In this document: positions 1 through 64,000 of the stretch, one piece after another
How positions within the stretch are numbered: the stretch's first letter is position 1
Layout: every line of letters begins with the position of its first letter
Assembly (NCBI GenBank): GCA_963723515.1
Contig: CAVRQT010000003.1
Location: 416,001-480,000 of the forward strand
Direction: 5' to 3'
Length of the DNA stretch: 64,000 nucleotides
DNA from: Vulcanimicrobiota bacterium
GTDB taxonomy: Bacteria; Vulcanimicrobiota; Vulcanimicrobiia; Vulcanimicrobiales; Vulcanimicrobiaceae
Translations under genes and position numbers: made by a program
The notes under the pieces: generated by a model
Database searches by the model: none
What the model was told of the DNA's origin: nothing
The model's input: the letters and a program-made list of their open reading frames with translations, nothing else

Positions 1-258
1 GCAATAGTTCCGGTTTGAGCAGCGCGTAAACGCCGACTGTAATTTCAGCAGTCGCCCACCGACTTGCGATCGCAAACGTGCCCACTGCGCCGGCGACGGC
101 CAGCGTGAAGTACCGGGCCGCGCGCGGCTGAACCGCGTCGCTGCAATGATCGGACGCAACAGCATCGAGAATGCCGCCGGCACCAGCGGCATTGCCGCGA
201 TCGCTTTGAGAAGGCTCTTGCGCTTGATGCGATTGGGACCGCGTGCGCGACGATTCAG
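1..258 (-). CDS. FAD-binding oxidoreductase (BBE-like), N-terminal part only; probable Tat-type leader
   Basis: Not in the ORF track. Manual translation from CTG 258 gives LNRRARGPNRIKRKSLLKAIAAMPLVPAAF...RPGTSRWPSPAQWARLRSQVGGRLLKLQS, which resembles the RPG..WPS..W..L...VGGRL N-terminus of this family. It runs off the window edge. Confidence 0.6.
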   Translation of the reverse strand, partial: MNRRARGPNRIKRKSLLKAIAAMPLVPAAFSMLLRPIIAATRFSRARPGTSRWPSPAQWARLRSQVGGRLLKLQSAFTRCSNRNYC

Positions 259-1100
259 TTCAGGGGCCACCGTAGGCCACCCGATCCGTCGGCGTACTGA
301 ACGGCCGTCACTCGATACGAAACGAACTGCGTTTGAAGCAGCGGAAGCGTCGCCGTACCCTGATTGCTAAGCAGGCAGTTCTCGGCAAGCGAACGAGGCG
401 TGAAAGCTCCTTGAACGGATTGCTGATATTGATCGACGGTCGTCGCCCCCGCGATTGCAACGTTGGGCGAAAACGTGCCGGTTCGTTCGAAGTGAAGTGA
501 AGTGATCGGCTGACTATTGGCATCGAGCAGCGGCAGATCGAAGTCAATCCGTGTCGCCGCGATCTTCGCGATGTTGGTGAAGGAGAGGCACACAAGAGCC
601 GCACTGCCGTCGTTCTTGATGGCGGCGAAGCCGTTCTGAATCGTGACGCCGCTGGGTGGCGCCGCCTGCTGAAGCGTTGCTCGCGCCAGCGGAACGGCTC
701 TCCAGTCTCCCGGTGACGGTGTGGGTGCCGGCCCTCCGCAAGAAACGTAATTGAAGGAATCAATTGGGAAGCGCTTCCCGCCGATCATTGCGTCGGTCGC
801 ACCGCGCCGGCACAACGCCGCGCGGCTCTTAGAATTGAGCCATGCTAATACTGCATCGCGATCGCTCTGTCCAAGCGCCAGCACTTGCGCTTCGGCTTGC
901 TGCCAATCGATCGTCGTCGTTGGTGGCGGCGATGGATTTGCTGCCCACCAAGCGACTTGCTGAAACGAGGAGCTGCTTAAACCGCGCAGCGTCGCCAGCA
1001 CTGATTGGAGTTGCGGTGATGCATAATCTCGCGCAGAGACGATTGTGCCGAGCGCGCTTAAACAAACAATCAGGCCGAATGCAAAACGCCTAGCGCGCAT
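255..1100 (-). CDS. Secreted hypothetical protein
   Basis: 281-aa ORF with an N-terminal signal peptide (MRARRFAFGLIVCLSALG), Pro-rich linkers and a beta-rich C-terminus. Confidence 0.7.
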   Translation of the reverse strand: MRARRFAFGLIVCLSALGTIVSARDYASPQLQSVLATLRGLSSSSFQQVAWWAANPSPPPTTTIDWQQAEAQVLALGQSDRDAVLAWLNSKSRAALCRRGATDAMIGGKRFPIDSFNYVSCGGPAPTPSPGDWRAVPLARATLQQAAPPSGVTIQNGFAAIKNDGSAALVCLSFTNIAKIAATRIDFDLPLLDANSQPITSLHFERTGTFSPNVAIAGATTVDQYQQSVQGAFTPRSLAENCLLSNQGTATLPLLQTQFVSYRVTAVQYADGSGGLRWPLN

Positions 1101-1139
1101 CTATCTGCCCTCCGCTGGTGCGGTGTTTGCAGCGAGGCG

Positions 1140-1590
1140 TTAGACCGCCTGCAGAATTTGAGATGGCGGACCGCCCAGCGTGCTTCGGAGGAGCAACTGA
1201 AATAAATGAGGCAAATCCGGAAATGCGGCGATTGAAACAAGCGCATCCAAATCAGGACCGACGATGCCGAGGACCGGCAGTGCTTCGAACGACGATGGCA
1301 AAGATTGCGACGCCAAGCGCGCACTCAAGAACGGCGAGATGGACGAGTATCGCGACGCTTCAAAGGCGAGCGTCCACCAATCAAGTGGCGATGAAAAGCG
1401 GAATCACGAGCGTTACGACGGACCAGGCAATCGCGTCGCTGAACCGAGGGCAAAGCAGATGCAGCCAACCAAAAAATGCCAGTCCGTGCAGATCCCCTGA
1501 ACGCGCGACGATGAAAAGCACGATCCACGATATGCCGAAGGCAAACTGTCCCAGCACCATCGGGAGAGGCGGAATCCACAATCTTTTCAT
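1140..1590 (-). pseudogene. Disrupted membrane-protein gene fragment
   Basis: Hydrophobic start MKRLWIPPLPMVLGQFAFGISWIVLF at ATG 1590, followed by stops and frame changes; hydrophobic pieces continue in other frames. Confidence 0.35.
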
Positions 1591-1729
1591 GCGTGAAACG
1601 TCTATTGCTGCCAAGCCCGTGCTCGAAGACGAATGCTCTGTCGCGCATGTCGCTAGATTGGGCCGTCGGCCGAGACGATCGAGCGGCTGCAGGATTGGGT
1701 AGGCCAAAAGACCTAACCGGTGAGGTCGT

Positions 1730-2861
1730 ATGGCCGTGCTGCTGCATTCTGCCCTCTCCAAGGCCCTTTTTCTCATGATGATCGCGGCGTGCTTGCTCTT
1801 GCTCATGGTCGGCTGCGGGGGCGGTGGTGGAAGTTCGTCCATTCCGTCCGCCGGGAACGCACACGCCGGTAGCCCTTCCCCTGTTCCGGGGCCGCCAACG
1901 CAAAATCCGCGACCGACAGCGCAGCCTTCCGGAGTCCCGGGACCAACCCCGACGCCCCCGGGCCCTCCGCCACCGGGCAATGTGGCGGTCTTTGAAGGGT
2001 GCAGCATCTTCATGCCTGGCGATTGGTACAACGGGGATATCAGTACTGCGCCGACCGATCCGAACAGTGCCGGCTATATCAGTTCACTGATGCAATATGG
2101 TGACGGCGCCGGCTTTTGGGCGTCGACTGGAATCGAATTCATAAATTTAGCGAACAGCCGGCACGCCGCTGCTTCCGGTGCAAAGCGTGCCGGATGGCGA
2201 GCGGTTTTCGACTCCTTATCCGTGGCTTGCGACATATCGTATAGAACCCGACGTCGACCATCATGCGATGGTGCTTGACACAAGTGCGTGCCGGCTTTTT
2301 GAATTGTATAACACACAGTATGCGGCCGGTACGCTTTTCGCGTATAGCGGTTTTATTTGGAACTTGCATGCGTCGATGAGTTCTCCGCGGGCGGGACTCC
2401 CTTCGGCGATGGCATCCGGCTTATCGCTATTCGCAGGCGCGGTCAAATGGGAAGAGTACGTTGCGGGCTCGATCAATCACGCACTGAACTGGGCCCCGGC
2501 GGCCGGATCGATTTCACAATACAACTTTGTTGCGCCCGCAAGCGACACCGGTGGACTTCCGTTCGTTGGTCCCGCAACAGCGCCACAGATTCCATACGGT
2601 GCACATCTTCGTTTACGGCCGTCTTTCGATGTGAGCGGGTTGGGTCCACAGGCACGCGCAGTTGTGAAGGCGATGCAAACCTACGGCATCTATCTCGCCG
2701 ACACGGGCGGCACATGCTGCGGCAATGCCCTATACTTCGTCAATGCGGTTGATGGCAGCAATCGATGGAATACTAGCGATTTGAATGGTCTCGCTCAAGT
2801 ACACATCTCAGATTTCGACGTTCTGCGATTGCCGCCGCTGCAGCGCGTACCCGGCCACTAA
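1730..2861 (+). CDS. Secreted lipoprotein, frameshifted near 2160
   Basis: Lipobox (LLMVGC), Gly/Pro linker and WYNGDISTAPTDPNS motif; continues in ORF 2178-2861 (INHAL, YGIYLADTGG). Confidence 0.7.
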
Positions 2862-2900
2862 TTTCTTTATCGTCGTCGAGCCTCCGATAGCCGCGAAACC

Positions 2901-3671
2901 GTGAGCGCTCTTCCGCCCGGCGTGCAAGGGGTGTTTTTTATCGGTTTGATGGTCGTCGTGGCAAGCGCCGGCGTCATCCTCACACGCCGCTTTGCACCGC
3001 AAGGCACGCTCGAGCGCCACAACGAGCTCGCCGGTTACGTCATCGCGGTTGTCGGCGTCGTCTACGCCGTCTTGCTCGCGTTTATGGCCTTTGCGGTCTG
3101 GGAGCGATTTGCCCAAGCGGAGATCCGCACGTACGACGAAGCGAACAATTTAGTGAATCTGTACCGCGATGTCGGCCCGCTCCCCACTGGTCACAAAATG
3201 CGAGCGGAAATCATTGCGTACACTCGCAGCGTCGTTAACGATGAGTGGCCGAAGATGCGTCGCGGCGAGGAAAGCGCGCAGGCAGATGCGCAATTGGAAG
3301 AGATCGGCCGCCAAGTACGGCATCTCCCGATCGCAAATCCCGGACAGCAAGATCTTCAGGCCGATGCGTTAGCCCGCCTCAATACGGTGCTGCTCGACCG
3401 CGATGACCGCCTCTCTATGAGTGTCGATGCTCTCCCGAAGATGATTTGGGTCATCCTGCTGTGCGGAGCGGCGGTCACGATCGGCTTCACGTTCTTGTTC
3501 GGCTTTCAGCGGCTCGAGCTGCACTTGATCACGACCGCGCTGCTGACGATCGCCATTGGACTCGCGCTGTTTCTGACGTATAGCGTTGACGCGCCGTTCG
3601 GACGTGGAATCCGAATCGAGCCGCGCGCCTTCGAGCGCGCGCTAGTGAGCTACGATCTAATCGGTCACTAG
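2901..3671 (+). CDS. DUF4239 / bestrophin-like membrane protein
   Basis: VGVVYAVLLAF..FAVWE, Y..SVVNDEWP.M and D.PF motifs; about 4 TM segments. Confidence 0.75.
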   Translation: MSALPPGVQGVFFIGLMVVVASAGVILTRRFAPQGTLERHNELAGYVIAVVGVVYAVLLAFMAFAVWERFAQAEIRTYDEANNLVNLYRDVGPLPTGHKMRAEIIAYTRSVVNDEWPKMRRGEESAQADAQLEEIGRQVRHLPIANPGQQDLQADALARLNTVLLDRDDRLSMSVDALPKMIWVILLCGAAVTIGFTFLFGFQRLELHLITTALLTIAIGLALFLTYSVDAPFGRGIRIEPRAFERALVSYDLIGH

Positions 3672-3692
3672 AGGTGCATCTGTTGCGGTCAG

Positions 3693-4133
3693 CTACACGA
3701 GTCGCGCTGTCAACTCGATCGCAATACCGCCCCGCAGCGCATTGGAAACCGGGCAAGTCGCTTCGGCGGCCTTCGCGATTTCCTGAAATTGATCGTCCGA
3801 AAGGCCGGGAACAGTAGCCGTCGTGTTCAGCCGCATCCGCGTGATCTTAAAACCACCGCCGCTTTGCGGTTCGACGATGCAGGTCGCGTCCGTTCTCACC
3901 TCTTGCGGCTGAGCGCCTCGTCCACCTAACGTCGCGGCGAGCGCCATGCTGTAACATGCAGCGTGCGCCGCGGCCAGCAACTCTTCCGGATTCGTGCCGG
4001 GCGCATTTTCGAATCGGGTCGCAAAACTATAGGGCGTATCCTCTAGCGTGCCGCTCGACATCGTGAAGCGGCCGTTTCCGCCGCGGAGATCGCCCGTCCA
4101 GGTCGCTGATGCGTTGCGCTCGATTGCCATCAT
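3693..4133 (-). CDS. osmC: OsmC family peroxiredoxin
   Basis: YSFATRFE..PGTNPEELLAAAHAACYSMAL and CPVSNAL. Confidence 0.92.
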   Translation of the reverse strand: MMAIERNASATWTGDLRGGNGRFTMSSGTLEDTPYSFATRFENAPGTNPEELLAAAHAACYSMALAATLGGRGAQPQEVRTDATCIVEPQSGGGFKITRMRLNTTATVPGLSDDQFQEIAKAAEATCPVSNALRGGIAIELTARLV

Positions 4134-4145
4134 GAAAGCTCCTCG

Positions 4146-5768
4146 TTATAGAGATTTGCGTTTTCGCAAGTTGGCCCATGCCGTGCGAAGAATGGCGACG
4201 ACCGCGATTGCCGCTGCGATCCAAAAGATCCAGGGGATCACTTGATGCCAGCCGGTCGGCCGGTAGACGACGAAAAGCACCGTAATCCCGACGATGCATG
4301 CGGCTGCGAGCATCGTGGCATTTGCGCGCTCGACGACGCGCTCGATTGTTCGCAACGCCGGCTCCAAATCTTCCAGTTTTGCCCAAACACGAAGGTTGCC
4401 GCGCTCGATGTCCGCCAGAACGCGATCCGCTCGACGCGGTAAGTCGATGCTCAACTCTGCCGTGTCAAGCGCTGAAAGACGCGCGCGGTCGAACCATTCA
4501 TTCGGCGCTAGTCGGGCAACCGCGGCGCGCTCGGAAATCGGCCTCAAGAAGTCCGCCAGCGTTCGTTCGGGTGCAACGGTGCTGATGATCGATTCGCTCA
4601 TCGCCACGGTCTTGAAAAAGATCGTGAGCGCGCTCGGCGGCCGGAGGCCATACGTGCGAATGAGATCCAGCATATCGCTGAGCGCCGGTGCGATCTCGAT
4701 ACGCGCGAGCGATGTGCTCAGGTACCGCTCGAGCAGCCGGCCTAGCTCCGATCTGAACGCATTTCGATCGATCGGACCAGTCGGCGGCGCAACTTGCATC
4801 AAGCGGTCGGTGATCCGCTCGACGTCGTGCCGCTGCATGGCGATCAAGATGTCGGCGATGCGCCGGCGACTTTCATCGGTGAGCGTTCCAACCATGCCGA
4901 AATCGATGACGCCGATCGTGCCGTCTTCGTAGACGAGAATGTTGCCTGGGTGTGGGTCGGCATGAAAGATGCCATGCAGCAATGCCGGCTCGAGAACGAA
5001 CCGGGCGATGCGCTGAGCTGCCTCTTCACGCCGAGGTTTTGAGAGTGAAGCCGCTTCCGATGCGCGCATCCCATCAACTCGCGTCAGCGTCAAGACGTGC
5101 GTCGTCGAAAGTTCGGCGATGACTTCGGGCAGTCGTACGCCGAAGTCATCCTCAAAGAACGTGCGGAAGAGCCGAATGTTGCGTGCTTCACGCGCATAGT
5201 CGAGCTCGGCACGAAGCGTATCGGAAAATTCTTCAATAATGCCCGACATATCGTAGTCGGCTAAGTCCGGAAAGAATTTCTCGGACGAACCGGCCAGTTG
5301 CGAAAGGATCTCGAGGTCGCGTTCGACGATCGCGCGCACGCCGGGCTTACGAACTTTCACGACGACGTCGCGACCATCGTGTAATTTCGCTAAATGCGCT
5401 TGTCCGATCGATGCGGATGCCAGCGGCACGGGATCGAAGAACGCGAAGAGTTCTTGCGGCCTTGCGCCCAGCTCCGCTTCAATCTCCGTTTCGATGATCG
5501 CCGTGTCAACCGGCGGCATCGCGTCCTGTAACTTTGAAAGCTCTTCACGGTACTCGCGCGGCAGCTCTCCGCGGGTCGAGAGAATCTGCCCGAACTTGAT
5601 GAACGTGGGGCCAAGATCTTCACAGACAAGGCGCGCTTGCGTCGCTTGGGTGCGTGCACGCTCACCTGAAGCCAGTCGCAACGCGCCGGCGGCGGCAAGG
5701 CCATGCTTACCGAATGCGCCGATGATTTCACGATAACGCTCCGAACGCGTCGGTGCACGCTGCTCCAT
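4146..5768 (-). CDS. AarF/UbiB (ABC1) family atypical kinase
   Basis: LGPTFIKFGQILSTR, ASASIGQAH, VVVKV, FHADPHPGN, IDFGMVG; C-terminal TM pair. Confidence 0.92.
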   Translation of the reverse strand: MEQRAPTRSERYREIIGAFGKHGLAAAGALRLASGERARTQATQARLVCEDLGPTFIKFGQILSTRGELPREYREELSKLQDAMPPVDTAIIETEIEAELGARPQELFAFFDPVPLASASIGQAHLAKLHDGRDVVVKVRKPGVRAIVERDLEILSQLAGSSEKFFPDLADYDMSGIIEEFSDTLRAELDYAREARNIRLFRTFFEDDFGVRLPEVIAELSTTHVLTLTRVDGMRASEAASLSKPRREEAAQRIARFVLEPALLHGIFHADPHPGNILVYEDGTIGVIDFGMVGTLTDESRRRIADILIAMQRHDVERITDRLMQVAPPTGPIDRNAFRSELGRLLERYLSTSLARIEIAPALSDMLDLIRTYGLRPPSALTIFFKTVAMSESIISTVAPERTLADFLRPISERAAVARLAPNEWFDRARLSALDTAELSIDLPRRADRVLADIERGNLRVWAKLEDLEPALRTIERVVERANATMLAAACIVGITVLFVVYRPTGWHQVIPWIFWIAAAIAVVAILRTAWANLRKRKSL

Positions 5769-5806
5769 CGGACCCTTCTTACCCAGGACTCCGCTGCTGT
5801 GTGCGG

Positions 5807-6358
5807 TCAGTCTTCCGTTTGGCAGCGCGCCGTTTTCGGATCGTCGCTTGGAAAGATCGCGAACAGCGTGCCTTTGGGAACCGTGATGTTCTTGCCGCGA
5901 TGGAAGTAGTTGAATGCGCCGATCGCCGCACCGAAGCCGGGGACCGGGATCGCGCCCAAATACCCCGGCAAACTACTTGATGCGCCGGACTCCATGAGAT
6001 CGCTCGGCTTATGGTCGAGAACGACGCCGAGTTTTTGGCCGCTCGGCAAGACGAGGTAACGAGGTTCCAAAACGAGCGTACCTGCGTGTCCGCCTTTGCC
6101 GGCAGGCGAGGCGATCGCGACGATTCCCCATCCAAGCGTGTGGGCGGGAATGACGATATGCGTTCGATCCGTGACCGCGTTGATCGTTTTGAAGCGAAAA
6201 AAGTCGCCCGGATGCGCTTTCCCTGAATCGACCGAGTCGATCGTCTCGACAGCGACGATCGTGCATGGATCCACGCCTTGTTGCGGCGGTGGCGATGCTC
6301 CAAAGAGCGGTGCGCAAAGAAAAAGAGCGACGAGTCGTCGCCTCATCGCTCTTCCCAT
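5807..6358 (-). CDS. Secreted hypothetical protein
   Basis: Signal peptide MRRRLVALFLCAPLFGA; VDS.KA.PGD.F.F and VPKGT motifs, a beta-rich TrbI-like pattern. Start uncertain. Confidence 0.6.
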   Translation of the reverse strand: MGRAMRRRLVALFLCAPLFGASPPPQQGVDPCTIVAVETIDSVDSGKAHPGDFFRFKTINAVTDRTHIVIPAHTLGWGIVAIASPAGKGGHAGTLVLEPRYLVLPSGQKLGVVLDHKPSDLMESGASSSLPGYLGAIPVPGFGAAIGAFNYFHRGKNITVPKGTLFAIFPSDDPKTARCQTED

Positions 6359-6374
6359 CACTACCTTGCCTACG

Positions 6375-6824
6375 TTATTGGGTCGTAAAGACGCCAACGA
6401 CGGTCGGCACACAACTTGAACCGGTATTGTTGACGGATACTTGCAACGACGTTGCGGGCGGAAACGTCCCAAATGCGCCGGTTTGATAAATCGGATTGGG
6501 GAACGGCGGAACCGTGTTCGGTGTTGGGAGTGGATTTGGTGCCGGGCTGAGGTTGCCGGCGCTCACGGCGACCAAAAAACCTCCACTCGTGAGTTCGATG
6601 TCCCAACCGGCGGGCAGCGTCGTCGTCGTTGCGATGATGACCTGTCCAAGAGTGTCCGGCACATTCGTCGAGCCATTCGCCGGATAGACCAGAGCGCTCG
6701 TCGCGCCCACTTCAGCCAAGCATGACGACGACGGTGCGGGCGTTCCACCGCTGGTGGACGACGAGCATGCGGCTGCGCCGACCGCAAGAACTGCCACAGA
6801 AAGCCAAATGAACTTGCGCATCAC
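6375..6824 (-). CDS. Lipoprotein, hypothetical
   Basis: Lipobox AVGAAAC followed by a Ser-rich linker and a YPANGSTNVP Ig-like start. Confidence 0.7.
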   Translation of the reverse strand: MMRKFIWLSVAVLAVGAAACSSSTSGGTPAPSSSCLAEVGATSALVYPANGSTNVPDTLGQVIIATTTTLPAGWDIELTSGGFLVAVSAGNLSPAPNPLPTPNTVPPFPNPIYQTGAFGTFPPATSLQVSVNNTGSSCVPTVVGVFTTQ

Positions 6825-6873
6825 GGGCGATACTTTGCTGGCTGCAAGTGCGGCTCATGCCGAGAGGCGGCAC

Positions 6874-7221
6874 TCATTTGTTTTTCATTTGCTGATAAGC
6901 AGCGTCGCACTTTGCCGCGAGGATGAAGTCGCTTTCGGTTAGGCCGTCGATTTTATGCGTCCAAATCTCGAGTCTTACGCGACCCCAGCTCAAATGGATG
7001 TCCGGATGGTGACGCTGCTCCTCGGCGATCTGTCCAATCGCATCCGTAAAAGCAAGCGCTTGCCGAAAGTTCTTAAATTCGAACGTCTTTTCCAAATGGT
7101 GCTCATCGACGGAATGCCAACCGGACGAAAGCTCTTGCAGAAGCGGGGCGATCTCTTTCGCGCGCATCGGCGGCACGCCGCCTCGACACGGAATGCAGGT
7201 CTTCTGGGCGAGCTCCGTCAT
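6874..7221 (-). CDS. Pterin-4-alpha-carbinolamine dehydratase
   Basis: LAQKTCIPCRGG, AEEQRHHPDI, WTHKIDGLTESDFILAAK.D; start set at ATG 7221. Confidence 0.92.
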   Translation of the reverse strand: MTELAQKTCIPCRGGVPPMRAKEIAPLLQELSSGWHSVDEHHLEKTFEFKNFRQALAFTDAIGQIAEEQRHHPDIHLSWGRVRLEIWTHKIDGLTESDFILAAKCDAAYQQMKNK

Positions 7222-7278
7222 GTGAAAAAAGTTCGCGGCGCTAAGGGCAAATGCTTGTGCGCTTTGAAATCCAGGCGC

Positions 7279-8166
7279 ATGCGAGAAGCGGTGCTCGTCG
7301 CTCGTGCCGGGTCGCGTTACGGCGCGGTCGATCTTTCGCGAACCGCTCAGCTGCTCACCAGACGCGGCATCCGCATCGAACAAACGCACATTGTTCCAAG
7401 CCACGAGGCGCTGCATGCTCGGGTGAAAGACGCGGTGCGTTCACGTGCGGAAATCGTCGTAGTGTGTGGTGGAGACGGAAGCCAATCCGCTGCGGTGGAC
7501 GCAATGGCGCAATCCGAATCGGTTCTCGGGATCATTCCGGCCGGTACAGGCAACAGCTTTGCGCGCAGCCTCTCGATCAAGCCATCGCTTGAGGACGCTG
7601 TTGACGTCATTGCATCGGCGAAAGTTGTGCGCATCGACTTGCCTCGCGCCAACAAGACATACTTTGCGAACTTCGCGACCGTTGGACTCGCCGCACAAAT
7701 CGCCGTCGATACGCCGCATCTCTTGAAGCGAACGACGGGACCGCTCGCCTACGTCTTGACCGGCGTTGCACCCGTGCTTTTTCACCGGCCGTTCCACTGC
7801 ACGGTGAAGTGGGATGGAAAGAAAAGCTTTGAGATGACGACGGATCAAATAATCGTCGGTCGCTACTTCGGCGCCGAGCCGATTCTGAGCGACGTGACGC
7901 CGTTCGATGGCCGGCTTGCGTTCTTCGCAACTCGCGCGGGCGGCACGTGGAGCACCTTGCGCAGTTACTTGGCGCTTCTTCGTGGAACCGAGCGCCAGCT
8001 CTCGGATGCGCATTGTTTTTCCGCAGAAAAAATCAAGATTCGCACCGACTCTCCGCAGCCGCTCTCGCTCGACGGCAGCGATTTTGGCGAGACGCCGGTG
8101 AAGTTTTCAGTCTGCCGCCGCGCGTTGCGCGTCTTCGTGCCGCAAACTCTGGCGAATTCCGCGTGA
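7279..8166 (+). CDS. YegS/DAGK family lipid kinase
   Basis: VCGGDGS, IIPAGTGNSFARSL, LDG; start trimmed to ATG 7279. Confidence 0.88.
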   Translation: MREAVLVARAGSRYGAVDLSRTAQLLTRRGIRIEQTHIVPSHEALHARVKDAVRSRAEIVVVCGGDGSQSAAVDAMAQSESVLGIIPAGTGNSFARSLSIKPSLEDAVDVIASAKVVRIDLPRANKTYFANFATVGLAAQIAVDTPHLLKRTTGPLAYVLTGVAPVLFHRPFHCTVKWDGKKSFEMTTDQIIVGRYFGAEPILSDVTPFDGRLAFFATRAGGTWSTLRSYLALLRGTERQLSDAHCFSAEKIKIRTDSPQPLSLDGSDFGETPVKFSVCRRALRVFVPQTLANSA

Positions 8167-8774
8167 TCGTCGAGAGCCGGCTGTGGATCGGCGCTTTGGT
8201 TGCAATGGCGCTTTTCGTCATCTTGGGCTTGGCGGTTTCGCGAATTCCGCCGACGCGTTTCGATATTGAAGCCGGCGCCGCTCGCGGCACAGCGACCCAA
8301 CTCGCGATCGCCTTCACGCAATCCGGCCGCTTTTGGCCCCTGATCGGACTGGCATCTCTCGGGGCGCTCATCTTCGCGATTGCGCGTTGGCCCATCTGGA
8401 TTCCGATTGCAATCTTCTGTTCGCAGATCGTTTCGCAGGGCGGCATTGAAATCGCTAAGCGCGTCTTTGCGCGAACGCGCCCGGACGATTGGCTGTTTCG
8501 CCACGAGCTGGGCTATTCGTACCCGAGCGGACACGCGTGCACGTCGATCGTCTTCTTCGGCGCGTATGCGCTTGCGGTCTCTGCCTTACCGATCTCGAGA
8601 GGCTGGAAAATCGGCATTGTGGCGTGCGTGATCGTATGGATTATGGGAATCGATTGGTCGCGCGTGGCGCTCGGCGCACATTATTTGACGGATGTGGTCG
8701 GCGGTACGCTTTTCGGTGTTGGCTGGCTTTGCGGTACTGTTGCGCTGTTGCGTTCGTGGAGCGCTTTACGGTGA
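8163..8774 (+). CDS. PAP2 family phosphatase
   Basis: K..FARTRP, SYPSGH, SRVALGAHY.TDV; GTGA overlap with the kinase stop. Confidence 0.9.
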   Translation: MIVESRLWIGALVAMALFVILGLAVSRIPPTRFDIEAGAARGTATQLAIAFTQSGRFWPLIGLASLGALIFAIARWPIWIPIAIFCSQIVSQGGIEIAKRVFARTRPDDWLFRHELGYSYPSGHACTSIVFFGAYALAVSALPISRGWKIGIVACVIVWIMGIDWSRVALGAHYLTDVVGGTLFGVGWLCGTVALLRSWSALR

Positions 8775-10241
8775 CTTAACCGCGGGATCGCCGCTGCGCG
8801 GTGAGAGGCCGAGTCGCTCTTTCGCGTATTCCAAGATGACCCGAAAATGCGAAAGGAAGCCGCCGCCCAAATGACCTTGTGCGGTTGCATGCAGTGATTT
8901 TGTGGCGCCGATCTGCTGCGCTTCAACGCGGAAGTCGCCGACTTGAACCTGAGCGATCTCGCCGATCAGCTCTTCGCCGCTGCCGCCGACGCCGCTGACC
9001 GTTTGTGTTGCGGTTGCTGAAAACAATTCGGGATGTGCGCTGTAGTAGTCGTACGAGAGATTGATCGTCGACTCATCACCGGTATCGACCGCCAGTGCGG
9101 CAAGCGTGCTGCCCAAACGGACGGGCACGACCGGTACGAAATTGAAGAAGGAGAGAGGAACGATCGACGTGGTTGGACCGGCGGCATCTTCATTGAACTG
9201 CACGCTTCGCGCCCCGTAATCGATCGCAACCGTGGAACGTGCAAAGACGTCGGCTCCCAAAATCGCATCATAACGGAAACGGTGAATGTCGTGCAGCACG
9301 ACATAGTTGGCAGTCGGGAAGATGACGCCGCCGACATTTAACGGTCCGCCCCGAACGACTTCAGTTGCATAACGACCGAGACCGCGCACCTCGTACTCGC
9401 CAACGACGGGCAGGCGCTGTTGTTCGGCAAACTCCAAACTGACTGAAAGTCCCGAGTTCCCCGTGTCGAGTAGACATCGTAGCGTGACGGTACCGATCGT
9501 GCAGGGAATGACCGGCGTGTCGCCCGCGTCGAGCATCGGCACGGTGTCAGGCGTCGCCGGAAAGCGCGGCGACAACCCGTGCGGTGGTTGGAACGGTGCG
9601 GCAAGAATGCCGCGGCTTTCATAACGCTGAGAGATTGCGCCGTTTTGGTAAATCGTAAACGGCAGCAGTAACGGCCCGACGCGCCGGTAATCTGCATCCA
9701 CGAAAAGCACATGCCCTTGCCAGTCGCGAACTGCGAAGACGAGATAGGTCGAAGGATCGACCAAGATAACGACCGGCGCCGTATCCCGTGCCGTGATGCC
9801 GATCGAACGGTATGTGTACTTGCCTTCGGCCACCGTGCCGAAGTCGATCAAGGCACCCCCTTTACGTTCGAAGGCCGGTGCTAAGAATGTGCCGCTATTG
9901 ACGGTGCGCGTTGCGCGAACGAAGCGTTCCGTGGCGCCGGAATTGGGCAACGCCGTGTCGTTCAGGTTGACGGCATAGAGCCGATAGCCATCAAAGTAGG
10001 TTCCCGTACAAACGGTGTTCTTGCAAACGCGCGTGAGAAACGTCAGTCCGAAGAGATCGGTGCGCGTGATCGCCGTGTCGTCGGTGCGATCGCGTGAGGC
10101 GCTGACGATATGATAGCGGTATGGTTCTCCGGATGCGGCGCGCATATGTTGCACGAAGTCGCGCAGAGGCATTGCGGGGCCAGACCCTATGAGGAAAACC
10201 GCTAGGGTAGAGAGCGCCAGCAGCCGGCCGGCGAAGCCCAT
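8766..10241 (-). CDS. Secreted aspartyl protease with two retropepsin-like domains
   Basis: Two catalytic motifs (LLDTGNS, AVDTGDE) each followed by an ILG/HLG motif; signal-like N-terminus. Start uncertain. Confidence 0.8.
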   Translation of the reverse strand: MGFAGRLLALSTLAVFLIGSGPAMPLRDFVQHMRAASGEPYRYHIVSASRDRTDDTAITRTDLFGLTFLTRVCKNTVCTGTYFDGYRLYAVNLNDTALPNSGATERFVRATRTVNSGTFLAPAFERKGGALIDFGTVAEGKYTYRSIGITARDTAPVVILVDPSTYLVFAVRDWQGHVLFVDADYRRVGPLLLPFTIYQNGAISQRYESRGILAAPFQPPHGLSPRFPATPDTVPMLDAGDTPVIPCTIGTVTLRCLLDTGNSGLSVSLEFAEQQRLPVVGEYEVRGLGRYATEVVRGGPLNVGGVIFPTANYVVLHDIHRFRYDAILGADVFARSTVAIDYGARSVQFNEDAAGPTTSIVPLSFFNFVPVVPVRLGSTLAALAVDTGDESTINLSYDYYSAHPELFSATATQTVSGVGGSGEELIGEIAQVQVGDFRVEAQQIGATKSLHATAQGHLGGGFLSHFRVILEYAKERLGLSPRSGDPAVKSP

Positions 10242-10545
10242 GGAGATGGAATTCGAGTTGCTCGACCGGTATCTTCTGTCGGCCGAGGGTTCGAAGGCGG
10301 CCGTCGTTGCGGAACTGTTGCGCAATCCGTCAGCCGATCCGGCGGCCGCGCCGTTCTATCGAGCGCTTCGGCAAATCGGACCTCGCGCGGCCGATGAGGC
10401 GCTGATCGCCTTGCGCTTGGTTTTGGCGGGGAAGCCCCCTGCCGACGAAAATGTTCGTTCGCTGCGCGACCTAATCAAGAGTTCGCGCGCCGGCGGTGAA
10501 GATGCGGCTTCTGCGCGGGAAGCGTACCACGCGGAGTTGCGCTGA
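10240..10545 (+). CDS. Small helical hypothetical protein
   Basis: MEMEFELLDRYL...; its stop overlaps the start of the next gene. Confidence 0.6.
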   Translation: MEMEFELLDRYLLSAEGSKAAVVAELLRNPSADPAAAPFYRALRQIGPRAADEALIALRLVLAGKPPADENVRSLRDLIKSSRAGGEDAASAREAYHAELR

Positions 10546-11604
10546 TCGAAGCACTCGCAATTCCCGGCGTCTATTCCTGGTCGCGCTGGCAACCCGACCG
10601 CCGGATGTATTTCAACTCGCATCTTTTCATTCGGCCCAACGGTAATGTCGCCGTCGATCCGCTTTCATTAGATGAAGCTGACGCCGCGGAGCTGCGCGAT
10701 TTGGGCGGCGTCGCTTCGATTGTGGTAACGAACCGCGACCACGCTCGTGACGCCGTCTCGCTCAAAGAGCGGTTCGACGCCAAGATCGTAGCGAGCGCAC
10801 GTGAAGCAAACGAGTTCCCGTTCACCGTCGATGTCCTCATGTGATGACGGCGACGAGATCTTCGAGGGTGCGTTTGTCCTGGCGCTGCAGAATCAAAAGA
10901 CCGCCGGCGAGTTTGCGCTGCATTTCCCAACGCAGCGTATGGTTCTCGTTGGTGACGCCGTGATTGGATCGCCGGCCGGCGCATTATCGCTGCTGCCCGA
11001 TCAGAGATACGCCGACGTCCGAGCGGCCGCGCTGAGCCTGCGCCGGCTGCTCGCGGTTCAGCCGGAAATTTTGCTCCTCGGCGACGGAGCGAGTCTGTAT
11101 TGTGGTGCGACAAAATTGCTCGCTGCGTTGCTTCGTCAAAGAGCCGGCATTGGCGCGTACCGCATCAACATGGACGAATTGAGGTTTGAGCCATACACGG
11201 GCCCGGGTGAATACCACTCTTCGGAAGCGGAAGTCGGCTTTTGGATCGGCGCGCAGAAACTCGGCTACTGTGTCGTCACGCTGCCTCCCGGCGCGAAAGT
11301 GTGTCCGCTTCACGATCACGCTCAATCTGAGGAACTGTTCTTCGTCTTAGAGGGGCGGCCGAGTATCCGAGCCCGTGACGGAACGATCGAGTGCCGAAAG
11401 GGCGACTTTATCGCTTTTCCGACAGGCCCCAGCGGAACTCACCAGTTGTTGAACGAGAGCGACGCTGATGCGACCGTGTTGTTGCTGGGCGTCGAAGGCC
11501 CGGATGAGGTGTGCTTCTATCCGGATTCGAACAAAGTCTTAATCGACCCGGGGCGCCTCATTTTGCGAGCCGCTCCGATCTTAGATTACTATGATGGCGA
11601 ATAG
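10542..11604 (+). CDS. MBL-fold plus cupin fusion protein, frameshifted near 10840
   Basis: N-terminal half VAVDP, VVTNRDH, LVGDA; C-terminal half PLHDH..SEELFFVLEG...GDFIAFP...HQLLN (cupin_2). The frame is open upstream to CTG 10542. Confidence 0.75.
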
Positions 11605-11647
11605 GTGTTGGAAACAGGGCCGCGCTTTGCCGCGTTTCAAGAGTGGC

Positions 11648-12046
11648 ATGATACTCGTACGCTTCCTGACTCTGCTGATGCTCGCGGCGGCGCTGGCCGG
11701 CGCCCCGGTTTATGCTGCCTCGCACGGCGTTTCGGCATTGCCGCAGATCGTCGGTGTTGACCGTCAGAATCAACACGACAACCGGGACGAGGAAGACACG
11801 CAATCGCAGGCGCGGGCGAGGGGCGTTATCACCGGCTCGGTCGTCGGCGTCGATTATGCGCACGGCGTTGTCCGTCTCCTCAGCGGGCGGACCATTTTAG
11901 ACATCGTCATTTTGCCGGGCACCGGCATCGTGCGTCCCGGCAATCAATATGGCACGATTGCCGACCTCGTCCGTGGAACGCGCGTTGCCGTCTACGTCAG
12001 CCAAGTCGGTGGCCGGCTGATGGCCGAGCTGATTCGAATAAGGTAA
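11648..12046 (+). CDS. Secreted hypothetical protein with OB-fold-like C-terminus
   Basis: Signal peptide; G.V.GVD...DLVRGTRV.V pattern. Confidence 0.6.
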   Translation: MILVRFLTLLMLAAALAGAPVYAASHGVSALPQIVGVDRQNQHDNRDEEDTQSQARARGVITGSVVGVDYAHGVVRLLSGRTILDIVILPGTGIVRPGNQYGTIADLVRGTRVAVYVSQVGGRLMAELIRIR

Positions 12047-13044
12047 TCGCCGTTTCGGTAACGCCTGCGCTTTCGGCGCGGGGGCTTACGAAGCGTTACG
12101 GAGCGCGGCTCGCCCTCGATTGTGTATCGCTCGATGTCTGCGAGCGTGAACGATGCGCCGTTTTGGGCGCTTCCGGTGCCGGCAAGACGACGCTACTTCG
12201 TTTGATCGCCGGACTCGAACGTCCGGATTCCGGTTCCATTACGATTGAAGGGCAAGACGTTACAGCGCTTCCCGCGCAACGCCGATCGGTCAGCCTGCTG
12301 CTCTCGCAAGGCGCGCTCTTTCCTCACTTAAGCGCATTCGAAAATCTGGCGTTTTCGTTGCATGTCAACGGTGAACGCCGTAGCACGCTGCGTTCAAAGG
12401 TACAGACAATTGCGGAGCGGCTTCAAGTTTCGTCTCGGCTGGCGACATCTGCACGTCTGCTATCCGCGGGCGAACAGCAGAGGGTTGCGTTGGGTCGGGC
12501 GCTCCTAAGCGCGCCGAAAGTGCTTCTGTTAGATGAACCGGTGGCGCACCTCGATCCGCCATTGCGCGAGAACGTTCGCAAGTCGATCGTCGAAGCCGGC
12601 GCCGAACGGGAGACCGCCATGGTCTACGTGACGCATGACCACGAAGATGCATTTGCGGTCGCTGACCGGATTGCAGTCCTGATCGATGGTCGAATCGCGC
12701 AAATGGGCACGCCTGAAGCGATTTACGATTTCCCGTCGAGCGTGCAGGTAGCGCGATTCGTCGGGCCGGTGCCGATGAATCTCTTTCGCGGCGAAACCGA
12801 TGTGCTCGGTGTACGCGCGGAGCATATCACGCTCGCGAGCGACACGAACGCCGACCTGTTGGGAGTCGTCACCGGCAGTTCGCTTGTCGGTGCCTCTCGA
12901 CTCGCGCACGTGCACACTGAAAAGGGCGACGCTCGCGTGGTCGCTGTGAACGGAGAGCTTCCGGCATCCGGCGCGCGTGTCGGCTTGAAATTTGCGCCGG
13001 AGCGCGTGAGGCACTTCGATCCGGTGGACGGCTTGGCGAAGTAA
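12046..13044 (+). CDS. ABC transporter ATP-binding protein (MalK/PotA class)
   Basis: Walker A GASGAGKT, LSAGEQQRVALGRAL, LLLDEP, YVTHD, TOBE-like tail. The frame is open upstream through LSARGLTKRYG to ATC 12046. Confidence 0.9.
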   Translation: MAVSVTPALSARGLTKRYGARLALDCVSLDVCERERCAVLGASGAGKTTLLRLIAGLERPDSGSITIEGQDVTALPAQRRSVSLLLSQGALFPHLSAFENLAFSLHVNGERRSTLRSKVQTIAERLQVSSRLATSARLLSAGEQQRVALGRALLSAPKVLLLDEPVAHLDPPLRENVRKSIVEAGAERETAMVYVTHDHEDAFAVADRIAVLIDGRIAQMGTPEAIYDFPSSVQVARFVGPVPMNLFRGETDVLGVRAEHITLASDTNADLLGVVTGSSLVGASRLAHVHTEKGDARVVAVNGELPASGARVGLKFAPERVRHFDPVDGLAK

Positions 13045-14091
13045 TGGAGCGTCTGCGCGAGCTTTCTTCAAGCGTCATCTGCGCCGGATTCGAGGGCGAC
13101 GTCGCGGATGTTCTCGGTGCGGTTGAAGATTTTCGGCCGGGCGGATTTGTGTTATTCAGCCGAAACGCGGAATCGGTAGACGATGCGCGCGCGGTGACCG
13201 ATGCGTTGCGCGGCGCGTACGATGGCGTGGCACCGATTCTCGCGATCGATCAGGAAGGTGGGCGCGTCGCGCGGCTCCGTGAAGCAAGCGGTTCAGATTC
13301 CATCAGCCCGCGAGATGGGAGCGACTGGACACCCTCGCCTCGCCGAACGCGCCGGCATTCAAATCGGCCACGATCTGCGCCGCGCCGGCCTTAATCTCGA
13401 TTTTGCGCCCGTGCTCGATCTCGCGCTCTTGACGGACAACACCGTCATCGGCGACCGCGCGTTTTCAGGCGACCCGTACATTGTCACGGAATTCGGTCGT
13501 GCATTTGCTAATGGACTGCGAGAAGCCGGAATCGTTCCGACGTTCAAGCACTTCCCCGGGCACGGCAGTACAGCCGTCGATTCGCACACCGCGTTGCCGG
13601 TTGTGGAAACGAATCGCGCAACGCTTCAGCATCGCGATCTCATCCCGTTCGCGACGCTCTTGCCGGCCGCAGAAGCGGTCATGACGGCGCATATTCTTTT
13701 CAAAGCGTTCGATGCGCAGCTCCCGGCAACCATCAATCCAACGTTGCTCAAAGACGTGCTTCGTGAGGAGATGCATTTCGCCGGCGTTTGCTTCACCGAT
13801 TGCATGCAAATGGATGCGATGGCAAAGACGATCGGAAGTGAAGAAGCGAGCGTTCGAGCGCTGGTGGCCGGCGCGGACTGCATTCTGGTCAGCAATGGTC
13901 TGGAGCTCGCGCGCAAAATTGCGGCGGCTATCGAGGACGCCGTTCGCTCGCACCGTCTCGCGCTGGAGCGGTTGGAAGAAGCGCACGCTCGCGTGACGGC
14001 ATTGCGAACCAGGTTGAACGAGCCACTAGGACTGCATGCTCCGCCGCCCGATCCCGGCATCGGCGAAGAAATTGCGCGTGCCGCGGCTTAA
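13044..14091 (+). CDS. nagZ: Beta-N-acetylhexosaminidase (GH3), frameshifted near 13285
   Basis: IDQEGGRVARL, FAPVLD, KHFPGHGSTAVDSH, FTDCMQM. Confidence 0.92.
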
Positions 14092-15112
14092 GAACGATTT
14101 CCGTGCAACAAACGGCGTTTTGGTCGATGCGACGGGAGAGATCTTCACGGGCGCGCTCGCACGCGTCGAACATGAAGGGATACTCATGTTCGAGCGCGCT
14201 TACGGCGTCACGCGTGATGATCGGCTTGGGGCGCCTGTCTATCGGGACACGATTTTTGATCTGGCTTCCCTGACCAAGCTCTTTATCGCAACTTGTGCTC
14301 TCGAAGCCGTTTGCGATGAGCGGCTGTCTTTAGATGAATCACTTGCCGCGTGGTTCGCCGAGTGGCGCGGAACAAAACACGAAGCGATCACTCTGCGCAT
14401 GCTGCTCGCGCACATCTCCGGTCTCGACTCCGGCGCCGACTACCGCGAACTGCTTGGCGATAACGTCGTTCATCATGCGCTGCATTGGCCGCTCGTCGCG
14501 GAGCCCGGCGAACGCGTAATCTACTCGGATCTGGGCTTCATCGCACTTGGCGAGCTGCTGCAGCGAACGCATGGGCGAGCGCTGGACGAAGTGGTCGCGC
14601 TCAGCTTCCGAGATGCAATGTATCGGCCTCGCGCAACATCTTGGCAAACGATTCCTGCAACGGAGGACGACGGTTGGCGCGGTCGCGTGCAAGGACAGGT
14701 TCACGATGAAAAGGCGTATCTCATGGGCGGCGTTGCTGGACACGCCGGCCTATTCGGCAGTGCCGCAAGCGTTGCGGCAATGGCGGAGCGCTATCTCGGA
14801 GTGCTGCACGAACGCAACTCCACGTTGCCCGCCTACATCGTTGCCGAAGCCGTGCGCGAACAAGCCGACGATCCGATCTTGCGCCGAGGCTTGGGGTGGG
14901 CGCTCAAGACGAGCGACGACAATTCGTGCGGGCGGTGGTTTTCGCGTTCAAGTTTCGGACATACCGGCTTCGTGGGAACCTGCATATGGGTGGATCCGGA
15001 GCGCGACCTCAACGCAGTATTGTTAACAAATTCCGTGTACTATGGGCGTGCCGACACGCGCGACTTGCGGGCTGCCTTCTACGAGGCGGTCGTTGAGGAT
15101 TTGGCGCGATAA
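14078..15112 (+). CDS. Serine hydrolase, beta-lactamase/AmpC-like family (AmiE-like)
   Basis: FDLASLTK (SxxK), YSDLGF, VHDE.A..MGGVAGHAGLF, FGHTGF.GT. Confidence 0.88.
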   Translation: MPRLKNDFRATNGVLVDATGEIFTGALARVEHEGILMFERAYGVTRDDRLGAPVYRDTIFDLASLTKLFIATCALEAVCDERLSLDESLAAWFAEWRGTKHEAITLRMLLAHISGLDSGADYRELLGDNVVHHALHWPLVAEPGERVIYSDLGFIALGELLQRTHGRALDEVVALSFRDAMYRPRATSWQTIPATEDDGWRGRVQGQVHDEKAYLMGGVAGHAGLFGSAASVAAMAERYLGVLHERNSTLPAYIVAEAVREQADDPILRRGLGWALKTSDDNSCGRWFSRSSFGHTGFVGTCIWVDPERDLNAVLLTNSVYYGRADTRDLRAAFYEAVVEDLAR

Positions 15113-16261
15113 ATGATTGCGCTTGGCATGATGAGCGGGACGTCATTGGACGGCATCGACGCTGCGCTGGTAGAGATTGCTTTCTCGGGTACGCGGCACC
15201 AGATACGCTTGCTTGAGTTTCGCGCGGCGCCGTACAATGCGGCGTTACGTAACGACATCGAAGCACTCTTTCCGCCCGCAAGCGTGCAACCGGAAGAGGT
15301 TGCGGATCTCGACCGGCGGATCGGGCTAGCATATGCCGACGCGGCGGCTGCGGTGCCTTCCGATCAACGAATCGATTACGTCGCGATGCATGGACAGACG
15401 GTCTTTCATGACGGCGATCGGGCGATCACCCTGCAAATCGGTTCGCCGTATTTCGTACGGGATCGATTGCAAGCCACGGTCTGTTATGATTTTCGGCGCG
15501 CTGATTGTGCGCTCGGTGGCCACGGCGCTCCCCTCGTGCCCTACGCGGATGCGCTGCTGCTGGGCTCTTCCGTTGAAGATCGCATCGCAATCAATATCGG
15601 CGGCATCGCAAACCTAACGTACATTCCGCAGGACGCCAAATCGAGCCATGTGCTTGCGTTCGATAGTGGACCCGGCAATATGTTGATCGATGCGCTCGTT
15701 TACGAGCGGACGAACGGACGCCATCGCTACGACCTCGACGGCGGGTACGCCGCGCAAGGCAAGATCGATCGCTCGTCGCTCGCTGCGATGCTTGAAGATG
15801 AATACTTCTCTCGTCCGCCCCCGAAATCGACCGGGCGTGAGCGGTTCGGCGCTCCGTTTCTTGCGCAGCATAGGGCGGCGCTTTCCGAGTTGACTCTTGA
15901 GGACGCGGCGGCAACGCTTACGGCGCTCACTGCGGAGGCATTGGCTCGGGACGTCAAAGCGATTGCACCGCTTGGCGCGCGAGTGCTTGTCGGCGGCGGC
16001 GGTGCGCACAATGCGTCGCTGATGACCGCGTTGCAAGAGCGGTTGCCGTCCTACGTCGTTGAGTCGACTGACGCGCTCAATCTGCCGCCCGAAGCGAAGG
16101 AAGCAGTCGCCTTCGCGCTGCTCGGATATGAAACGCTGCGCGGCGTTCCGTCGAATTTACCGCGCGTGACGGGCGCCGCGGAACCAACGGTTCTCGGCAG
16201 CATCGTCCCCTACGAACTCGCGGAACTGCTCCAAAAGGTGCGTGCCGAATCCGCAACGTGA
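15113..16261 (+). CDS. anmK: Anhydro-N-acetylmuramic acid kinase
   Basis: GMMSGTSLDGID, HGQT, DFRRAD.ALGG.GAPLVP, NIGGIAN, PPPKSTGRE.F, KEA.AFA. Confidence 0.95.
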   Translation: MIALGMMSGTSLDGIDAALVEIAFSGTRHQIRLLEFRAAPYNAALRNDIEALFPPASVQPEEVADLDRRIGLAYADAAAAVPSDQRIDYVAMHGQTVFHDGDRAITLQIGSPYFVRDRLQATVCYDFRRADCALGGHGAPLVPYADALLLGSSVEDRIAINIGGIANLTYIPQDAKSSHVLAFDSGPGNMLIDALVYERTNGRHRYDLDGGYAAQGKIDRSSLAAMLEDEYFSRPPPKSTGRERFGAPFLAQHRAALSELTLEDAAATLTALTAEALARDVKAIAPLGARVLVGGGGAHNASLMTALQERLPSYVVESTDALNLPPEAKEAVAFALLGYETLRGVPSNLPRVTGAAEPTVLGSIVPYELAELLQKVRAESAT

Positions 16262-16268
16262 GCGGCTG

Positions 16269-17150
16269 ATGAGCGATCTTCCACCGACCGAACACGTCAA
16301 CCAGCGCACGCGCGACATGGATATGCTGCGGACAGCCGATTTGGTCGAGCTGCTCGTTGCGGAGCAGCGTGAAGCGATTGATGCGGTGGCGGCGGAGCGG
16401 GAGCAAATCGCAAAAGTCGTCGAGACGATTGCGGCGCGTTTGCGCAGCGGCGGGCGACTGCACTATGTCGGCGCGGGGACGAGTGGACGCCTCGGGTTTT
16501 TGGACGCGTCGGAGTGTCCGCCGACGTTCGGAACGCGGCCCGAGCTCATCTGCGCACATATCGCCGGCGGAAGCAATGCGATCGTGCGAGCAGTTGAGGG
16601 CGCCGAAGACGATAACGCAGCGGGCACAGCAGAAATGCGTGATCACGCCGTCCGAAACGACGTTGTCATTGGCTTATCGGCGAGCGGCAGCGCACCGTTC
16701 GTCGCCGCTGCACTGGCTGTTTCAAAGGAAAGCGGTGCATGGACGGTCGCCGTGACGCACGATCCAAAAAGTGACGTTGCGCAAGCCGCGGATGCAACCA
16801 TTATCCTGAGAACTGGCCCGGAGCCGCTCGCCGGTTCAACGCGCTTGCGTGCCGGCACTGCGCAAAAAGTTTTACTGAACGCGATCTCAACGGCCACCAT
16901 GATTCGCTTGAACAAGGTCTACGACAATTTGATGGTCGACGTCGTCGCGACAAACAACAAATTGCGCCGCCGCGCATTGCGACTCGTCATGCACTTAGCA
17001 GACGTCGATGAACGACGTGCCGCGGCGTTGCTCGAAAACGCGGGCGGCAAGGTCAAGGTCGCGGCGGTGATGGGGCGCCATAACATGGGAGCACAAGAAG
17101 CGGAAGCGCGGCTTGAAGCAGCCGACGGCTCGTTACGCGCTGCTCTGTGA
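16269..17150 (+). CDS. murQ: N-acetylmuramic acid 6-phosphate etherase
   Basis: YVGAGTSGRLG.LDASECPPTFG, EGAED, GPE.LAGSTRL.AGTAQK, NLMVDV. Confidence 0.95.
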   Translation: MSDLPPTEHVNQRTRDMDMLRTADLVELLVAEQREAIDAVAAEREQIAKVVETIAARLRSGGRLHYVGAGTSGRLGFLDASECPPTFGTRPELICAHIAGGSNAIVRAVEGAEDDNAAGTAEMRDHAVRNDVVIGLSASGSAPFVAAALAVSKESGAWTVAVTHDPKSDVAQAADATIILRTGPEPLAGSTRLRAGTAQKVLLNAISTATMIRLNKVYDNLMVDVVATNNKLRRRALRLVMHLADVDERRAAALLENAGGKVKVAAVMGRHNMGAQEAEARLEAADGSLRAAL

Positions 17151-17167
17151 CGCGGAAGAACGTGGCA

Positions 17168-18712
17168 ATGAAACGGGCAGCGCTCCTTGTCTGTTTGCTC
17201 TTGGGCATGCCGATCGGCGCGTCGGCAGCATCACACGTCGTGCTCGTGCCGATCGACGACCGTCCGGTTACGCTGCAATTGCCGCAAATGCTGGGCGAAA
17301 TTGCCGGAACGCACGTTCTCGTGCCGCCGAGAGAAATACTTGGACGCTTCTTGATGCCCGGCGATCCGGCCGGCATCGCGCAGTGGTTGCAATCATCAAC
17401 GGCGCAAGACGCGGATGCGTTCGTCCTCTCTACGGACATGCTGGCGTACGGCGGTTTGATTGCGTCGCGCGTGCCCGCTACGCCTCAGCATGTCGCGCTC
17501 GAGCGGCTGCGCATCCTTTCAAAGGTTCGCGAGCAGCATCCGCGGGCGTGGATCGGCGCCTTCGGCACGATCATGCGATTGGCGCCGACCGGCGTGCCGG
17601 CGCTCGGTGCGGCAAGGAATTTTTTTGCGGCGTACCCCGCTTGGGACTATCTACAGCAGTACGCTAATCTGCATGATCCGCCGTTTCCGGCAGAAGAAGC
17701 GACGGCCGAACATCTGCGGCAACTGATTGGCCCGACCGTTCTGCAGCAATACTTGAAGGCAAGGGCGCGCAATCGCGCGGTCGATCAATTTGCGTTGCAG
17801 TTGACGGCGCGCGGCGATGTCAACCGCTTTGTCTTGGGGCAGGATGATGCCGGACCGGTCGGCCTGCATATTCAGGATGTCGCGGCGCTGCGCTCCGATG
17901 TGCAAACGCTCGCTATCGCCGACCGTACAAGCATCGAACCGGGCGCCGACGAATTGGCAATGGCGCTCGTCGCCCACGCGCTTGCGTGGCGGATTCAATG
18001 GACGCCGCGCATTGCGGTGCGCTATTCGACGCCCAATGGCGCGGCATTCAACGATCCACTCGAGTTCGTACCGGTCGATCAGACGATCGACAGTTTGATC
18101 TCACTCTGCGGCGGCGTTCGCGATGATCGGAACCCTGAAATTACGCTATACGTGCGCGTACCGGACGGCCTCGACATTGAAGACCCGGCCTTATTGGCAA
18201 CGATGGAAGGCGATTTGGCGGCACATAAATCTATTGCCGTTGCCGACTTAACGTTTCTAGAGCCGACGTTTACGCATCAAGCCGCCTTTGCGCAGGGCCT
18301 GATCATGTCGGGCGTTGCTGGAAAACTTGATGCGTACGCATCGTGGAACACGAGCGCCAATACGGTGGGGACCGCGCTCGCCGAGTCGGTCGCCGTCGGC
18401 GCCGGACGCCGCGCCCACTCCTATAACGCCGTCGCGCACGCGCAATTTATGCTGAACCGCTTTATCGACGACTATGCGTATCACGCATACGTTCGGCCCG
18501 TTCTCAACGCCGAGCTTGACGCGCGCGGCGTCGATCACAGTTATCTCTTAGCGCAAGACGCGATGCCTACCGACCACCTCAATCGCGCGCTGCTTTGGCG
18601 CGAGGCCGTGTTGCTGAAGAATGAAATTTATCCGCAGTATAAGGATCGCGGCTTGACGATAACACTGCCGTGGGACCGCACATTCGAAACGCAAATCGAC
18701 GTGCGCTTATAG
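17168..18712 (+). CDS. DUF4127 family protein with signal peptide
   Basis: VPIDDRP, STDML.YGGLIASR, GQDD, PGADE, YASWNTSANT.GTA, PW.RTFE. Confidence 0.85.
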   Translation: MKRAALLVCLLLGMPIGASAASHVVLVPIDDRPVTLQLPQMLGEIAGTHVLVPPREILGRFLMPGDPAGIAQWLQSSTAQDADAFVLSTDMLAYGGLIASRVPATPQHVALERLRILSKVREQHPRAWIGAFGTIMRLAPTGVPALGAARNFFAAYPAWDYLQQYANLHDPPFPAEEATAEHLRQLIGPTVLQQYLKARARNRAVDQFALQLTARGDVNRFVLGQDDAGPVGLHIQDVAALRSDVQTLAIADRTSIEPGADELAMALVAHALAWRIQWTPRIAVRYSTPNGAAFNDPLEFVPVDQTIDSLISLCGGVRDDRNPEITLYVRVPDGLDIEDPALLATMEGDLAAHKSIAVADLTFLEPTFTHQAAFAQGLIMSGVAGKLDAYASWNTSANTVGTALAESVAVGAGRRAHSYNAVAHAQFMLNRFIDDYAYHAYVRPVLNAELDARGVDHSYLLAQDAMPTDHLNRALLWREAVLLKNEIYPQYKDRGLTITLPWDRTFETQIDVRL

Positions 18713-18733
18713 GTTTGAGGCTGGGTCACGTCT

Positions 18734-18938
18734 CTGTCACGCTGAGCTTGTCGAAGCGCAGCGATAGTCTTGATAGGCGCGACCGTCCCGGTGTCACATT
18801 GAGCTTGTCGAAATGTGACATGAGCTCTTGTCATGCTTCGACACTTCGTCACGCTCAGTGCAGGCTAAGCTCAGCATGACACTGCGACCTTCGAGTAGCG
18901 CCCATTATCGCTGCGCTTCGACAGGCTCAGCGTGACAG
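18734..18938. repeat. Nested cluster of REP-like palindromes (4 outer units plus 1 inserted unit)
   Basis: 33-bp inverted repeat at 18734-18766 / 18906-18938 with 1 mismatch, enclosing units 18792-18820 and 18829-18881; core TGAGCTTGTCGAA. Confidence 0.9.
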
Positions 18939-18945
18939 GGCACGT

Positions 18946-19347
18946 TCACTCGGTATTGCGCTGGCAGAGTTCGATCAAAACGCCCGCCGTGCTGGATGGA
19001 TGCAAGAACGCGATGAGGTTGCCGTGCGCGCCTTTGCGCGGCGTTTCGTCGATCAACCTGACGCCGCTGTTTTTGAGCGCCTTAAGCGTTGCCGCCAAGT
19101 CGTCGACTCGGTAGGCCGTGTGGTGCAGTTTGGTCTGCGCGTCACCGCGGTAGCGCGCGACCGGTGAATCATCGGCGAGCGGCCGAACCAGCTCGACGAT
19201 CGATTCGCCCGCCTGCAAGCCGACGACTTCAACACCTTGATCGGCGATCGTTTCCCGATACGCAACTGTGAATCCGAGCGTCTTCGTGTAGAGTTCGAGC
19301 GCCGCGTCTAGATCTTTGACGACGATCGCGACGTGATCGAGCGTCAT
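18946..19347 (-). CDS. mce: Methylmalonyl-CoA epimerase
   Basis: [35 protein letters not shown]...GVLIEL; directly downstream of the mutase. Confidence 0.92.
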
Positions 19348-20930
19348 GCCGGGACTTGACCGGCTGCATAGACGCCAAAGACGTCCCGCAACACGTTGCA
19401 AATTTCGCCGAGCGTCGCACCCGCATCGACCGCTTCGATGAAATGCGGCATTAAATTGTCGCGCCCGGATGCGGCGGTACGTATGGCGGCGAGCCGCTCA
19501 TTGACAGAAGTGGCATCGCGCTCGCGTCGCACACGCTGCACGCGTTCGGTTTGCTCTCGCTCGATCGCCGGATCGACGCGCTGCAACTCGATCTCGACCG
19601 GCGCACCGTCACGCGACGCAAAACGATTTACGCCGACGACGATCGCCTCTTTGTTCTCGATCGCTTCTTGCGCGCGATACGCAGAGTCGGCGACGCGGCC
19701 GGCGATCCAGCCGCTCTCGATCGCGGCGACGCTTCCGCCCAGTGCGTCAACCTCGTCGATCAACTCCTGCGCTCTTGCGATCAACTGATTCGTCAAAGAT
19801 TCCACGTAGTAGGATCCAGCGAGGGGGTCGACGACGTTCGGGACGCCGCTTTCGTACGCGATGATCTGCTGCGTTCGCAGCGCCAACTTCGCCGATTCGG
19901 GCGTTGGGAGCGCAAGCGCCTCATCTTTGCCGTTCGTGTGCAGCGACTGCGTTCCGCCCAAGACCGCCGCGAGCGCCTGCAAGGTTGTGCGCACGATATT
20001 GTTGTCCGGCTCTTGGGCGGTTAATGTCGAGCCACCGGTTTGAGCGTGAAAGCGCATCATGTGCGAGCGCGGATCTTTGCATCCGAACTCGTCGCGGGTG
20101 ATGTGCGCCCAAAGGTAGCGCGCAGCGCGGAACTTTGCAACTTCTTCGAAGAAATCGTTATGCGCGTTCCAAAAGAACGAAACCCGCGGCGCAATCGAAT
20201 CGAGGTCCAGTCCTGACTCCTGCGCTGCACGCAAGTACGATTTGCCGTTTGAAAGCGTGAACGCGATCTCTTCAACCGCCGTCGAGCCAGCTTCGCGAAT
20301 GTGGTAACCGGAAATCGAAATCGTGTTCCAGTTCGGCACTTCACGCGCGCAATACGACATCACGTCGGTCACTAAGCGCATCGACGGTTCAGGCGGATAA
20401 ATGTAGGTGCCGCGGGCGATGTACTCTTTGAGCACATCGTTCTGCACCGTTCCGCCCAATTTGTCGAATGCGACACTGCGACGGCGCGAGAGAGCAAGAT
20501 ACATTGCGAGGATGATCGCCGCCGGCGAGTTGATCGTCATCGAAACCGTGACGCGATCCAGAGGAATGTCGCGGAAGAGGAGATCCATGTCGTCGATCGT
20601 GTCGATTGCGACGCCCACTTTACCGACTTCGCCATGCGCCTGCGCCGCATCAGAGTCGTACCCGAGTTGCGTCGGTAGATCGAACGCGACGGAAAGTCCC
20701 GTCGTGCCGTGCGACAAAAGATATCGGTAGCGCGCGTTGCTTTCGCCTGCGCTCCCAAAGCCGGCGTACTGGCGCATCGTCCAGTGGCGCGCGCGATACA
20801 TCTCTTTACGGATCCCGCGCAGGAATGGAAACTCACCGGGCTCGCCGGCTTCATGCAGCGGACCCTCAACGCGATCGTATACCGGCAAAATCGGGATGCC
20901 GCTTGCATTTCGCGATTGCGCGCGTGTCAT
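19344..20930 (-). CDS. Methylmalonyl-CoA mutase, substrate-binding (large) subunit
   Basis: [58 protein letters not shown]; no DxHxxG cobalamin-binding domain. Confidence 0.93.
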
Positions 20931-20990
20931 GCGTTTAACTGCCGGAGGCGCACCGAGGTATCCTTGCGTGGTGATACCAAATGGGCCGGC

Positions 20991-21686
20991 ATGGCCGGAC
21001 GTTTGATCTTGCATTCGCGCTTGCCGACGATCGTCGGGCTGATCGTCGCTCTCGCGTGGCCGCTGCTCTTCGTCCTAATGCCGGGTCAGCTGCATCAAGA
21101 CGTGACGAATGCGCGGCAAGACGAACAGATTCTTCTCTTAGAGTGGTGCATAACCGCGATCGTAGCCCTCATCGTCATTTACTGGGAGCGTTTGCCGTTC
21201 TTCGCGTCGGTCGGTCTTCGCAAACCTAACCGGCGCGACGTTCTCACAATTGTCATAGCGGTGGCGGCAATTATCGCCGTCGTCGCCATCATCGGCTTCG
21301 CCCTTCATGGCCGAACGACGTTCTCAGCCGGCGACCTCTCGAAGGTCAAGAATCTGCCGCTCGGGCTGCGTATCGCGCTGGTGTTCACCGCCGGCATTTG
21401 CGAAGAGATTCTGTTCCGGGGTTATGCAATCGAACGTTTCACGGCGCTCACCGGAAAAGTCTGGCTGGGCGGCTTGGCGGCGATCGTTCTCTTCACGCTG
21501 GGGCATGTTGCCCGTTATGGTGTGAGCCTGGGGCTTCTCGGAGTCGCGATCATTGCGTTCTTTCTGACCTTGATTTACGTCCGGAGGCGCAGCCTCTGGC
21601 CGTGCATCGTGGCGCATTGGGTCATCGACGGCTTGCCGTTGCTTGTTGCGCCGCAATTCATCGGCGGACGGCCTACGATAATGTAA
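20991..21686 (+). CDS. CPBP (CAAX/Abi) intramembrane metalloprotease
   Basis: [22 protein letters not shown]; multiple TM segments. Confidence 0.88.
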
Positions 21687-23403
21687 CGAGAGGCGATTGC
21701 GCTTCAACCGTTGAGCCTAAGGAAGCGTGCACTTTGGAGACGATCCCGTCTTTGTGCGCGCGCACCTCGTTCATCATCTTCATCGCTTCGATCACGGCGA
21801 CCATTTGGCCGGTGCGCACAGGGTCGTCTTGCTTGACCGCCAGCTCAATCACGATGCCATGCATCGGCGAGATCACGTCGTTGCCGTCAGTGGAAGTAAC
21901 GGCGCGAACACTTGCGATGCGCGGCGGAGATTTCTTTGCCGCAGATGAGCGTGGCGCATCAAGGATGCGCACATGATACATTTTGTTGTTGATCTCGACG
22001 CGAATCGGCTGCGGCGTTGGTGCCGGCACCTCCGCCGCTGCGAGCGCCGGCGCCGCTTTTTCACCGTACGAACGAGCAAATGTTTCAAGCGTGGCGGTTC
22101 CGTACTTCGCGCTCACGACGTCCGGCCGATCGATCAGCGCACGCAAGATGCCGAGCGTTGTCGGAACGCCTTCGATTACGAACTCATCGATTGCGCGCCT
22201 GAGTCGTGCCCGCGCTTGGTCGCGATCCGGCGCCCAGACGATCAGCTTGGCGATCAGTGAATCATAATCGGATGAAATCGTGTAGCCTTCGAATGCAGCT
22301 GAGTCAACGCGCACGCCGATGCCGGCGGGCTCACGATACTTCGTAACCGTTCCCGGAGCGGGTCGAAAATCGTCTGACGAGTCCTCGGCATTGACTCGCG
22401 CCTCAATCGAGTGCCCGCGAAAGACGATTGCATCTTGATCGTAGCCGAGCGGCTCCCCCGCGGCGACGCGGATTTGTTCGCGAATCAAATCCAACCCCGT
22501 GACCATTTCGCTGACGGTGTGCTCGACTTGAATGCGCGTGTTCATCTCTAAGAAATAGAAATCGGTGCCCGTAACGAGGCATTCAATCGTTCCGACGCTG
22601 TCATACTGTATCGCTTGGGCAGCCTTGATGCCGGCGGCGCGCAGTGCGGCGCGCGTCTGCTCCGGAATCGATGGCGGCGTCTCCTCCCACAATTTTTGAT
22701 GGCGCCGCTGCAGCGAACAATCGCGCTCGCCGACATGCAATACCTTGCCATGCTTATCGGCAAGAATCTGCAGTTCGATGTGCTTCGGATTTTCGAGATA
22801 GCGCTCCGCATAGATCGTGTCGTTCTTGAAGTACGCCGAGGCTTCACGTTGAGCGGTCGTAAACGCGCTTTCGAGTTCGCTCTCCGAACGCGCGATCTTC
22901 AGACCCTTACCGCCGCCGCCTCCGGAGGCTTTGAGCGCGAGCGGCAAACCGTAACGCTTTGCAGCCTTGTGCGCAGCGGCAACATCTTCGATCGCTTCGG
23001 TGCCGCCGGGAACGATCGGGACGCCTGCCGCAGCCATCGTTTGGCGCGCGCGAACTTTATCGCCCATCGCTTCGATCGCATCCGGATGCGGACCGACCCA
23101 AACCAAACCGTTTTTGACCACGGCGCGCGCAAACGCTGCGTTTTCTGCTAAGAAGCCGTACCCGGGATGAACCGCTTGTGCGCCCGAGCGTTTTGCGATT
23201 TCTAGAACGCGTTCAACATTCAAATAACTCGCAGCCGGCGAGGCGGGTCCTAGCAGGTATGCTTCATCGCCAAACTGCACGTGCAGCGCGTCGCGATCGG
23301 CTTCAGAGTAAACGGCCACGGTTGTAATGCCCATCTCTTTCGCCGTGCGAATAACGCGCAGCGCGATCTCGCCGCGGTTCGCGACAAGAAGCTTAGAGAA
23401 CAT
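21673..23403 (-). CDS. Acyl-CoA carboxylase alpha subunit (biotin carboxylase plus BCCP)
   Basis: KLLVANRGEIA, HPGYGFLAEN, ERDCSLQRRHQK, EMNTRIQVEH, biotinylation motif EAMKMMNE. Confidence 0.95.
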   Translation of the reverse strand: MFSKLLVANRGEIALRVIRTAKEMGITTVAVYSEADRDALHVQFGDEAYLLGPASPAASYLNVERVLEIAKRSGAQAVHPGYGFLAENAAFARAVVKNGLVWVGPHPDAIEAMGDKVRARQTMAAAGVPIVPGGTEAIEDVAAAHKAAKRYGLPLALKASGGGGGKGLKIARSESELESAFTTAQREASAYFKNDTIYAERYLENPKHIELQILADKHGKVLHVGERDCSLQRRHQKLWEETPPSIPEQTRAALRAAGIKAAQAIQYDSVGTIECLVTGTDFYFLEMNTRIQVEHTVSEMVTGLDLIREQIRVAAGEPLGYDQDAIVFRGHSIEARVNAEDSSDDFRPAPGTVTKYREPAGIGVRVDSAAFEGYTISSDYDSLIAKLIVWAPDRDQARARLRRAIDEFVIEGVPTTLGILRALIDRPDVVSAKYGTATLETFARSYGEKAAPALAAAEVPAPTPQPIRVEINNKMYHVRILDAPRSSAAKKSPPRIASVRAVTSTDGNDVISPMHGIVIELAVKQDDPVRTGQMVAVIEAMKMMNEVRAHKDGIVSKVHASLGSTVEAQSPLVTLS

Positions 23404-23593
23404 CCCAGGGCGCGTCACCTTGGCGCCGTAGATCCTCGAGCGTCGCTTCCGGGAAGCGGGCAGCTAGACGCCACGGACTTATGCCGGCTTGCCCGTCCCG
23501 CTGAGAAAAGAAGAGGCGCTGCAGCGCTATTTCAAGTGCCGCAATCTCCTCTGGTGACGGCTGCGCGCCAACGAACTCAACCTTCAAGCGCAT
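23393..23593 (-). CDS. Probable acyl-CoA carboxylase epsilon-like subunit
   Basis: 66 aa with PSPEEIAAL..AL and SPWRLAAR, matching the AccE/PccE pattern; overlaps both neighbours. Confidence 0.6.
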   Translation of the reverse strand: MRLKVEFVGAQPSPEEIAALEIALQRLFFSQRDGQAGISPWRLAARFPEATLEDLRRQGDAPWDVL

Positions 23594-24374
23594 CCGATTT
23601 GTCGGGATACATTCCCATAGCGTGGTATCCGGCGTCGACAAAATGAACGTCGGCCGTTACGGCTCCGGAGAGATCCGACATCAGATACACGGCCGCTTTG
23701 CCGATGTCATCGGCGGTGATGTTTCGCCGTAGCGGCGCCGCTTGCCCAACCTTTTCAAGCATTAACGTGAACCCTTTGACCTGTCGCGCGCTCGCGGTCT
23801 TGACCGGTCCGGCAGAAATTGCGTTGACGCGAATGCCCCGATCGCCGAGGTCGAAAGCCATATACCGGATCGATGCCTCGAGCGCCGCTTTGGCAATGCC
23901 CATCACATTGTAGTTTGGAACGATAGCGGTGGCGCCGAGATAGGTGAGCGCGACAATGCTCGCGCGATCGTTGAACGTCTCGCGCAACGCTTGCACGAGC
24001 GCAATCAGCGAATATGCGGAGACATCGAGCGTCGTTTCAAAGCCGGCGCGCGATGTATCGTAGACCTTGCCCATAAGATCTTCTTTGTTGGCAAAGGCAA
24101 TCGAGTGGACGAGCCCGTCGAGTTGTCCGAAATCCATTGCGAGTCGCTCGTTGAGCTTACGCAGCGCTTCATCTGCAGCGACGTCGCACTCGATGACCGG
24201 ACCGCCTCCCAATTCGGCCGCCAACTTCTCGACCTCGCCTTTGACGCGTTCGCCTTGATAGATGAACGCGAGGCGTGCGCCGTGCTCGTGCATTTGATGT
24301 GCGATGCCGGTAGCGATAGACCAGCGATTTGCAACGCCGGTAATAAGGATATTCTTGCCTTCCAAAAGCTTCAC
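23577..24374 (-). CDS. fabI: Enoyl-ACP reductase
   Basis: GVAN.WSIA.GIA, VHSIAFA, SAYSL, YNVMGIAKAALE, VNAISAGPVKT. Confidence 0.95.
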   Translation of the reverse strand: MKLLEGKNILITGVANRWSIATGIAHQMHEHGARLAFIYQGERVKGEVEKLAAELGGGPVIECDVAADEALRKLNERLAMDFGQLDGLVHSIAFANKEDLMGKVYDTSRAGFETTLDVSAYSLIALVQALRETFNDRASIVALTYLGATAIVPNYNVMGIAKAALEASIRYMAFDLGDRGIRVNAISAGPVKTASARQVKGFTLMLEKVGQAAPLRRNITADDIGKAAVYLMSDLSGAVTADVHFVDAGYHAMGMYPDKSDALEG

Positions 24375-24449
24375 GCGGCTACATACCATTGCGAAGGTTG
24401 TGCTCCCCTCTACAGGAAGGGTGCGACGGTCGCGCGCAGTTTTCGATGT

Positions 24450-24839
24450 GTGCCGGCAGCGTTAAGAATCGTCTGGTTCGTTCAATGCATTTACTATGTC
24501 ATGACGGCCGTCCCGGCGCTCCTCAGCCGGCAGTTGTTTGAGTCGATCACCGGCCCGAAAACGGACTACTGGCTCGTTCACATGGTGGCGTTGCTTGTGA
24601 TGGTTATCGGCGTTGCGGTCGGGATCGCCGCTTGGCGCCGTTCATTTACGGCAGAAATGGTTGTGCTTTCGATCGCCGGCGCCGCATCGTTTGCTCTGAT
24701 CGACATCATCTACGCGCTGCGCGGAACGATTTCGCGGATCTATCTGGCCGACGCGGCCGTTGAAATCGTTATCATTATTGCTGTCGCTATAGCTGCGCGC
24801 TTGCCCTACAAGGGTGCAGCGGGGGCCCGCCCGCGATAG
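24450..24839 (+). CDS. Small membrane protein
   Basis: About 4 TM segments; FESITGPKTDYWLV and IS.IYLADA motifs. Confidence 0.7.
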   Translation: MPAALRIVWFVQCIYYVMTAVPALLSRQLFESITGPKTDYWLVHMVALLVMVIGVAVGIAAWRRSFTAEMVVLSIAGAASFALIDIIYALRGTISRIYLADAAVEIVIIIAVAIAARLPYKGAAGARPR

Positions 24840-24854
24840 TTTGGGCGGGGGCGT

Positions 24855-24923
24855 GTAGATTCGTTTCCGCCGCATCGTGGCGGAAGCGAAATCGGAACGC
24901 CAAGCGCTGAGCGCAGTTCAGCG

Positions 24924-24925
<2 letters not shown>
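24855..24925. terminator. Two hairpins between convergent genes
   Basis: GATTCGTTTCCGCC-N7-GGCGGAAGCGAAATC and AGCGCTGA-N7-TCAGCGCT. Confidence 0.45.
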
Positions 24926-26473
<1,548 letters not shown>

Positions 26474-26477
<4 letters not shown>

Positions 26478-27901
26478 GATTGTGCCGCAACGTGGTGGCC
26501 GCGGGCGAAGAAGACGAGTTTGCCAAGCGGGAGGTGGTGACGCAGCAACTGCGTGCCGGGTTGCGCCGCTCCGACACTCTTCATCGCGATAAACGAAATG
26601 CCGACGAGCACCATAAAGGCGATCGACGTCAAGAATGCGCCGCGAGTTCCGAGCGCCGTCTCGAAAACCGTTCCGCCGATCGCGACGCCGACGCTCAAGC
26701 CGATCTGAATTCCGGTACTCAAGATTCCCGAAGCTGCGCCGGATTGGTCCGCGGGAATATGGGCAAGTCCGACCATCATCGACATCTGATAGGTGATCAT
26801 GCAGCCGAAGCCCGCGATCACCGTGCCCGGCAACGCGCCAATGACGTACGGCGTATCGCGGTTGATCGACACCATGATGATGCCGCCGATAAGCATCAGC
26901 AGCGTGGCCGCGAAACCGACGGTTCGGCCACCGAAACGCGTCGCAAGCGGCGCGCTGAACGGTCCCGCAAATGCGGTCAGCAAGACGGACATCGGCAAAA
27001 ATGCCATTGCCGCCCGCCAGGGCGCCCAATGCAGCGCACTTTGAAAGTAGATCGACGCATAGACGAAGAGCGCTGCGTATGCCGCTGCCTGAAAAATTGC
27101 GACACTCGCCGACGCGGAGAGGTTCGGCAGCTTGAAAACCGAGAGCGGCATCACGGGATTGCGCGCGCGAGTTTCGACCCACACGAACAGCGCAAGAACG
27201 CCAATCGCGACGATGAGCCGCCACAGCGTTGCAAGCGACAAGAGCCCGCTTTCGGCGATTTCTTCGATCGCGTAGATCAACAGCAAGATGCCGGCGGTCA
27301 TGAGCAACGCGCCGAGATAATCGATCCGTTGGCGAATGCGCGCGCTCAATTCATGCGGGATCAATAGCGGCGTCAACGTAAGCAATAGTACGCCGATCGG
27401 GACATTGACGAAGAAGACCGCTCGCCATCCGAGCGCACTCGTCAATATGCCGCCCAGCAAAATGCCGGCGGTCAAGCCGGCGCTCCCGATCACTCCCCAC
27501 AGGCTCAACGCGCGATTGCGCGGCGCGCCTTCCGCAAAGAGATCGGTCACTAACGCCAGCGCGGCGGGATTGACCATCGCGGCGCCGAGACCCTGAACGC
27601 CGCGCATGATCACAAGAAAAGCGGGCGTGTGAGAAAATCCGGCGACAAGCGATGACGCGGTGAAGATCAACAGTCCAGCGATGAAGATGACGCGCCGTCC
27701 GAGGAGATCGCACAAGCGGCCGGCGACCATCAAGAATCCGGCGAAGATGATCGTATAAGCGCTGATCACCCATTGCAGATCGCCCGGCGGGAAGTGCAGA
27801 TTGCGTTGGATCGCCGGCATCGCGATGCTGACGATCGAAAAGTCGAGGACGATCATAAAAAACGTGGTGCATAAGAGCACGAACGTCCATAAATTCTTCA
27901 C
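26474..27901 (-). CDS. MFS transporter, DHA2 family
   Basis: FMIVLD.SIV.IAMP.I, GRLCDLLGRR, WRAVFFVNVPIG; about 14 TM segments. Confidence 0.9.
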
Positions 27902-27945
27902 TGCGTCGGACTACGTCCGGCGGGTCGCTATGCTGGTGACTTGCG

Positions 27946-28257
27946 TCACCAAATGCCGAGCATCATCTTGACGTCTTCGCTCGCCATTTCGCGCGGATCC
28001 CAAGGCGGCGAAAACGTGATGTCCACTTTGGCCGATTTGACGCCTTCCATGGCTTCGATGCGATCGAGCACGTCCTTACGAAATTGCGGCCCGACCGGAC
28101 ACATCGGCGACGTCAGCGTCATCATCACCGTCACATGTTCGTTTTGCTCGCCTTCGACGGCGATGTCGTAGATCAAACCGAGATCGACGACGCTCAAATG
28201 CAGTTCCGGATCCAGCACATCTTTGAGTGTGGAACGAACTTCATCGACAGTCGGCAT
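27946..28257 (-). CDS. Metal-sulfur cluster assembly factor (DUF59/SufT-like)
   Basis: V.DPEL..SVVDLGLIY, MTLTSPMCPVG, FSPPW. Confidence 0.9.
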   Translation of the reverse strand: MPTVDEVRSTLKDVLDPELHLSVVDLGLIYDIAVEGEQNEHVTVMMTLTSPMCPVGPQFRKDVLDRIEAMEGVKSAKVDITFSPPWDPREMASEDVKMMLGIW

Positions 28258-28292
28258 GCTGGTTATCCTCTCCTTGAACTAGGCCCCGAAAC

Positions 28293-28321
28293 TTCTGCTA
28301 TCCTTGAAAGGTTACTATAAT
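28293..28321 (+). promoter_or_regulatory. Putative sigma70 promoter of clpC
   Basis: Perfect TATAAT at 28316-28321, with TTCTGC 17 bp upstream; AGGAG before ATG 28379. Confidence 0.5.
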
Positions 28322-28378
28322 AGGTTTTGGGGGACCCGCCCGCGATTAGTTTGGGGGGTATAGGAGAAGAAACACGCG

Positions 28379-30871
28379 ATGTCGATGTGGGAACCGTTCA
28401 CCGAACGAGCAAGGCGCAGCATCGTGCTCGCTCAGGAAGAGGCGCAACGGCTCGGCAACAACTACATCGGAACCGAGCACATCTTGCTCGGCATCATTTC
28501 CGAAGGCGAGAGCTTGGCCGCCAAAGTGCTCGAAACGCTGGGCGTCAACCTCGCCAAAGTTCGCCAAGAAGTTGAGGCGATCGTCGGACGTGGCGGGCAG
28601 ACCGTCCAGCAGGAGATGGTCTTCACGCCGCGCGCAAAGCGCGTCATCGAGCTCGCCTTTGAGGAAGCCCGGCAGCTCAACCACAACTACATCGGCACGG
28701 AGCATCTGCTTCTCGGCTTAATCCGAGAGGGAGAGGGCGTCGCCGCACGGGTTCTGACCAATCTTGGGGTCGATCCCGCCAAGGTTCGGCTGCAGACTAC
28801 ATCGCTGCTCGGTGCGGAAGGTCAGCCGCCGGCGCCCAAAGGCAAGTCGAAGACGCCGACGCTCGATGCGTACGGTCGAGATCTGACGACCCTCGCCCGC
28901 GAAAACAAACTTGATCCCGTCATCGGCCGCTCGATGGAGATCGAGCGCGTCATTCAAATTCTCTCGCGGCGCACGAAGAACAACCCGGCGCTGATCGGCG
29001 AACCGGGCGTCGGAAAAACCGCGATTGCCGAAGGCTTAGCGCAACGCGTCATCAAGGGCGACATTCCCGAACCGTTGCGTGAACGGCGTGTCATCACGCT
29101 GGATTTGGCAGGCTTGGTTGCCGGAACGAAATATCGCGGCGAGTTTGAAGAGCGCATGAAGCGCGTGATGGATGAGATCCGCGGGGCTGCTGGGGAGATC
29201 ATCCTCTTTATTGACGAGCTGCACACGCTTGTCGGCGCCGGCGCCGCCGAAGGGGCCATCGATGCAAGCAATATCATCAAGCCGGCGCTGGCGCGCGGCG
29301 AGTTGCAGTGCATCGGAGCGACGACGCTCAACGAGTTTCGCAAATACATCGAGAAAGATGCGGCCCTCGAGCGGCGGTTCCAGCCGATCATGGTCGGCGA
29401 GCCGAGCATCGACGAGACGATCGAAATTCTCAAAGGACTGCGCGACCGGTATGAAGCGCATCATAAGGTGCAAATCACCGACGAAGCGCTGGCTGCTGCC
29501 GCACGGCTTGGCGATCGTTACATCACCGATCGCTTCTTACCCGACAAAGCCGTTGACTTGATCGATGAAGCTTCGTCACGCGTGCGCCTGCAAGCGACGC
29601 TTCCGCCGCCTGAAATTCGCGAAATCGACGCGCAGTTGCGTAAAGTCCTGAGCGAAAAAGAATCGGTCGTCAAGTCGCAAGAGTTTGAGAAAGCCGCCGA
29701 GATTCGGGATCGCGAGGAGAAGCTGCGGCTCGAGAAGGCGCGGCTCGAGCAAGAGTGGCAAGAGAAGCGCTCGCAGCTCGACAAGACGCTCAAAGTCACG
29801 GATGAAGACATCGCCGGCATCGTTTCATCGTGGACGAAGATTCCGGTTTCAAAACTCGCCGAAGCTGAAACGGCCAAGCTTCTCAATATGAAGGAATCGC
29901 TGCATCGACGCGTCGTTGGACAAGACGAAGCGATCGAAGTCGTCACGCGGGCGATTCGCCGTTCGCGCGCCGGATTGAAAAACCCGCATCGCCCGATCGG
30001 TTCGTTCATCTTCCTCGGTCCGACGGGCGTCGGAAAAACAGAGGTCGCGCGCAGCGTCGCCGAGTTTCTCTTCGATGATTCGGACTCAATTATCCGCATC
30101 GACATGTCGGAGTACATGGAGAAGTATGCGGTCAGCCGGCTAGTCGGCGCACCGCCGGGATACGTCGGTTATGAAGAAGGCGGTCAACTGACCGAAGCCG
30201 TGCGGCGCCGTCCTTACTGCGTCGTCCTGCTCGATGAGATCGAGAAGGCACATCCAGATGTCTTCAACATCCTCTTGCAAGTGCTCGACGACGGCCGCTT
30301 GACGGATAGTCAAGGCCGCGTCGTTGACTTTAAGAATTCCGTGATCGTGATGACGAGCAACGTCGGCGCGACCGGTATGCAAACGACGACGGATATCGGT
30401 TTCCGTCCGCAACGTGATGAAGGCAAGACCGAAGACCAGCTCTACGAGAAGATGAAGAATAAGGTGCTTGAAGAGGTCAAGCACACCTTCCGCCCCGAGT
30501 TTTTAAATCGCGTTGACGAAATTGTGGTCTTCCATCAATTGACGCGCGAAGAGATCGAGCAGATCGTCGGACTCGAGCTCGAGAAAGTCATCCGCGAAGT
30601 CAAGGCACAAGATATGCATCTCGAGGTTACCGAGGATGCGAAGAAGCTGCTCGCCCAAAAAGGTTGGGATCCGCAATTCGGTGCGCGCCCGCTGCGGCGC
30701 GCGATTCAGCGCGAAGTGGAGGACGAGCTATCCGAAGAGATGCTGCGCGGGACCTTTTCATCCGGCGACCACGTTTTGGCTGAAGTCAATCCAGACAATC
30801 CGGATAAGCTGAAGTTCAGCAAGATTCCGGCGGTCGAACCACCGCCGGTCCCAGAACCAGTCACAACCTAA
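28379..30871 (+). CDS. clpC: ATP-dependent Clp protease ATP-binding subunit
   Basis: Clp N repeats (GTEH.LLG), two AAA modules ([16 protein letters not shown]), UVR middle domain, IGF loop, GARPLRR. Confidence 0.97.
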
Positions 30872-30872
30872 C

Positions 30873-30904
30873 GAAAAGCGGCGCCTCGGCGCCGTTTTCT
30901 TTTA
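30873..30904 (+). terminator. Intrinsic terminator of clpC
   Basis: GAAAAGCGGCGCC-TC-GGCGCCGTTTTCTTTT immediately after the stop codon. Confidence 0.85.
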
Positions 30905-30923
30905 AGGCGGCCGAGTTCAACCC

Positions 30924-31025
30924 TGTCACCCTGAGCTTGTCGAAGCGCCACCGGAACGGTGAACACCGAGCTTTAAATCGTGACATTCATGATCGGGGTG
31001 GCCCTTCGTCAAGCTTAGGCTGACA
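30924..31025. repeat. Inverted pair of REP-like palindromes
   Basis: TGTCACCCTGAGCTTGTCGAAGCGCCACC and a degenerate inverse, GGTGGCCCTTCGTCAAGCTTAGGCTGACA. Confidence 0.85.
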
Positions 31026-31112
31026 CAGTGAGGCGTGGACACCAAAAAAACAACGTAGCTAGCGTCAGCCCGAGAGGATGATGCGTGCACGGCAAGCGTA
31101 CACACCTCATCA

Positions 31113-32809
31113 GTGAAGCCGGCGCTGCTTGCTTGCCTTTTCTTTACCGGCCTCTTGTTCGGGCGTGTTGCGCTCGGACAAGAATCACCATCTCCCTCGC
31201 CGGAAGCAACTCGCGCGCGCCGTTGATAACGCCGGCGCCGACGTTAACGCCCGGGCCGACATCAACGCCGACCACGACGCCGCAACCCGGACCGCTGCAG
31301 GCCAATCCACCGTCGATTCAGAGCAATATCGGCGTGCCGAAAAGCGTTGCAATCGGCGGCGCAACCGGTGCGCTAACCGCAACGATCGATCCCAAGATCG
31401 CAACGCTTGCGATTGCCGGCACGACGCTGACGGTAACGCCGTCGATGAACGGCCGGGCGACGATTCATGTGGTCGATGCGGCCGGTGCATTCGTCGACAT
31501 CTTCTTGCGCGTTGCGCCGAATGCGGCGACGATTTCCCGAATGGTGAGCGTCAAGTTAACCGGCGACCTAGACTCAAGCTTCATCGCAAATGAGACGTCG
31601 CTTGCCGTGCATCAGGCGGTCAACGCGAATCCCGGCACAACCATCAACATCGGCTTGCTGCCGCCGCCGACCACTTCGTTGCCGGTTGGAAGTGAATACA
31701 GCTTTGGACTTCCGGTTACGGTGCTTGGGGGCGATCAATATCTCGACGTGAGCGACGTGATGCGAGTTGACGTCCAGCATGTCGCCGCTCAACCGTTCTC
31801 GCCGACGATCCTCTACTATTCCGACGATCCCGAGCGGATCGTGAACGACGGCGTGCTCTTCCGCGGGACCGTAACGACCGGCACGCCGGTGCGGCTCTAC
31901 GATTACCACGAGAACGGTACGGATCCGCGCCGTTTAGTTGTTGCGCTCAGCAGCTCTTCAACCACGCCGACGAGCGCCCAAATCGTCGAATCGTTCGCCG
32001 GGCCGAACATCGACGTCATGGGCGTGGGCCACGCAGTCGCCAAGAATTTTTTGATTCAGAAGCCGCGCAACCAGGGGATCGTTCTTGACTTGCCTGACGG
32101 CGCGCCGTATTTTCGGCGCGACGTGCCGTTGCTAATGCAGCAAGGCACCGCCGATGTGGCGGATGTTCGCATTCTCGAAGGCGGCCCGCTCACGATCACC
32201 GTGATGGCCGCGTCGCCGAATGTTCCCGCCGCCAGTTTGCTTGCCGGACCGCAGTTGCCCGGTGACGGGAAAGGCCGCCACGGAACGTTTGCGCTTTCCA
32301 GCTACGGCACCCAAACCGTTGACTTTACGGTCGGCAATCAAGATGCGACCGTAACGCTCGGCGATCGCGAACAAACGATTCCCAAAGCAAATACATCCGA
32401 TCCCGGCGCTGATTTCGGCGACTACGGCGTGATGTTCAACATGACGCTCATTGCGCGCAATCCCGGTGATACCGCGCAAACCGTCTACATCTATGAAGCG
32501 CCGCGCGGCGGGCCGGTTCGCGCGACGTATCTCTTGGACGGATCGGCGACGCCGACCGAACTAGGCTGCGCGACCTCTCCGCCAAGCGCAACGAGTTCAC
32601 CGCGACGCTACTTGATTGGGCAATTTGACGTCGGACCGCACAGCGCGCAGACGCATACGATGTGGACGATGACCGAAGGCGGCTCGAACTATCCGCTCGT
32701 GATCGGCCTTTCAACCGATGCGCCCGAGCCGCAAACGCCGCCGATTTTCGGGCCGGAAGGGTGTTTCCCCAAGCCGGAGGCCGCACTGCGAACGCGCGGA
32801 TCGCCGTAA
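31113..32809 (+). CDS. Large secreted hypothetical protein, frameshifted near 31215
   Basis: Signal peptide MKPALLACLFFTGLLFGRVALG from GTG 31113 lies in a different frame; then a Pro/Thr linker, YSDDPE, GDYGV and GGSNYP motifs. Confidence 0.7.
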
Positions 32810-32819
32810 GAGCGGGACG

Positions 32820-33821
32820 ATAGAGAACCAAGAGCCCAAGGTCGTCCTTCTCGTGCGCCTGCTGAACGCAATCGATGAGGGACGATATTCTTTTGAGGAT
32901 CTGAAGCGCCAAATCGCCGAAGGCGAGCATGCACCGAGCACCCGCAGCTTGCGACGCTACCTTTCAGTCCTTTCGGACGCCGGCTTTCCGTGGTACTTCG
33001 ATCGGGCCGCAAACATCTACAAGTTCACGGACGGCTACAGCTTGCGACGCATGCAGCTCTCGCCGGACGAACTCTTCGGGCTCGTCGCGCTGCGTTCGCT
33101 TGGTGCAAGTTTGGGCGGCACGCTCGGCGCGTATCTCAATAATGTTTCAGCAAAACTGGTCGGCTTATCCGGCGCCGGAGCGCAGCAAGAAGTTGAGGCC
33201 CGCGCACCGTTTGCGTTTCGCGTCAGCGAGACCCATCTCGAACCCGAGGCCGAACGCGCGTTCGCGTTGCTCTCCTCCGCCGAACGCAATTCGCGCTGCG
33301 CGCGCTTCACGTACATCGACAAAGAGGGCCGGCGCTCGGAGCGTACCGTCGATCCGTACGGCTTTGTTATCTCCGGCGGCCGGATTTACTTGATCGCCTA
33401 CGACCACACACGACGGGACAAACGTGTCTTCGCCGTCGACAGCGTGCTCGAACCCGAAGTGTTAGGGGCGACCTTTGCTAAGCCGCAAGACTTCGATGTT
33501 GAAACCTTTGCGGCAACATCGATCAGCGGCGTACTCCACAGCGAGACGACCAGTCAGGTCCGCCTTCGGTTCGAACAGCGCGTCGCCAAAGCCGCGATTG
33601 CGGCCCGAATCGTCACCGAGCGGGCGATCGATCGCGCAGATGATGGTTCCGTCGAAATCACCTATCACGTGGCCGACGTTGACGAACTGTTGCGTTGGAC
33701 GCTGGGGTGGGGCGAGGCCGCGCAAGTCGTTGGGCCGCCGGATGTACGCGTGCGCATGCGCGACCTGATTGGTTCAATCGGCGCGCGCTACGCCGAAAAA
33801 GACGAAACCCGCCGCCGTTAG
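32820..33821 (+). CDS. WYL-domain transcriptional regulator (wHTH-WYL-WCX)
   Basis: STRSLRRYLSVL HTH; Y......SERTVDPYG.....GRIYLIAYD..R.DKRVFAVD; W.LGWG...V.GP. Start probably ATA 32820. Confidence 0.9.
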   Translation: MENQEPKVVLLVRLLNAIDEGRYSFEDLKRQIAEGEHAPSTRSLRRYLSVLSDAGFPWYFDRAANIYKFTDGYSLRRMQLSPDELFGLVALRSLGASLGGTLGAYLNNVSAKLVGLSGAGAQQEVEARAPFAFRVSETHLEPEAERAFALLSSAERNSRCARFTYIDKEGRRSERTVDPYGFVISGGRIYLIAYDHTRRDKRVFAVDSVLEPEVLGATFAKPQDFDVETFAATSISGVLHSETTSQVRLRFEQRVAKAAIAARIVTERAIDRADDGSVEITYHVADVDELLRWTLGWGEAAQVVGPPDVRVRMRDLIGSIGARYAEKDETRRR

Positions 33822-33833
33822 GCGTCGGGCTTC
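33795..33833 (-). terminator. Intrinsic terminator on the minus strand
   Basis: GAAGCCCGACGCC-TAAC-GGCGGCGGGTTTC-GTCTTTTT; the G-U pair and the U tail fit only the minus strand. Confidence 0.75.
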
Positions 33834-33995
33834 GGCGTATCTCCTGTCGTCTCGCCTGTTTGAAACCGTTTCCGGTTTCCCACTGACGTATCGACGGTTC
33901 GATCGTTACGCTCGGACCGTCGCGAAAGCGACGTCATCGTCAACACGTAAGGATCGCGGTTTTTACGCGCTCCGCACTTCGTCGTTACTCGAAGT
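33795..33995 (-). ncRNA. Candidate novel structured small RNA (~200 nt)
   Basis: Bounded by its own promoter and an intrinsic terminator, with five predicted stem-loop domains and no credible RBS-led ORF. Family not recognised. Confidence 0.65.
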
Positions 33996-34001
33996 TTTTG
34001 C

Positions 34002-34030
34002 ATGGTAGCATCGTGAAAAGCGCTGCGCAA
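34002..34030 (-). promoter_or_regulatory. Sigma70-type promoter for the candidate sRNA
   Basis: TTGCGC-N17-TACCAT with extended TGn; predicted +1 is A near 33995. Confidence 0.7.
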
Positions 34031-34043
34031 GGGCTTTTTGCCG

Positions 34044-34114
34044 TCGCTCACAACCTTTCCACAAGAAATAAAACTTATTCGCCATGCGTTAGGTGGTTAT
34101 CCACGGTTTCCACA
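34044..34114 (+). promoter_or_regulatory. Cluster of DnaA-box-like 9-mers
   Basis: CTTTCCACA 34055, TTATCCACG 34097 and GTTTCCACA 34106, each 1 mismatch to TTWTNCACA and in the same orientation; a weaker TCGCTCACA at 34044. Confidence 0.55.
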
Positions 34115-34136
34115 AAGACGTGCGACAAGGAGCAAC

Positions 34137-34658
34137 GTGAAACGACCAACTTTGACCCTGATGCTCGGCTTGCTCATCTTCGGTGAAGCATTCTGTTCGA
34201 CCAACGCAGTGCACGCGCAAAGCATGTTCGGCGGCGCGCCGATCGACGGCATCCGCTGCGAGAGCATGGAAGGTGCCGTGCTGCACATTCACCAGCATCT
34301 CCAACTCTTCGATCGTGGACGCGCCGTACAAGTGCCGGCCGGCATCGGAATACCATCGGCTGCGAATTGCTTGTACTGGCTGCACACGCATACGAGCGAC
34401 GGCATCATCCACGTCGAGTCGCCCACGCGGCGGTCGTACGCGCTGGGGCAGTTCTTTGACATCTGGGGTCAAGAGTTGAGCCGCACGCAAGCTGACGGCG
34501 TGCGGGCACCGCGCGGGAGGGCACTGCGCATCACGGTCAACGGCCGCCTGTATCGCGGTGATCCGCGTTCGATTCCGCTGCGCGACCACGAAGAGATCGT
34601 CATTCAAAACGGACCGCCCTACGCGCGGGCCGCCTCCTACGACTGGTCCCGCATGTAG
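34137..34658 (+). CDS. Secreted His-motif hypothetical protein
   Basis: AAGGAG RBS, GTG start and signal peptide; HIHQHL, CLYWLHTH...GIIHVESP, LGQFF.IWG. Confidence 0.8.
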   Translation: MKRPTLTLMLGLLIFGEAFCSTNAVHAQSMFGGAPIDGIRCESMEGAVLHIHQHLQLFDRGRAVQVPAGIGIPSAANCLYWLHTHTSDGIIHVESPTRRSYALGQFFDIWGQELSRTQADGVRAPRGRALRITVNGRLYRGDPRSIPLRDHEEIVIQNGPPYARAASYDWSRM

Positions 34659-34707
34659 CCTTTCTCCGACCTGGGACGCGGGCAGAAACGCGTCTAAGGG
34701 TGCCTTC

Positions 34708-36262
34708 ATGACCGCTACGGCAGTCCCAACGGTCGAGCTCGATGGCAAGCATCTGACGCTCGAGCAAGTTCGTGCGGTCGCCGAAGAGGGCGCATCGGTC
34801 ACCGTTTCACCGGAGGCGCGCAAACGCGTCAAAGCGGCGCGCGCATTCGTCGAGCAACAGTTCGACCGCGGGAACCCCGATCTACGGTGTGACGACCGGC
34901 TTCGGCCGCCTCGCCAATGTGGCGGTGCCGCCGTCGGAGGCCGCAACACTGCAACTGAATCTCGTGCGCAGCCATGCGGCAGGGACCGGACCGCCGCTTG
35001 CGCAGCGTTTCGTGCGCGCCGCCGGCGTCTTGCGCGTCAGTTCGCTTGCCGCCGGCCACTCCGGCGTCAAGACAGAGACGCTCGATCTGCTGATGGCAAT
35101 TCTTAACGAGAGCATCACGCCGTACGTCCCGATGCAAGGCTCCGTCGGTGCAAGCGGCGACCTCGCGCCGCTCGCGCACATGACGCTGACGCTGCTCGGT
35201 GAAGGCGACGCGTTTTACCGCGGCGAGCGCATGCCCGCGCAACGCGCGCTTCGCGAAGCAGGCTTGCAGCCGTTGACGCTGGGCGCGAAAGAAGGCCTCT
35301 CGCTCGTCAATGGTACCGAGGTCATGACGGGCATCTCGGCCCTATGCGTTTTGCGCGCCGAGCGCTTATGTGCGGCGGCGGATGTGATCGGTGCGCTCTC
35401 GTTGGAGGCGTTTCATGCAACCGATCGTGTCTTCGATCGCCGCATCAACGCATTGCGGCCGCACGTCGGCCAGTCGCGCGTCGCCGAGAACCTTCGCGCC
35501 CTCCTGCGTGATTCCGAGATCATGCAATCGCATCGTGAATGCGGTCGCGTGCAAGATCCCTACTCTTACCGCTGCATCCCCGTCGTGCACGGCGCGGTAC
35601 GAGATGCGGTTGCTTATGCAAGAAAAGTGATCGAAACCGAGGCGATCTCCGTCACCGACAATCCGCTCGTTTTTCCGAAGGACGAAGAATTTTTGAGCGG
35701 CGGCAACTTTCACGGACAGCCCGTTGCGCTGGCGGCCGACGTGCTCAAGACCGCGATCTCGCAACTTGCGAACATCAGCGAACGGCGGCTCTATCTTTTG
35801 CTCAATGCAGAGGAGCGCGGTTTGCCGCTGTTCTTGACGGGTCGCTCCGGGTTGCAGTCGGGCCTTATGCTCGTGCAGTACACTTCGGCGGCGCTCGTGA
35901 GCGAAAACAAGGGCCTTTCGTGGCCGAACAGCGTCGACTCGATTCCAACATCGGCGGGCCAGGAAGATCACGTGAGCATGGGGATGACGGCGGCGTGCAA
36001 CTTGGATCGCGCATTAGATAATGTCGAAGGTTCTCTCGCGTGCGAACTCGTCGCGGCCTTGGTGGCGACGGATTTTCGCCGTCCGCTGCGTTCCGGCCGT
36101 GGCACACAAGCCGCGCACGATGCCGGGCGCGCGCGGATTCAAGCGTGGACTGAAGATCGGGCTCCGGCGCCTGACATCGAAGAAGCGCGCGAGCTGATCG
36201 GTTCGGGCACGATGGTTCGTGCGGCCGAAGAGGCAATTGGAGAACGGCTTTGCGACGCATAA
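34708..36262 (+). CDS. hutH: Histidine ammonia-lyase, frameshifted near 34872
   Basis: IYGVTTGFG, NLVRSHA, MIO motif GSVGASGDLAPLAH, QDPYS.RC, GGNFHG, QEDHVSMG. Confidence 0.93.
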
Positions 36263-36651
36263 CCGGTTTAGGCGGCGTTTTCTTCAAGGCGAAGGATACG
36301 AACGCGCTCGGCGAGTGGTATCGCGATCGCCTGGGGCTGCCCGTTTCCGAATATGGAAGCGCCGATTTCGACTGGATTGATGCGCAGACGAACGCTCCGG
36401 GCAAGACGGTCTGGGCGATGTTTCCACATGACAGCGATTACTTTAAGGAAACGGCGTCGCAGTTCATGGTCAACTATCGCGTTGAAGATTTGGATGCGTT
36501 GCTGGAAACGCTGCGCAAAGAAGGTGTGCGAATCGATCCGCACCGTGAGGAGTCTGAGTACGGCCGTTTTGCGTGGATTTGGGATCCCGAAGGAAACCGA
36601 ATCGAACTCTGGGAGCCGCCTCGCAACCACGCGAAGGCGCAGCAGCCGTGA
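36250..36651 (+). CDS. VOC (glyoxalase/bleomycin resistance) family protein
   Basis: [39 protein letters not shown]. Confidence 0.88.
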
Positions 36652-38309
36652 CGGCCACCGTCTCGCAGCCTCACATCGTCCGTGCGCCTCGCGGAACCAA
36701 GCTAAACGCTCTGGCCTGGCCGCAAGAAGCGGCGCTGCGCATGCTGATGAACAATCTCGATCCCGAAGTCGCGGAGCGCCCTGAAGATCTCGTCGTGTAC
36801 GGGGGGAGCGGCCGTGCGGCGCGTTCGTGGACGGCTTTTGAGGCGATCGTTCGAACGCTCAAACGGCTCAAGAACGATGAAACGCTGATCGTTCAAAGCG
36901 GCAAACCGGTTGCGGTTTGGCGCACGCATGAACGCGCGCCGCGCGTGCTCATTGCGAATGCAAATCTCGTGCCGAAGTGGGCCGATTGGAAGACCTTCCG
37001 CGAGTTGGAAGCGCAAGGACTCACGATGTACGGTCAGATGACCGCGGGATCGTGGATTTACATCGGCACCCAAGGGATCGTGCAAGGGACCTTTGAGACC
37101 TTTGCGGAGCTTGCGCGGCAGCATTTCGGCGGAACGCTTGCCGGCCGCATCTGCTTGACCGCCGGAATCGGCGGGATGGGCGGCGCGCAACCGCTCGCGA
37201 TCACGATGAACGGCGGCGTCGCAATCGTCGTCGACGTCGACCGCGCACGGCTCGAACGCCGGCATGAACTGCGCTACCTCGACTGTGTTGTCGCAAGCCG
37301 CGACGTCGCGCTCTCAGAAGCGGAAGCGGCGCGGACTGAAGGGCGCGCGCTTTCGATCGGTTACGCAGGCAATGCAGGTGAAGAGTTCGCCGCACTTTAC
37401 GCGGCCGGGCTTCGGCCGGATGCTGTCACGGACCAGACGTCCGCGCACGACATGATCAACGGCTACGTGCCGATGGGCATATCGCTGGAGGAAGCCCTCG
37501 AGTTGCGGGCGCGCGATCCGCAAGAGTATGAGCGGCGTGCTTTTGAAACGGTCGCTAAGCACGTTGAAGCGATGCTGGCCTATCTCGATGCGGGCGCTGT
37601 CGTCTTCGATTACGGCAACAATATCCGTGCGATGGCGCAGCGCGCGGGCGTGACGCGCGCCTTCGACTTTCCGGGATTCGTGCCGGCGTTTATCCGCCCG
37701 CTGTTCTGCCGGGGCAGCGGACCATTTCGCTTTGCCGCGCTTTCCGGAGATCCAGGCGATATCGCACGCCTGGATGACGAGCTGCTGAAGTTATTTCCTA
37801 ACGACGCACATCTGCGGCGTTGGATCGAACTCGCGCGTGAGCGCGTCGCGTTTCAAGGTCTCCCGGCGCGGATCTGCTGGCTCGCGTATGGCGACCGGGC
37901 AAAGGCGGGTTTGCGCTTCAACGAGCTCGTCGCTAACGGGGAAGTTAAGGCGCCGATCGTGCTCGGTCGAGATCATCTTGATACCGGCAGCGTGGCATCA
38001 CCGTACCGTGAGACAGAATCGATGAAAGACGGCAGCGACGCGATCGCGGACTGGCCGATCCTTAATGCGTTGCTGAACACCGCCGCCGGTGCGCATTGGG
38101 TGTCCTTCCATCATGGCGGCGGAGTCGGTATCGGTTACAGTTTGCATGCCGGCATGGTCGTGGTGGCGGACGGAAGCGCGGATGCGCGCGAGCGGCTAGA
38201 AACAGTCCTGACGACCGATTGCGGCATGGGCGTCGTGCGGCATGCCGACGCGGGCTACGAGCTCGCGATTGAAACGGCCGACGAAAAGGGGATCGACTGG
38301 CGGTTGTAA
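36648..38309 (+). CDS. hutU: Urocanate hydratase
   Basis: [70 protein letters not shown]. Confidence 0.97.
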
Positions 38310-38317
38310 GCCGATCG

Positions 38318-39541
38318 TTGCTCGTGCGGGCGGGAACGCTCGTTACCTGCGAGGGCGGCAAAGCCCAAAACGCAATCGCTTTTGATGATTTAGGGATGTT
38401 TTCGCCCGGCGCGTTCACCGTTCGTGACGGCCGTGTCGTTTCGATCGGCTCGCCGGCCGACGTCGAAAAGTCGCTCAAGGGCGCTGCAAACGTCGAGATC
38501 GTCGACTTCGAAGATTGTGTCGTCACGCCCGGCTTCATCGACGCGCACACCCATCCGCTCTTCGCAGGCGATCGCGAAGCCGATTTTGCTGCGCGCCAAC
38601 GCGGAGACTCGCCGCCGCTCGGCATGCTGCATACCGTGCAATGCACGCGCAAAGCGCTTGAATCGCCTGAGAAACGGCAAGCATTTTGGGAGTGCGTTCA
38701 TGCGCGGCTTCACACGATCGCGCTGCACGGCACGACGACGCTTGAGTGCAAGACGGGCTATGCGCTCCACCGCCAGGGCGAGATTGCGCTTTTAGATTTA
38801 ATTGAGGCCCACAAAGACGACGCCCAGCTTCCACGATTGATCGCGACGTTTTTGGGCGCACATGCGCTGCCGCCGGAATACAACGCAGAAGACGCGTTCA
38901 TCGAATACCTGATCGGCCACGTGATGCCCGTGGCGCGCGCACACGGTGCGGTGTACGCAGACGCTTTTTGCGAAACGGGCTTCTTTTCTCCCGAACAGAC
39001 CCGTCGGTATCTAGAAGCGGCGCGGGCAAACGGGCTTCGGCTGCGCGTGCATTGCGACGAGCTTGCGCGCTCCGGCGCAGCGGCGATGGCGAGCGCGCTT
39101 GATGTTGACGCGATCGACCACGCCAACTTCATCGACTCAACCGATATCGATGCGATTGTCGAGCGCGGCATCGTGACCGTCGCCTGTCCGGCGACAATCG
39201 CCTACTTGGACATTCCCAAGCACCTGCCGGCGCGCGACATCCTCGAAAGAGGCGGGATGGTCGCGCTCGCGAGCGACTACAATCCCGGAACCTCGCCGTG
39301 CTTCAATTTGCAAACCGTCGCATTCTTTGGGCGCAAATTGCTTGGCTTTTCGGCAGCTGAGGCGCTCTACGGCGTGACGCGCGCCGCCGCAGCATCACTC
39401 CACGATGACGCGGGCGTTTTGCGCAACGGCTCGCGCGCGGATTTCGTGGCGCTGCAGATCGAATCGCCCGACGAGTTCGGATGGCAGTTCGGAGGAAATC
39501 TGGCGCAGGCGGTCTTTCGCAGCGGCCGGCGGATCGGATGA
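38318..39541 (+). CDS. hutI: Imidazolonepropionase
   Basis: PGFIDAHTH.LFAGDR..DF, GTTTLE.KTGY, TFLGAHA, D.FCE.G.F, ASDYNPGTSP. May start at CTG 38297. Confidence 0.9.
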   Translation: MLVRAGTLVTCEGGKAQNAIAFDDLGMFSPGAFTVRDGRVVSIGSPADVEKSLKGAANVEIVDFEDCVVTPGFIDAHTHPLFAGDREADFAARQRGDSPPLGMLHTVQCTRKALESPEKRQAFWECVHARLHTIALHGTTTLECKTGYALHRQGEIALLDLIEAHKDDAQLPRLIATFLGAHALPPEYNAEDAFIEYLIGHVMPVARAHGAVYADAFCETGFFSPEQTRRYLEAARANGLRLRVHCDELARSGAAAMASALDVDAIDHANFIDSTDIDAIVERGIVTVACPATIAYLDIPKHLPARDILERGGMVALASDYNPGTSPCFNLQTVAFFGRKLLGFSAAEALYGVTRAAAASLHDDAGVLRNGSRADFVALQIESPDEFGWQFGGNLAQAVFRSGRRIG

Positions 39542-40828
39542 AGGAAGTCGTTCAGTGCGCGCGCGCGCTCGTCGACGGCGTCGAGCGTCACGACTTTGCG
39601 TTCATCGTTGAAGATGGCGCGATCGTGCAATGTGGAGATCGGCGTAAGATTGACGCTCGCAACGCCAGCGTGCGCGAATTTGGTCCCCAAGCAATCGTCG
39701 CGCCGGGCTTCATCAACGGTCATAGCCACGCGTATCAGGTCTTGCTGCGCGGATGGGCGGACGATCTGCCGTTTGAGCGCTGGCGACGTGACGCGCTCTA
39801 TAAAGTCGTCCCCCGCTTGACCCCCGATGACATTTACTGGACGTTCGTCTATGCGTTCGGCGAAATGCTGCGCGCTGGAATTACGAGCGTCGTCGAATTT
39901 TTCTATCTGAACGGTGCTGGAAACGAACACGCGCGGGCAGCGATTCAAGCCGCGCGAGACACGGGTATTCGGTTGATTCTGGCGCGGGCTTGGATGGACG
40001 CCCCAGACGTGCCGGCGGCATTTCGAGAGACGCTGGATCAAGCTGCGTCGCGAACGAGCGAATTGATCGCCGCGTATCCGGATGTGAATATCTGCGTTGC
40101 CCCGCACTCACTGCACGCGGCGTCACGTGAGATGATTCTTTTGCGCGGCCGAATTCTCAAAAGAGCGCGATCTGATGCTGCACATTCATGTTGCTGAGGC
40201 CGCATACGAAGGCGAACAAACGCGTGCGTTGCACGGCGCGGCGCCCATCGAATTGCTGGAGCGCTGGGAGGTCTTGACCGAACGGCTCGTCGCGATCCAT
40301 GCGATTTACTTGAGCGACGCCGAGAAGAAACTGCTGGCGGCGCGCGGTTCGCGGATCGTTCACAATCCGACCACCAACGAGTATCTCGGCGATGGCATCT
40401 GCGACATCCCAAGGTTCCGCGAGCTACGCGTGCCGATCGCGCTTGGGACCGATGCCGACGTGAAACCATCTCTGATCGATGAGATGCGGACGGCCGCATT
40501 GCTGCAAAAGGTTGCGCAGCTCGACGGAGCGGCGCTCGACGCACTTGCAGTATTTGACTTCGCAACCCGTCAGGGAGCGCAGGCGCTCAGCATCGACTGC
40601 GGCGCGTTCTCGCCGCGAAGAAGTGCCGACTATATGGTCATCGACGCCTCAAAGCTTGATCCGTGGGCGGTGCCGATCAACGGGCTCGTCTATCGCGGCG
40701 AGACCAATTGGATCGCGCAGGCCTTCGTGCACGGCAAAGAGGTATGGAGCGGAGAGGAAACGGCGTTGCAGCAGCAATCCAAGGCCGCAGTGGGTAAGAT
40801 TGCGCGAAGACTAGATCTGGGGAGGTAG
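39538..40828 (+). CDS. Amidohydrolase, formiminoglutamate deiminase (HutF)-like, frameshifted near 40140-40175
   Basis: PGFINGHSHAYQ, EMLRAG.T.V.EF.Y, APHSL, HIHVAE, LGDGI, ALGTD; ATGA coupling to hutI. Confidence 0.75.
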
Positions 40829-40831
40829 TGT

Positions 40832-41278
40832 ATGAAGGAGAAGATCAGAGCCGCATTCCTTATTTGCTCGGCAGCCCTCATTCTGGCCGCATGCGGCGGC
40901 GGAAACAAGGGCGCAAACGCGACGGCGACAACCGGCCCGATGACCGAAGGTCAACGCGAGAGCGCTGCGCTTCCGCTCACTGCGGCGAAACCGATTCCCG
41001 CCGGCCTAAATTGCGGTGCGACGAAACCCGTTTGGGTCAACCTGCACACCAAGGCCTACCACGAACCCGACAGCCCATACTATGGGCGCACGAAGAACGG
41101 ACAATATATGTGCGCTAGTGCCGCTGCAGCGGCCGGCTACCATGCGGCCGGCAGCGGAAGCGCGAACATGAATAATGCAGCGGGCGAAAACGGCGCGACG
41201 AGTAACGGTGCAACGAGCAACGGCACGTCAACGATGCCGCGGCATCATCGCCACCACCGCACGAGCAGCAGTTACTAA
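40832..41278 (+). CDS. Lipoprotein with VWVN..T..YH...YG.TK.G.YMC domain
   Basis: Lipobox ILAAC; NGATS tandem repeats and a His-rich tail. Confidence 0.75.
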   Translation: MKEKIRAAFLICSAALILAACGGGNKGANATATTGPMTEGQRESAALPLTAAKPIPAGLNCGATKPVWVNLHTKAYHEPDSPYYGRTKNGQYMCASAAAAAGYHAAGSGSANMNNAAGENGATSNGATSNGTSTMPRHHRHHRTSSSY

Positions 41279-41285
41279 AACCCCG

Positions 41286-41334
41286 TGTCACCCTGAGCTT
41301 AGCCTGTGCTGAGCGGTGTCGAAGCATCGAAGGG
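41286..41334 (+). repeat. REP-like palindrome with an inserted sub-element
   Basis: TGTCACCCTGAGCTTA[GCCTGTGCTGAGCGGTGTCGAAGCA]TCGAAGGG, between convergent genes. Confidence 0.85.
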
Positions 41335-41346
41335 CAACGGTAATCG

Positions 41347-42144
41347 CTATAACAGTTGTCGGATCGCGCGCATGAATTGACCGAAGCGAGCGTTGTTTTG
41401 ATCGGTTGACGGCAGTCCGGTGTAAACAACGATGACGTACGACGGCCCATTCGGAATATCGAGAATGCCGCCGTCGTGCGTCACTTCGTCGGTGTCGCCG
41501 GTCTTATGAGCGAATATGTCGCCGGGCCGTAAGCCGGCGTTGAGCTTGTCGTTGAATTGCTGCGCCAGCAGCGTTTCGCGAAGCAGATCGGCATACGGCA
41601 CGGCATCCTCAGCGATCATCTCGAAGAGTTTTGCCGCGTCACCCGCATTGTGAATGTTGCGGTGAACGCGATCCCAACCGGGATCGTTGATCAGCGGCTC
41701 GCTGCCTGACAGCTTGCGGTAGAAGGCGGTCTTCAGCAAGCCGTACCGTTCTTGAACGATTTGCGTTGCGCGTTCGCGTCCGCAGACGTCGAAGAGCATG
41801 TTCGTTGCCACGTTATCCGAGCGCGTAATCATCAACTCGATCAGCTCGTGCAGTGAGGCTTGGTATCCCGGCTTTAGCGGCGACGGCTTATCGTTTGCCG
41901 TCATGTTTTGCGTCGTTGTTAGGAAGTATTGCTCGAGCTTGAGATCGCCGCTCTCAACCAGCGTGAATGCAGCCACCGCGAGCGGCGTCTTGATCATGCT
42001 CGCCGGGTAGCGATAGACGTCTTCGTTGATATGAATGTCGACGGTGTGCGTTCCATCGAGCCGCTTTAGGACGATCGAGTTCGGCTCGAGTTTGGCCGCC
42101 TGCGCCGCCTCGCGCACATCGTCTTCGCTGAGCATCGCGGCCAA
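41347..42144 (-). CDS. Class A beta-lactamase-related serine hydrolase
   Basis: ASMIK (SxxK), SDN, EPLIN, HKTG; no signal peptide. Confidence 0.85.
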   Translation of the reverse strand: MAAMLSEDDVREAAQAAKLEPNSIVLKRLDGTHTVDIHINEDVYRYPASMIKTPLAVAAFTLVESGDLKLEQYFLTTTQNMTANDKPSPLKPGYQASLHELIELMITRSDNVATNMLFDVCGRERATQIVQERYGLLKTAFYRKLSGSEPLINDPGWDRVHRNIHNAGDAAKLFEMIAEDAVPYADLLRETLLAQQFNDKLNAGLRPGDIFAHKTGDTDEVTHDGGILDIPNGPSYVIVVYTGLPSTDQNNARFGQFMRAIRQLL

Positions 42145-42164
42145 CGGTTCCGCGCCTGTACTGC

Positions 42165-42300
42165 CGTCACCCTGAGTTGAGCACGGCCTGCATTGAGCGC
42201 CGAACAGCCGCCTGCAGCTCGTCGAGCTAGCCTGCAGCGTCCAGTCGAACAGCCTGCAGCGAGCTTGCCGAGCCTAGCCTGCACTGAGCTCGTCGAAGTG
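42165..42300 (+). repeat. REP half followed by five GCCTGCA-headed units
   Basis: CGTCACCCTGAG at 42165; GCCTGCA at 42186, 42210, 42230, 42252 and 42277; only the last unit is intact (GCCTGCACTGAGCTCGTCGAAGTG). Confidence 0.75.
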
Positions 42301-42340
42301 CAAGCAAGCACTTGCATTGATGCCATGCGGATGATAGCAT
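42299..42340 (+). promoter_or_regulatory. TetR operator palindrome and sigma70 promoter
   Basis: TGCAAG-N6-CTTGCA (42299-42316) overlaps the -35 TTGCAT; 17 bp later TGnTAGCAT (42335-42340); ATG 8 nt downstream. Confidence 0.7.
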
Positions 42341-42348
42341 CGGTCCGT

Positions 42349-42951
42349 ATGCACTCGACTACCCTTCGTCCCGCCTCGGAAGGCACGCGGGAACGCATGC
42401 TGACCGCCGCGCGCGAGATTTTTGCGCGAAAGGGCCCCCACGGTACGACGACTCGGGAAATCGCCGACCGCGCCGGCGTCAATGAAGCAACGCTCTTCCG
42501 ACACTTTGGTAACAAGCGCGCGCTGCTTGACGCCATGAAAGAGTTTTTCTGCCAAGGTCGCGAGGCGCGTCTGCAAACGCTCTATGCCGGACTTAGCGGC
42601 GATCTGGAAGACAATTTGCGCACGATCGGGCGCACGACCGTCGAGGCGATGCACCAAAATATCGATCTGATGCGCGTGGCGCTTTTGGAAGAAACGCTCG
42701 ATCCGGATGCCGCGCGCGTTCCCTGGCGTGCGCCGAACCTCTCGCGAGAGTACTTGACGCGTTTTCTTTCGGAGCACGTTGCGACCGGCGCATTGCACGG
42801 CAACCCAGAGATCTTGGCGCGCTTTTTCATGGGGATGTTCTTTGCCTATACGATGGGACTGCAGTTTTGGAAGAGAGCGCTTTTCGAGAGCGATGAGCAA
42901 GCCGTCACGACGTTCGTGCGGCTTTTTCTCGACGGCGCAAGAGGGTCATAG
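42349..42951 (+). CDS. TetR/AcrR family transcriptional regulator
   Basis: RERMLTAAREIFARKG..GTTTREIA.RAGVNEATLFRHFGNK. Confidence 0.93.
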   Translation: MHSTTLRPASEGTRERMLTAAREIFARKGPHGTTTREIADRAGVNEATLFRHFGNKRALLDAMKEFFCQGREARLQTLYAGLSGDLEDNLRTIGRTTVEAMHQNIDLMRVALLEETLDPDAARVPWRAPNLSREYLTRFLSEHVATGALHGNPEILARFFMGMFFAYTMGLQFWKRALFESDEQAVTTFVRLFLDGARGS

Positions 42952-44236
42952 TGGATTCACGTTCGGTTGAACAGCAGCCCGCCCGCACCAGCGGGGACGG
43001 CGGCGCGCAATCCGCGGCTGAAGCGCCCGAAAAAGCCCCCGAAAATCGAATCCAGCGCTGCGAAGGATCGGGATGCTGGTCGGCGCGATCATCGCGATCG
43101 CCATACTCCTCTGGGGTATTCGCTACTTTCTCTACGCACGAACGCACGAATCGACGGATGATGCGAAGGTCGATGCGTCAAGTGTCGCCGTGACGAGCAA
43201 AATCTCCGAGCGCGTCAACCAAATTTACGTGGATACCGATCAGCGCGTGCGCAAGGGACAGCTGCTGATCCAGCTTGACGACAGCGATGAACGTTCGAAA
43301 TACGATCAAGCGAAAGCCGCCGTCATTTCGCAGCGCGCACAAGCCGAAGCTGCGCAAGCCAACGTCACGTTGACGCAGCAAACGGTCGCTGCGCAATCGA
43401 TCGAGAGTATAGGCGGAATAACGCAAGCGCAATCGGGTCAAGCAGAAACGGGTGCAGCAGGCGCCGCCGTTAGCGAAGCTGAGGCGCAGGTGCCCGCTGC
43501 GCAAGAAGCATACGCCAAAGCAGAGGCGGATCTCGCGCGAACCCAGTCCTTGGTCGGCACCGGCGATTTGCCGCGCCAGCAGCTCGATGCGGCAAGGGCC
43601 GCCGCGGCCGCCGCCGCCTCGCAGTATCAAGCCACGCTCGCAAACGTATCGGCGGCTCGCGAGCGGTTGTCCGCTGCGCAGTCGCAGGCGACCGGGTCGC
43701 TGCAAACCGCGCACGGCAAGTATCAGGAAGCGTCCGCTCCGAGTCGCGTTGCGGCCTCCGAAGCCCAAGCGCACGCCGCATTTGCAACGGTCGCCAATGC
43801 GCAAGCGCAACTCCAGTTGGCGTCCGACCAATTGGCAAATACGCGCATCGTCGCGCCGGTCGACGGGTCGGTCGGTGAAAAGGACGTCGAGGTCGGTCAA
43901 ACGGTCGGTCAGGGCGTGACGCTCTTAACGATCATCCCGGCGCAGAACATCTACATCACGGCGAACTTTAAAGAGACGCAGATCGGCGACATGCGGGCGG
44001 GACAGCCGGTTGATATTTCTATCGACGCTTACAAGGGCGTTGCGTTCCACGGTCACGTCATCGCGATCAATCCGGCTTCGCAGAGCACGTATTCGCTGAT
44101 TCCGCCGCAAAACGCCAGCGGGAATTTCATTAAAGTGACGCAGCGTATCCCCGTAAAGATCTCCATCGACGATGCTCGGCCCGATATGCCGCTTCGCCCC
44201 GGCATGTCGGTCGAATCGTCGGTGAAGGTCAAGTAA
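42951..44236 (+). CDS. EmrA/HlyD family membrane fusion protein, frameshifted near 43050
   Basis: ESTDDA.V, ANFKETQ...MR.GQ.V.I.ID, SLIPPQNASGNFIKVTQRIPV, LRPGMS. Confidence 0.9.
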
Positions 44237-46221
44237 TGCGCGCGGCTTACCGCTATGCGCTCATTGCACTCGCTCTGCTGATTCCGGCTTTCGCAGGCAC
44301 GTCCGCCGTCGCGCAGCTGCCACCCCAGAGCGCGCCCTCCGCTCAGCCGTCGCCTCAGCCATCTGTGCAGCCGATTTTCCAGTTGCCCTCACCGCAACCA
44401 CAGGCGAGCGAACAGCCACAGTCGCGCGGCGCGCCGGCGCCGCAAGTGACTCCGCAATTTTTGCCGCAACCTAGCGCGGCGCCCCAAGGCGCGCCGCGCT
44501 TGCCCCCGCCGCCGCAACCCCAATATTTGCCGCGAGTTCCAAACGTTGCGCCGGGATATATCGCGCCGCCGGTTCGCGTTCCAAACGTTGAGCTCGTGGG
44601 CGTTGCCCAAGAACCGTTTGTGGGTCTGCGCTTGAGCGATGCGGTCGCAATGGCATTGACGCGCAACAACGATTTGGCCGTTGCGCAATCGAACCGGCGC
44701 ATCGCCGGCTATCAGATCGTCGCGGCGCGCGGCGCGTTCGACGTGCGGTTCATGGTGCAGCCAAGCTACACGTACTCCGCTCAGGCGCCGGAAAATGCGT
44801 TTTTCGCGGGCCCGAATTTCGGGCCGATCGTTCAACAGCAGTTCGGCGTGAGCACCGGCATCAATGGGATCACGCAGGGCGGGCAGCAGTATTCCGTCAC
44901 CGCTTCAGGCAGCCGCATCAACAACAACACGACGATCAACACGTTCAATCCGACCTATCCCACGGCACTCGGGTTCAACTTGACGCAGCCTCTCGCGCGC
45001 GGCGCCGTTGAAAATGAACCTCGCCGGGCCTTGCAGCTCGCCACCGCAAATGCGCGCGGCTCAACGGCACAGGCGCTGCTCAGCGCCTCAAACGTTATTG
45101 CGAACGTAGAAGACGCATATTGGGATTTGGTTGCGGCATGGCGCGATGTGGCGATTCAAGAGGAAGCATTGCGAGAAGCGCGCGCGCAAGCGCAAAGCAA
45201 CGCTCGGCTGGCGCGGGAAGGCGTTAGTGCGCCGATCGATCTGCTGCAATCGAACACGCAGGTCAACGTCTTTCAAGACAACGTCTTTTCGGCGTTGCAG
45301 AACGTTGCTCGCTTGCAGAATCAACTCAAGCAGCTGATTCTCTCGGACCCGAGTGACCAAATTTGGCTTGCGAACCTTGTGCCGATGTCGCCCGTATTGC
45401 AGCTCCCGCCGGAGCCGACGCTTGCCGACGTCGTTGCGCGCGCACTGGCCAATCGTCCGGAGATCGATCAATTACGCGCCGCCCGTGAGTCGGCCGACGT
45501 TAACCTTGCCTTCGCGCGCGAACAGTTAAAGCCGCAGTTCGACCTGCAGCTCGGCTATACGAGCAACGGTTTCGCCGGACAGGAGATTCCCGTCCAAAAT
45601 ATACCGTTTCTGGAAAGCCAAATTCAGCAAACGATCACGATCAACGAGCTGGTCGCGTTCGTCAACAAGCAACTGCCGCCCAACAAACAGATTCCGTTTA
45701 TTGTGCCGCAAAATCAAACGCCCCCGAGTTATCTCGTCGGCGGCTTGAGTCAGTCGCTGAACAATCTCGTCAACGCGCGTTTCCCAATGTACCAGGCGGG
45801 GGTTCAATACAGCATACCGTTCGGAAACAACACCGCCAAGGCGAATTACGCGATCGCGCAAGAGCAGATTCGCCAAACGCAGTTTAATGAGGCGGCGTTG
45901 ATCCAGCGCATTGCGGCCGAGTCGCGCAATGCGCTGCAAGCGTATCGCTCGGCGCGCTACCGTCTCATCGCCGCTCGCTCCGCGCGCCAAGCGTCCGAGA
46001 AGGTTCTTGCCAGCGAGATGCGCCGCTTTCGCGCCGGTGTTTCGACGACGTATTTCGTCCTGCAGCGGCAGCTCGATCTCGCGAATAACCGCGGCCGCGA
46101 GCTCCAGGCGCAGACCGACTTAAATAAGGCGGTCGTCGAGCTTCAGCGGGTTACCGGCTCGATCTTACGAGACAACAACATCGACGCGACGACGATCGGC
46201 GCTGCGCCATATAACCGCTAA
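44236..46221 (+). CDS. TolC family outer-membrane efflux protein with Pro/Gln-rich N-terminus
   Basis: Signal peptide; L.L.DAV..AL..N, TQPL, V..AYWDLV, AL.NRPE, RF..G.ST...VL..Q. Confidence 0.88.
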   Translation: MRAAYRYALIALALLIPAFAGTSAVAQLPPQSAPSAQPSPQPSVQPIFQLPSPQPQASEQPQSRGAPAPQVTPQFLPQPSAAPQGAPRLPPPPQPQYLPRVPNVAPGYIAPPVRVPNVELVGVAQEPFVGLRLSDAVAMALTRNNDLAVAQSNRRIAGYQIVAARGAFDVRFMVQPSYTYSAQAPENAFFAGPNFGPIVQQQFGVSTGINGITQGGQQYSVTASGSRINNNTTINTFNPTYPTALGFNLTQPLARGAVENEPRRALQLATANARGSTAQALLSASNVIANVEDAYWDLVAAWRDVAIQEEALREARAQAQSNARLAREGVSAPIDLLQSNTQVNVFQDNVFSALQNVARLQNQLKQLILSDPSDQIWLANLVPMSPVLQLPPEPTLADVVARALANRPEIDQLRAARESADVNLAFAREQLKPQFDLQLGYTSNGFAGQEIPVQNIPFLESQIQQTITINELVAFVNKQLPPNKQIPFIVPQNQTPPSYLVGGLSQSLNNLVNARFPMYQAGVQYSIPFGNNTAKANYAIAQEQIRQTQFNEAALIQRIAAESRNALQAYRSARYRLIAARSARQASEKVLASEMRRFRAGVSTTYFVLQRQLDLANNRGRELQAQTDLNKAVVELQRVTGSILRDNNIDATTIGAAPYNR

Positions 46222-46222
46222 C

Positions 46223-46585
46223 GTCAGTTCTTTTTCGCGTATCCTCTGCCCGGAGAAGTGGAGCGACACGTAACGCTCATCTCCGATCACGCGGCTATCG
46301 TGACCCGGCGGGATGTGGAAGACGTCGCCCTCACGCATTTCGATGACGTGCCGTCGTCGAATTCGGCGGTCGCGGCACCGGAGACACCATCCCATGATGT
46401 TCCGTTTGGCATCGCGATTGACCAAGAGCCTTGCCGATGTCACGCGACCAAACCCACCCCGGTTCGTAAATGGCCATGCCAACGGTCATCTCGCCGAGCG
46501 TCAGACCATAGAAGTGGCCGTTCGGAAAGGTGCGCGTTGAATCGGGGCTGTCAAAACGTTTTAAGGTCATCTTCGATTTCGTCAT
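46223..46585 (-). CDS. Cupin domain protein, frameshifted
   Basis: KRFDSPD..R.F..G, YEPGW.WS, C..EH.G, then in another frame GDVFHIPPGHDS.VIGDE.YVSLHF. Confidence 0.75.
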
Positions 46586-47334
46586 GCTCTCCTTGATTTA
46601 GGATATGCGCGGTATCCAGTAGCGCCGCAGCGGCACGGTCGACCAGCCACGTTACTGTCCCATCGACGGGCTTCACAATCTGAACCGGATATTTCTGCGG
46701 ATCGTACGGTCCCTGTAAGGCCGCCGCCAGCGCAGTCGCCTTCTGCGTTCCCTCCGTTGCAATGACGACATGCCGGGCGCTATTGATGACGCGCGGCGTC
46801 ATCGTGAGCCGATACTTTTGAAATTTCGGAACGAACGGCGCTCTGACGAGCATCGCGTCGTCTTCGATCGGTGAGGTTCCGGGAAAGAGCGATGCGGTGT
46901 GTCCGTCCGGACCCATGCCCAGCAAGATCACGTCAAAGCGCGGCGGCTCGCCCATGTCGGCGACCAGAACTTTCGCATATGCCGCTGCGGCAGCGCGCGG
47001 CTCATCCTCGCCGTGCATGCGGTGAACGTTGCCAAGCGGTATGTCGATGCGTGAAAGGAACGCTTGGTTCGCCATTCTGTAATTCGATTGCGGATCGTCC
47101 GGCGGCACGCACCGCTCATCGCTGAAATAGATGAAGACGTCTTTCCAAAAGATCGACGCTGCTGCGCGGCTCTTCTGCGAGCAGCGTGTATGCGGCTTTC
47201 GGCGTTGTTCCACCGGAGAGCGCAACGCGAAATCGGCCGCTTTCCGCAATCGCGACGCGCGCCGAATCGATAAAGAGATCCGCTAGCGCTTGGGCAACTT
47301 GTGCCGGGCTCTCGAAAATCTGCAAGTCGGGCAA
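46551..47334 (-). CDS. pgl: 6-phosphogluconolactonase, frameshifted near 47160
   Basis: VALSGGTTP, DERCVPPDD..SNY, LLGMGPDGHTASLFP, RLTMT. Confidence 0.9.
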
Positions 47335-47335
47335 T

Positions 47336-48343
47336 TTACGCGGGCGGTCCCCCGTTATCGAACTGCAGCAGATCGCAGAGCACCTGCAGCGCGCTCTCAA
47401 AGACCTCATCTTTGGAGTTGAAGAGAAAGGCCTTCTCCATGAGCGTCAGGTTGTCGATATCATGCAGCGGCATGCAGCGTTTTCGTTTTTGATCGCTGAC
47501 GCTTAAGCAGACCGTATCTTGCGATTCCGAGAGATCGGCGGCAAAGGTTCGCTCCGGCGTCGAAAGCGCGACACGAACGACGCGGCGCAATCCGCCTTTG
47601 CGCTCCATGTTCACGGCAATCCGTTTGCCGGCGCGGTCGCGCAAGGCGAACCGTTCGGACGGCTTCCATTGCAGCCGGCTCGCAAGCCAGCCGACGATGT
47701 AGAAGGCTTCAGCAGAAGATCCGGAGGCGATCTCGAGCGATTCGATTTGCGTGAGGTCCTCGAGAAACTGCGGGTCGTCAAAGAATTGCGCGACCATATC
47801 TTGCCATGGAAGCAGCCGCATGTATGCGAGGTCGCGCAGGAGAATCGCGTGCGAGCGTTGTGAGAAGTTCGCTAATTCACAGACGGCCGTCGGTGCGCCG
47901 TCCACGCCCGATGAATCGACGATCAGCACATCCATCAGCGGCAGCATCTGGTCGAAGAGCTCGTGTTCGTTCAGACTGCGGCTCGTCCACCAGAGAACGT
48001 CCGGAATGTCGCTGATCCGCAACGCGTTGACGCTCGAGGAGATCGTCTGTGCCGAGAGGCCGCCGACGCCGAGCTCGATTCGTTCGGCGTTGATCGTTGC
48101 GCCTTCGGCGACGCGCTCGCAGCTCTCGACATTTGCCGACGTCTCGCGCGTCGCATCGAGAATCATGACGCGCGCGGGATACTTTTCGCAAAAGTCTTCG
48201 GCCCGGCGCAACGCTCGTTGGTGTTGCGAACGATCGTCGATATAAACGACGAGATTCATCGTCGTCGCCGTTGTCGCGCCTTGGCGGCTGCGGCTTTCCT
48301 TCAGGCGCTGTTCGATTCCGGCGACGTCGATCGTCGTGCTCAA
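47336..48343 (-). CDS. opcA: Glucose-6-phosphate dehydrogenase assembly protein
   Basis: TMNLVV, P.RV.I, D.P.VLWW, LIVDS, DLAY.RL.PW, GWLASRL.W; lies between zwf and pgl. Confidence 0.85.
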   Translation of the reverse strand: MSTTIDVAGIEQRLKESRSRQGATTATTMNLVVYIDDRSQHQRALRRAEDFCEKYPARVMILDATRETSANVESCERVAEGATINAERIELGVGGLSAQTISSSVNALRISDIPDVLWWTSRSLNEHELFDQMLPLMDVLIVDSSGVDGAPTAVCELANFSQRSHAILLRDLAYMRLLPWQDMVAQFFDDPQFLEDLTQIESLEIASGSSAEAFYIVGWLASRLQWKPSERFALRDRAGKRIAVNMERKGGLRRVVRVALSTPERTFAADLSESQDTVCLSVSDQKRKRCMPLHDIDNLTLMEKAFLFNSKDEVFESALQVLCDLLQFDNGGPPA

Positions 48344-49915
48344 ATTCGTCTCCACGCATGGCCGTCGGCTTGGAGCAGTCGATCTGCCGCGCTTGGGCCT
48401 TGCGATCCGGCGGCATAGTTGGGAAACGACGGATCCTTCGTGCTCTGCCACACGTCCAAAATTGGCATCACGATTTCCCACGCCCGCTGCACCGCGTCCC
48501 AGCGCGTGAACAAGGTCGCATCGCCGCGAATTGCGTCGCCGATCAGCCGCTCGTACGCGGGCGCCGACTCGATCCCGAAGCCGGTTCCGTAATTGAAATC
48601 CATGTTGACGCCGCGGATGTGATTCTTCGGCCCTGGCACTTTGGCGTTAAAGCGCAGCGTGACGCCTTCGTCCGGCTGAATCTTCATGACGAGGACATTC
48701 GATTCAATCTCATCGCTGCGCTCGCCGAAGAGTCGTTGCGGGATCGAGCAGAAACGCACTGCGATCTCCGAAACCTTGCGTGCTAAGCGTTTTCCGCTGC
48801 GTAAATAAAACGGAATCCCTGCCCACCGCCAATTGTCTACGTATAATTTGACGGCGGCGTACGTCTCGGTGTTCGAATCGGGCGCGACGTCTTTTTCCTC
48901 ACGGTAACCGATCGCCGCTTGGCCGTCGATGACGCCGGAGCCGTATTGACCGCGCGCGCTGCGCTGCGACGACATCTTCCGTTCCGAACGCATGAACCGC
49001 GGAAAGCACCTTGTATTTCTCATTGCGAATGGCATCCGCGTCCGAGCCGGCCGGCGGTTCCATCGCAACGAGCGCGAGCAAGTTGATGACATGATTTTGA
49101 ATCATGTCGCGGAGCGCGCCGGCGTGATCGTAGTACCCGCCGCGCTGCTCGACGCCGAGCGTCTCCGCCGCCGTGATCTGCACGCCGTCGATATAGCGGC
49201 GATTCCAGATTGGTTCGAAGATCATGTTGGCAAAGCGCAGCGCCATGATGTCTTGCACCGGCTCTTTGCCCAAGTAGTGGTCGATCCGATACACTTGGCT
49301 CTCGTCGAACACTTTTTCGACTTCGGCTTGCAAGCTGCGCGCGGAATTGAGGTCGGTTCCGAAGGGCTTCTCGACGATGATCCGCGTCCAGCCCTTCGTG
49401 TTCGAACGTGGGTCGAGGGCGGCGGATTTGATCTGCGAGATGATCGTCGGAAAAACTTGGGGCGGTGTCGAGAGATAGAAGAGGACGTTGCCTTTGGTAC
49501 CAAACTGAGAATCGTTTTCCGCGAACTTCTTTTTGAGCTGGTTGTAGTCCGACGTATCGGTGAACTCGCCCGTGATATACGAGATGTGCTCGGCGAAATC
49601 GCTCCAGAGCGGGTCCTTCGCTGGGCCGGAGCGTGAGAACTGATCGACGCTCTGCTTGCAGTAGTCGCGAAACTGCCCATCGGAAAACTTTGTGCGCGAG
49701 TAGCCGACGATCGCAAATGCGCTCGGCAAGATGTCGTTCAGACGCAGATTGTAGAGCGCCGGCAGCAGCATCCGTTTGAAGAGGTCGCCGCTCGCGCCGA
49801 AAAAGACGAGCGTGCATGGATCGGTGATGCGATCGCTTTCGAGCCCAGCCCGGAGAGGATTGACGGTTTGACCGTCGGCTGCCGCCTTGCTTGATGCGGC
49901 AGCAGTTTCAGCCAT
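48340..49915 (-). CDS. zwf: Glucose-6-phosphate dehydrogenase, frameshifted near 48960-48995
   Basis: FGASGDL, EKPFG, YRIDHYLGKE, RDMIQNH, RWAGIPFYLRSGK, AYERL. Confidence 0.95.
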
Positions 49916-50816
49916 GCGTCTCTTCCGGCTTTACCGCGTGGCCGCCGAACTGTTGGCGCAACGCTGCAACAACTTTCGCGCTGAACGATTCGTCTTGCCG
50001 CGATACAAAGCGCGATAGCAACGAAAGGGTAATGACGGGCGCCGGCACGCTTTCGTCAATCGCGGCTTGTACCGTCCACCGTCCTTCGCCGGTGTCATCG
50101 ACATAGCCGCGGATGTTCTTCAGGCCCGGATCTTCTTTGAAGGCGCGCACGGCGAGTTCGAGCAGCCACGAGCGAACGACGCTTGCATGCGTCCAGAGTT
50201 CGGCCAACTGGCCCAGGTCGAATTTGAACGGCGAGCGCTCGAGGATTTCAAAACCTTCGCCATACGCGGCGAGCAAGCCGTATTCGATTCCGTTATGCAC
50301 CATCTTCGAAAAGTGTCCGGCGCCCGGAGGACCGACGTGCGCGTAGCCGCCGGGCGGCGCGAGCGTCAAGAAGATCGGCTCGCAGGTTTTGACCGCTTGA
50401 TCGTCGCCGCCGACCATCAAGCAGTAGCCGTTTTCAAGTCCCCAAATTCCACCGCTCGTTCCGGCGTCAACAAGCGACACATTCCTTGCCCGCGCACGCT
50501 GCGCGGCGGCAAGTCCCTCGGTCCACTTCGTGTTGCCGCCGTCAATCAAGATGTCGCCGGCAGAGAGCAGCTCGAGCAGTGCATCGATCGTCTCATCCGT
50601 CGGCGCCCCCGCGGGCACCATCAGCCAAACGATGCGCGGCGGCGAGAGTTTGCTCACGAGCTCTTTGAGGGAGCCGGCTCCCGTCGCGCCCCCTGACGCG
50701 ACGCTTTTAACGGCCTCCGCGCTGCGGTCGTATGCGACAATTTCATGGCCGCCGCGAATCAGCCGCGTCGTCATATTCGCGCCCATTTTGCCGAGGCCAA
50801 CCATTCCGAGTTTCAT
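49908..50816 (-). CDS. gnd: 6-phosphogluconate dehydrogenase (short, decarboxylating type)
   Basis: GMVGLGKMG, IDGGN, DAGTSGG.WG, GAGHF.KMVHNGIEYG, DTGEGRW, LRQQFGGH. Confidence 0.95.
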   Translation of the reverse strand: MKLGMVGLGKMGANMTTRLIRGGHEIVAYDRSAEAVKSVASGGATGAGSLKELVSKLSPPRIVWLMVPAGAPTDETIDALLELLSAGDILIDGGNTKWTEGLAAAQRARARNVSLVDAGTSGGIWGLENGYCLMVGGDDQAVKTCEPIFLTLAPPGGYAHVGPPGAGHFSKMVHNGIEYGLLAAYGEGFEILERSPFKFDLGQLAELWTHASVVRSWLLELAVRAFKEDPGLKNIRGYVDDTGEGRWTVQAAIDESVPAPVITLSLLSRFVSRQDESFSAKVVAALRQQFGGHAVKPEETHG

Positions 50817-50834
50817 TTAGAAGGCGCTCAGTCT

Positions 50835-53667
50835 CTAAGCCATCAAGGCGTCGTTGATGTGGTTTGCGAGCGCCTGCAGGCCGGCTTCGATATCACCTTT
50901 GAGGTGAATGCGCATTCCGCGCCGCTGACGTTTGTCGAGCGATTGAAAATCACCCAGCGCCTGCGCCGTCTCGAGCGTTCGAAAACCCGTCATGCCGGGA
51001 ATTTGCAGATCGAACGGCGCGTCGGCCGTGATCTGCAAGAAGACGCCGGTGCCGGGGCCGCCTTTATGCAGTTGTCCCGTCGAGTGCAGAAAGCGTGGCC
51101 CAAATCCGACGGTCGTCGCGACGCGATGTGCGTCTCGAATCTTGACGCGCATATCGCGCAGGATGGCGATGTGGGCGTCGTTGCGCGCGATGTATGCCGT
51201 GAACGCGAAGTAATCGTGCGACTGAATCTGCGCGAAGACGTCGGCCATCGCGCGGTTGACGTCGTTTGCGGCGATCGATTTGCTGCCCGAGAGATACGTG
51301 ACGTCGAGCGCGTCGTTCGAAACATTGACGGCCGGCTCGCTGAACCTGCCTTTTTGATCTTTCTCCTCGAGCAGCGCCTTTGTATTGTCTTTTGATTCTT
51401 GCACGTTGGGCTGATCGAACGCGTTGATGCCGATGATCGAGCCGGCAACCGCCGTTGCGATTTCCCACAGATAGAACTGCTCGCCGAGATCGTAGCGGTC
51501 GTTCATCGCCAGCCGAATGACGGGGTGACCGGCTTCCTCCAGCGTTGCGAGCGCCGATTCGGTTGCCGGATCTGCCTCCGGCAAACCGCTGCCGACGTAG
51601 ACGAAGACGCGATCGTCTCCGTAAGATGACGGCGCGCCAAGCGGCTCCCCTTCGATCGGAACGATGCCTTTGCCGAGTTTGCCGGTTGACTCCGCGATCA
51701 ACTGCTCCGCCCATGCGCCGAACGCCTCGACGTGCGGATGCGTCACGATCGTCAGTTTATCGCGACCGCGGTTGGCCAATGCACCGATCGCGGCACCGAA
51801 GCGAACGCCGGGCGCATCCTTCGCTGCGATCGTCTTCTCGTTTGCGTGCATCGCGCCGAGCCCCCGATCCAACAACAAGTTGATGTCGTAGCCGGCAAGC
51901 GCCGCCGGCACCACTCCGAAGTACGAGAGGGCCGAATACCGGCCGCCGATGTTCGGATCGTTGACGAAAACGGAGCAAAACTTATTTGCTTTCGCTTCGG
52001 CTTCAAGTTTTGTTCCCGGATCCGTAATGGCGATGAAGTGGCTGCCGGCCTTCGATGAGCCTGCCGCACGACTGATCTTCTCATGAAAGTAGCGGTAGAA
52101 CGCATCAGGCTCCGTCGTCGTGCCGCTCTTGCTCGCGACGATGAACAGCGTCTCCATTAAATCGATGTGCTTCTCTAATTCTGCGATTTGCACCGGATCG
52201 GTCGAATCAAGAACGTGTAAACGTGGAAAACGATCGATCTTTCCGAAGGTCGCGCGCAAGATATCCGGTGCGAGCGAGCTGCCACCCATGCCGAGGACGA
52301 CGACGTGCGAGAACTTCTGCGCAACCTCTTGCGCGAAGGCTTGCACGTTCGGAACGTTTTCCAGGATATGTTGCGGAATGTCGAGCCAGCCGAGCGCGGT
52401 CTTGATGATGTCGGCCGCTTGCGGGTCAGTTCGTCCAGAGCGTCGTGTCCTTGGCCCAAATCCGCTTTAAGAAGTCTTCTTTTCCGAGCTGGTCCAGCGT
52501 TTGCTCGTAGGCGCCCGTCGCATCGCCCAGTTGCAGTGCGACTCGTTGCAAGCCGCCCGAGAGCTGTTTTTGTTTGTAGACGATCGCGCCAAGCAGCGCC
52601 GCAAACGAATCTGCAAAGGCGGCGACGCCCTCGCGCACGAGCTTGCTCGTCACTTCGTAAAGCGAGATGCTGGCGTCGCGCAGCGACTGCATGACCGCGC
52701 GCGCACCGTCGAGATCTTCGAGGATGGCGTCAGAGCGAATATTGCCATGGTCGAGCAGCGCGTCATAGGTTCCCGGCGGCATCGTATTGACGGTGTTTCG
52801 GGCGACGATGTTCTCGACGTACATGAGATCGGGGTACGTCGGATTCTTCGTTGAGGTGCTTGCCCAAAGCGGGCGCTGGACTTTCGCGCCGGCCGCGCGC
52901 AGCTCCGCAAATGCGGGCCCTTCGAAGAGCGAGAGGTAGCTTTGGTAGGCGAGTTTCAGATTCGCGATGCCGGTTTTCCCGTGCAGATCCGCGAGCTGCT
53001 TTTCGCCCTTGGCAATTCGTTCGTCGATCAGTTTATCGACCGCCGTGTCGATGCGGCTCACGAAAAAACTGTTGACCGAGTGAATGTTGTCGACCGGCTG
53101 TCCCGCTTTCAGACGGCGTTGCAGCCCGTTGATGTAGGCGCGCGCCGTCTTCTCGTACATGTCGACGGAGAAGATCAGCGTGACGTTGATGTTGAGCCCT
53201 TCGGCGATGCATTCTTCGATTGCCGGTACGCCTTCCGCGGTTCCCGGAATCTTCACCATCAAATTCGGCCGGTTGACGCGCTTCCAAATCTCTTTGGCGG
53301 CGGCGATCGTCCCCGCGGTGTCGTGCGCCAGCAGCGGCGAGACTTCTAAACTGACGAAGCCGTCATTTCCATCCAGAGAGTCGTACACCGGACGGAAGAG
53401 GTCGCACGCGGTCTCGATGTCCTTGACGGCGAGCTCCCAAAAGAGCGTTTGCGCATCGTGCTCGCGGCCGATCAGAGAGCGCAGTTGCTCGTCGTAGTCG
53501 TTGCCGGTCCCAATCGCTTTCTCGAAGATCGTCGGATTGGAAGTCATGCCGCGCAAGCCTTGATCGATCATCCGCTGCAGCTCACCTGAAGCAAACATGC
53601 TGCGGCGCAAGTTGTCGATCCAAACGCTCTGTCCGGCGTCGGCGAGTTGTTGCAGGTGTTGTTCCAT
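50835..53667 (-). CDS. tal-pgi: Bifunctional transaldolase / glucose-6-phosphate isomerase, frameshifted near 52430
   Basis: Tal half: G.TSNPTIF, MVKIPGT, FVSRID, LWASTSTK. Pgi half: GMGGSSL, SKSG.T.E, GGRYSALS, EQLIAESTGK, PR.LHSTGQ.HKGG. The linker continues across the shift as RLGWLD-like sequence. Confidence 0.9.
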
Positions 53668-53676
53668 GAGTCTCCC

Positions 53677-55674
53677 TTAGCGGCTTACGGTTGCGAATCG
53701 CTCCGAAGCGACTTTCGCGATGTTTTCCGGCGTGAATCCATATGCTTTGGCGATGTCTGCGGCAGGCGCCGATGCCCCGAAGTGATCGATGCCGAAGGCA
53801 AATCCTCGGTCGCCGACCCAGCGCTCCCATCCGAGCGTCGCGCCGGCTTCGATCGACATCCGTCCACGAACATCCGGCGGCAAGACCGAATCGCGATACG
53901 CCTCCGGCTGGGCCGCAAAAAGTTCCCACGACGGCATCGAGACAACGCGCGTGCGCGTTCCTTGGTTTTCGAGCAACTTTGCGGCTTCGACGGCCAAGTG
54001 CACCTCCGAGCCGGTCGCGATGAAGATCAACTCCGGCGTTCCCTCGCACTCGACGAGCACGTAGGCGCCTCGCGCGACGTCGGCGTTGCGTTCGCCGAGG
54101 AAGGGAACTTTTTGGCGCGTCAGCACGAGCATCCACGGCCCGGTGCGCGGCTGAATCATCAGCTTCCATGCTTCGAGCGATTCGAGCGCATCGGCGGGAC
54201 GGATCAACGTCATGTTGGGCAGTGCGCGAAAGGTGGCGAGTTGCTCGATCGGCTGGTGCGTCGGACCATCTTCGCCCAAAAAGACGCTGTCGTGCGTGAG
54301 GACGTAGAGCGCGCGGGCTTTCGTGATCGCGGCCAGGCGCATCGAAGGCTTCATGTAGTCCGTAAAGTTGAAGAACGTCGCGCCGAACGGCAGCAGTCCA
54401 CCGTGCATCGCGATGCCGTTGTTGATGGCGGCCATCCCATGCTCGCGTACGCCGTAGTGAATGTTGCGGCCGGCGTACGAACCCGGCTCGAAATCGCCGA
54501 AGTCCTTCAAATACGTCTTCGTCGAGGGATCGAGATCCGCGGAGCCGCCGACGAGCTCCGGCAGCGCGCCGGCGATTGCGTTCATGACCGTTCCGCCCGA
54601 TTCACGCGTCGCAACGTTCAGTTCATCGGGCTTGAGCGTTGGCCACGGAATCTGCGCCGGCAGCCCTCCGGCTAAGCAGCGCTCAAATTGCTTTGCGAGC
54701 TGCGGTTCTTGTGCTTTCCAGGACTCGTATTGTGACTGCCACTGCGCTTCGAGTTGCTCGCCCTTTGCGCCGGCCTCACGATAGAACCGCAAAACGTCAT
54801 CCGGAACATAGAAATCGGGCTGCAGCGGCCAGCCAAGTTTTTCTTTCGTCTCCTTGACCGCTTCGGGTCCGAGCGGCTCGCCATGTGCCTTGAACGTATC
54901 TTGCTTCGGAGAGCCGTAGCCGATGTGCGTTCGAATGGCGATGAACGAGGGCCGGTCGGTTACCGCCTTGGCCGCGACGATCGCGCGGTCGACCGATTCA
55001 ACGTCATTTCCGTGGTGGATGTCGACGAGTTCGGTATGCCAGCCATACGATTGAAAGCGCAGCAAGTGCTCGTCCGTGAAGGTGATGTCGGTTGGTCCGG
55101 CGAGCGAAACTTTGTTGTCGTCGTAGAGCACGATGAGCTTACCGAGCCGATGGTGTCCCGCAAACGATGCCGCCTCATGCGAGAGGCCTTCCATCAAATC
55201 CCCGTCGCTTGCGATGCAATAGGTATGGTGATCGACGATCTTGATGTCGCGATTGTATACCGCCGCCATATGCGCTTCCGCGACCGCCATGCCGACCGCA
55301 TTGCCGACGCCTTGACCGAGCGGGCCGGTCGTGACCTCGACGCCCGGCGTATGGTGGTACTCCGGATGGCCCGGCGTCTTGCTGCCGAGTTGACGGAAGT
55401 GCTTGATGTCCTCGAGCGAGAGATCGTAGCCCGTCAAATACAAGAGCGCGTAGAGCAGCATCGAGCCGTGTCCGGCGCTTAAGATAAAGCGGTCGCGATC
55501 GAACCACTGCGGATCTTTGGGGTTGAAGCGCAGGTGTCTCGTCCAAAGCGTATATGCGAAGGCTGCGGCGCCAAGCGGAAGTCCGGGATGACCCGAGTTG
55601 GCTTTTTGGACCGCGTCAACGCTCAAGAAGCGTATCGCATCGATCCGTTGTTCGACTTCAGGAGTATTCGGCAA
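53677..55674 (-). CDS. tkt: Transketolase
   Basis: ANSGHPG, DRF.LSAGHGSM, TTGPLGQG, DGDLMEG, GVREH, THDS..LGEDGPTHQP; GAGGAG RBS. Confidence 0.97.
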   Translation of the reverse strand: MPNTPEVEQRIDAIRFLSVDAVQKANSGHPGLPLGAAAFAYTLWTRHLRFNPKDPQWFDRDRFILSAGHGSMLLYALLYLTGYDLSLEDIKHFRQLGSKTPGHPEYHHTPGVEVTTGPLGQGVGNAVGMAVAEAHMAAVYNRDIKIVDHHTYCIASDGDLMEGLSHEAASFAGHHRLGKLIVLYDDNKVSLAGPTDITFTDEHLLRFQSYGWHTELVDIHHGNDVESVDRAIVAAKAVTDRPSFIAIRTHIGYGSPKQDTFKAHGEPLGPEAVKETKEKLGWPLQPDFYVPDDVLRFYREAGAKGEQLEAQWQSQYESWKAQEPQLAKQFERCLAGGLPAQIPWPTLKPDELNVATRESGGTVMNAIAGALPELVGGSADLDPSTKTYLKDFGDFEPGSYAGRNIHYGVREHGMAAINNGIAMHGGLLPFGATFFNFTDYMKPSMRLAAITKARALYVLTHDSVFLGEDGPTHQPIEQLATFRALPNMTLIRPADALESLEAWKLMIQPRTGPWMLVLTRQKVPFLGERNADVARGAYVLVECEGTPELIFIATGSEVHLAVEAAKLLENQGTRTRVVSMPSWELFAAQPEAYRDSVLPPDVRGRMSIEAGATLGWERWVGDRGFAFGIDHFGASAPAADIAKAYGFTPENIAKVASERFATVSR

Positions 55675-55818
55675 CGTCGTCTCCTCGTTGCGGCGGTTGG
55701 CTTTTCTGCAAAGGGGCGGTAAGTGTTCGCTTGCGGTAATGATTTTCTTACCCACGTGTGCGGACGCGAAAATTTCTCGCCGCGGGATTGGGCTTTACGA
55801 CCGCCGTAACCGAGGCGG

Positions 55819-56640
55819 ATGGATGCCGCCGACCTCAAAGCGCGCATCGAGCAGCTTCTGAGCGACCACGTCGACCCGCGGTCGCCGGAAGCGGAAGCGA
55901 TCGACGACGTGATTGCCGGGCTCGACTCGGGCGCCTTGCGCGTCTGCGAGCCTCGCAACGGCCGATGGCTTACGCACGGGTGGATCAAAGAAGCGATCCT
56001 CCTCTACTTTGCGCGCCGCGAAGCGGCGGTCATTGAAGCGGGTTCAGCGCTGCATTTCTACGACAAACTTCCTTTAAAGCAGGACTACGCCGCCGCCGGC
56101 GTGCGATGCGTTCCGCCGGGCGTCGCCCGCTATGGGTCGTTCCTCGGGCGCGGCACGATTCTGATGCCGGGATACGTCAACATCGGCGCGTACATCGGCG
56201 AAAACTCGATGATCGATACGTGGGCGACCGTCGGCTCCTGCGCTCAGATCGGCAGCAACGTTCACCTCTCGGGCGGCGTTGGAATCGGCGGCGTGCTGGA
56301 GCCGTCGCAAGCGCAGCCCGTCATCGTTGAAGATGGCGCCTTCATCGGTTCACGCTGCATCATCGTCGAAGGCGTGCACGTCGAGCGGGAAGCGGTACTC
56401 GGGGCGGGCGTCGTTTTGACCGCAAGCACGCCGATCGTCGACGTGCGAGGCGCTGCAGCGAAGACGACCAAAGGACGCGTCGCATCGCGCGCGATCGTCA
56501 TCCCCGGAATGTTGCCGAAGAAGTTTGCCGCGGGTGAGTTCTCGACGCCGTGCGCGCTCGTGATCGGAACGCGCGACGAATCGACCGATAGCAAGACGTC
56601 GCTCAATGCTGCGCTTCGCGACTATGAGGTCGCGGTTTGA
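55819..56640 (+). CDS. dapD: Tetrahydrodipicolinate N-succinyltransferase
   Basis: W.KEAILLYF, YVNIGAY, MIDTWATVGSCAQIG.NVHLSGGVGIGGVLEP, LN.ALR. Confidence 0.95.
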   Translation: MDAADLKARIEQLLSDHVDPRSPEAEAIDDVIAGLDSGALRVCEPRNGRWLTHGWIKEAILLYFARREAAVIEAGSALHFYDKLPLKQDYAAAGVRCVPPGVARYGSFLGRGTILMPGYVNIGAYIGENSMIDTWATVGSCAQIGSNVHLSGGVGIGGVLEPSQAQPVIVEDGAFIGSRCIIVEGVHVEREAVLGAGVVLTASTPIVDVRGAAAKTTKGRVASRAIVIPGMLPKKFAAGEFSTPCALVIGTRDESTDSKTSLNAALRDYEVAV

Positions 56641-57855
56641 ATCCGCGCGTCCGCGCGATCGGCGGATCGCTCATCCGCGAGATTGCGGCCAAACGTAAAG
56701 CGGGCTCGATCGATCTCGGTCTCGGCGAGCCGTCGCTTCTTGCCGACGACAAAATATTTGGCGGCGGCGCTGCAGCGCACGGAGCGAGAAGGCTTGCGTT
56801 ACACCGTAAATGCCGGCGATCCCGAACTGCGCCGCGCAATTGCCGAGCATTACGCCTACCCCGGCTATACGCACGCCAACAACGTCTGCATGATGACGGG
56901 ATCTCAAGAAGCAGTCTATGTGACGCTCAAGACACTGCTCGATCCGGCGAAAGATCAGATGCTGCTCGTCGAGCCTGCCTTTCCGGCGTACGCGAAGATG
57001 GCGCGTCTCGAAGGCGTCGAGCTGCGCACCGTCTCGATGGATGAGAGAGACGACTTTGCCTTCGATGCGCAACGCATCGTAGATGCCTTAAACGAGCGCA
57101 CGCGGCTCATCGTTTTTTGCTCGCCATCCAATCCGAGCGGGCGCGTCATTCGCAAGAGCGCGGCTGAAGAGTTAGCCAACGCGCTGCTTGCCAGATCCGG
57201 CGAGCCGGTTTACGTGCTGCACGACGAAATCTATCGCGAACAGACGTACATCGCCGATCCGGGCCACATGGCGGCGATCTATCCGTATACGATCGTGACG
57301 AACTCGCTCTCAAAGAGCAATGCACTGACCGGATTGCGCTTGGGCTGGACCATTGCGCCGCATCCGGTCGCCGATGCGATCGTGAAAGCGCATGCGTGGG
57401 TCACTTCGGCGGCGAGCACGTTCGCGCAACGTGTCGCATACGAGATCTTTCAAACGCCCGGCGCCTTGCAGGAGCACAAGGCGTGGTATCGCGAGCAGTG
57501 CAGTGCCGCCGTGGGCGCTCTGGATGCAAGCGGATTTCGCTACATCACGCCGGACGGTTCTTTTTATGCCTGCATCAAGTTGCCGGATGGCGTCGAGTCG
57601 TTACCTGCCGCGCACGAATTGGCGGATCGTTTCGACGTGATCGCGATTCCCGGCGTCGCTTTCGGTGAATGTTTTGAAGGGTGGCTACGCTTGAGTTGGG
57701 TCGCGCCTCTCGATCAGCTGCGCGAAGGTTTGACTCGCATTTCGGAATTTTGCGCCAACTTAATGACGCGGCAAAGCGTTACCTGGGTGCGAAAGCGTCG
57801 CCGGGCGCTGAGGATGAGCAGCGCGGACATTGGGGCGACGCATTCAAGATGCTGA
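56637..57855 (+). CDS. PLP-dependent aminotransferase class I/II (DapC candidate), frameshifted near 56750
   Basis: DLGLGEP, Y....G..ELR.AIA, SPSNPSG, DEIY, SLSK...TGLRLGW. The true stop may be near 57763. Confidence 0.85.
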
Positions 57856-57862
57856 AGGCAGT

Positions 57863-59261
57863 CTAACCGCCTTTTGCCGGGCCGACCCAGACCGTTTGGA
57901 TGTTGACGAACTCGTGAATGCCGTGGTGACTTAATTCGCGGCCGTACCCGCTGCGCTTGACGCCGCCGAACGGCAAGCGCGGATCGCTTGCCATGACGCC
58001 GTTGATGAAGACGCTGCCCGACTCAATTTGCGCCGCCAATTTGATGGCGCGCTCGGTATCCCGGCTCCAGATCGTGCCGCCGAGACCGAATGTCGTGTCG
58101 TTGGCGAGCGCAACGGCGGTTTGGGCATCCTTTGCGCGCGTCACCGCAGCCGCGGGACCGAACGTCTCCTCGGTAAAGGCCGGCATATCGTCCGCGACGT
58201 CGGCGAGAACCGTCGGCTCGTAGAAGAAGCCCGGGCGCCCCACGGATTTGCCGCCCGTAACGATTCGTGCACCGCGCTCTACCGATGCGCGAACTTGGCG
58301 GTCCAGCGCGTCGCGCAAATCTTCGCGCGCCAGCGGCCCCAATTGCGTTGCGCGATCCATCGGATCGCCGATTTTCTGCGCGCGTGCCGCCTCGGCAAAT
58401 TGTTGCACGAAGTCATCGTAAACGCCGTCTTCAACGATAAAGCGCTTCGCGGCGATGCAGCTTTGGCCGGCATTTTGAAAGCGGGATCGGATTGCCGCAT
58501 CGACTGCGGCCGGTAAATCGGCATCCGCCAGGACGATGAAGGGATCGGAACCGCCGAGTTCGAGCACCGTCTTCTTTAAATGCCGTCCGGCGGTTGATGC
58601 GATTGAAACGCCGGCGCCTTCGCTTCCGGTCAGCGTCGCGGCCGCGATCCGCGTATCGGCGAGCAACTCCGCGACACGGTCGCTGTGCAACAGGAGCGTC
58701 GTGAACAGCCCCTGCGGCGCGCCGCTTTCTTCGAACATCTCCTCGATTTGCAACGCGCAGCGTGAGACATTGGACGCATGCTTGAGCACCATCACATTGC
58801 CGGCCATCAGCGCCGGAGCGGCGGCGCGAAAGACCTGCCAGAACGGAAAGTTCCACGGCATGACGGCGAGGATAACGCCGAGCGGTCGAAACGCGACGAA
58901 GCTGCGGGTCGCATTCGTGGCGACGCTCTCATCGCTCAAGAAACGCTCGGCACTCTCCGCGTAGAATTCGCAGCACCACGCGCACTTTTCAATCTCGGCG
59001 ATCGATTGCGCGATCGGCTTGCCCATTTCACGGGTGGCGGTGCCGGCGAATTCTTCGTTGCGCGATCGCAGCGTGCGCGCCGTGGCGCGCAGAATCTCGG
59101 CGCGTTCCGCGAAACTTCGTGCGCGCCACTCGCGCTGAAAGGCTGACCGCGCGTTCGATCTTCGCCGCGACGTCACTTGGTGGCGTGTAGTCAAAGCGCT
59201 CCAGCGGCTCGCCGGTTGACGGATCGATCGTTTGAATGTTCGCGACGGCAGTTTGCATCAT
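57863..59261 (-). CDS. NAD(P)-dependent succinate-semialdehyde dehydrogenase (Sad/GabD1 type), frameshifted near 59150-59180
   Basis: EMGKP..Q...E.EKC, VMPWNFP.WQVFR, TGSE.AG, LELGGSD, NAGQSCIAAKRF, EETFGP, FGGVK.SGYGREL. Confidence 0.9.
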
Positions 59262-61947
59262 AGTAACGCTCTTTGTGACCACGGCCCGGAAGGACCCGCG
59301 TAAATTTCGATCATCCCGTTCGGATGCAGATATTTGCGCGCGACGCGCTCCAGATCGGCGGCGGTTATGCGCTGGTAACGGTCGTTCAGCGTCGCATAGT
59401 AGTTGAGCGGCAAGCCGAACCGCGCCAAATTCTGCAGCTCCTGGAGTTGGTTTCCCGGGGACTCCTCTTCAAGCAACGCATCGGAGATCAGGCGCGTCTT
59501 GGCTTGCGCAAGTTCGGCGGCGCTGACCGGTTCGCGCTGCAGACGCAAGAGCTCAGTGCGCACGAACCGCACCGCCGGGACGACGTTTTGCGGCGCCGCT
59601 GAAAGCACGATCGAGAAATCGCCGCGATCGCGATCCGCATTGACCTTGCTCGTTACGTTGTAAATCAGCCCACGCTTCTGGCGCAGCTCGTTCATCAAGC
59701 GCGATTCGAATGAATCCGGCCCAGCGATGATCTGGCTCAGAAGCGTGAATGCATCGTAATCGGGATTGGTACGCGGCATCACCGCATGCCCGAGCTTGAT
59801 GAAGACGTTGTTCGCGTCCGTTCCGATGTACGCGTGCGCACTGTGCGGCGTAGGCAAGGCCGGCTCGTGCGTCATGGGAGTCGAACCGTCGGTCGACCAC
59901 TGGCCGAAAAATTCGTTGACGGCGCTACGCGCTTGCGCGAGCGAGATGTTCCCGACAATTGACATCGTCGTCAGATCAGGGCGCCAATATCGCCGGGTGA
60001 AATCAAGAAGATCCGCGCGCGTCAGTTGGCGATGCTCTGTTGCGTCGGAAACCGCAAGCTGGGGTCGTTCGGCGCGAGCAGCAGCTGCAAGTAGGCGCGG
60101 TCGATCGCCTCACCGGAGATATTTTGCTCTTGGGTGATGCTGCTTGCGAGCTGATCCCGTTCTTGAACGAAGTAGCGATCGGGAAACGTCGGATGCTGCT
60201 CGGCATCCGCGAGAATGCGCAACATCTCGTCAAAATCTTTCGCCAGACCTCGCGCCGAGAACGTTTGTCCGAAGTTGATCTCCGCCCCGAGCGCATCGAT
60301 CGCTGCGCGTTGCGCCGCGAAGTCGTAATGCTCGCTGCCGAAATTCGCAACATCGGATGCTAGCCGTGCGATGCCGGCCTTGCCCTCGGGTTCGAACCTG
60401 GCTGCACCGTCGATAACACCGCGAATCGTCACCGTCGGTCGATCGGGCCGCGGTTGCCAAAGTACCGTCAAACCGTTTGCGAGCCGAAAACGCACCGGCG
60501 CAAGCTTGCTGCGCGCGGTCGTCGGTGCGCGTAGCTCTTGGGCGGTCAGGCGCGGCATCGTAATCGGACCATTTGGAACGCGTGAACTGAAGTTGTCGCT
60601 CGCGCCGGAAGTGATCTTTTGCGAGCGGCCTGCCGGCGGCTGCGCGCTCGGGCTCAAGCGCCCGATGACCGTCGGCGCGCTCAAATATTGCCGCGCGGCT
60701 TGGTTGATACCCTCGGTCGTGAGGGCAGCGAGCCGCTGATCCTCATCGCTAACGCGCTCCCCGACGATGCCATAGGTGTAGCCGACCAAATCCGCCAGAC
60801 CGCCGATCGAATCGGTGTCAAGAATTCGCTCCGCAATTGTGGCGCGTTTTGCGGCCGCAACCAAATCCGGATCGAAGCCGTGTTGCAGTGCCTGCTGCAT
60901 CGCATTGAGGAAAAGCGTTTGCGCCTCGGTTGCGGTTCGTCCCGGATTCACGACGATGAAGACGTGCATCAGTCCGCCACGCAACTGCGTGTCCGCATTC
61001 GCCGTTACCGCAAGCGCGGCGCTGCTTTCAACCAGCGCTCGGTAAAACGGCCCGCGCTCGTTGTTGATCAGTGTCGCCAGCGTGCTGACGGCCGGTTCGC
61101 CGGGCTCAGAATCGCCCGGAACCGCGTACGCGATGTCGATGACATCGTACGGAAACGGAAACGGCGATGAGACGGACTTGCCTGATGCGGCGATCGGATG
61201 CTGCGACGGGCGCGGCGGCAGCGTCTTGGCGGCGATGTTTCCAAATCGCCGTTGTGCGAGATCGAAGACACGTCTCGCATCGACGTCTCCGGTGACGACC
61301 AGCGTCGCGTTGTTGGGCGCGTACCATTCGCGGTAGTAGCGCGCGATGTCTGAGGCTTGTGCGCGCGCGACATCCGCACGCCGGCCCAACGGCGTCAAAC
61401 CGGCCGAAGAATTCGGAAAGGCCGCCGCGCGTACGTCGGAAAGCAGACTGAAGAACGGCGAACTGGAATCGCCGTCAATTTCGGAGAGCACGGCGCCGCG
61501 TTCGATGCGCCACTGAGACTCTTCGATCAGCGCGCGTTGCATGCGATCCGCCTCAATGGTCAATGCGACGTCGAGCTTGTCGGCCGGCATCACGAAGAAG
61601 AAGTGCGTGTAGTCGTACGTCGTCTCGGCATTCATCTGCGCGCCCAGCCGCGCCACGATCGCGTCGAGGCCGCCCGACGAAATATGCGCGCTGCCGCGGA
61701 ACATCATATGTTCGAGCGCATGTGCGAGGCCGGTTCGTCCGGGCACTTCGTACAGTGAGCCGAAGCGATACCACACGGACGTCTGCACGACCGCCGCCGC
61801 ATGATCTTCAACAACGAGAACGCGCAGGCCGTTGGCGAGCGTCTTCGTTGCAACTTGCGGCTGCGCGGTCACCAGCTGTGCCCCGGCGCTGCGGCTGTTG
61901 AGAATTGCAGCCGCAATCAAGAGGCCGGCTATCAGCGTTTTGAACAT
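59258..61947 (-). CDS. Secreted M16 (PqqL-like) zinc peptidase with two halves, frameshifted near 60025
   Basis: Signal peptide; LANGL.V, GLAHALEHMMFRG (HxxEH), WYAPNNA, a second LANGL, SRL..ELRQKRGL.Y. Confidence 0.88.
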
Positions 61948-61948
61948 C

Positions 61949-62407
61949 TTAGGCTTGGGTCGCAAGCAGATGCATCGTCTGCTTGAGGTCGGAGGCGTCG
62001 ATTCCAAGGTGTTCGCTGATGCGCAGCAAGAGCGCCTCCTGAGCCTGGTCATGGTAAAGCAAGCGTGAAATCGAATCATGGTCCGCTTCAGCGCGCAACT
62101 CGTCGTGCTGTGACGACTGTTTTTGCGCGACGGCGATCACGAAGATCAAGATCAGCTGCAAAATGTTCGAGCACGTCAGCAAGAAGGCAAACGGATATGG
62201 GTCCCACCTCGTGATCATGCCCACGCCGACCCAGCCGATCTGAACGATGATGGCCAGCATCAATGCAAGCGGCGCACCGGTTGCGTCGGCGATTCGCTTA
62301 CACGTTTTCTCGATGGCGCTTAGCTGCGCTTGATGTTGGGCGTTGACGTCATCGACGAGCGGGTGCTCCTCAAACGCGGTGGGAGCCAGCGTCGCGGTTT
62401 GATTCAT
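61949..62407 (-). CDS. DUF1003 family membrane protein
   Basis: WDPYPF.FL, Q......I..AQ.Q....D..RAE.D. Confidence 0.8.
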   Translation of the reverse strand: MNQTATLAPTAFEEHPLVDDVNAQHQAQLSAIEKTCKRIADATGAPLALMLAIIVQIGWVGVGMITRWDPYPFAFLLTCSNILQLILIFVIAVAQKQSSQHDELRAEADHDSISRLLYHDQAQEALLLRISEHLGIDASDLKQTMHLLATQA

Positions 62408-62420
62408 CAGATGTCCCCTT

Positions 62421-63287
62421 TTATGTCTGCGAGAGGCCTAAGTAATAGCACGCCGTCTCATGGACTGCGGCGGCCGGCACGCAGCCGATCAATTCCGAGC
62501 GCGCGATTGAGACGCCGTCTTCGGCGGCAAGGGCTCGAATCAATTCGACGACGCGATACAGCGGCGTTGCGCGGTAATCGGTGAGGTTAAGCGAGACTTG
62601 AACGACCCCTGAGCTTGTCGAAGGGTCGCTGCGTTGAAAACCGAGGGCCCGCAACGTTCGCAAGCCGCCATCGCGCGCGCGAATGACCTTAGCAATTCGA
62701 GCCGCGACGCTGCGATCGGCCGTTGCGAGCTCGACGTTGAAGGCAACCAGAATTTCGCGCGCGCCGATCGCGATCGCGCCCGCGGTGTCGTGCGCTTGCG
62801 GATCGCCAAAATCCGGGCGCCACTCCGGGCGCTCGAAGCGGCGCTGTAGCCCCTCGAATTGTCCGGTGCGAACCGCGGAAAGATCTCGGCGCGCCGGCGT
62901 TGCCGCGGCTTCGCCATATAAAAAGGAAGGAATGCGAAACTGTTTCCAGATGCGCTCGGCGCAATCTCGGGCGAGGGCAACCGCTTCGGACATCGGCGCA
63001 TCACGCAACGGAACGAAGGGCAGCACGTCGAGCGCGCCGATCCGCGGGTGAACGCCGCGGTGTGTCCGCATGTCGATCAAGGTGCTCGCCGTACCGGCGA
63101 GAGCGACGCCGGCATCGCGCACGCTTCGGTAATCTCCAACGATTGTCAACACGCTGCGATTGTGGACGGGGTCGCTCGTCCGGTGCAGTACGCGTGCTCC
63201 AGCGTCGGCAACGGCGGCAATGCACGCGTCGATCACCTCGCTGCGCCTGCCTTCCGAGATGTTGGGGACGCTTTCGAAGAGTACCAT
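62421..63287 (-). CDS. ftcD: Glutamate formimidoyltransferase (no cyclodeaminase domain)
   Basis: ESVPNISEGR, D..HNRSV.T, IDMRTH.GVHPR.GA.DV.PFVP, GAR..LVAFN, QVS.NL, SELIG..P. Confidence 0.92.
   Translation of the reverse strand: MVLFESVPNISEGRRSEVIDACIAAVADAGARVLHRTSDPVHNRSVLTIVGDYRSVRDAGVALAGTASTLIDMRTHRGVHPRIGALDVLPFVPLRDAPMSEAVALARDCAERIWKQFRIPSFLYGEAAATPARRDLSAVRTGQFEGLQRRFERPEWRPDFGDPQAHDTAGAIAIGAREILVAFNVELATADRSVAARIAKVIRARDGGLRTLRALGFQRSDPSTSSGVVQVSLNLTDYRATPLYRVVELIRALAAEDGVSIARSELIGCVPAAAVHETACYYLGLSQT
62603..62628 (+). repeat. REP-like palindrome inside the ftcD coding sequence
   Basis: CGACCCCTGAGCTTGTCGAAGGGTCG; the core matches the intergenic copies and translates as DPSTSSGV on the minus strand. 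Confidence 0.85.
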
Positions 63288-63289
63288 CC

Positions 63290-64000
63290 TTATGAAAGCG
63301 CGGCTTGTATGGCTTGCCCGATGTCGGCGTGGGATTCCGACGAGAGCAGCGTTCGAAAACCGAGCCGGCGTGCTTCGCCGGCGCGGCGCGCCGCGGCGTG
63401 AACTGCGCGGATTTCCCCGGAGAGACCTAACTCGCCGAAGGCAACGGTCTCTTGCGCGAGCGGAACGTTACGAAAGGCCGACGCAACGGCCAACGCGATG
63501 CCAAGATCGGCGGCGGGCTCGTTGATGCGCAGTCCGCCGGCGACCGAAGCATAGACATCATATTGACCCAAATGCATGCCGGCGCGTCGTTCCAGCACGG
63601 CCAACACCATCGCCAAGCGCGCTTGGTCTAGGTTAGCAGCCAATCTCCGCGGCGTTCCGTATGCGGTTTCGCCGACGAGCGCTTGAATCTCGATCAGAAT
63701 CGGTCGCGATCCCAGAATGCCGGCAACCACGCACGATCCGCTCGGACGCTCTTTGCGGCCAGAGAGAAAGAGTTCCGATGGATTCGCGACTTCGTGCAAA
63801 CCGTCATCGTGCATTGAGAAGACGCAGATCTCATCGATGCCGCCGAAGCGGTTCTTGTACGCGCGAACGATTCGAAGTTCGCCGCTGTTCTCGCCTTCGA
63901 AGTAAAGCACGGTATCAACGAGGTGCTCCAGCAAGCGTGGCCCGGCGATTGCGCCGTCCTTGGTCACGTGTCCGACAAGAAAGGTCGCGCAATCGTTCTG
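63290..64000 (-). CDS. radA: DNA repair protein RadA, C-terminal part
   Basis: GHVTKDG.IAGPR.LEHLVDTVLYFEG, KNRFG, V.NPSELFL, EPAADL, GE.GL.GEIR; runs off the window edge. Confidence 0.95.
   Translation of the reverse strand, partial: QNDCATFLVGHVTKDGAIAGPRLLEHLVDTVLYFEGENSGELRIVRAYKNRFGGIDEICVFSMHDDGLHEVANPSELFLSGRKERPSGSCVVAGILGSRPILIEIQALVGETAYGTPRRLAANLDQARLAMVLAVLERRAGMHLGQYDVYASVAGGLRINEPAADLGIALAVASAFRNVPLAQETVAFGELGLSGEIRAVHAAARRAGEARRLGFRTLLSSESHADIGQAIQAALS

Follow-up and report, generated by a model that had tools for sequence, protein, structure and literature searches.

A structured small RNA family of Eremiobacterota preceded by an array of DnaA-box-like sequences

Results

Genomic context of the RNA gene

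In the 64,000-nucleotide stretch of DNA analyzed here (the window), 315 bp separate the stop codon of a WYL-domain regulator gene (TAG, 33819-33821) from the start codon of the next coding sequence (GTG, 34137). An initial annotation had placed a complete minus-strand transcription unit in this gap, and we found all of its parts, namely a promoter, an RNA and a terminator, to be present and conserved, with covariation in the RNA (Table 1). The product of the regulator gene carries WYL and WCX domains according to Pfam (6.7e-18 and 2.3e-14, respectively), and its closest solved structures are WYL regulators, among them PafBC (6sj9) and 8tp8, which we take to be DriD, a name absent from the structure table. 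The 173-aa protein encoded on the other side of the RNA had no matches in Pfam or NCBIfam. Genes for Hfq and CsrA are present in the genome.

The gene order of WYL regulator, ~170-aa protein and hutH around the RNA is retained in relatives. A convergent WYL+WCX gene lies beside the RNA in 20 of 30 loci in one set and in 7 of 10 in another, and further RNA copies sit at unrelated loci that have no WYL gene. As originally described, the 3' end of the RNA runs into the last codons of the WYL gene, covering the final 27 nt of the ORF in this genome; across loci, the arrangement judged from ORF coordinates ranges from an overlap of about 26 nt to a gap of about 90 nt.

Table 1. Features of the RNA locus, in window coordinates
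Feature	Position	Strand	Remarks
WYL+WCX transcription factor gene, 367-aa ORF	32718..33821	+	convergent with the RNA; true start perhaps later
Structured sRNA gene, ~200 nt	33795..33996	-	start predicted at A33995 (or 33996); 3' end within the U tail, 33795-33802
Intrinsic terminator	33795..33834	-	stem 33834-33803, loop UAAC, U tail 33802-33795; minus-strand match in terminator scan
Purine-rich linker, single-stranded	33835..33852	-	unpaired in consensus structures
P5-P6 arm: CGUCAGUGGG, GAAA hairpin, CAAACAGGCG	33853..33888	-	irregular helix, conserved internal loops
Central domain: P3, P4, inner hairpins	33892..33955	-	variable; absent from short paralogues
P2 hairpin, stem GCGG/CCGC, 12-nt loop	33956..33975	-	helix 2 99.2% paired
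P1, 5' hairpin ACUUCG-loop-CGAAGU	33976..33995	-	helix 1 98.8% paired
Extended -10: TG (34010-34009), one base, TACCAT (34007-34002)	34002..34010	-	read from sequence
-35 TTGCGC	34025..34030	-	17-nt spacer to -10; read from sequence
Proximal TGTG box pair: TGTGGAAAG (34063-34055), GT, TGTGAGCGA (34052-34044)	34044..34063	-	2-bp gap
Box at -88, GGCGAATAA	34075..34083	-	degenerate here; family consensus TGTGnATAA (logo columns 15-22)
Two more upstream box-like 9-mers: TGTGGAAAC (34114-34106), CGTGGATAA (34105-34097)	34097..34114	-	read from sequence
173-aa protein gene	34137..34658	+	divergent from the RNA; signal-like N-terminal segment
hutH (lyase by domain assignment)	34772-36262		downstream of the 173-aa gene
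hutU (urocanase by domain assignment)	36573-38309		after hutH

Fold and covariation of the RNA

The covariance model matched the RNA at its own locus with 190.7 bits (E 1.6e-61; G000:C3:449795-449996, minus strand, equivalent to 33795-33996 of the window). A second match in the same genome (C3:401923-402090, 19.5 bits) corresponds to a tRNA plus a terminator and was discarded as false. The minus strand of the unit folds at -83.0 kcal/mol (z = -3.35), a value equaled by none of 200 shuffled sequences. The plus strand of the same unit reaches -77.0 kcal/mol (z = -2.88), so the slight plus-strand advantage noted earlier for the central domain does not extend to the unit as a whole. The minus strand was assigned because many of the U-G pairs would turn into C-A on the plus strand.

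RNAalifold applied to 15 copies gave a consensus of 44 pairs, with compensatory changes in 22. In 68 distinct sequences, changes on both sides occurred in 32 of the 44 pairs, and 94.3% of paired cells could pair, compared to 83.6% in shuffled alignments and 38-50% in slid controls. The covariation score was 0.350 vs. 0.169 in shuffles, none of 500 of which attained it. One blastn match (L012) was left out of the alignments, since promoter and RNA features are absent there. The locus thus almost certainly holds a member of a real family of non-coding RNA genes, read from the minus strand.

Covariation upheld part of the fold originally drawn and corrected the rest. The 5' hairpin P1 stands as drawn, with a GC to AU double change of its fifth pair in 7 sequences and a loop that varies in length and sequence. 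For P2, the register GGAGCGCG/CGCGAUCC has to be replaced by GCGG/CCGC, with an inner pair that alternates between AU (34 sequences), GC (19) and GU (10). A branched domain closed by UGACGU/ACGUCA is likewise disfavored, as CGUCAGU pairs instead with the downstream ACAGGCG. In the central domain, double changes were found in all four pairs of helix 3 and in five of the six pairs of helix 4; a 157-nt copy in a relative (genome G010) lacks this domain altogether. Conservation within the RNA is highest in the P5-P6 arm. Its hairpin GAAACCG-GAAA-CGGUUUC was correctly recognized from the outset (helix 6, double changes in 7 of 7 pairs), and the sequence of helix 5 is almost invariant, one of its pairs being U-G in 62 sequences. 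The purine-rich single strand also agrees with the initial drawing, and conservation within it is limited to AUACG. The terminator with its UAAC loop and U tail was confirmed as well, helix 7 showing double changes in 9 of 10 pairs. Repeats of GUAACGA and UAA in the loops, which had been pointed out as a characteristic of the RNA, can be seen in the copy from the window, but homologues vary freely in their loops.

Promoter

The promoter had been read as TTGCGC-N17-TACCAT with an upstream TG, and its -35 element, spacer, extended -10 and start are kept throughout the 62 copies. TGnTACCAT or its variant TACGAT stands at a constant distance from ACUUCG in these copies, and (C)TTGC is kept at the -35 position in the 62 aligned upstream regions. 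The predicted start proposed near 33995 coincides with an A located 7 nt downstream of the -10. A consensus promoter scan lists none at this site. Because TTGCGC agrees with TTGACA at only 3 of 6 positions and the scan is silent, the case for the promoter is made by its conservation in 62/62 copies. Transcription appears to proceed from a sigma-70-type promoter to the intrinsic terminator, which backs onto the convergent WYL gene.

DnaA-box-like array upstream of the promoter

Each RNA copy is preceded by a phased array of TGTGnATAA-like 9-mers in a single orientation, and TGTGnATAA is the reverse complement of the DnaA box TTATNCACA. The logo of the array reads tGTGnATAAc, about 9 nt, then TTcTTGTGGAnAcgTTGTGaGt, the latter being the most conserved element of the upstream region (up to 2 bits per position, 62 copies). 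A site with at most one mismatch to TGTGNATAA occurs in 53 of the 62 promoters and is perfect in 31, compared to a genome background of 0.021 per 110 nt. With TGTGNAWAA, for which the box listing covers sites of up to 2 mismatches, at least one box was detected in 59/62 promoters and at least two in 37/62. Orientation is nearly uniform, with 107 boxes one way vs. 3 the other way. The boxes occupy positions -99, -88/-87, -68/-67 and -57/-56, which separates their starts by 11-12 and 20 nt; the intervening gaps measure 2-3 bp. Strict double boxes were counted in 17 of the 62 promoters and relaxed ones in 30. At least two same-orientation 9-mers near TTATNCACA are present at the promoter at the level of the family, and loosely so in the copy from the window.

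The array of this genome is more degenerate than the family consensus. Within the proximal pair, TGTGGAAAG has 1 mismatch to TGTGNAWAA, while the -57 box has 3 by manual count; the -88 box has 2 mismatches, whereas the homologous position holds a box with at most one mismatch in 49/62 copies. For the two box-like 9-mers farther upstream (34097-34114), TTATCCACG on the plus strand at G000:C3:450097 differs from TTATCCACA by one mismatch at most. The two best-conserved boxes, TTGTGGAnA and TTGTGAG, retain non-consensus letters, which could reflect a different protein of related specificity.

In the same genome, three or more near-consensus boxes fall within 300 nt of each other at one place only, upstream of dnaA (boxes TGTGGATAA and TGTGGACAA), and a strict double-box scan of the genome returned the dnaA site only. 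Next-best among the matches to the array profile is a site preceding minC-minD, an operon located about 50 kb from dnaA, and this array, including a perfect TGTGNATAA, is retained in 6/6 genomes examined. E. coli DnaA is described as favoring boxes spaced 2-3 bp apart in vivo (PMC11317965). Judging from motif, spacing and the company of dnaA and minCD, the candidate array is somewhat more probably a DnaA target than not.

Distribution, copy number and presence in RNA libraries

Eremiobacterota (WPS-2) are abundant in soil and mostly uncultured. The covariance model was positive in 94 of 151 genomes of the taxonomic family of the host, representing 47 of 78 genera, although such genome counts overstate independence since kin share ancestry. 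In a sample of the phylum, the model matched 51 of the 71 genomes assigned to this family and none of the 79 that represent 20 other families. The RNA belongs to an undescribed family that is limited, within the scope of the search, to one family of Eremiobacterota. Genomes contain one to three copies, often in tandem, and tandem siblings differ chiefly in their loops and linker. In five closed genomes, dnaA and the RNA copies are separated by ~7% and 30-35% of the chromosome; a reading of the locus as oriC or as a titration site was rejected, because it is not at dnaA and the copies are distant from it.

Two contigs from RNA libraries bear on expression. One, 164 nt long and from a soil RNA library, falls entirely within the RNA at 33840-33983 with 7 differences; such contigs show neither ends nor strand. 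The second, from a relative, reaches beyond the predicted start by at least 255 letters on the upstream side, which could be due to DNA carry-over, read-through from a tandem copy or another start. Mean word depths of the RNA-library contigs on the RNA are 75-174. The flanks are without cover in the RNA-library run, from which nothing was concluded. Each of 20 listed public runs contains a small share of the stretch.

Comparison with known RNA classes

A search of Rfam 15 with window positions 33000-35000 at E<=10 returned only sR19 on the element (12.5 bits, against a gathering score of 45) and Mcr7 elsewhere, and 19 homologous loci gave 0 matches at E<=1. The Rfam search suggested in the initial annotation therefore yields no family, and its proposal of a novel sRNA is borne out by this silence together with the conserved promoter and terminator, the covarying fold and the lack of conservation of the internal ORF. 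No describing paper was found in a literature search for small RNAs in Eremiobacterota, nor for an sRNA controlled by DnaA boxes in a search of limited coverage.

Individual classes were also considered. The 6S model (RF00013) has no match in this genome, which is 88% complete, and matches just 5 of 14 control genomes; membership was rejected on structural grounds, as the 5' and 3' ends form separate covarying hairpins (helices 1 and 7) and there is no closing stem. GGA motifs average 3.7 per RNA (n = 64; 4.7 in shuffles), and the loops do not preserve them, so the RNA was not assigned to the sRNAs that titrate CsrA/RsmA. Y RNA or YrlA was dismissed, given the absence of an end-to-end stem and the neighbors at the locus (WYL regulator, 173-aa protein, hutH). 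Assignment as a small-protein mRNA was rejected because start codon, frame and peptide are not conserved. An intrinsic terminator with a U tail, as in Hfq-type sRNAs, is present.

Discussion

We lean, with limited confidence, towards a joint reading in which the element is a stand-alone structured non-coding RNA of ~200 nt that is transcribed in dependence on DnaA and acts in trans. DnaA would occupy the predicted phased boxes, all in one orientation, at about -57, -68, -88 and -99. Transcription of the RNA would depend on this occupancy, as suggested by the identity of the motif and by the other sites of the array, and the RNA would then be co-regulated with dnaA and the division genes minCD and might report replication or cell-cycle status. 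Its action in trans, which we infer, would be the weakest step of this scheme. A protein-binding mode is suggested tentatively by the location of conservation, and we give it somewhat less than an even chance; it is likelier than pairing with mRNA, because conservation peaks in an irregular helix (CGUCAGUnGG ... CAAACAGGCG) and not in an open seed. A role as a protein sponge, raised in the initial annotation, is possible.

The RNA may be real and its TGTG array nevertheless be bound by another regulator, e.g., one of the OmpR/PhoB/ResD type, in which case it would report an environmental signal. Such response regulators recognize direct repeats with an 11-bp period, the pho-box/ResD-box architecture consisting of 7-bp direct repeats with 4-bp spacers, and TTGTGGAnA and TTGTGAG at their 11-bp period resemble repeats of this kind; moreover, the -57 and -88 boxes of this genome make poor DnaA boxes, and strict double DnaA boxes are confined to the 17 promoters counted above. 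We consider this alternative possible but doubtful, since the -88 consensus fits all 8 specified positions of the DnaA box and is degenerate exactly at its N, the boxes upstream of the dnaA gene itself read TGTGGATAA and TGTGGACAA, and the other conserved array site precedes minCD, a cell-cycle operon in the wider neighborhood of dnaA. A comparably limited chance is left for a classical base-pairing sRNA, with or without Hfq, whose linker (33835-33852) or loops would pair with mRNA initiation regions and whose siblings would have diverged in their targets. A promoter of its own, the intrinsic terminator with U tail, an Hfq gene in the genome and tandem siblings that differ mostly in loops and linker are what such an sRNA would have, yet the strongest conservation resides in helices and not in open stretches. 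Searches for targets covered 2133 translation-initiation regions of one genome with crude, home-made gene calls, and count only weakly against pairing for that reason. Duplex folding of five RNA segments with these regions yielded no outlier and implausibly long structures, and exact complements of six conserved motifs showed no enrichment around the predicted starts of this genome. An ungapped complement score, also without an outlier, gave top matches only to the GC-rich terminator stem; minC ranked 217 and 645 among the 2133 regions, the 173-aa gene 1077, hutH 1246, dnaA 1436 and the WYL gene 1955.

The initial annotation had considered a tie of the RNA to the adjacent WYL regulator possible, either as its single-stranded nucleic acid ligand or as an antisense or terminator partner of the 3' end of the WYL mRNA. 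Apart from the frequent convergent arrangement and the 27-nt overlap of the terminator with the ORF in this genome, this proposal can draw on the nearest solved relatives of the protein, WYL regulators that are switched by single-stranded DNA (PMC10853764). The known effectors of such regulators are ssDNA and not structured RNA, and the adjacency looks like inherited gene order, because the ~170-aa gene and hutH are kept at the same loci. RNA copies occur elsewhere with no WYL gene nearby, the overlap with the ORF is not conserved by ORF coordinates, and the 5 genomes inspected that are negative for the RNA model all encode a WYL orthologue. The DriD-type palindrome (ATACGAC-N7-GTCGTAT) is absent from the window at 30800-34200 and from the promoters, where matches with up to 2 mismatches were found in 6/62, with the proviso that the specificity of the host WYL protein may differ. 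With nothing beyond gene order in its favor, the tie to the WYL regulator is improbable. Still less probable is a functional analogue of 6S RNA or Ms1, i.e., an RNA of high abundance that would bind RNA polymerase and build up as growth or replication slows. The size of ~200 nt, the existence of paralogues, the depth of the RNA-library contigs and the silence of the Rfam 6S model in an 88%-complete genome would be in line with it; that silence means little, however, for a model that misses most control genomes, while separate covarying hairpins at the two ends leave neither an end-to-end rod nor a central bubble, and the 19 homologous loci lack any Rfam match at the threshold given. That there is no RNA gene at all is hardly credible; the sequence would then serve the WYL gene as a 3' UTR or terminator on the plus strand, or be a message encoding the 39-aa MTSLSRR peptide. 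The plus strand does fold well, hairpin 1 followed by T's is listed as a plus-strand terminator by the scan, and the 39-codon ORF exists. Nevertheless, conservation of the U-G pairs is confined to the minus strand, the orientation of promoter, start and terminator is conserved, and RNA copies exist without a WYL gene. As for the ORF, which had been named as a possible mRNA, its ATG is found in 27 of 68 rows, its peptides range from 14 to 50 aa with frame shifts among close relatives, and no GGAG-like Shine-Dalgarno sequence is seen by eye in the 14 nt upstream of the ATG.

The protein genes known to be under DnaA control are few. A non-coding RNA governed by a DnaA-box array common to minCD and dnaA would tie replication initiation to RNA-based regulation. 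The RNA might even be one instance of a wider, undescribed class of structured sRNAs gated by DnaA-box arrays, a speculation to which we attach rather little weight. In that case, the replication initiator would broadcast its activity state via a non-coding RNA, here alongside minCD and dnaA, and the conserved irregular helix would be a docking site for a cell-cycle or nucleoid protein. The family itself provides a well-defined RNA of ~200 nt with a testable fold.

Several known systems invite comparison. Qrr, PrrF1/2, AbcR1/2 and OmrA/B are trans-acting sRNAs that occur as siblings, each with a promoter and terminator of its own. The RNA described here resembles them in that its stand-alone genes end in an intrinsic terminator, exist as tandem siblings and have a conserved regulator site in front of every copy, but conservation in its open linker is limited to AUACG, its conserved core is an irregular helix, and it is related to none of them by sequence or in Rfam. 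With 6S RNA (RF00013) and Ms1 it shares a similar size class, paralogues and possibly a high abundance; those RNAs are rods with a central bubble closed by both ends, whereas this one is a string of local hairpins. Like CsrB, RsmY and RsmZ, it is a multi-hairpin RNA in a genome that encodes CsrA, although its GGA motifs are neither enriched nor conserved in loops. Caulobacter CcnA reportedly acts by base pairing with the CtrA and GcrA mRNAs. According to PMC8959179, CcnA is a cell-cycle non-coding RNA that modulates CtrA and GcrA, and the RNA of the present study, as proposed, would likewise be tied to a cell-cycle master regulator, with the differences that its proposed input is DnaA and that sequence and lineage are unrelated. 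A close parallel in the arrangement of boxes is the compact DnaA regulon of E. coli (PMC11317965). There, as here, near-consensus TTATNCACA 9-mers stand upstream of promoters in one orientation with gaps of 2-3 bp, and the same motif cluster is also found upstream of dnaA; in the family reported here, unlike in that regulon as described, the product is a structured non-coding RNA in one to three copies, and the predicted array spans four to five helical turns.

Identification of a conserved minus-strand RNA gene

Downstream of the WYL gene, the gap holds a minus-strand unit that is structured, non-coding and conserved, as are its promoter and terminator signals; it occurs in one to three copies and is restricted to one family. 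A blastn search of 33780-34060 against 40 relatives gave matches in 11 of the 24 same-family genomes and in none of the 16 outside the family. A regular-expression scan of the fetched loci yielded 15 distinct copies, each with its own terminator and an identical promoter-to-start layout; three genomes carry copies in tandem. The promoter (TTGCGC-N17-TG-n-TACCAT) and the A at the predicted start, 33995, that the initial annotation read are present in the sequence. A simple promoter scan listed no promoter in the gap because TTGCGC shares only three positions with TTGACA, so that conservation is the basis for calling a promoter here.

The 201-nt minus-strand stretch folds at -83.0 kcal/mol (z = -3.35), a stability reached in 0 of 200 shuffles. 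The plus-strand fold of the whole unit is weaker (-77.0 kcal/mol, z = -2.88); the earlier caveat that the central domain folds slightly better on the plus strand does not extend to the unit as a whole. The strand is fixed as minus by conserved U-G pairs, one in 62 sequences (helix 5) and one in 48 (helix 4), because these would read C-A on the other strand. A plus-strand terminator-like site at 33976-34005 (hairpin 1 followed by TTTTT) was rejected, as it is the complement of an A-run before the RNA start that is not conserved in the homologues.

RNAalifold assigned 44 pairs to the 15 copies, with compensatory changes in 22. We also built a covariance model, R1, under which the window copy reaches 190.7 bits, and counted pairs in its 72 matches (68 distinct; four short terminator-only matches add noise). 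In this alignment, which is fitted to the model and thus biased towards structure, 94.3% of cells were paired, compared to 83.6% in shuffles and 38-50% with the partners slid; both sides had changed in 32 of 44 pairs, and the covariation score of 0.350 (control, 0.169) was matched by 0 of 500 shuffles. An independent MAFFT alignment of the 15 copies gave the same helices. Covariation, which the initial annotation had named as a check, supports the fold and the strand.

The unit was also considered as the mRNA of a 39-codon internal ORF. This was rejected, since the ATG stands at the homologous column in only 27 of 68 rows, peptide lengths span 14-50 residues and the reading frame differs among close relatives; no Shine-Dalgarno motif was seen by eye in the 14 nt upstream of the ATG. 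A search of Rfam 15 produced no relevant match in the window region at E<=10, and across 19 homologous loci no match at all at E<=1. With its conserved promoter, terminator and covarying fold, the RNA is a new family, as the term "novel sRNA" in the initial annotation implied. GGA motifs are not enriched in it. The Rfam 6S model, which is positive in no more than 5 of 14 controls, had no match in the window's own genome (88% complete).

Features of the RNA locus and of the related array upstream of minC-minD (window coordinates unless a contig is named; G000, the window's own genome; C2, one of its contigs)
Feature	Position	Strand	Remarks
WYL gene	32718-33821	+	Pfam WYL and WCX; stop TAG 33819-33821
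Terminator	stem 33834-33803, U tail 33802-33795	-	terminator scan
Open linker	33852-33835	-	consensus; only AUACG conserved
P5-P6, long irregular arm	33888-33853	-	covariation-supported fold
Central domain, helices 3 and 4	33955-33892	-	covariation-supported fold; variable
P2	33975-33956	-	covariation-supported fold; GCGG/CCGC
P1	33995-33976	-	covariation-supported fold
Predicted RNA start, A	33995	-	7 nt past -10
Extended -10, TG-n-TACCAT	34010-34002	-	read from sequence
-35 element, TTGCGC	34030-34025	-	read from sequence; 17-nt spacer to -10
Array box	34052-34044	-	TGTGAGCGA
Array box	34063-34055	-	TGTGGAAAG
Array box	34083-34075	-	GGCGAATAA
Array boxes	34114-34097	-	TGTGGAAAC and CGTGGATAA
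Next CDS	start GTG 34137	+	315 bp after WYL stop
minC-minD array	G000:C2:683574-683633, outside window		one-orientation 9-mers TGTGCAG.., TGTGGATAA, TGTGAACCA, TGTGAGTGG; relatives' loci L187-L191

Consensus fold

The best-conserved nucleotides are those of P5 with its internal loops (CGUCAGUnGG ... CAAACAGGCG). The downstream partner of CGUCAGU is ACAGGCG; in one relative's copy (G013) both sides change jointly, and the alternative pairing gains a mismatch. The initial annotation had instead drawn a UGACGU/ACGUCA closing stem, which is unsupported, as is its register for hairpin 2, P2 being GCGG/CCGC. Its hairpin 1, GAAA hairpin and terminator are correct. All seven pairs of its GAAA hairpin (helix 6) covary, whereas the loop is not conserved as GAAA, and the GUAACGA and UAA loop repeats are specific to the lineage of the window. 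Short 157-nt paralogues (e.g., L007 1507-1663, minus strand, in genome G010) lack the entire central domain while retaining P1, P2, P5-P6, linker and terminator, so at least some copies can do without that domain.

Distribution

R1 was positive in 94 of 151 family genomes (89 of 146 without the unpublished genomes G020, G022, G045, G135 and G149), in 47 of 78 genera and in 62 of 96 high-quality genomes. G020 was also the source of one seed sequence out of 15, and none of the conclusions hangs on the unpublished genomes by themselves. When the phylum was sampled, R1 was positive in 51 of 71 same-family genomes versus 0 of 79 from 20 other families. A degenerate pattern was then scanned over the genomes of 185,579 species, and 24 of 80 fetched loci, picked by title or by a 34-nt match length, were run through R1. 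Among the matches listed, 20 of the 24 loci tried fit R1; 18 of these are titled Candidatus Eremiobacteraeota, Eremiobacteria, Vulcanimicrobiota, Baltobacteraceae or Cybelea, and the other two Candidatus Acidiferrales and uncultured bacterium. The four remaining loci tried, from other phyla, gave no R1 match. With the filters off, R1 picked up weak homologues in G076 (32.5 bits) and G041 (19.1 bits), each beside a promoter of this type, and in G060 the promoter and a terminator flank a divergent RNA in the same slot. Judging from such loci, R1-negative genomes do not necessarily lack the RNA, and the promoter seems more conserved than the RNA itself.

Genomic neighborhood and the WYL gene

The gene order in the window is ClpC, a 574-aa P/T-rich protein, WYL, the RNA, a signal-bearing 173-aa protein without family match, hutH, hutU and an amidohydrolase. 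Around the best R1 matches, a convergent (3'-end to 3'-end) WYL+WCX ORF was found in 20 of 30 loci and an aromatic amino-acid lyase (hutH) on the promoter side of the RNA in 20 of 30; both flank the RNA in 7 of a further 10 loci. The partnership with WYL that the initial annotation considered possible is supported only by this gene order. Because other copies lie between unrelated genes (for example SBP_bac_5/HIT and YqeY-NfeD-FloA, an OPT transporter, or a SpoIIE-GAF phosphatase), the link is a retained gene order at one ancestral locus and no rule for all copies. A WYL orthologue was present in 5 of 5 R1-negative genomes tested.

The nearest solved relatives of the WYL protein are ssDNA-sensing regulators, including 8tp8, which we take to be DriD, and PafBC (6sj9). 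The DriD operator, ATACGAC-N7-GTCGTAT (PMC10853764), is absent from the RNA promoters and from window positions 30800-34200.

Several other features of these loci were recorded. The 574-aa ORF (31085-32809, plus strand) overlaps the WYL ORF start, has a Pro/Thr-rich N-terminal region and matches no Pfam or NCBIfam family; in the relatives examined, the WYL gene is preceded by an ORF of about 390-500 aa that has no Pfam match. Two adjacent overlapping ORFs (39481-40197 and 40175-40828, plus strand), which follow hutH-hutU and a further amidohydrolase, match the N- and C-terminal parts of Amidohydro_1; a frameshift or an assembly error may have broken a single gene in two here. In R1-negative G060 (L178, about 2540-2760, minus) and G076 (L177, 3140-3395, plus), the same promoter type, with a TTCTTGTGGATAA box, lies in or beside the WYL/hutH slot ahead of a divergent RNA.

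DnaA-box-like array upstream of the promoter

The 62 aligned upstream regions share the pattern tGTGnATAAc, ~9 nt, TTcTTGTGGAnAcgTTGTGaGt, about 20 nt upstream of -35. The DnaA-box consensus is TTATNCACA; the first box matches its reverse complement at all eight specified positions and is degenerate precisely at the N position. A site within one mismatch of the consensus occurs in 53 of 62 promoters and a perfect one in 31, with 0.021 expected per 110 nt of the window's own genome. Using TGTGNAWAA, in which W relaxes the consensus, at least one box was found in 59 of 62 promoters and at least two in 37, with 107 boxes in one orientation and 3 in the opposite one. Their starts fall at -99, -88/-87, -68/-67 and -57/-56, so neighboring boxes are 2-3 bp apart, the same gap that E. 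coli DnaA prefers in vivo (PMC11317965). Double boxes occur in 17 (strict) or 30 (relaxed) of 62 promoters. The copy of the array in the window falls short of the family consensus.

In the window's own genome, three or more near-consensus boxes cluster inside 300 nt at a single place, upstream of dnaA (TGTGGACAA-CGC-TGTGGACAA, then TGTGGATAAGTGGATAA), and a strict double-box scan found this site alone. An array profile search returned the RNA promoter (E 2.7e-7) with a site upstream of minC-minD as runner-up (E 0.15). The minC array was present in 6 of 6 genomes examined (own and five genera), its perfect TGTGNATAA lying about 80 nt ahead of the start (at -117 in one); in each of these genomes minC lies about 50-90 kb from dnaA. 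Elsewhere in this genome, box-like 9-mers (TGTGTATAA, TATCCACA, TGTGCATAC; G000:C3:809960-810010) directly precede the coding start MKNSLDQ..., making that gene a candidate further member of an array regulon. Nine of the 13 perfect TTATNCACA sites are outside crude gene calls, though about 82% of the genome was called coding.

Expression and possible function

A soil RNA-library run contained a 164-nt contig (mean word depth 74.8) lying entirely within the RNA (33840-33983, 7 differences); its 20 unaligned letters are presumably sequencing adapter. From the same run, a relative's 443-nt contig (depth 173.5) matches both RNA ends around a different central domain and reaches 255 letters or more beyond the predicted start on its upstream side. 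These contigs, which reveal neither strand nor ends and come from a type of library that may hold DNA, hint that relatives are transcribed; the longer one would agree with a clean start only if it derives from a tandem array or DNA.

On the evidence of the boxes, we consider it somewhat probable that DnaA binds the array. RNA output would then follow the level or nucleotide state of DnaA, and the RNA would be co-regulated with dnaA and minCD through a common array type; the array ends about 15 nt upstream of -35, which is compatible with activation or repression alike. As to the RNA itself, we tentatively propose that it could act by binding a protein, with the conserved irregular P5-P6 arm as the docking part, although we hold this with less than even confidence. 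Action by base pairing through the open linker is a slightly less probable alternative; scans for targets in one genome were negative, though crude.

In the open-access literature searched, we found no report of a small RNA of this kind in Eremiobacterota, and searches combining the DnaA box with sRNA or 6S RNA, or the DnaA regulon with non-coding RNA, returned neither this RNA nor a DnaA-box-gated sRNA. In architecture the RNA differs from 6S and Y RNA, because those have paired ends whereas its 5' and 3' ends do not pair with each other. A stand-alone sRNA is a known kind of gene; DnaA as its input would, if true, be unusual.

Follow-up and report, generated by a model that had tools for sequence, protein, structure and literature searches.

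A unit of 24–25 nt tagged AGCCTG recurs in the loop of a larger hairpin repeat tagged TGTCA, where it is gained as a block, in a fixed polarity, with a bias for certain targets and independently from one nest to the next. We hold it very probable that the unit inserts independently and are less confident that a GIY-YIG nuclease supplies the break. On the process itself our judgement is evenly divided: in the best explanation a non-autonomous hairpin would be copied at a nick in single-stranded or extruded hairpin DNA, on the 5' side of a G, the nick being made by an Ssn-type enzyme and the copies focused by homology within the family. The unit behaves like a non-coding, non-autonomous mobile hairpin and, by this behaviour, is among the smallest mobile DNA elements. 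The analysis covers the window, i.e. the whole stretch of 64,000 nt, the genome that holds it (G000; 2.11 Mb, 88% complete) and, for comparison, a relative (G001) as well as further genomes.

The AGCCTG unit and its composites in the window

An earlier note on this DNA had described two composites in which a small tagged element sits in the loop of a TGTCA-tagged host. Both were found in the sequence; their parts and the neighbouring repeats are as follows.

41286..41300, plus strand: host repeat of locus 1, left half (TGTCA tag, CCC stem, TGAGC, loop TT)
41301..41326, plus strand: inserted AGCCTG-tagged unit of locus 1 (TGC stem, GGTG loop), 25 nt (41301–41325) and a terminal A (41326)
41327..41334, plus strand: host repeat of locus 1, right half (TCGAA GGG)
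18867..18881, minus strand: host of locus 2, left half (TGC stem, loop TT)
18843..18866, minus strand: inserted AGCCTG unit of locus 2 (24 nt exactly; stem CAC), with the host loop G (18842) on its 3' side
18829..18842, minus strand: host loop G and right half of locus 2 (TCGAA GCA TGACA)
18735..18937, no single strand: cluster of four TGTCA host units, the inverted pair 18792+/18881- lying within the pair 18735+/18937-
30924..30947, plus strand: plain, uninserted host unit with loop TTG, for comparison
42276..42300, plus strand: further intact AGCCTG unit, which closes a cluster of decayed GCCTG pieces (~42150–42300)

The same note had the loop G of the host replaced by an A plus the insert at both loci. 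We assign the A before GCCTG to the unit, as its first base, and not to the host, since 42 of the 49 CCTG-tagged units of G000 (free copies included) begin with AGCCTG. At locus 2 the G of the host follows the unit (18842), so that the gain is an exact insertion of 24 nt; the replacement is confined to locus 1, where the A at 41326 occupies the place of the G of plain hosts. Locus 1 sits between convergent genes, and the whole composite is absent from the orthologous gap of G001, which is 14 nt long and holds no repeat. The decayed GCCTG cluster at ~42150–42300 comes after a host left half, and G001 has a plain host there. In the cluster at 18735–18937 one inverted host pair lies in the spacer of another, so that dimers nest and not only single units.

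The unit reads AGCCTG-NNN-TGAGC-loop-TCGAA-NN. Units were sampled without selection for nesting: of 373 pattern matches, 50 were dropped before counting, their inner stem being unpaired, and among the 323 kept the length is 24 nt in 124 and 25 nt in 199. Rfam gave no match anywhere in the 64-kb window, and a search of the literature, including the motif string, returned no description of the AGCCTG unit.

Number and independence of the nests

In G000 the nested pattern is found 30 times, against 0 for a reversed control; 2 of 60 relatives have it once each. The genome-wide count of junctions that the earlier note had proposed gives 6 copies of the exact junction TGAGCTTAGCCTG. Half-units of the form tag-NNN-TGAGC-loop-xCGAA-NNN number 125 with a GTCA tag, the loop of which is TTG in 82 and CTG in 16, and 49 with a CCTG tag; in the 151 paired units of this genome the tag is TGTCA in 95 cases and GCCTG in 32. 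The TGAGC loop holds 24 of the 32 well-formed AGCCTG units, although plain host loops (114–125) account for very few of the genome's 1.26 million G positions.

From the differing host and insert stems of the two loci it had been concluded that they are not duplicates of one composite, and the genome agrees: the 22 complete single nests comprise 15 distinct inserts and 20 distinct host-junction-insert combinations, and the stem of the host is not associated with that of the insert (permutation p=0.56; 20 nests, one tandem array collapsed). This independent assortment rejects a single ancestral composite, later duplicated and diverged, to which we leave next to no chance. Such an ancestor would fit the array at C3:373.5–374.4 kb, where four near-identical filled copies accompany one empty sibling, and also the nearest host context of the 20 nests, which is a plain host in 14, a tie in 1 and another nest in 5, for ~3 expected. 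It is contradicted by the unassociated stems, by double nests and nests in both orientations, by the many unrelated targets and by an exact empty site (see below); a single clade of composites was looked for and not found. Empty and filled siblings even stand side by side at L636. The independent nests, and the empty and filled siblings, thus bear out that a very small unit was inserted again and again, independently, at the same position of the loop.

Target sites, empty sites and junctions

The nested pattern is present at no fewer than 123 sites in the species-genome collection, in many phyla. Among the matches listed, the 80 titled records include Bacteroidota, several Patescibacteria groups, Nitrospinaceae, Terriglobia, Limnocylindrales, Leptospiraceae, Zixiibacteriota, Latescibacterota, Neomarinimicrobiota, Cloacimonadota and Eremiobacterota. 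Of the 323 sampled units, 48 lie in the host loop on its top strand. The opposite strand of that loop holds 33, at the 3' edge here too, and 29 directly follow CGAAG, in tandem or in the 3' arm. The remaining 213 are found in other repeats, in unique DNA or in genes. Targeting is thus broader than the earlier note supposed, not being confined to the unit's own family.

At the non-family sites with full flanks, 26 of 209 lie in a loop closed by a stem of at least 7 pairs (controls: 1–15 at offsets of 18–30 nt, 2.3% with swapped flanks). This signal stems from metagenome and viral sites (19/94 and 10/65 at stem 6), and the non-family sites of relatives display no loop enrichment (1/28 and 0/17). 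The stem scan replaced an MFE-based loop test because the latter was noisy; it had given enrichment for metagenome units (28/118 vs 82/944) and none for relatives (9/65 vs 56/520; 1/26 vs 26/208). The bases before the unit are also biased: AG precedes 49 of 163 non-family units for 9.2 expected, and GG 30 for 11.7 expected. Taken with the loop sites, this excess indicates a preference of the unit for hairpin loops and for purine-purine|G sites; a lack of target preference, which by the earlier note would have refuted its idea of a site-specific mobile hairpin, is not what we find. That copies gather so strongly in the TGTCA loop is a trait of the lineage of G000.

The family nests of G000 are 24 on the top strand and 0 on the bottom strand. 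The strand preference varies by genome: G107 (L470-L489) has 11 bottom-strand nests and 1 top-strand nest among 15 units. Head-to-tail arrays of units with a period of 24 are seen in L637 (G158) and at G149:C1:1704649-1704743.

One orthologous empty site was found at C3:142672, where G000 has 48 nt more than the orthologous site of G001. The extra sequence is one 24-nt unit placed 5' of a G, with a second unit within the first, and neither duplication nor loss accompanies the insertions. Precise gain is also seen in the clean sibling pairs L340, L482, L526 and L636, and other junctions lose 1–5 bases; in this comparison the "empty" matches of tandem units are self-matches and were set aside. 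For L593 no orthologue was found in the 5 genomes searched, and the alignment of L594 was uninformative. Two genes also contain free units in frame, the first an aminotransferase class III gene (L591 350-380, L592 315-345); relatives have no unit there. The net difference is 21 nt relative to G001 in the first gene, in an uncertain alignment, and 24–27 nt in the second, which we take to resemble PEP carboxykinase. Gains of 24 nt in frame amount to ~8 extra residues in enzymes.

Units could also land almost anywhere, if only insertions into loops spared the host repeat or the gene and filled hosts were then amplified. The frame kept by free units in genes is in line with such a survivor bias, as are the filled hosts copied whole in arrays and at both ends of a nuclease gene, and the loop is dispensable for the nuclease SsnA (PMC11893778). 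We nevertheless consider it improbable: amplifying a few composites would not make host and insert stems assort independently, and the 24 of 32 units of G000 found in host loops also count against it.

The junctions bear on a further possibility, in which no enzyme is dedicated to the unit. Template switching by a polymerase, or gene conversion over short patches from one homologous hairpin to another, would have the position fixed by the shared TGAGC and TCGAA, AGCCTG being the left arm plus loop of a CTG-loop host, captured once. AGCCTG and AGCTTG are indeed identical to the host's own arm-plus-loop text (loop CTG in 16 and TTG in 82 of 125). The letters between the host TGAGC and the unit equal the loop of the local sibling in 1 of 15 pairs and differ from it in the other 14, and TC is over-represented before the unit in G000 (6/13 vs 8/113, p=0.0007). 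If the stem begins with T, the last base of the unit is A in 33 of 39 nests on the top strand, at a position that is G in plain hosts, and it is G in 31 of 33 nests on the bottom strand; in foreign nests the host resumes at AA in 46 of 119, with 3–5 host bases lost. These letter patterns fit either a choice of target among loop variants or donor letters copied by conversion. The top strand common to all 24 family nests of G000, and the absence of the nuclease clade described below from insert-rich genomes, favour conversion as well. It leaves unexplained the exact 24-nt gains in non-homologous DNA, the 213 of 323 non-family sites, the 33 reverse-orientation nests and the purine bias before the site. 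We consider conversion unlikely, although it is the rival we take most seriously.

The loop is a general breakpoint, since TGTCA units themselves restart within the host loop in 11 cases in G000, at a spacing of 5–8 nt. The restarts, often short tandem runs of left halves, are found at C3:819135, 933936, 1019832-1019851, 1020511-1020530, 291581 and 832292.

Candidate enzymes and related repeat systems

The earlier note named HUH/RAYT-like and GIY-YIG-like enzymes as possible movers and proposed to look for a small nuclease or transposase gene flanked by these repeats. A stand-alone gene of the second type was found outside the window:

C3:290985-291284, minus strand: P0001, GIY-YIG gene of 100 aa, ~125 kb before the window

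P0001 matches the Pfam GIY-YIG family with E=2.4e-14, and the Tyr, Gly, Arg, His and Glu columns are invariant. Four host units upstream and four downstream face inward to the gene, one of them doubly nested. In a set of 66 small GIY-YIG proteins from fetched loci, inward-facing host units were found at 36 of 39 genes with the P0001-type motif (both sides in 26, one side in 10), at 4 of 11 of the NP.W type and at 3 of 16 others; the motif classes are our own, L576 and L162 are identical and some of the "others" group with P0001. The NP.W-type proteins, whose motif is presumably typical of cd10448, form a group apart from P0001 in a quick tree (SH-aLRT 87), and the best solved-structure relatives of P0001 are UPF0213 proteins. 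Neither small GIY-YIG protein has a family in NCBIfam. For P0002 the AlphaFold model is weak (pLDDT 62.6), and a fold search found nothing at E<=0.001; no conclusion draws on either. Where G000 has its nuclease gene, G001 has host repeats and unrelated DNA (L179 1445-2092), which suggests an exchange of cargo at this locus.

Filled hosts flank the nuclease genes of L079, L163, L062 and L135. The P0001 clade co-occurs with the insert in family f1 (51/16/11/37, odds ratio 10.7, kin not being independent), but it was not found in several insert-rich genomes. Among these are G107, G162 and G090 (26, 16 and 8 units); in each of them the matches were limited to another small GIY-YIG gene, with no units beside it, and one of UvrC size. 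In the phylum of G175, 12 of 121 genomes carry units (62 in G175, 26 in G262) and the P0001 clade at E<=1e-25 is present in 0 of these 12; G175 does hold a canonical Ssn-type (NP.W-type) gene. The P0001-type nuclease is thus strongly linked to the TGTCA host repeat, which its clade tracks rather than the insert, and its link to the insert is circumstantial. Since insert-rich genomes can be devoid of the clade, a GIY-YIG mover is unproven, in spite of the repeat-flanked gene.

No HUH/RAYT-like mover was found in G000, where Y1_Tnp (PF01797) has 0 matches and DUF559 no match, the genome being 88% complete. The open reading frames between or beside close pairs of units, read by eye in 10 stretches, contain no mobility gene that we recognised, and no gene bracketed by free AGCCTG units was recognised. 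These results weigh against another recombinase or HUH-type transposase acting by precise single-strand transfer as in IS200/IS605, with the GIY-YIG enzyme serving the TGTCA host only, and so do the many imprecise junctions. The precise, duplication-free and polarity-fixed insertion, the head-to-tail arrays of period 24 (G149, L637) and the lack of the P0001 clade in the genomes richest in units would all suit such an enzyme, which we rate a little below conversion.

The explanation that we prefer, copying at a nick, starts from what is shown: the unit is gained as a block, many times over and independently, and enters immediately 5' of a G in a constant polarity, mostly behind purines, with no target bases duplicated. 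Within hairpin loops it favours the 3' edge, both in the TGTCA host, whichever the strand, and in repeats of other kinds. Insertion may take place on single-stranded or extruded hairpin DNA, at a site opened by the nick of a small Ssn-type GIY-YIG single-strand nuclease, in G000 probably the host's own nuclease P0001. Repair synthesis would copy the unit from another copy, and the short homology that family members share, TGAGC to the left and TCGAA to the right, would concentrate the copies at this one loop position in the lineage of G000. Against this explanation count the fold of the unit, which is not stable in ViennaRNA (z=0.79) and by our reading would need G.A pairs, and the 183 of 209 non-family sites that lie outside a strong Watson-Crick hairpin. 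We also know of no loop cut site for any Ssn enzyme, which counts against it too. Further points against it are the insert-rich genomes in which the P0001 clade was not found, the lack of loop enrichment at non-family sites of relatives, the junction letters that differ from sibling loops, the excess of TC and the host bases lost in foreign nests.

A bolder reading is that the unit is a 24-nt hyperparasite that borrows the small GIY-YIG single-strand nucleases of other repeat families and is pasted, hairpin-directed and without a transposase, into the loops of these families and into genes. We put it forward tentatively, and would sooner expect it to fail than to hold. If true, it would define a cross-phylum class of minimal mobile DNA, and a first mobility role for Ssn-like enzymes, including a sister clade of the P0001 type, so far uncharacterised, with its own repeat.

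The closest known kind is that of the cyanobacterial SDR repeats, here riding on an Ssn-like host system; this is a likeness of behaviour and not an established membership. Elhai et al. reportedly described in 2008 eight such small dispersed repeats, SDR1–8, of ~21–27 nt. As far as the portions of the SDR literature available to us go, the AGCCTG unit resembles them in being very small (24–25 nt) and non-coding, in its precise, duplication-free gain at a defined position within another repeat, and in having no known transposase. SDR5, for one, inserts precisely at a defined internal position of HIP1 (PMC4390886). Unlike the SDRs, the unit has no cyanobacterial record among the matches listed (80 titled) and many from other phyla; it also enters hairpin loops on either strand and can be nested within another copy of itself, the two being compared by description only.

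REP/REPIN-RAYT (HUH Y1) and IS200/IS605 systems follow a hairpin-guided single-strand logic without target duplication, in which they resemble the unit. Unlike REP/RAYT, the repeats of G000 have no GTAG tag and the genome no Y1_Tnp match. The unit differs from a MITE by its asymmetric ends and by the absence of duplication at the orthologous empty site.

The host itself recalls the Ssn system (Chenal et al. 2025, PMC11893778): in both, a free-standing GIY-YIG gene (~100 aa) has oriented GTCA-tagged hairpins to either side, their tags turned outward. According to the same paper SsnA cuts single strands 5' of the repeat tag, 5 nt 5' of the tag G (a derived value), and tolerates extensions at the loop position, so that filled hosts could stay functional (PMC11893778). 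Differences are nevertheless clear: 0 of 116 hosts of G000 fit the published degenerate SRM pattern (PMC11893778), and P0001 groups apart from the NP.W-type proteins, its best structural matches being UPF0213. The text examined describes no nested or inserting sub-element for Ssn, and its mobility is merely hypothesised there (PMC11893778).

The CGTC-tagged REPs of Di Nocera et al. 2013 share with the hosts a TGTC tag variant, inverted dimers and intergenic clusters, and are stated to lack a transposase (PMC3733652). Some of their families are reported there within other palindromes (PMC3733652). Their stems are given as 8–9 bp and their loops as 4–5 nt (PMC3733652), whereas the hosts of G000 have an asymmetric conserved core of 11–12 nt between the stems; unlike these REPs as described there, the insert bears a different tag and occurs singly. 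How bacterial repeats of 20–40 nt spread without a transposase can be put to the test with the AGCCTG family: the ends of the unit are exact, sites are known both empty and filled, a rule for targets can be given, and the same genome encodes a candidate nuclease of 100 aa. With its TGAGC/TCGAA repeat, the P0001 clade would also extend the range of specificities among site-specific single-strand nucleases.

Related forms occur in other repeats of G000. A CCCAAG-tagged hairpin form lies in the loop of another GC-rich palindrome family (C2:544544, C3:282221, C3:30543, C4:26547, C4:1189), and units tagged AGCTTG or GGCTTG lie within a longer conserved repeat of ~75 nt (C2:631467, C2:636893, C3:760885, C3:287107). 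A plain TGTCA host is also present in a conserved coding stretch of G001 (L186, G001:C82:914-926) and absent from G000.
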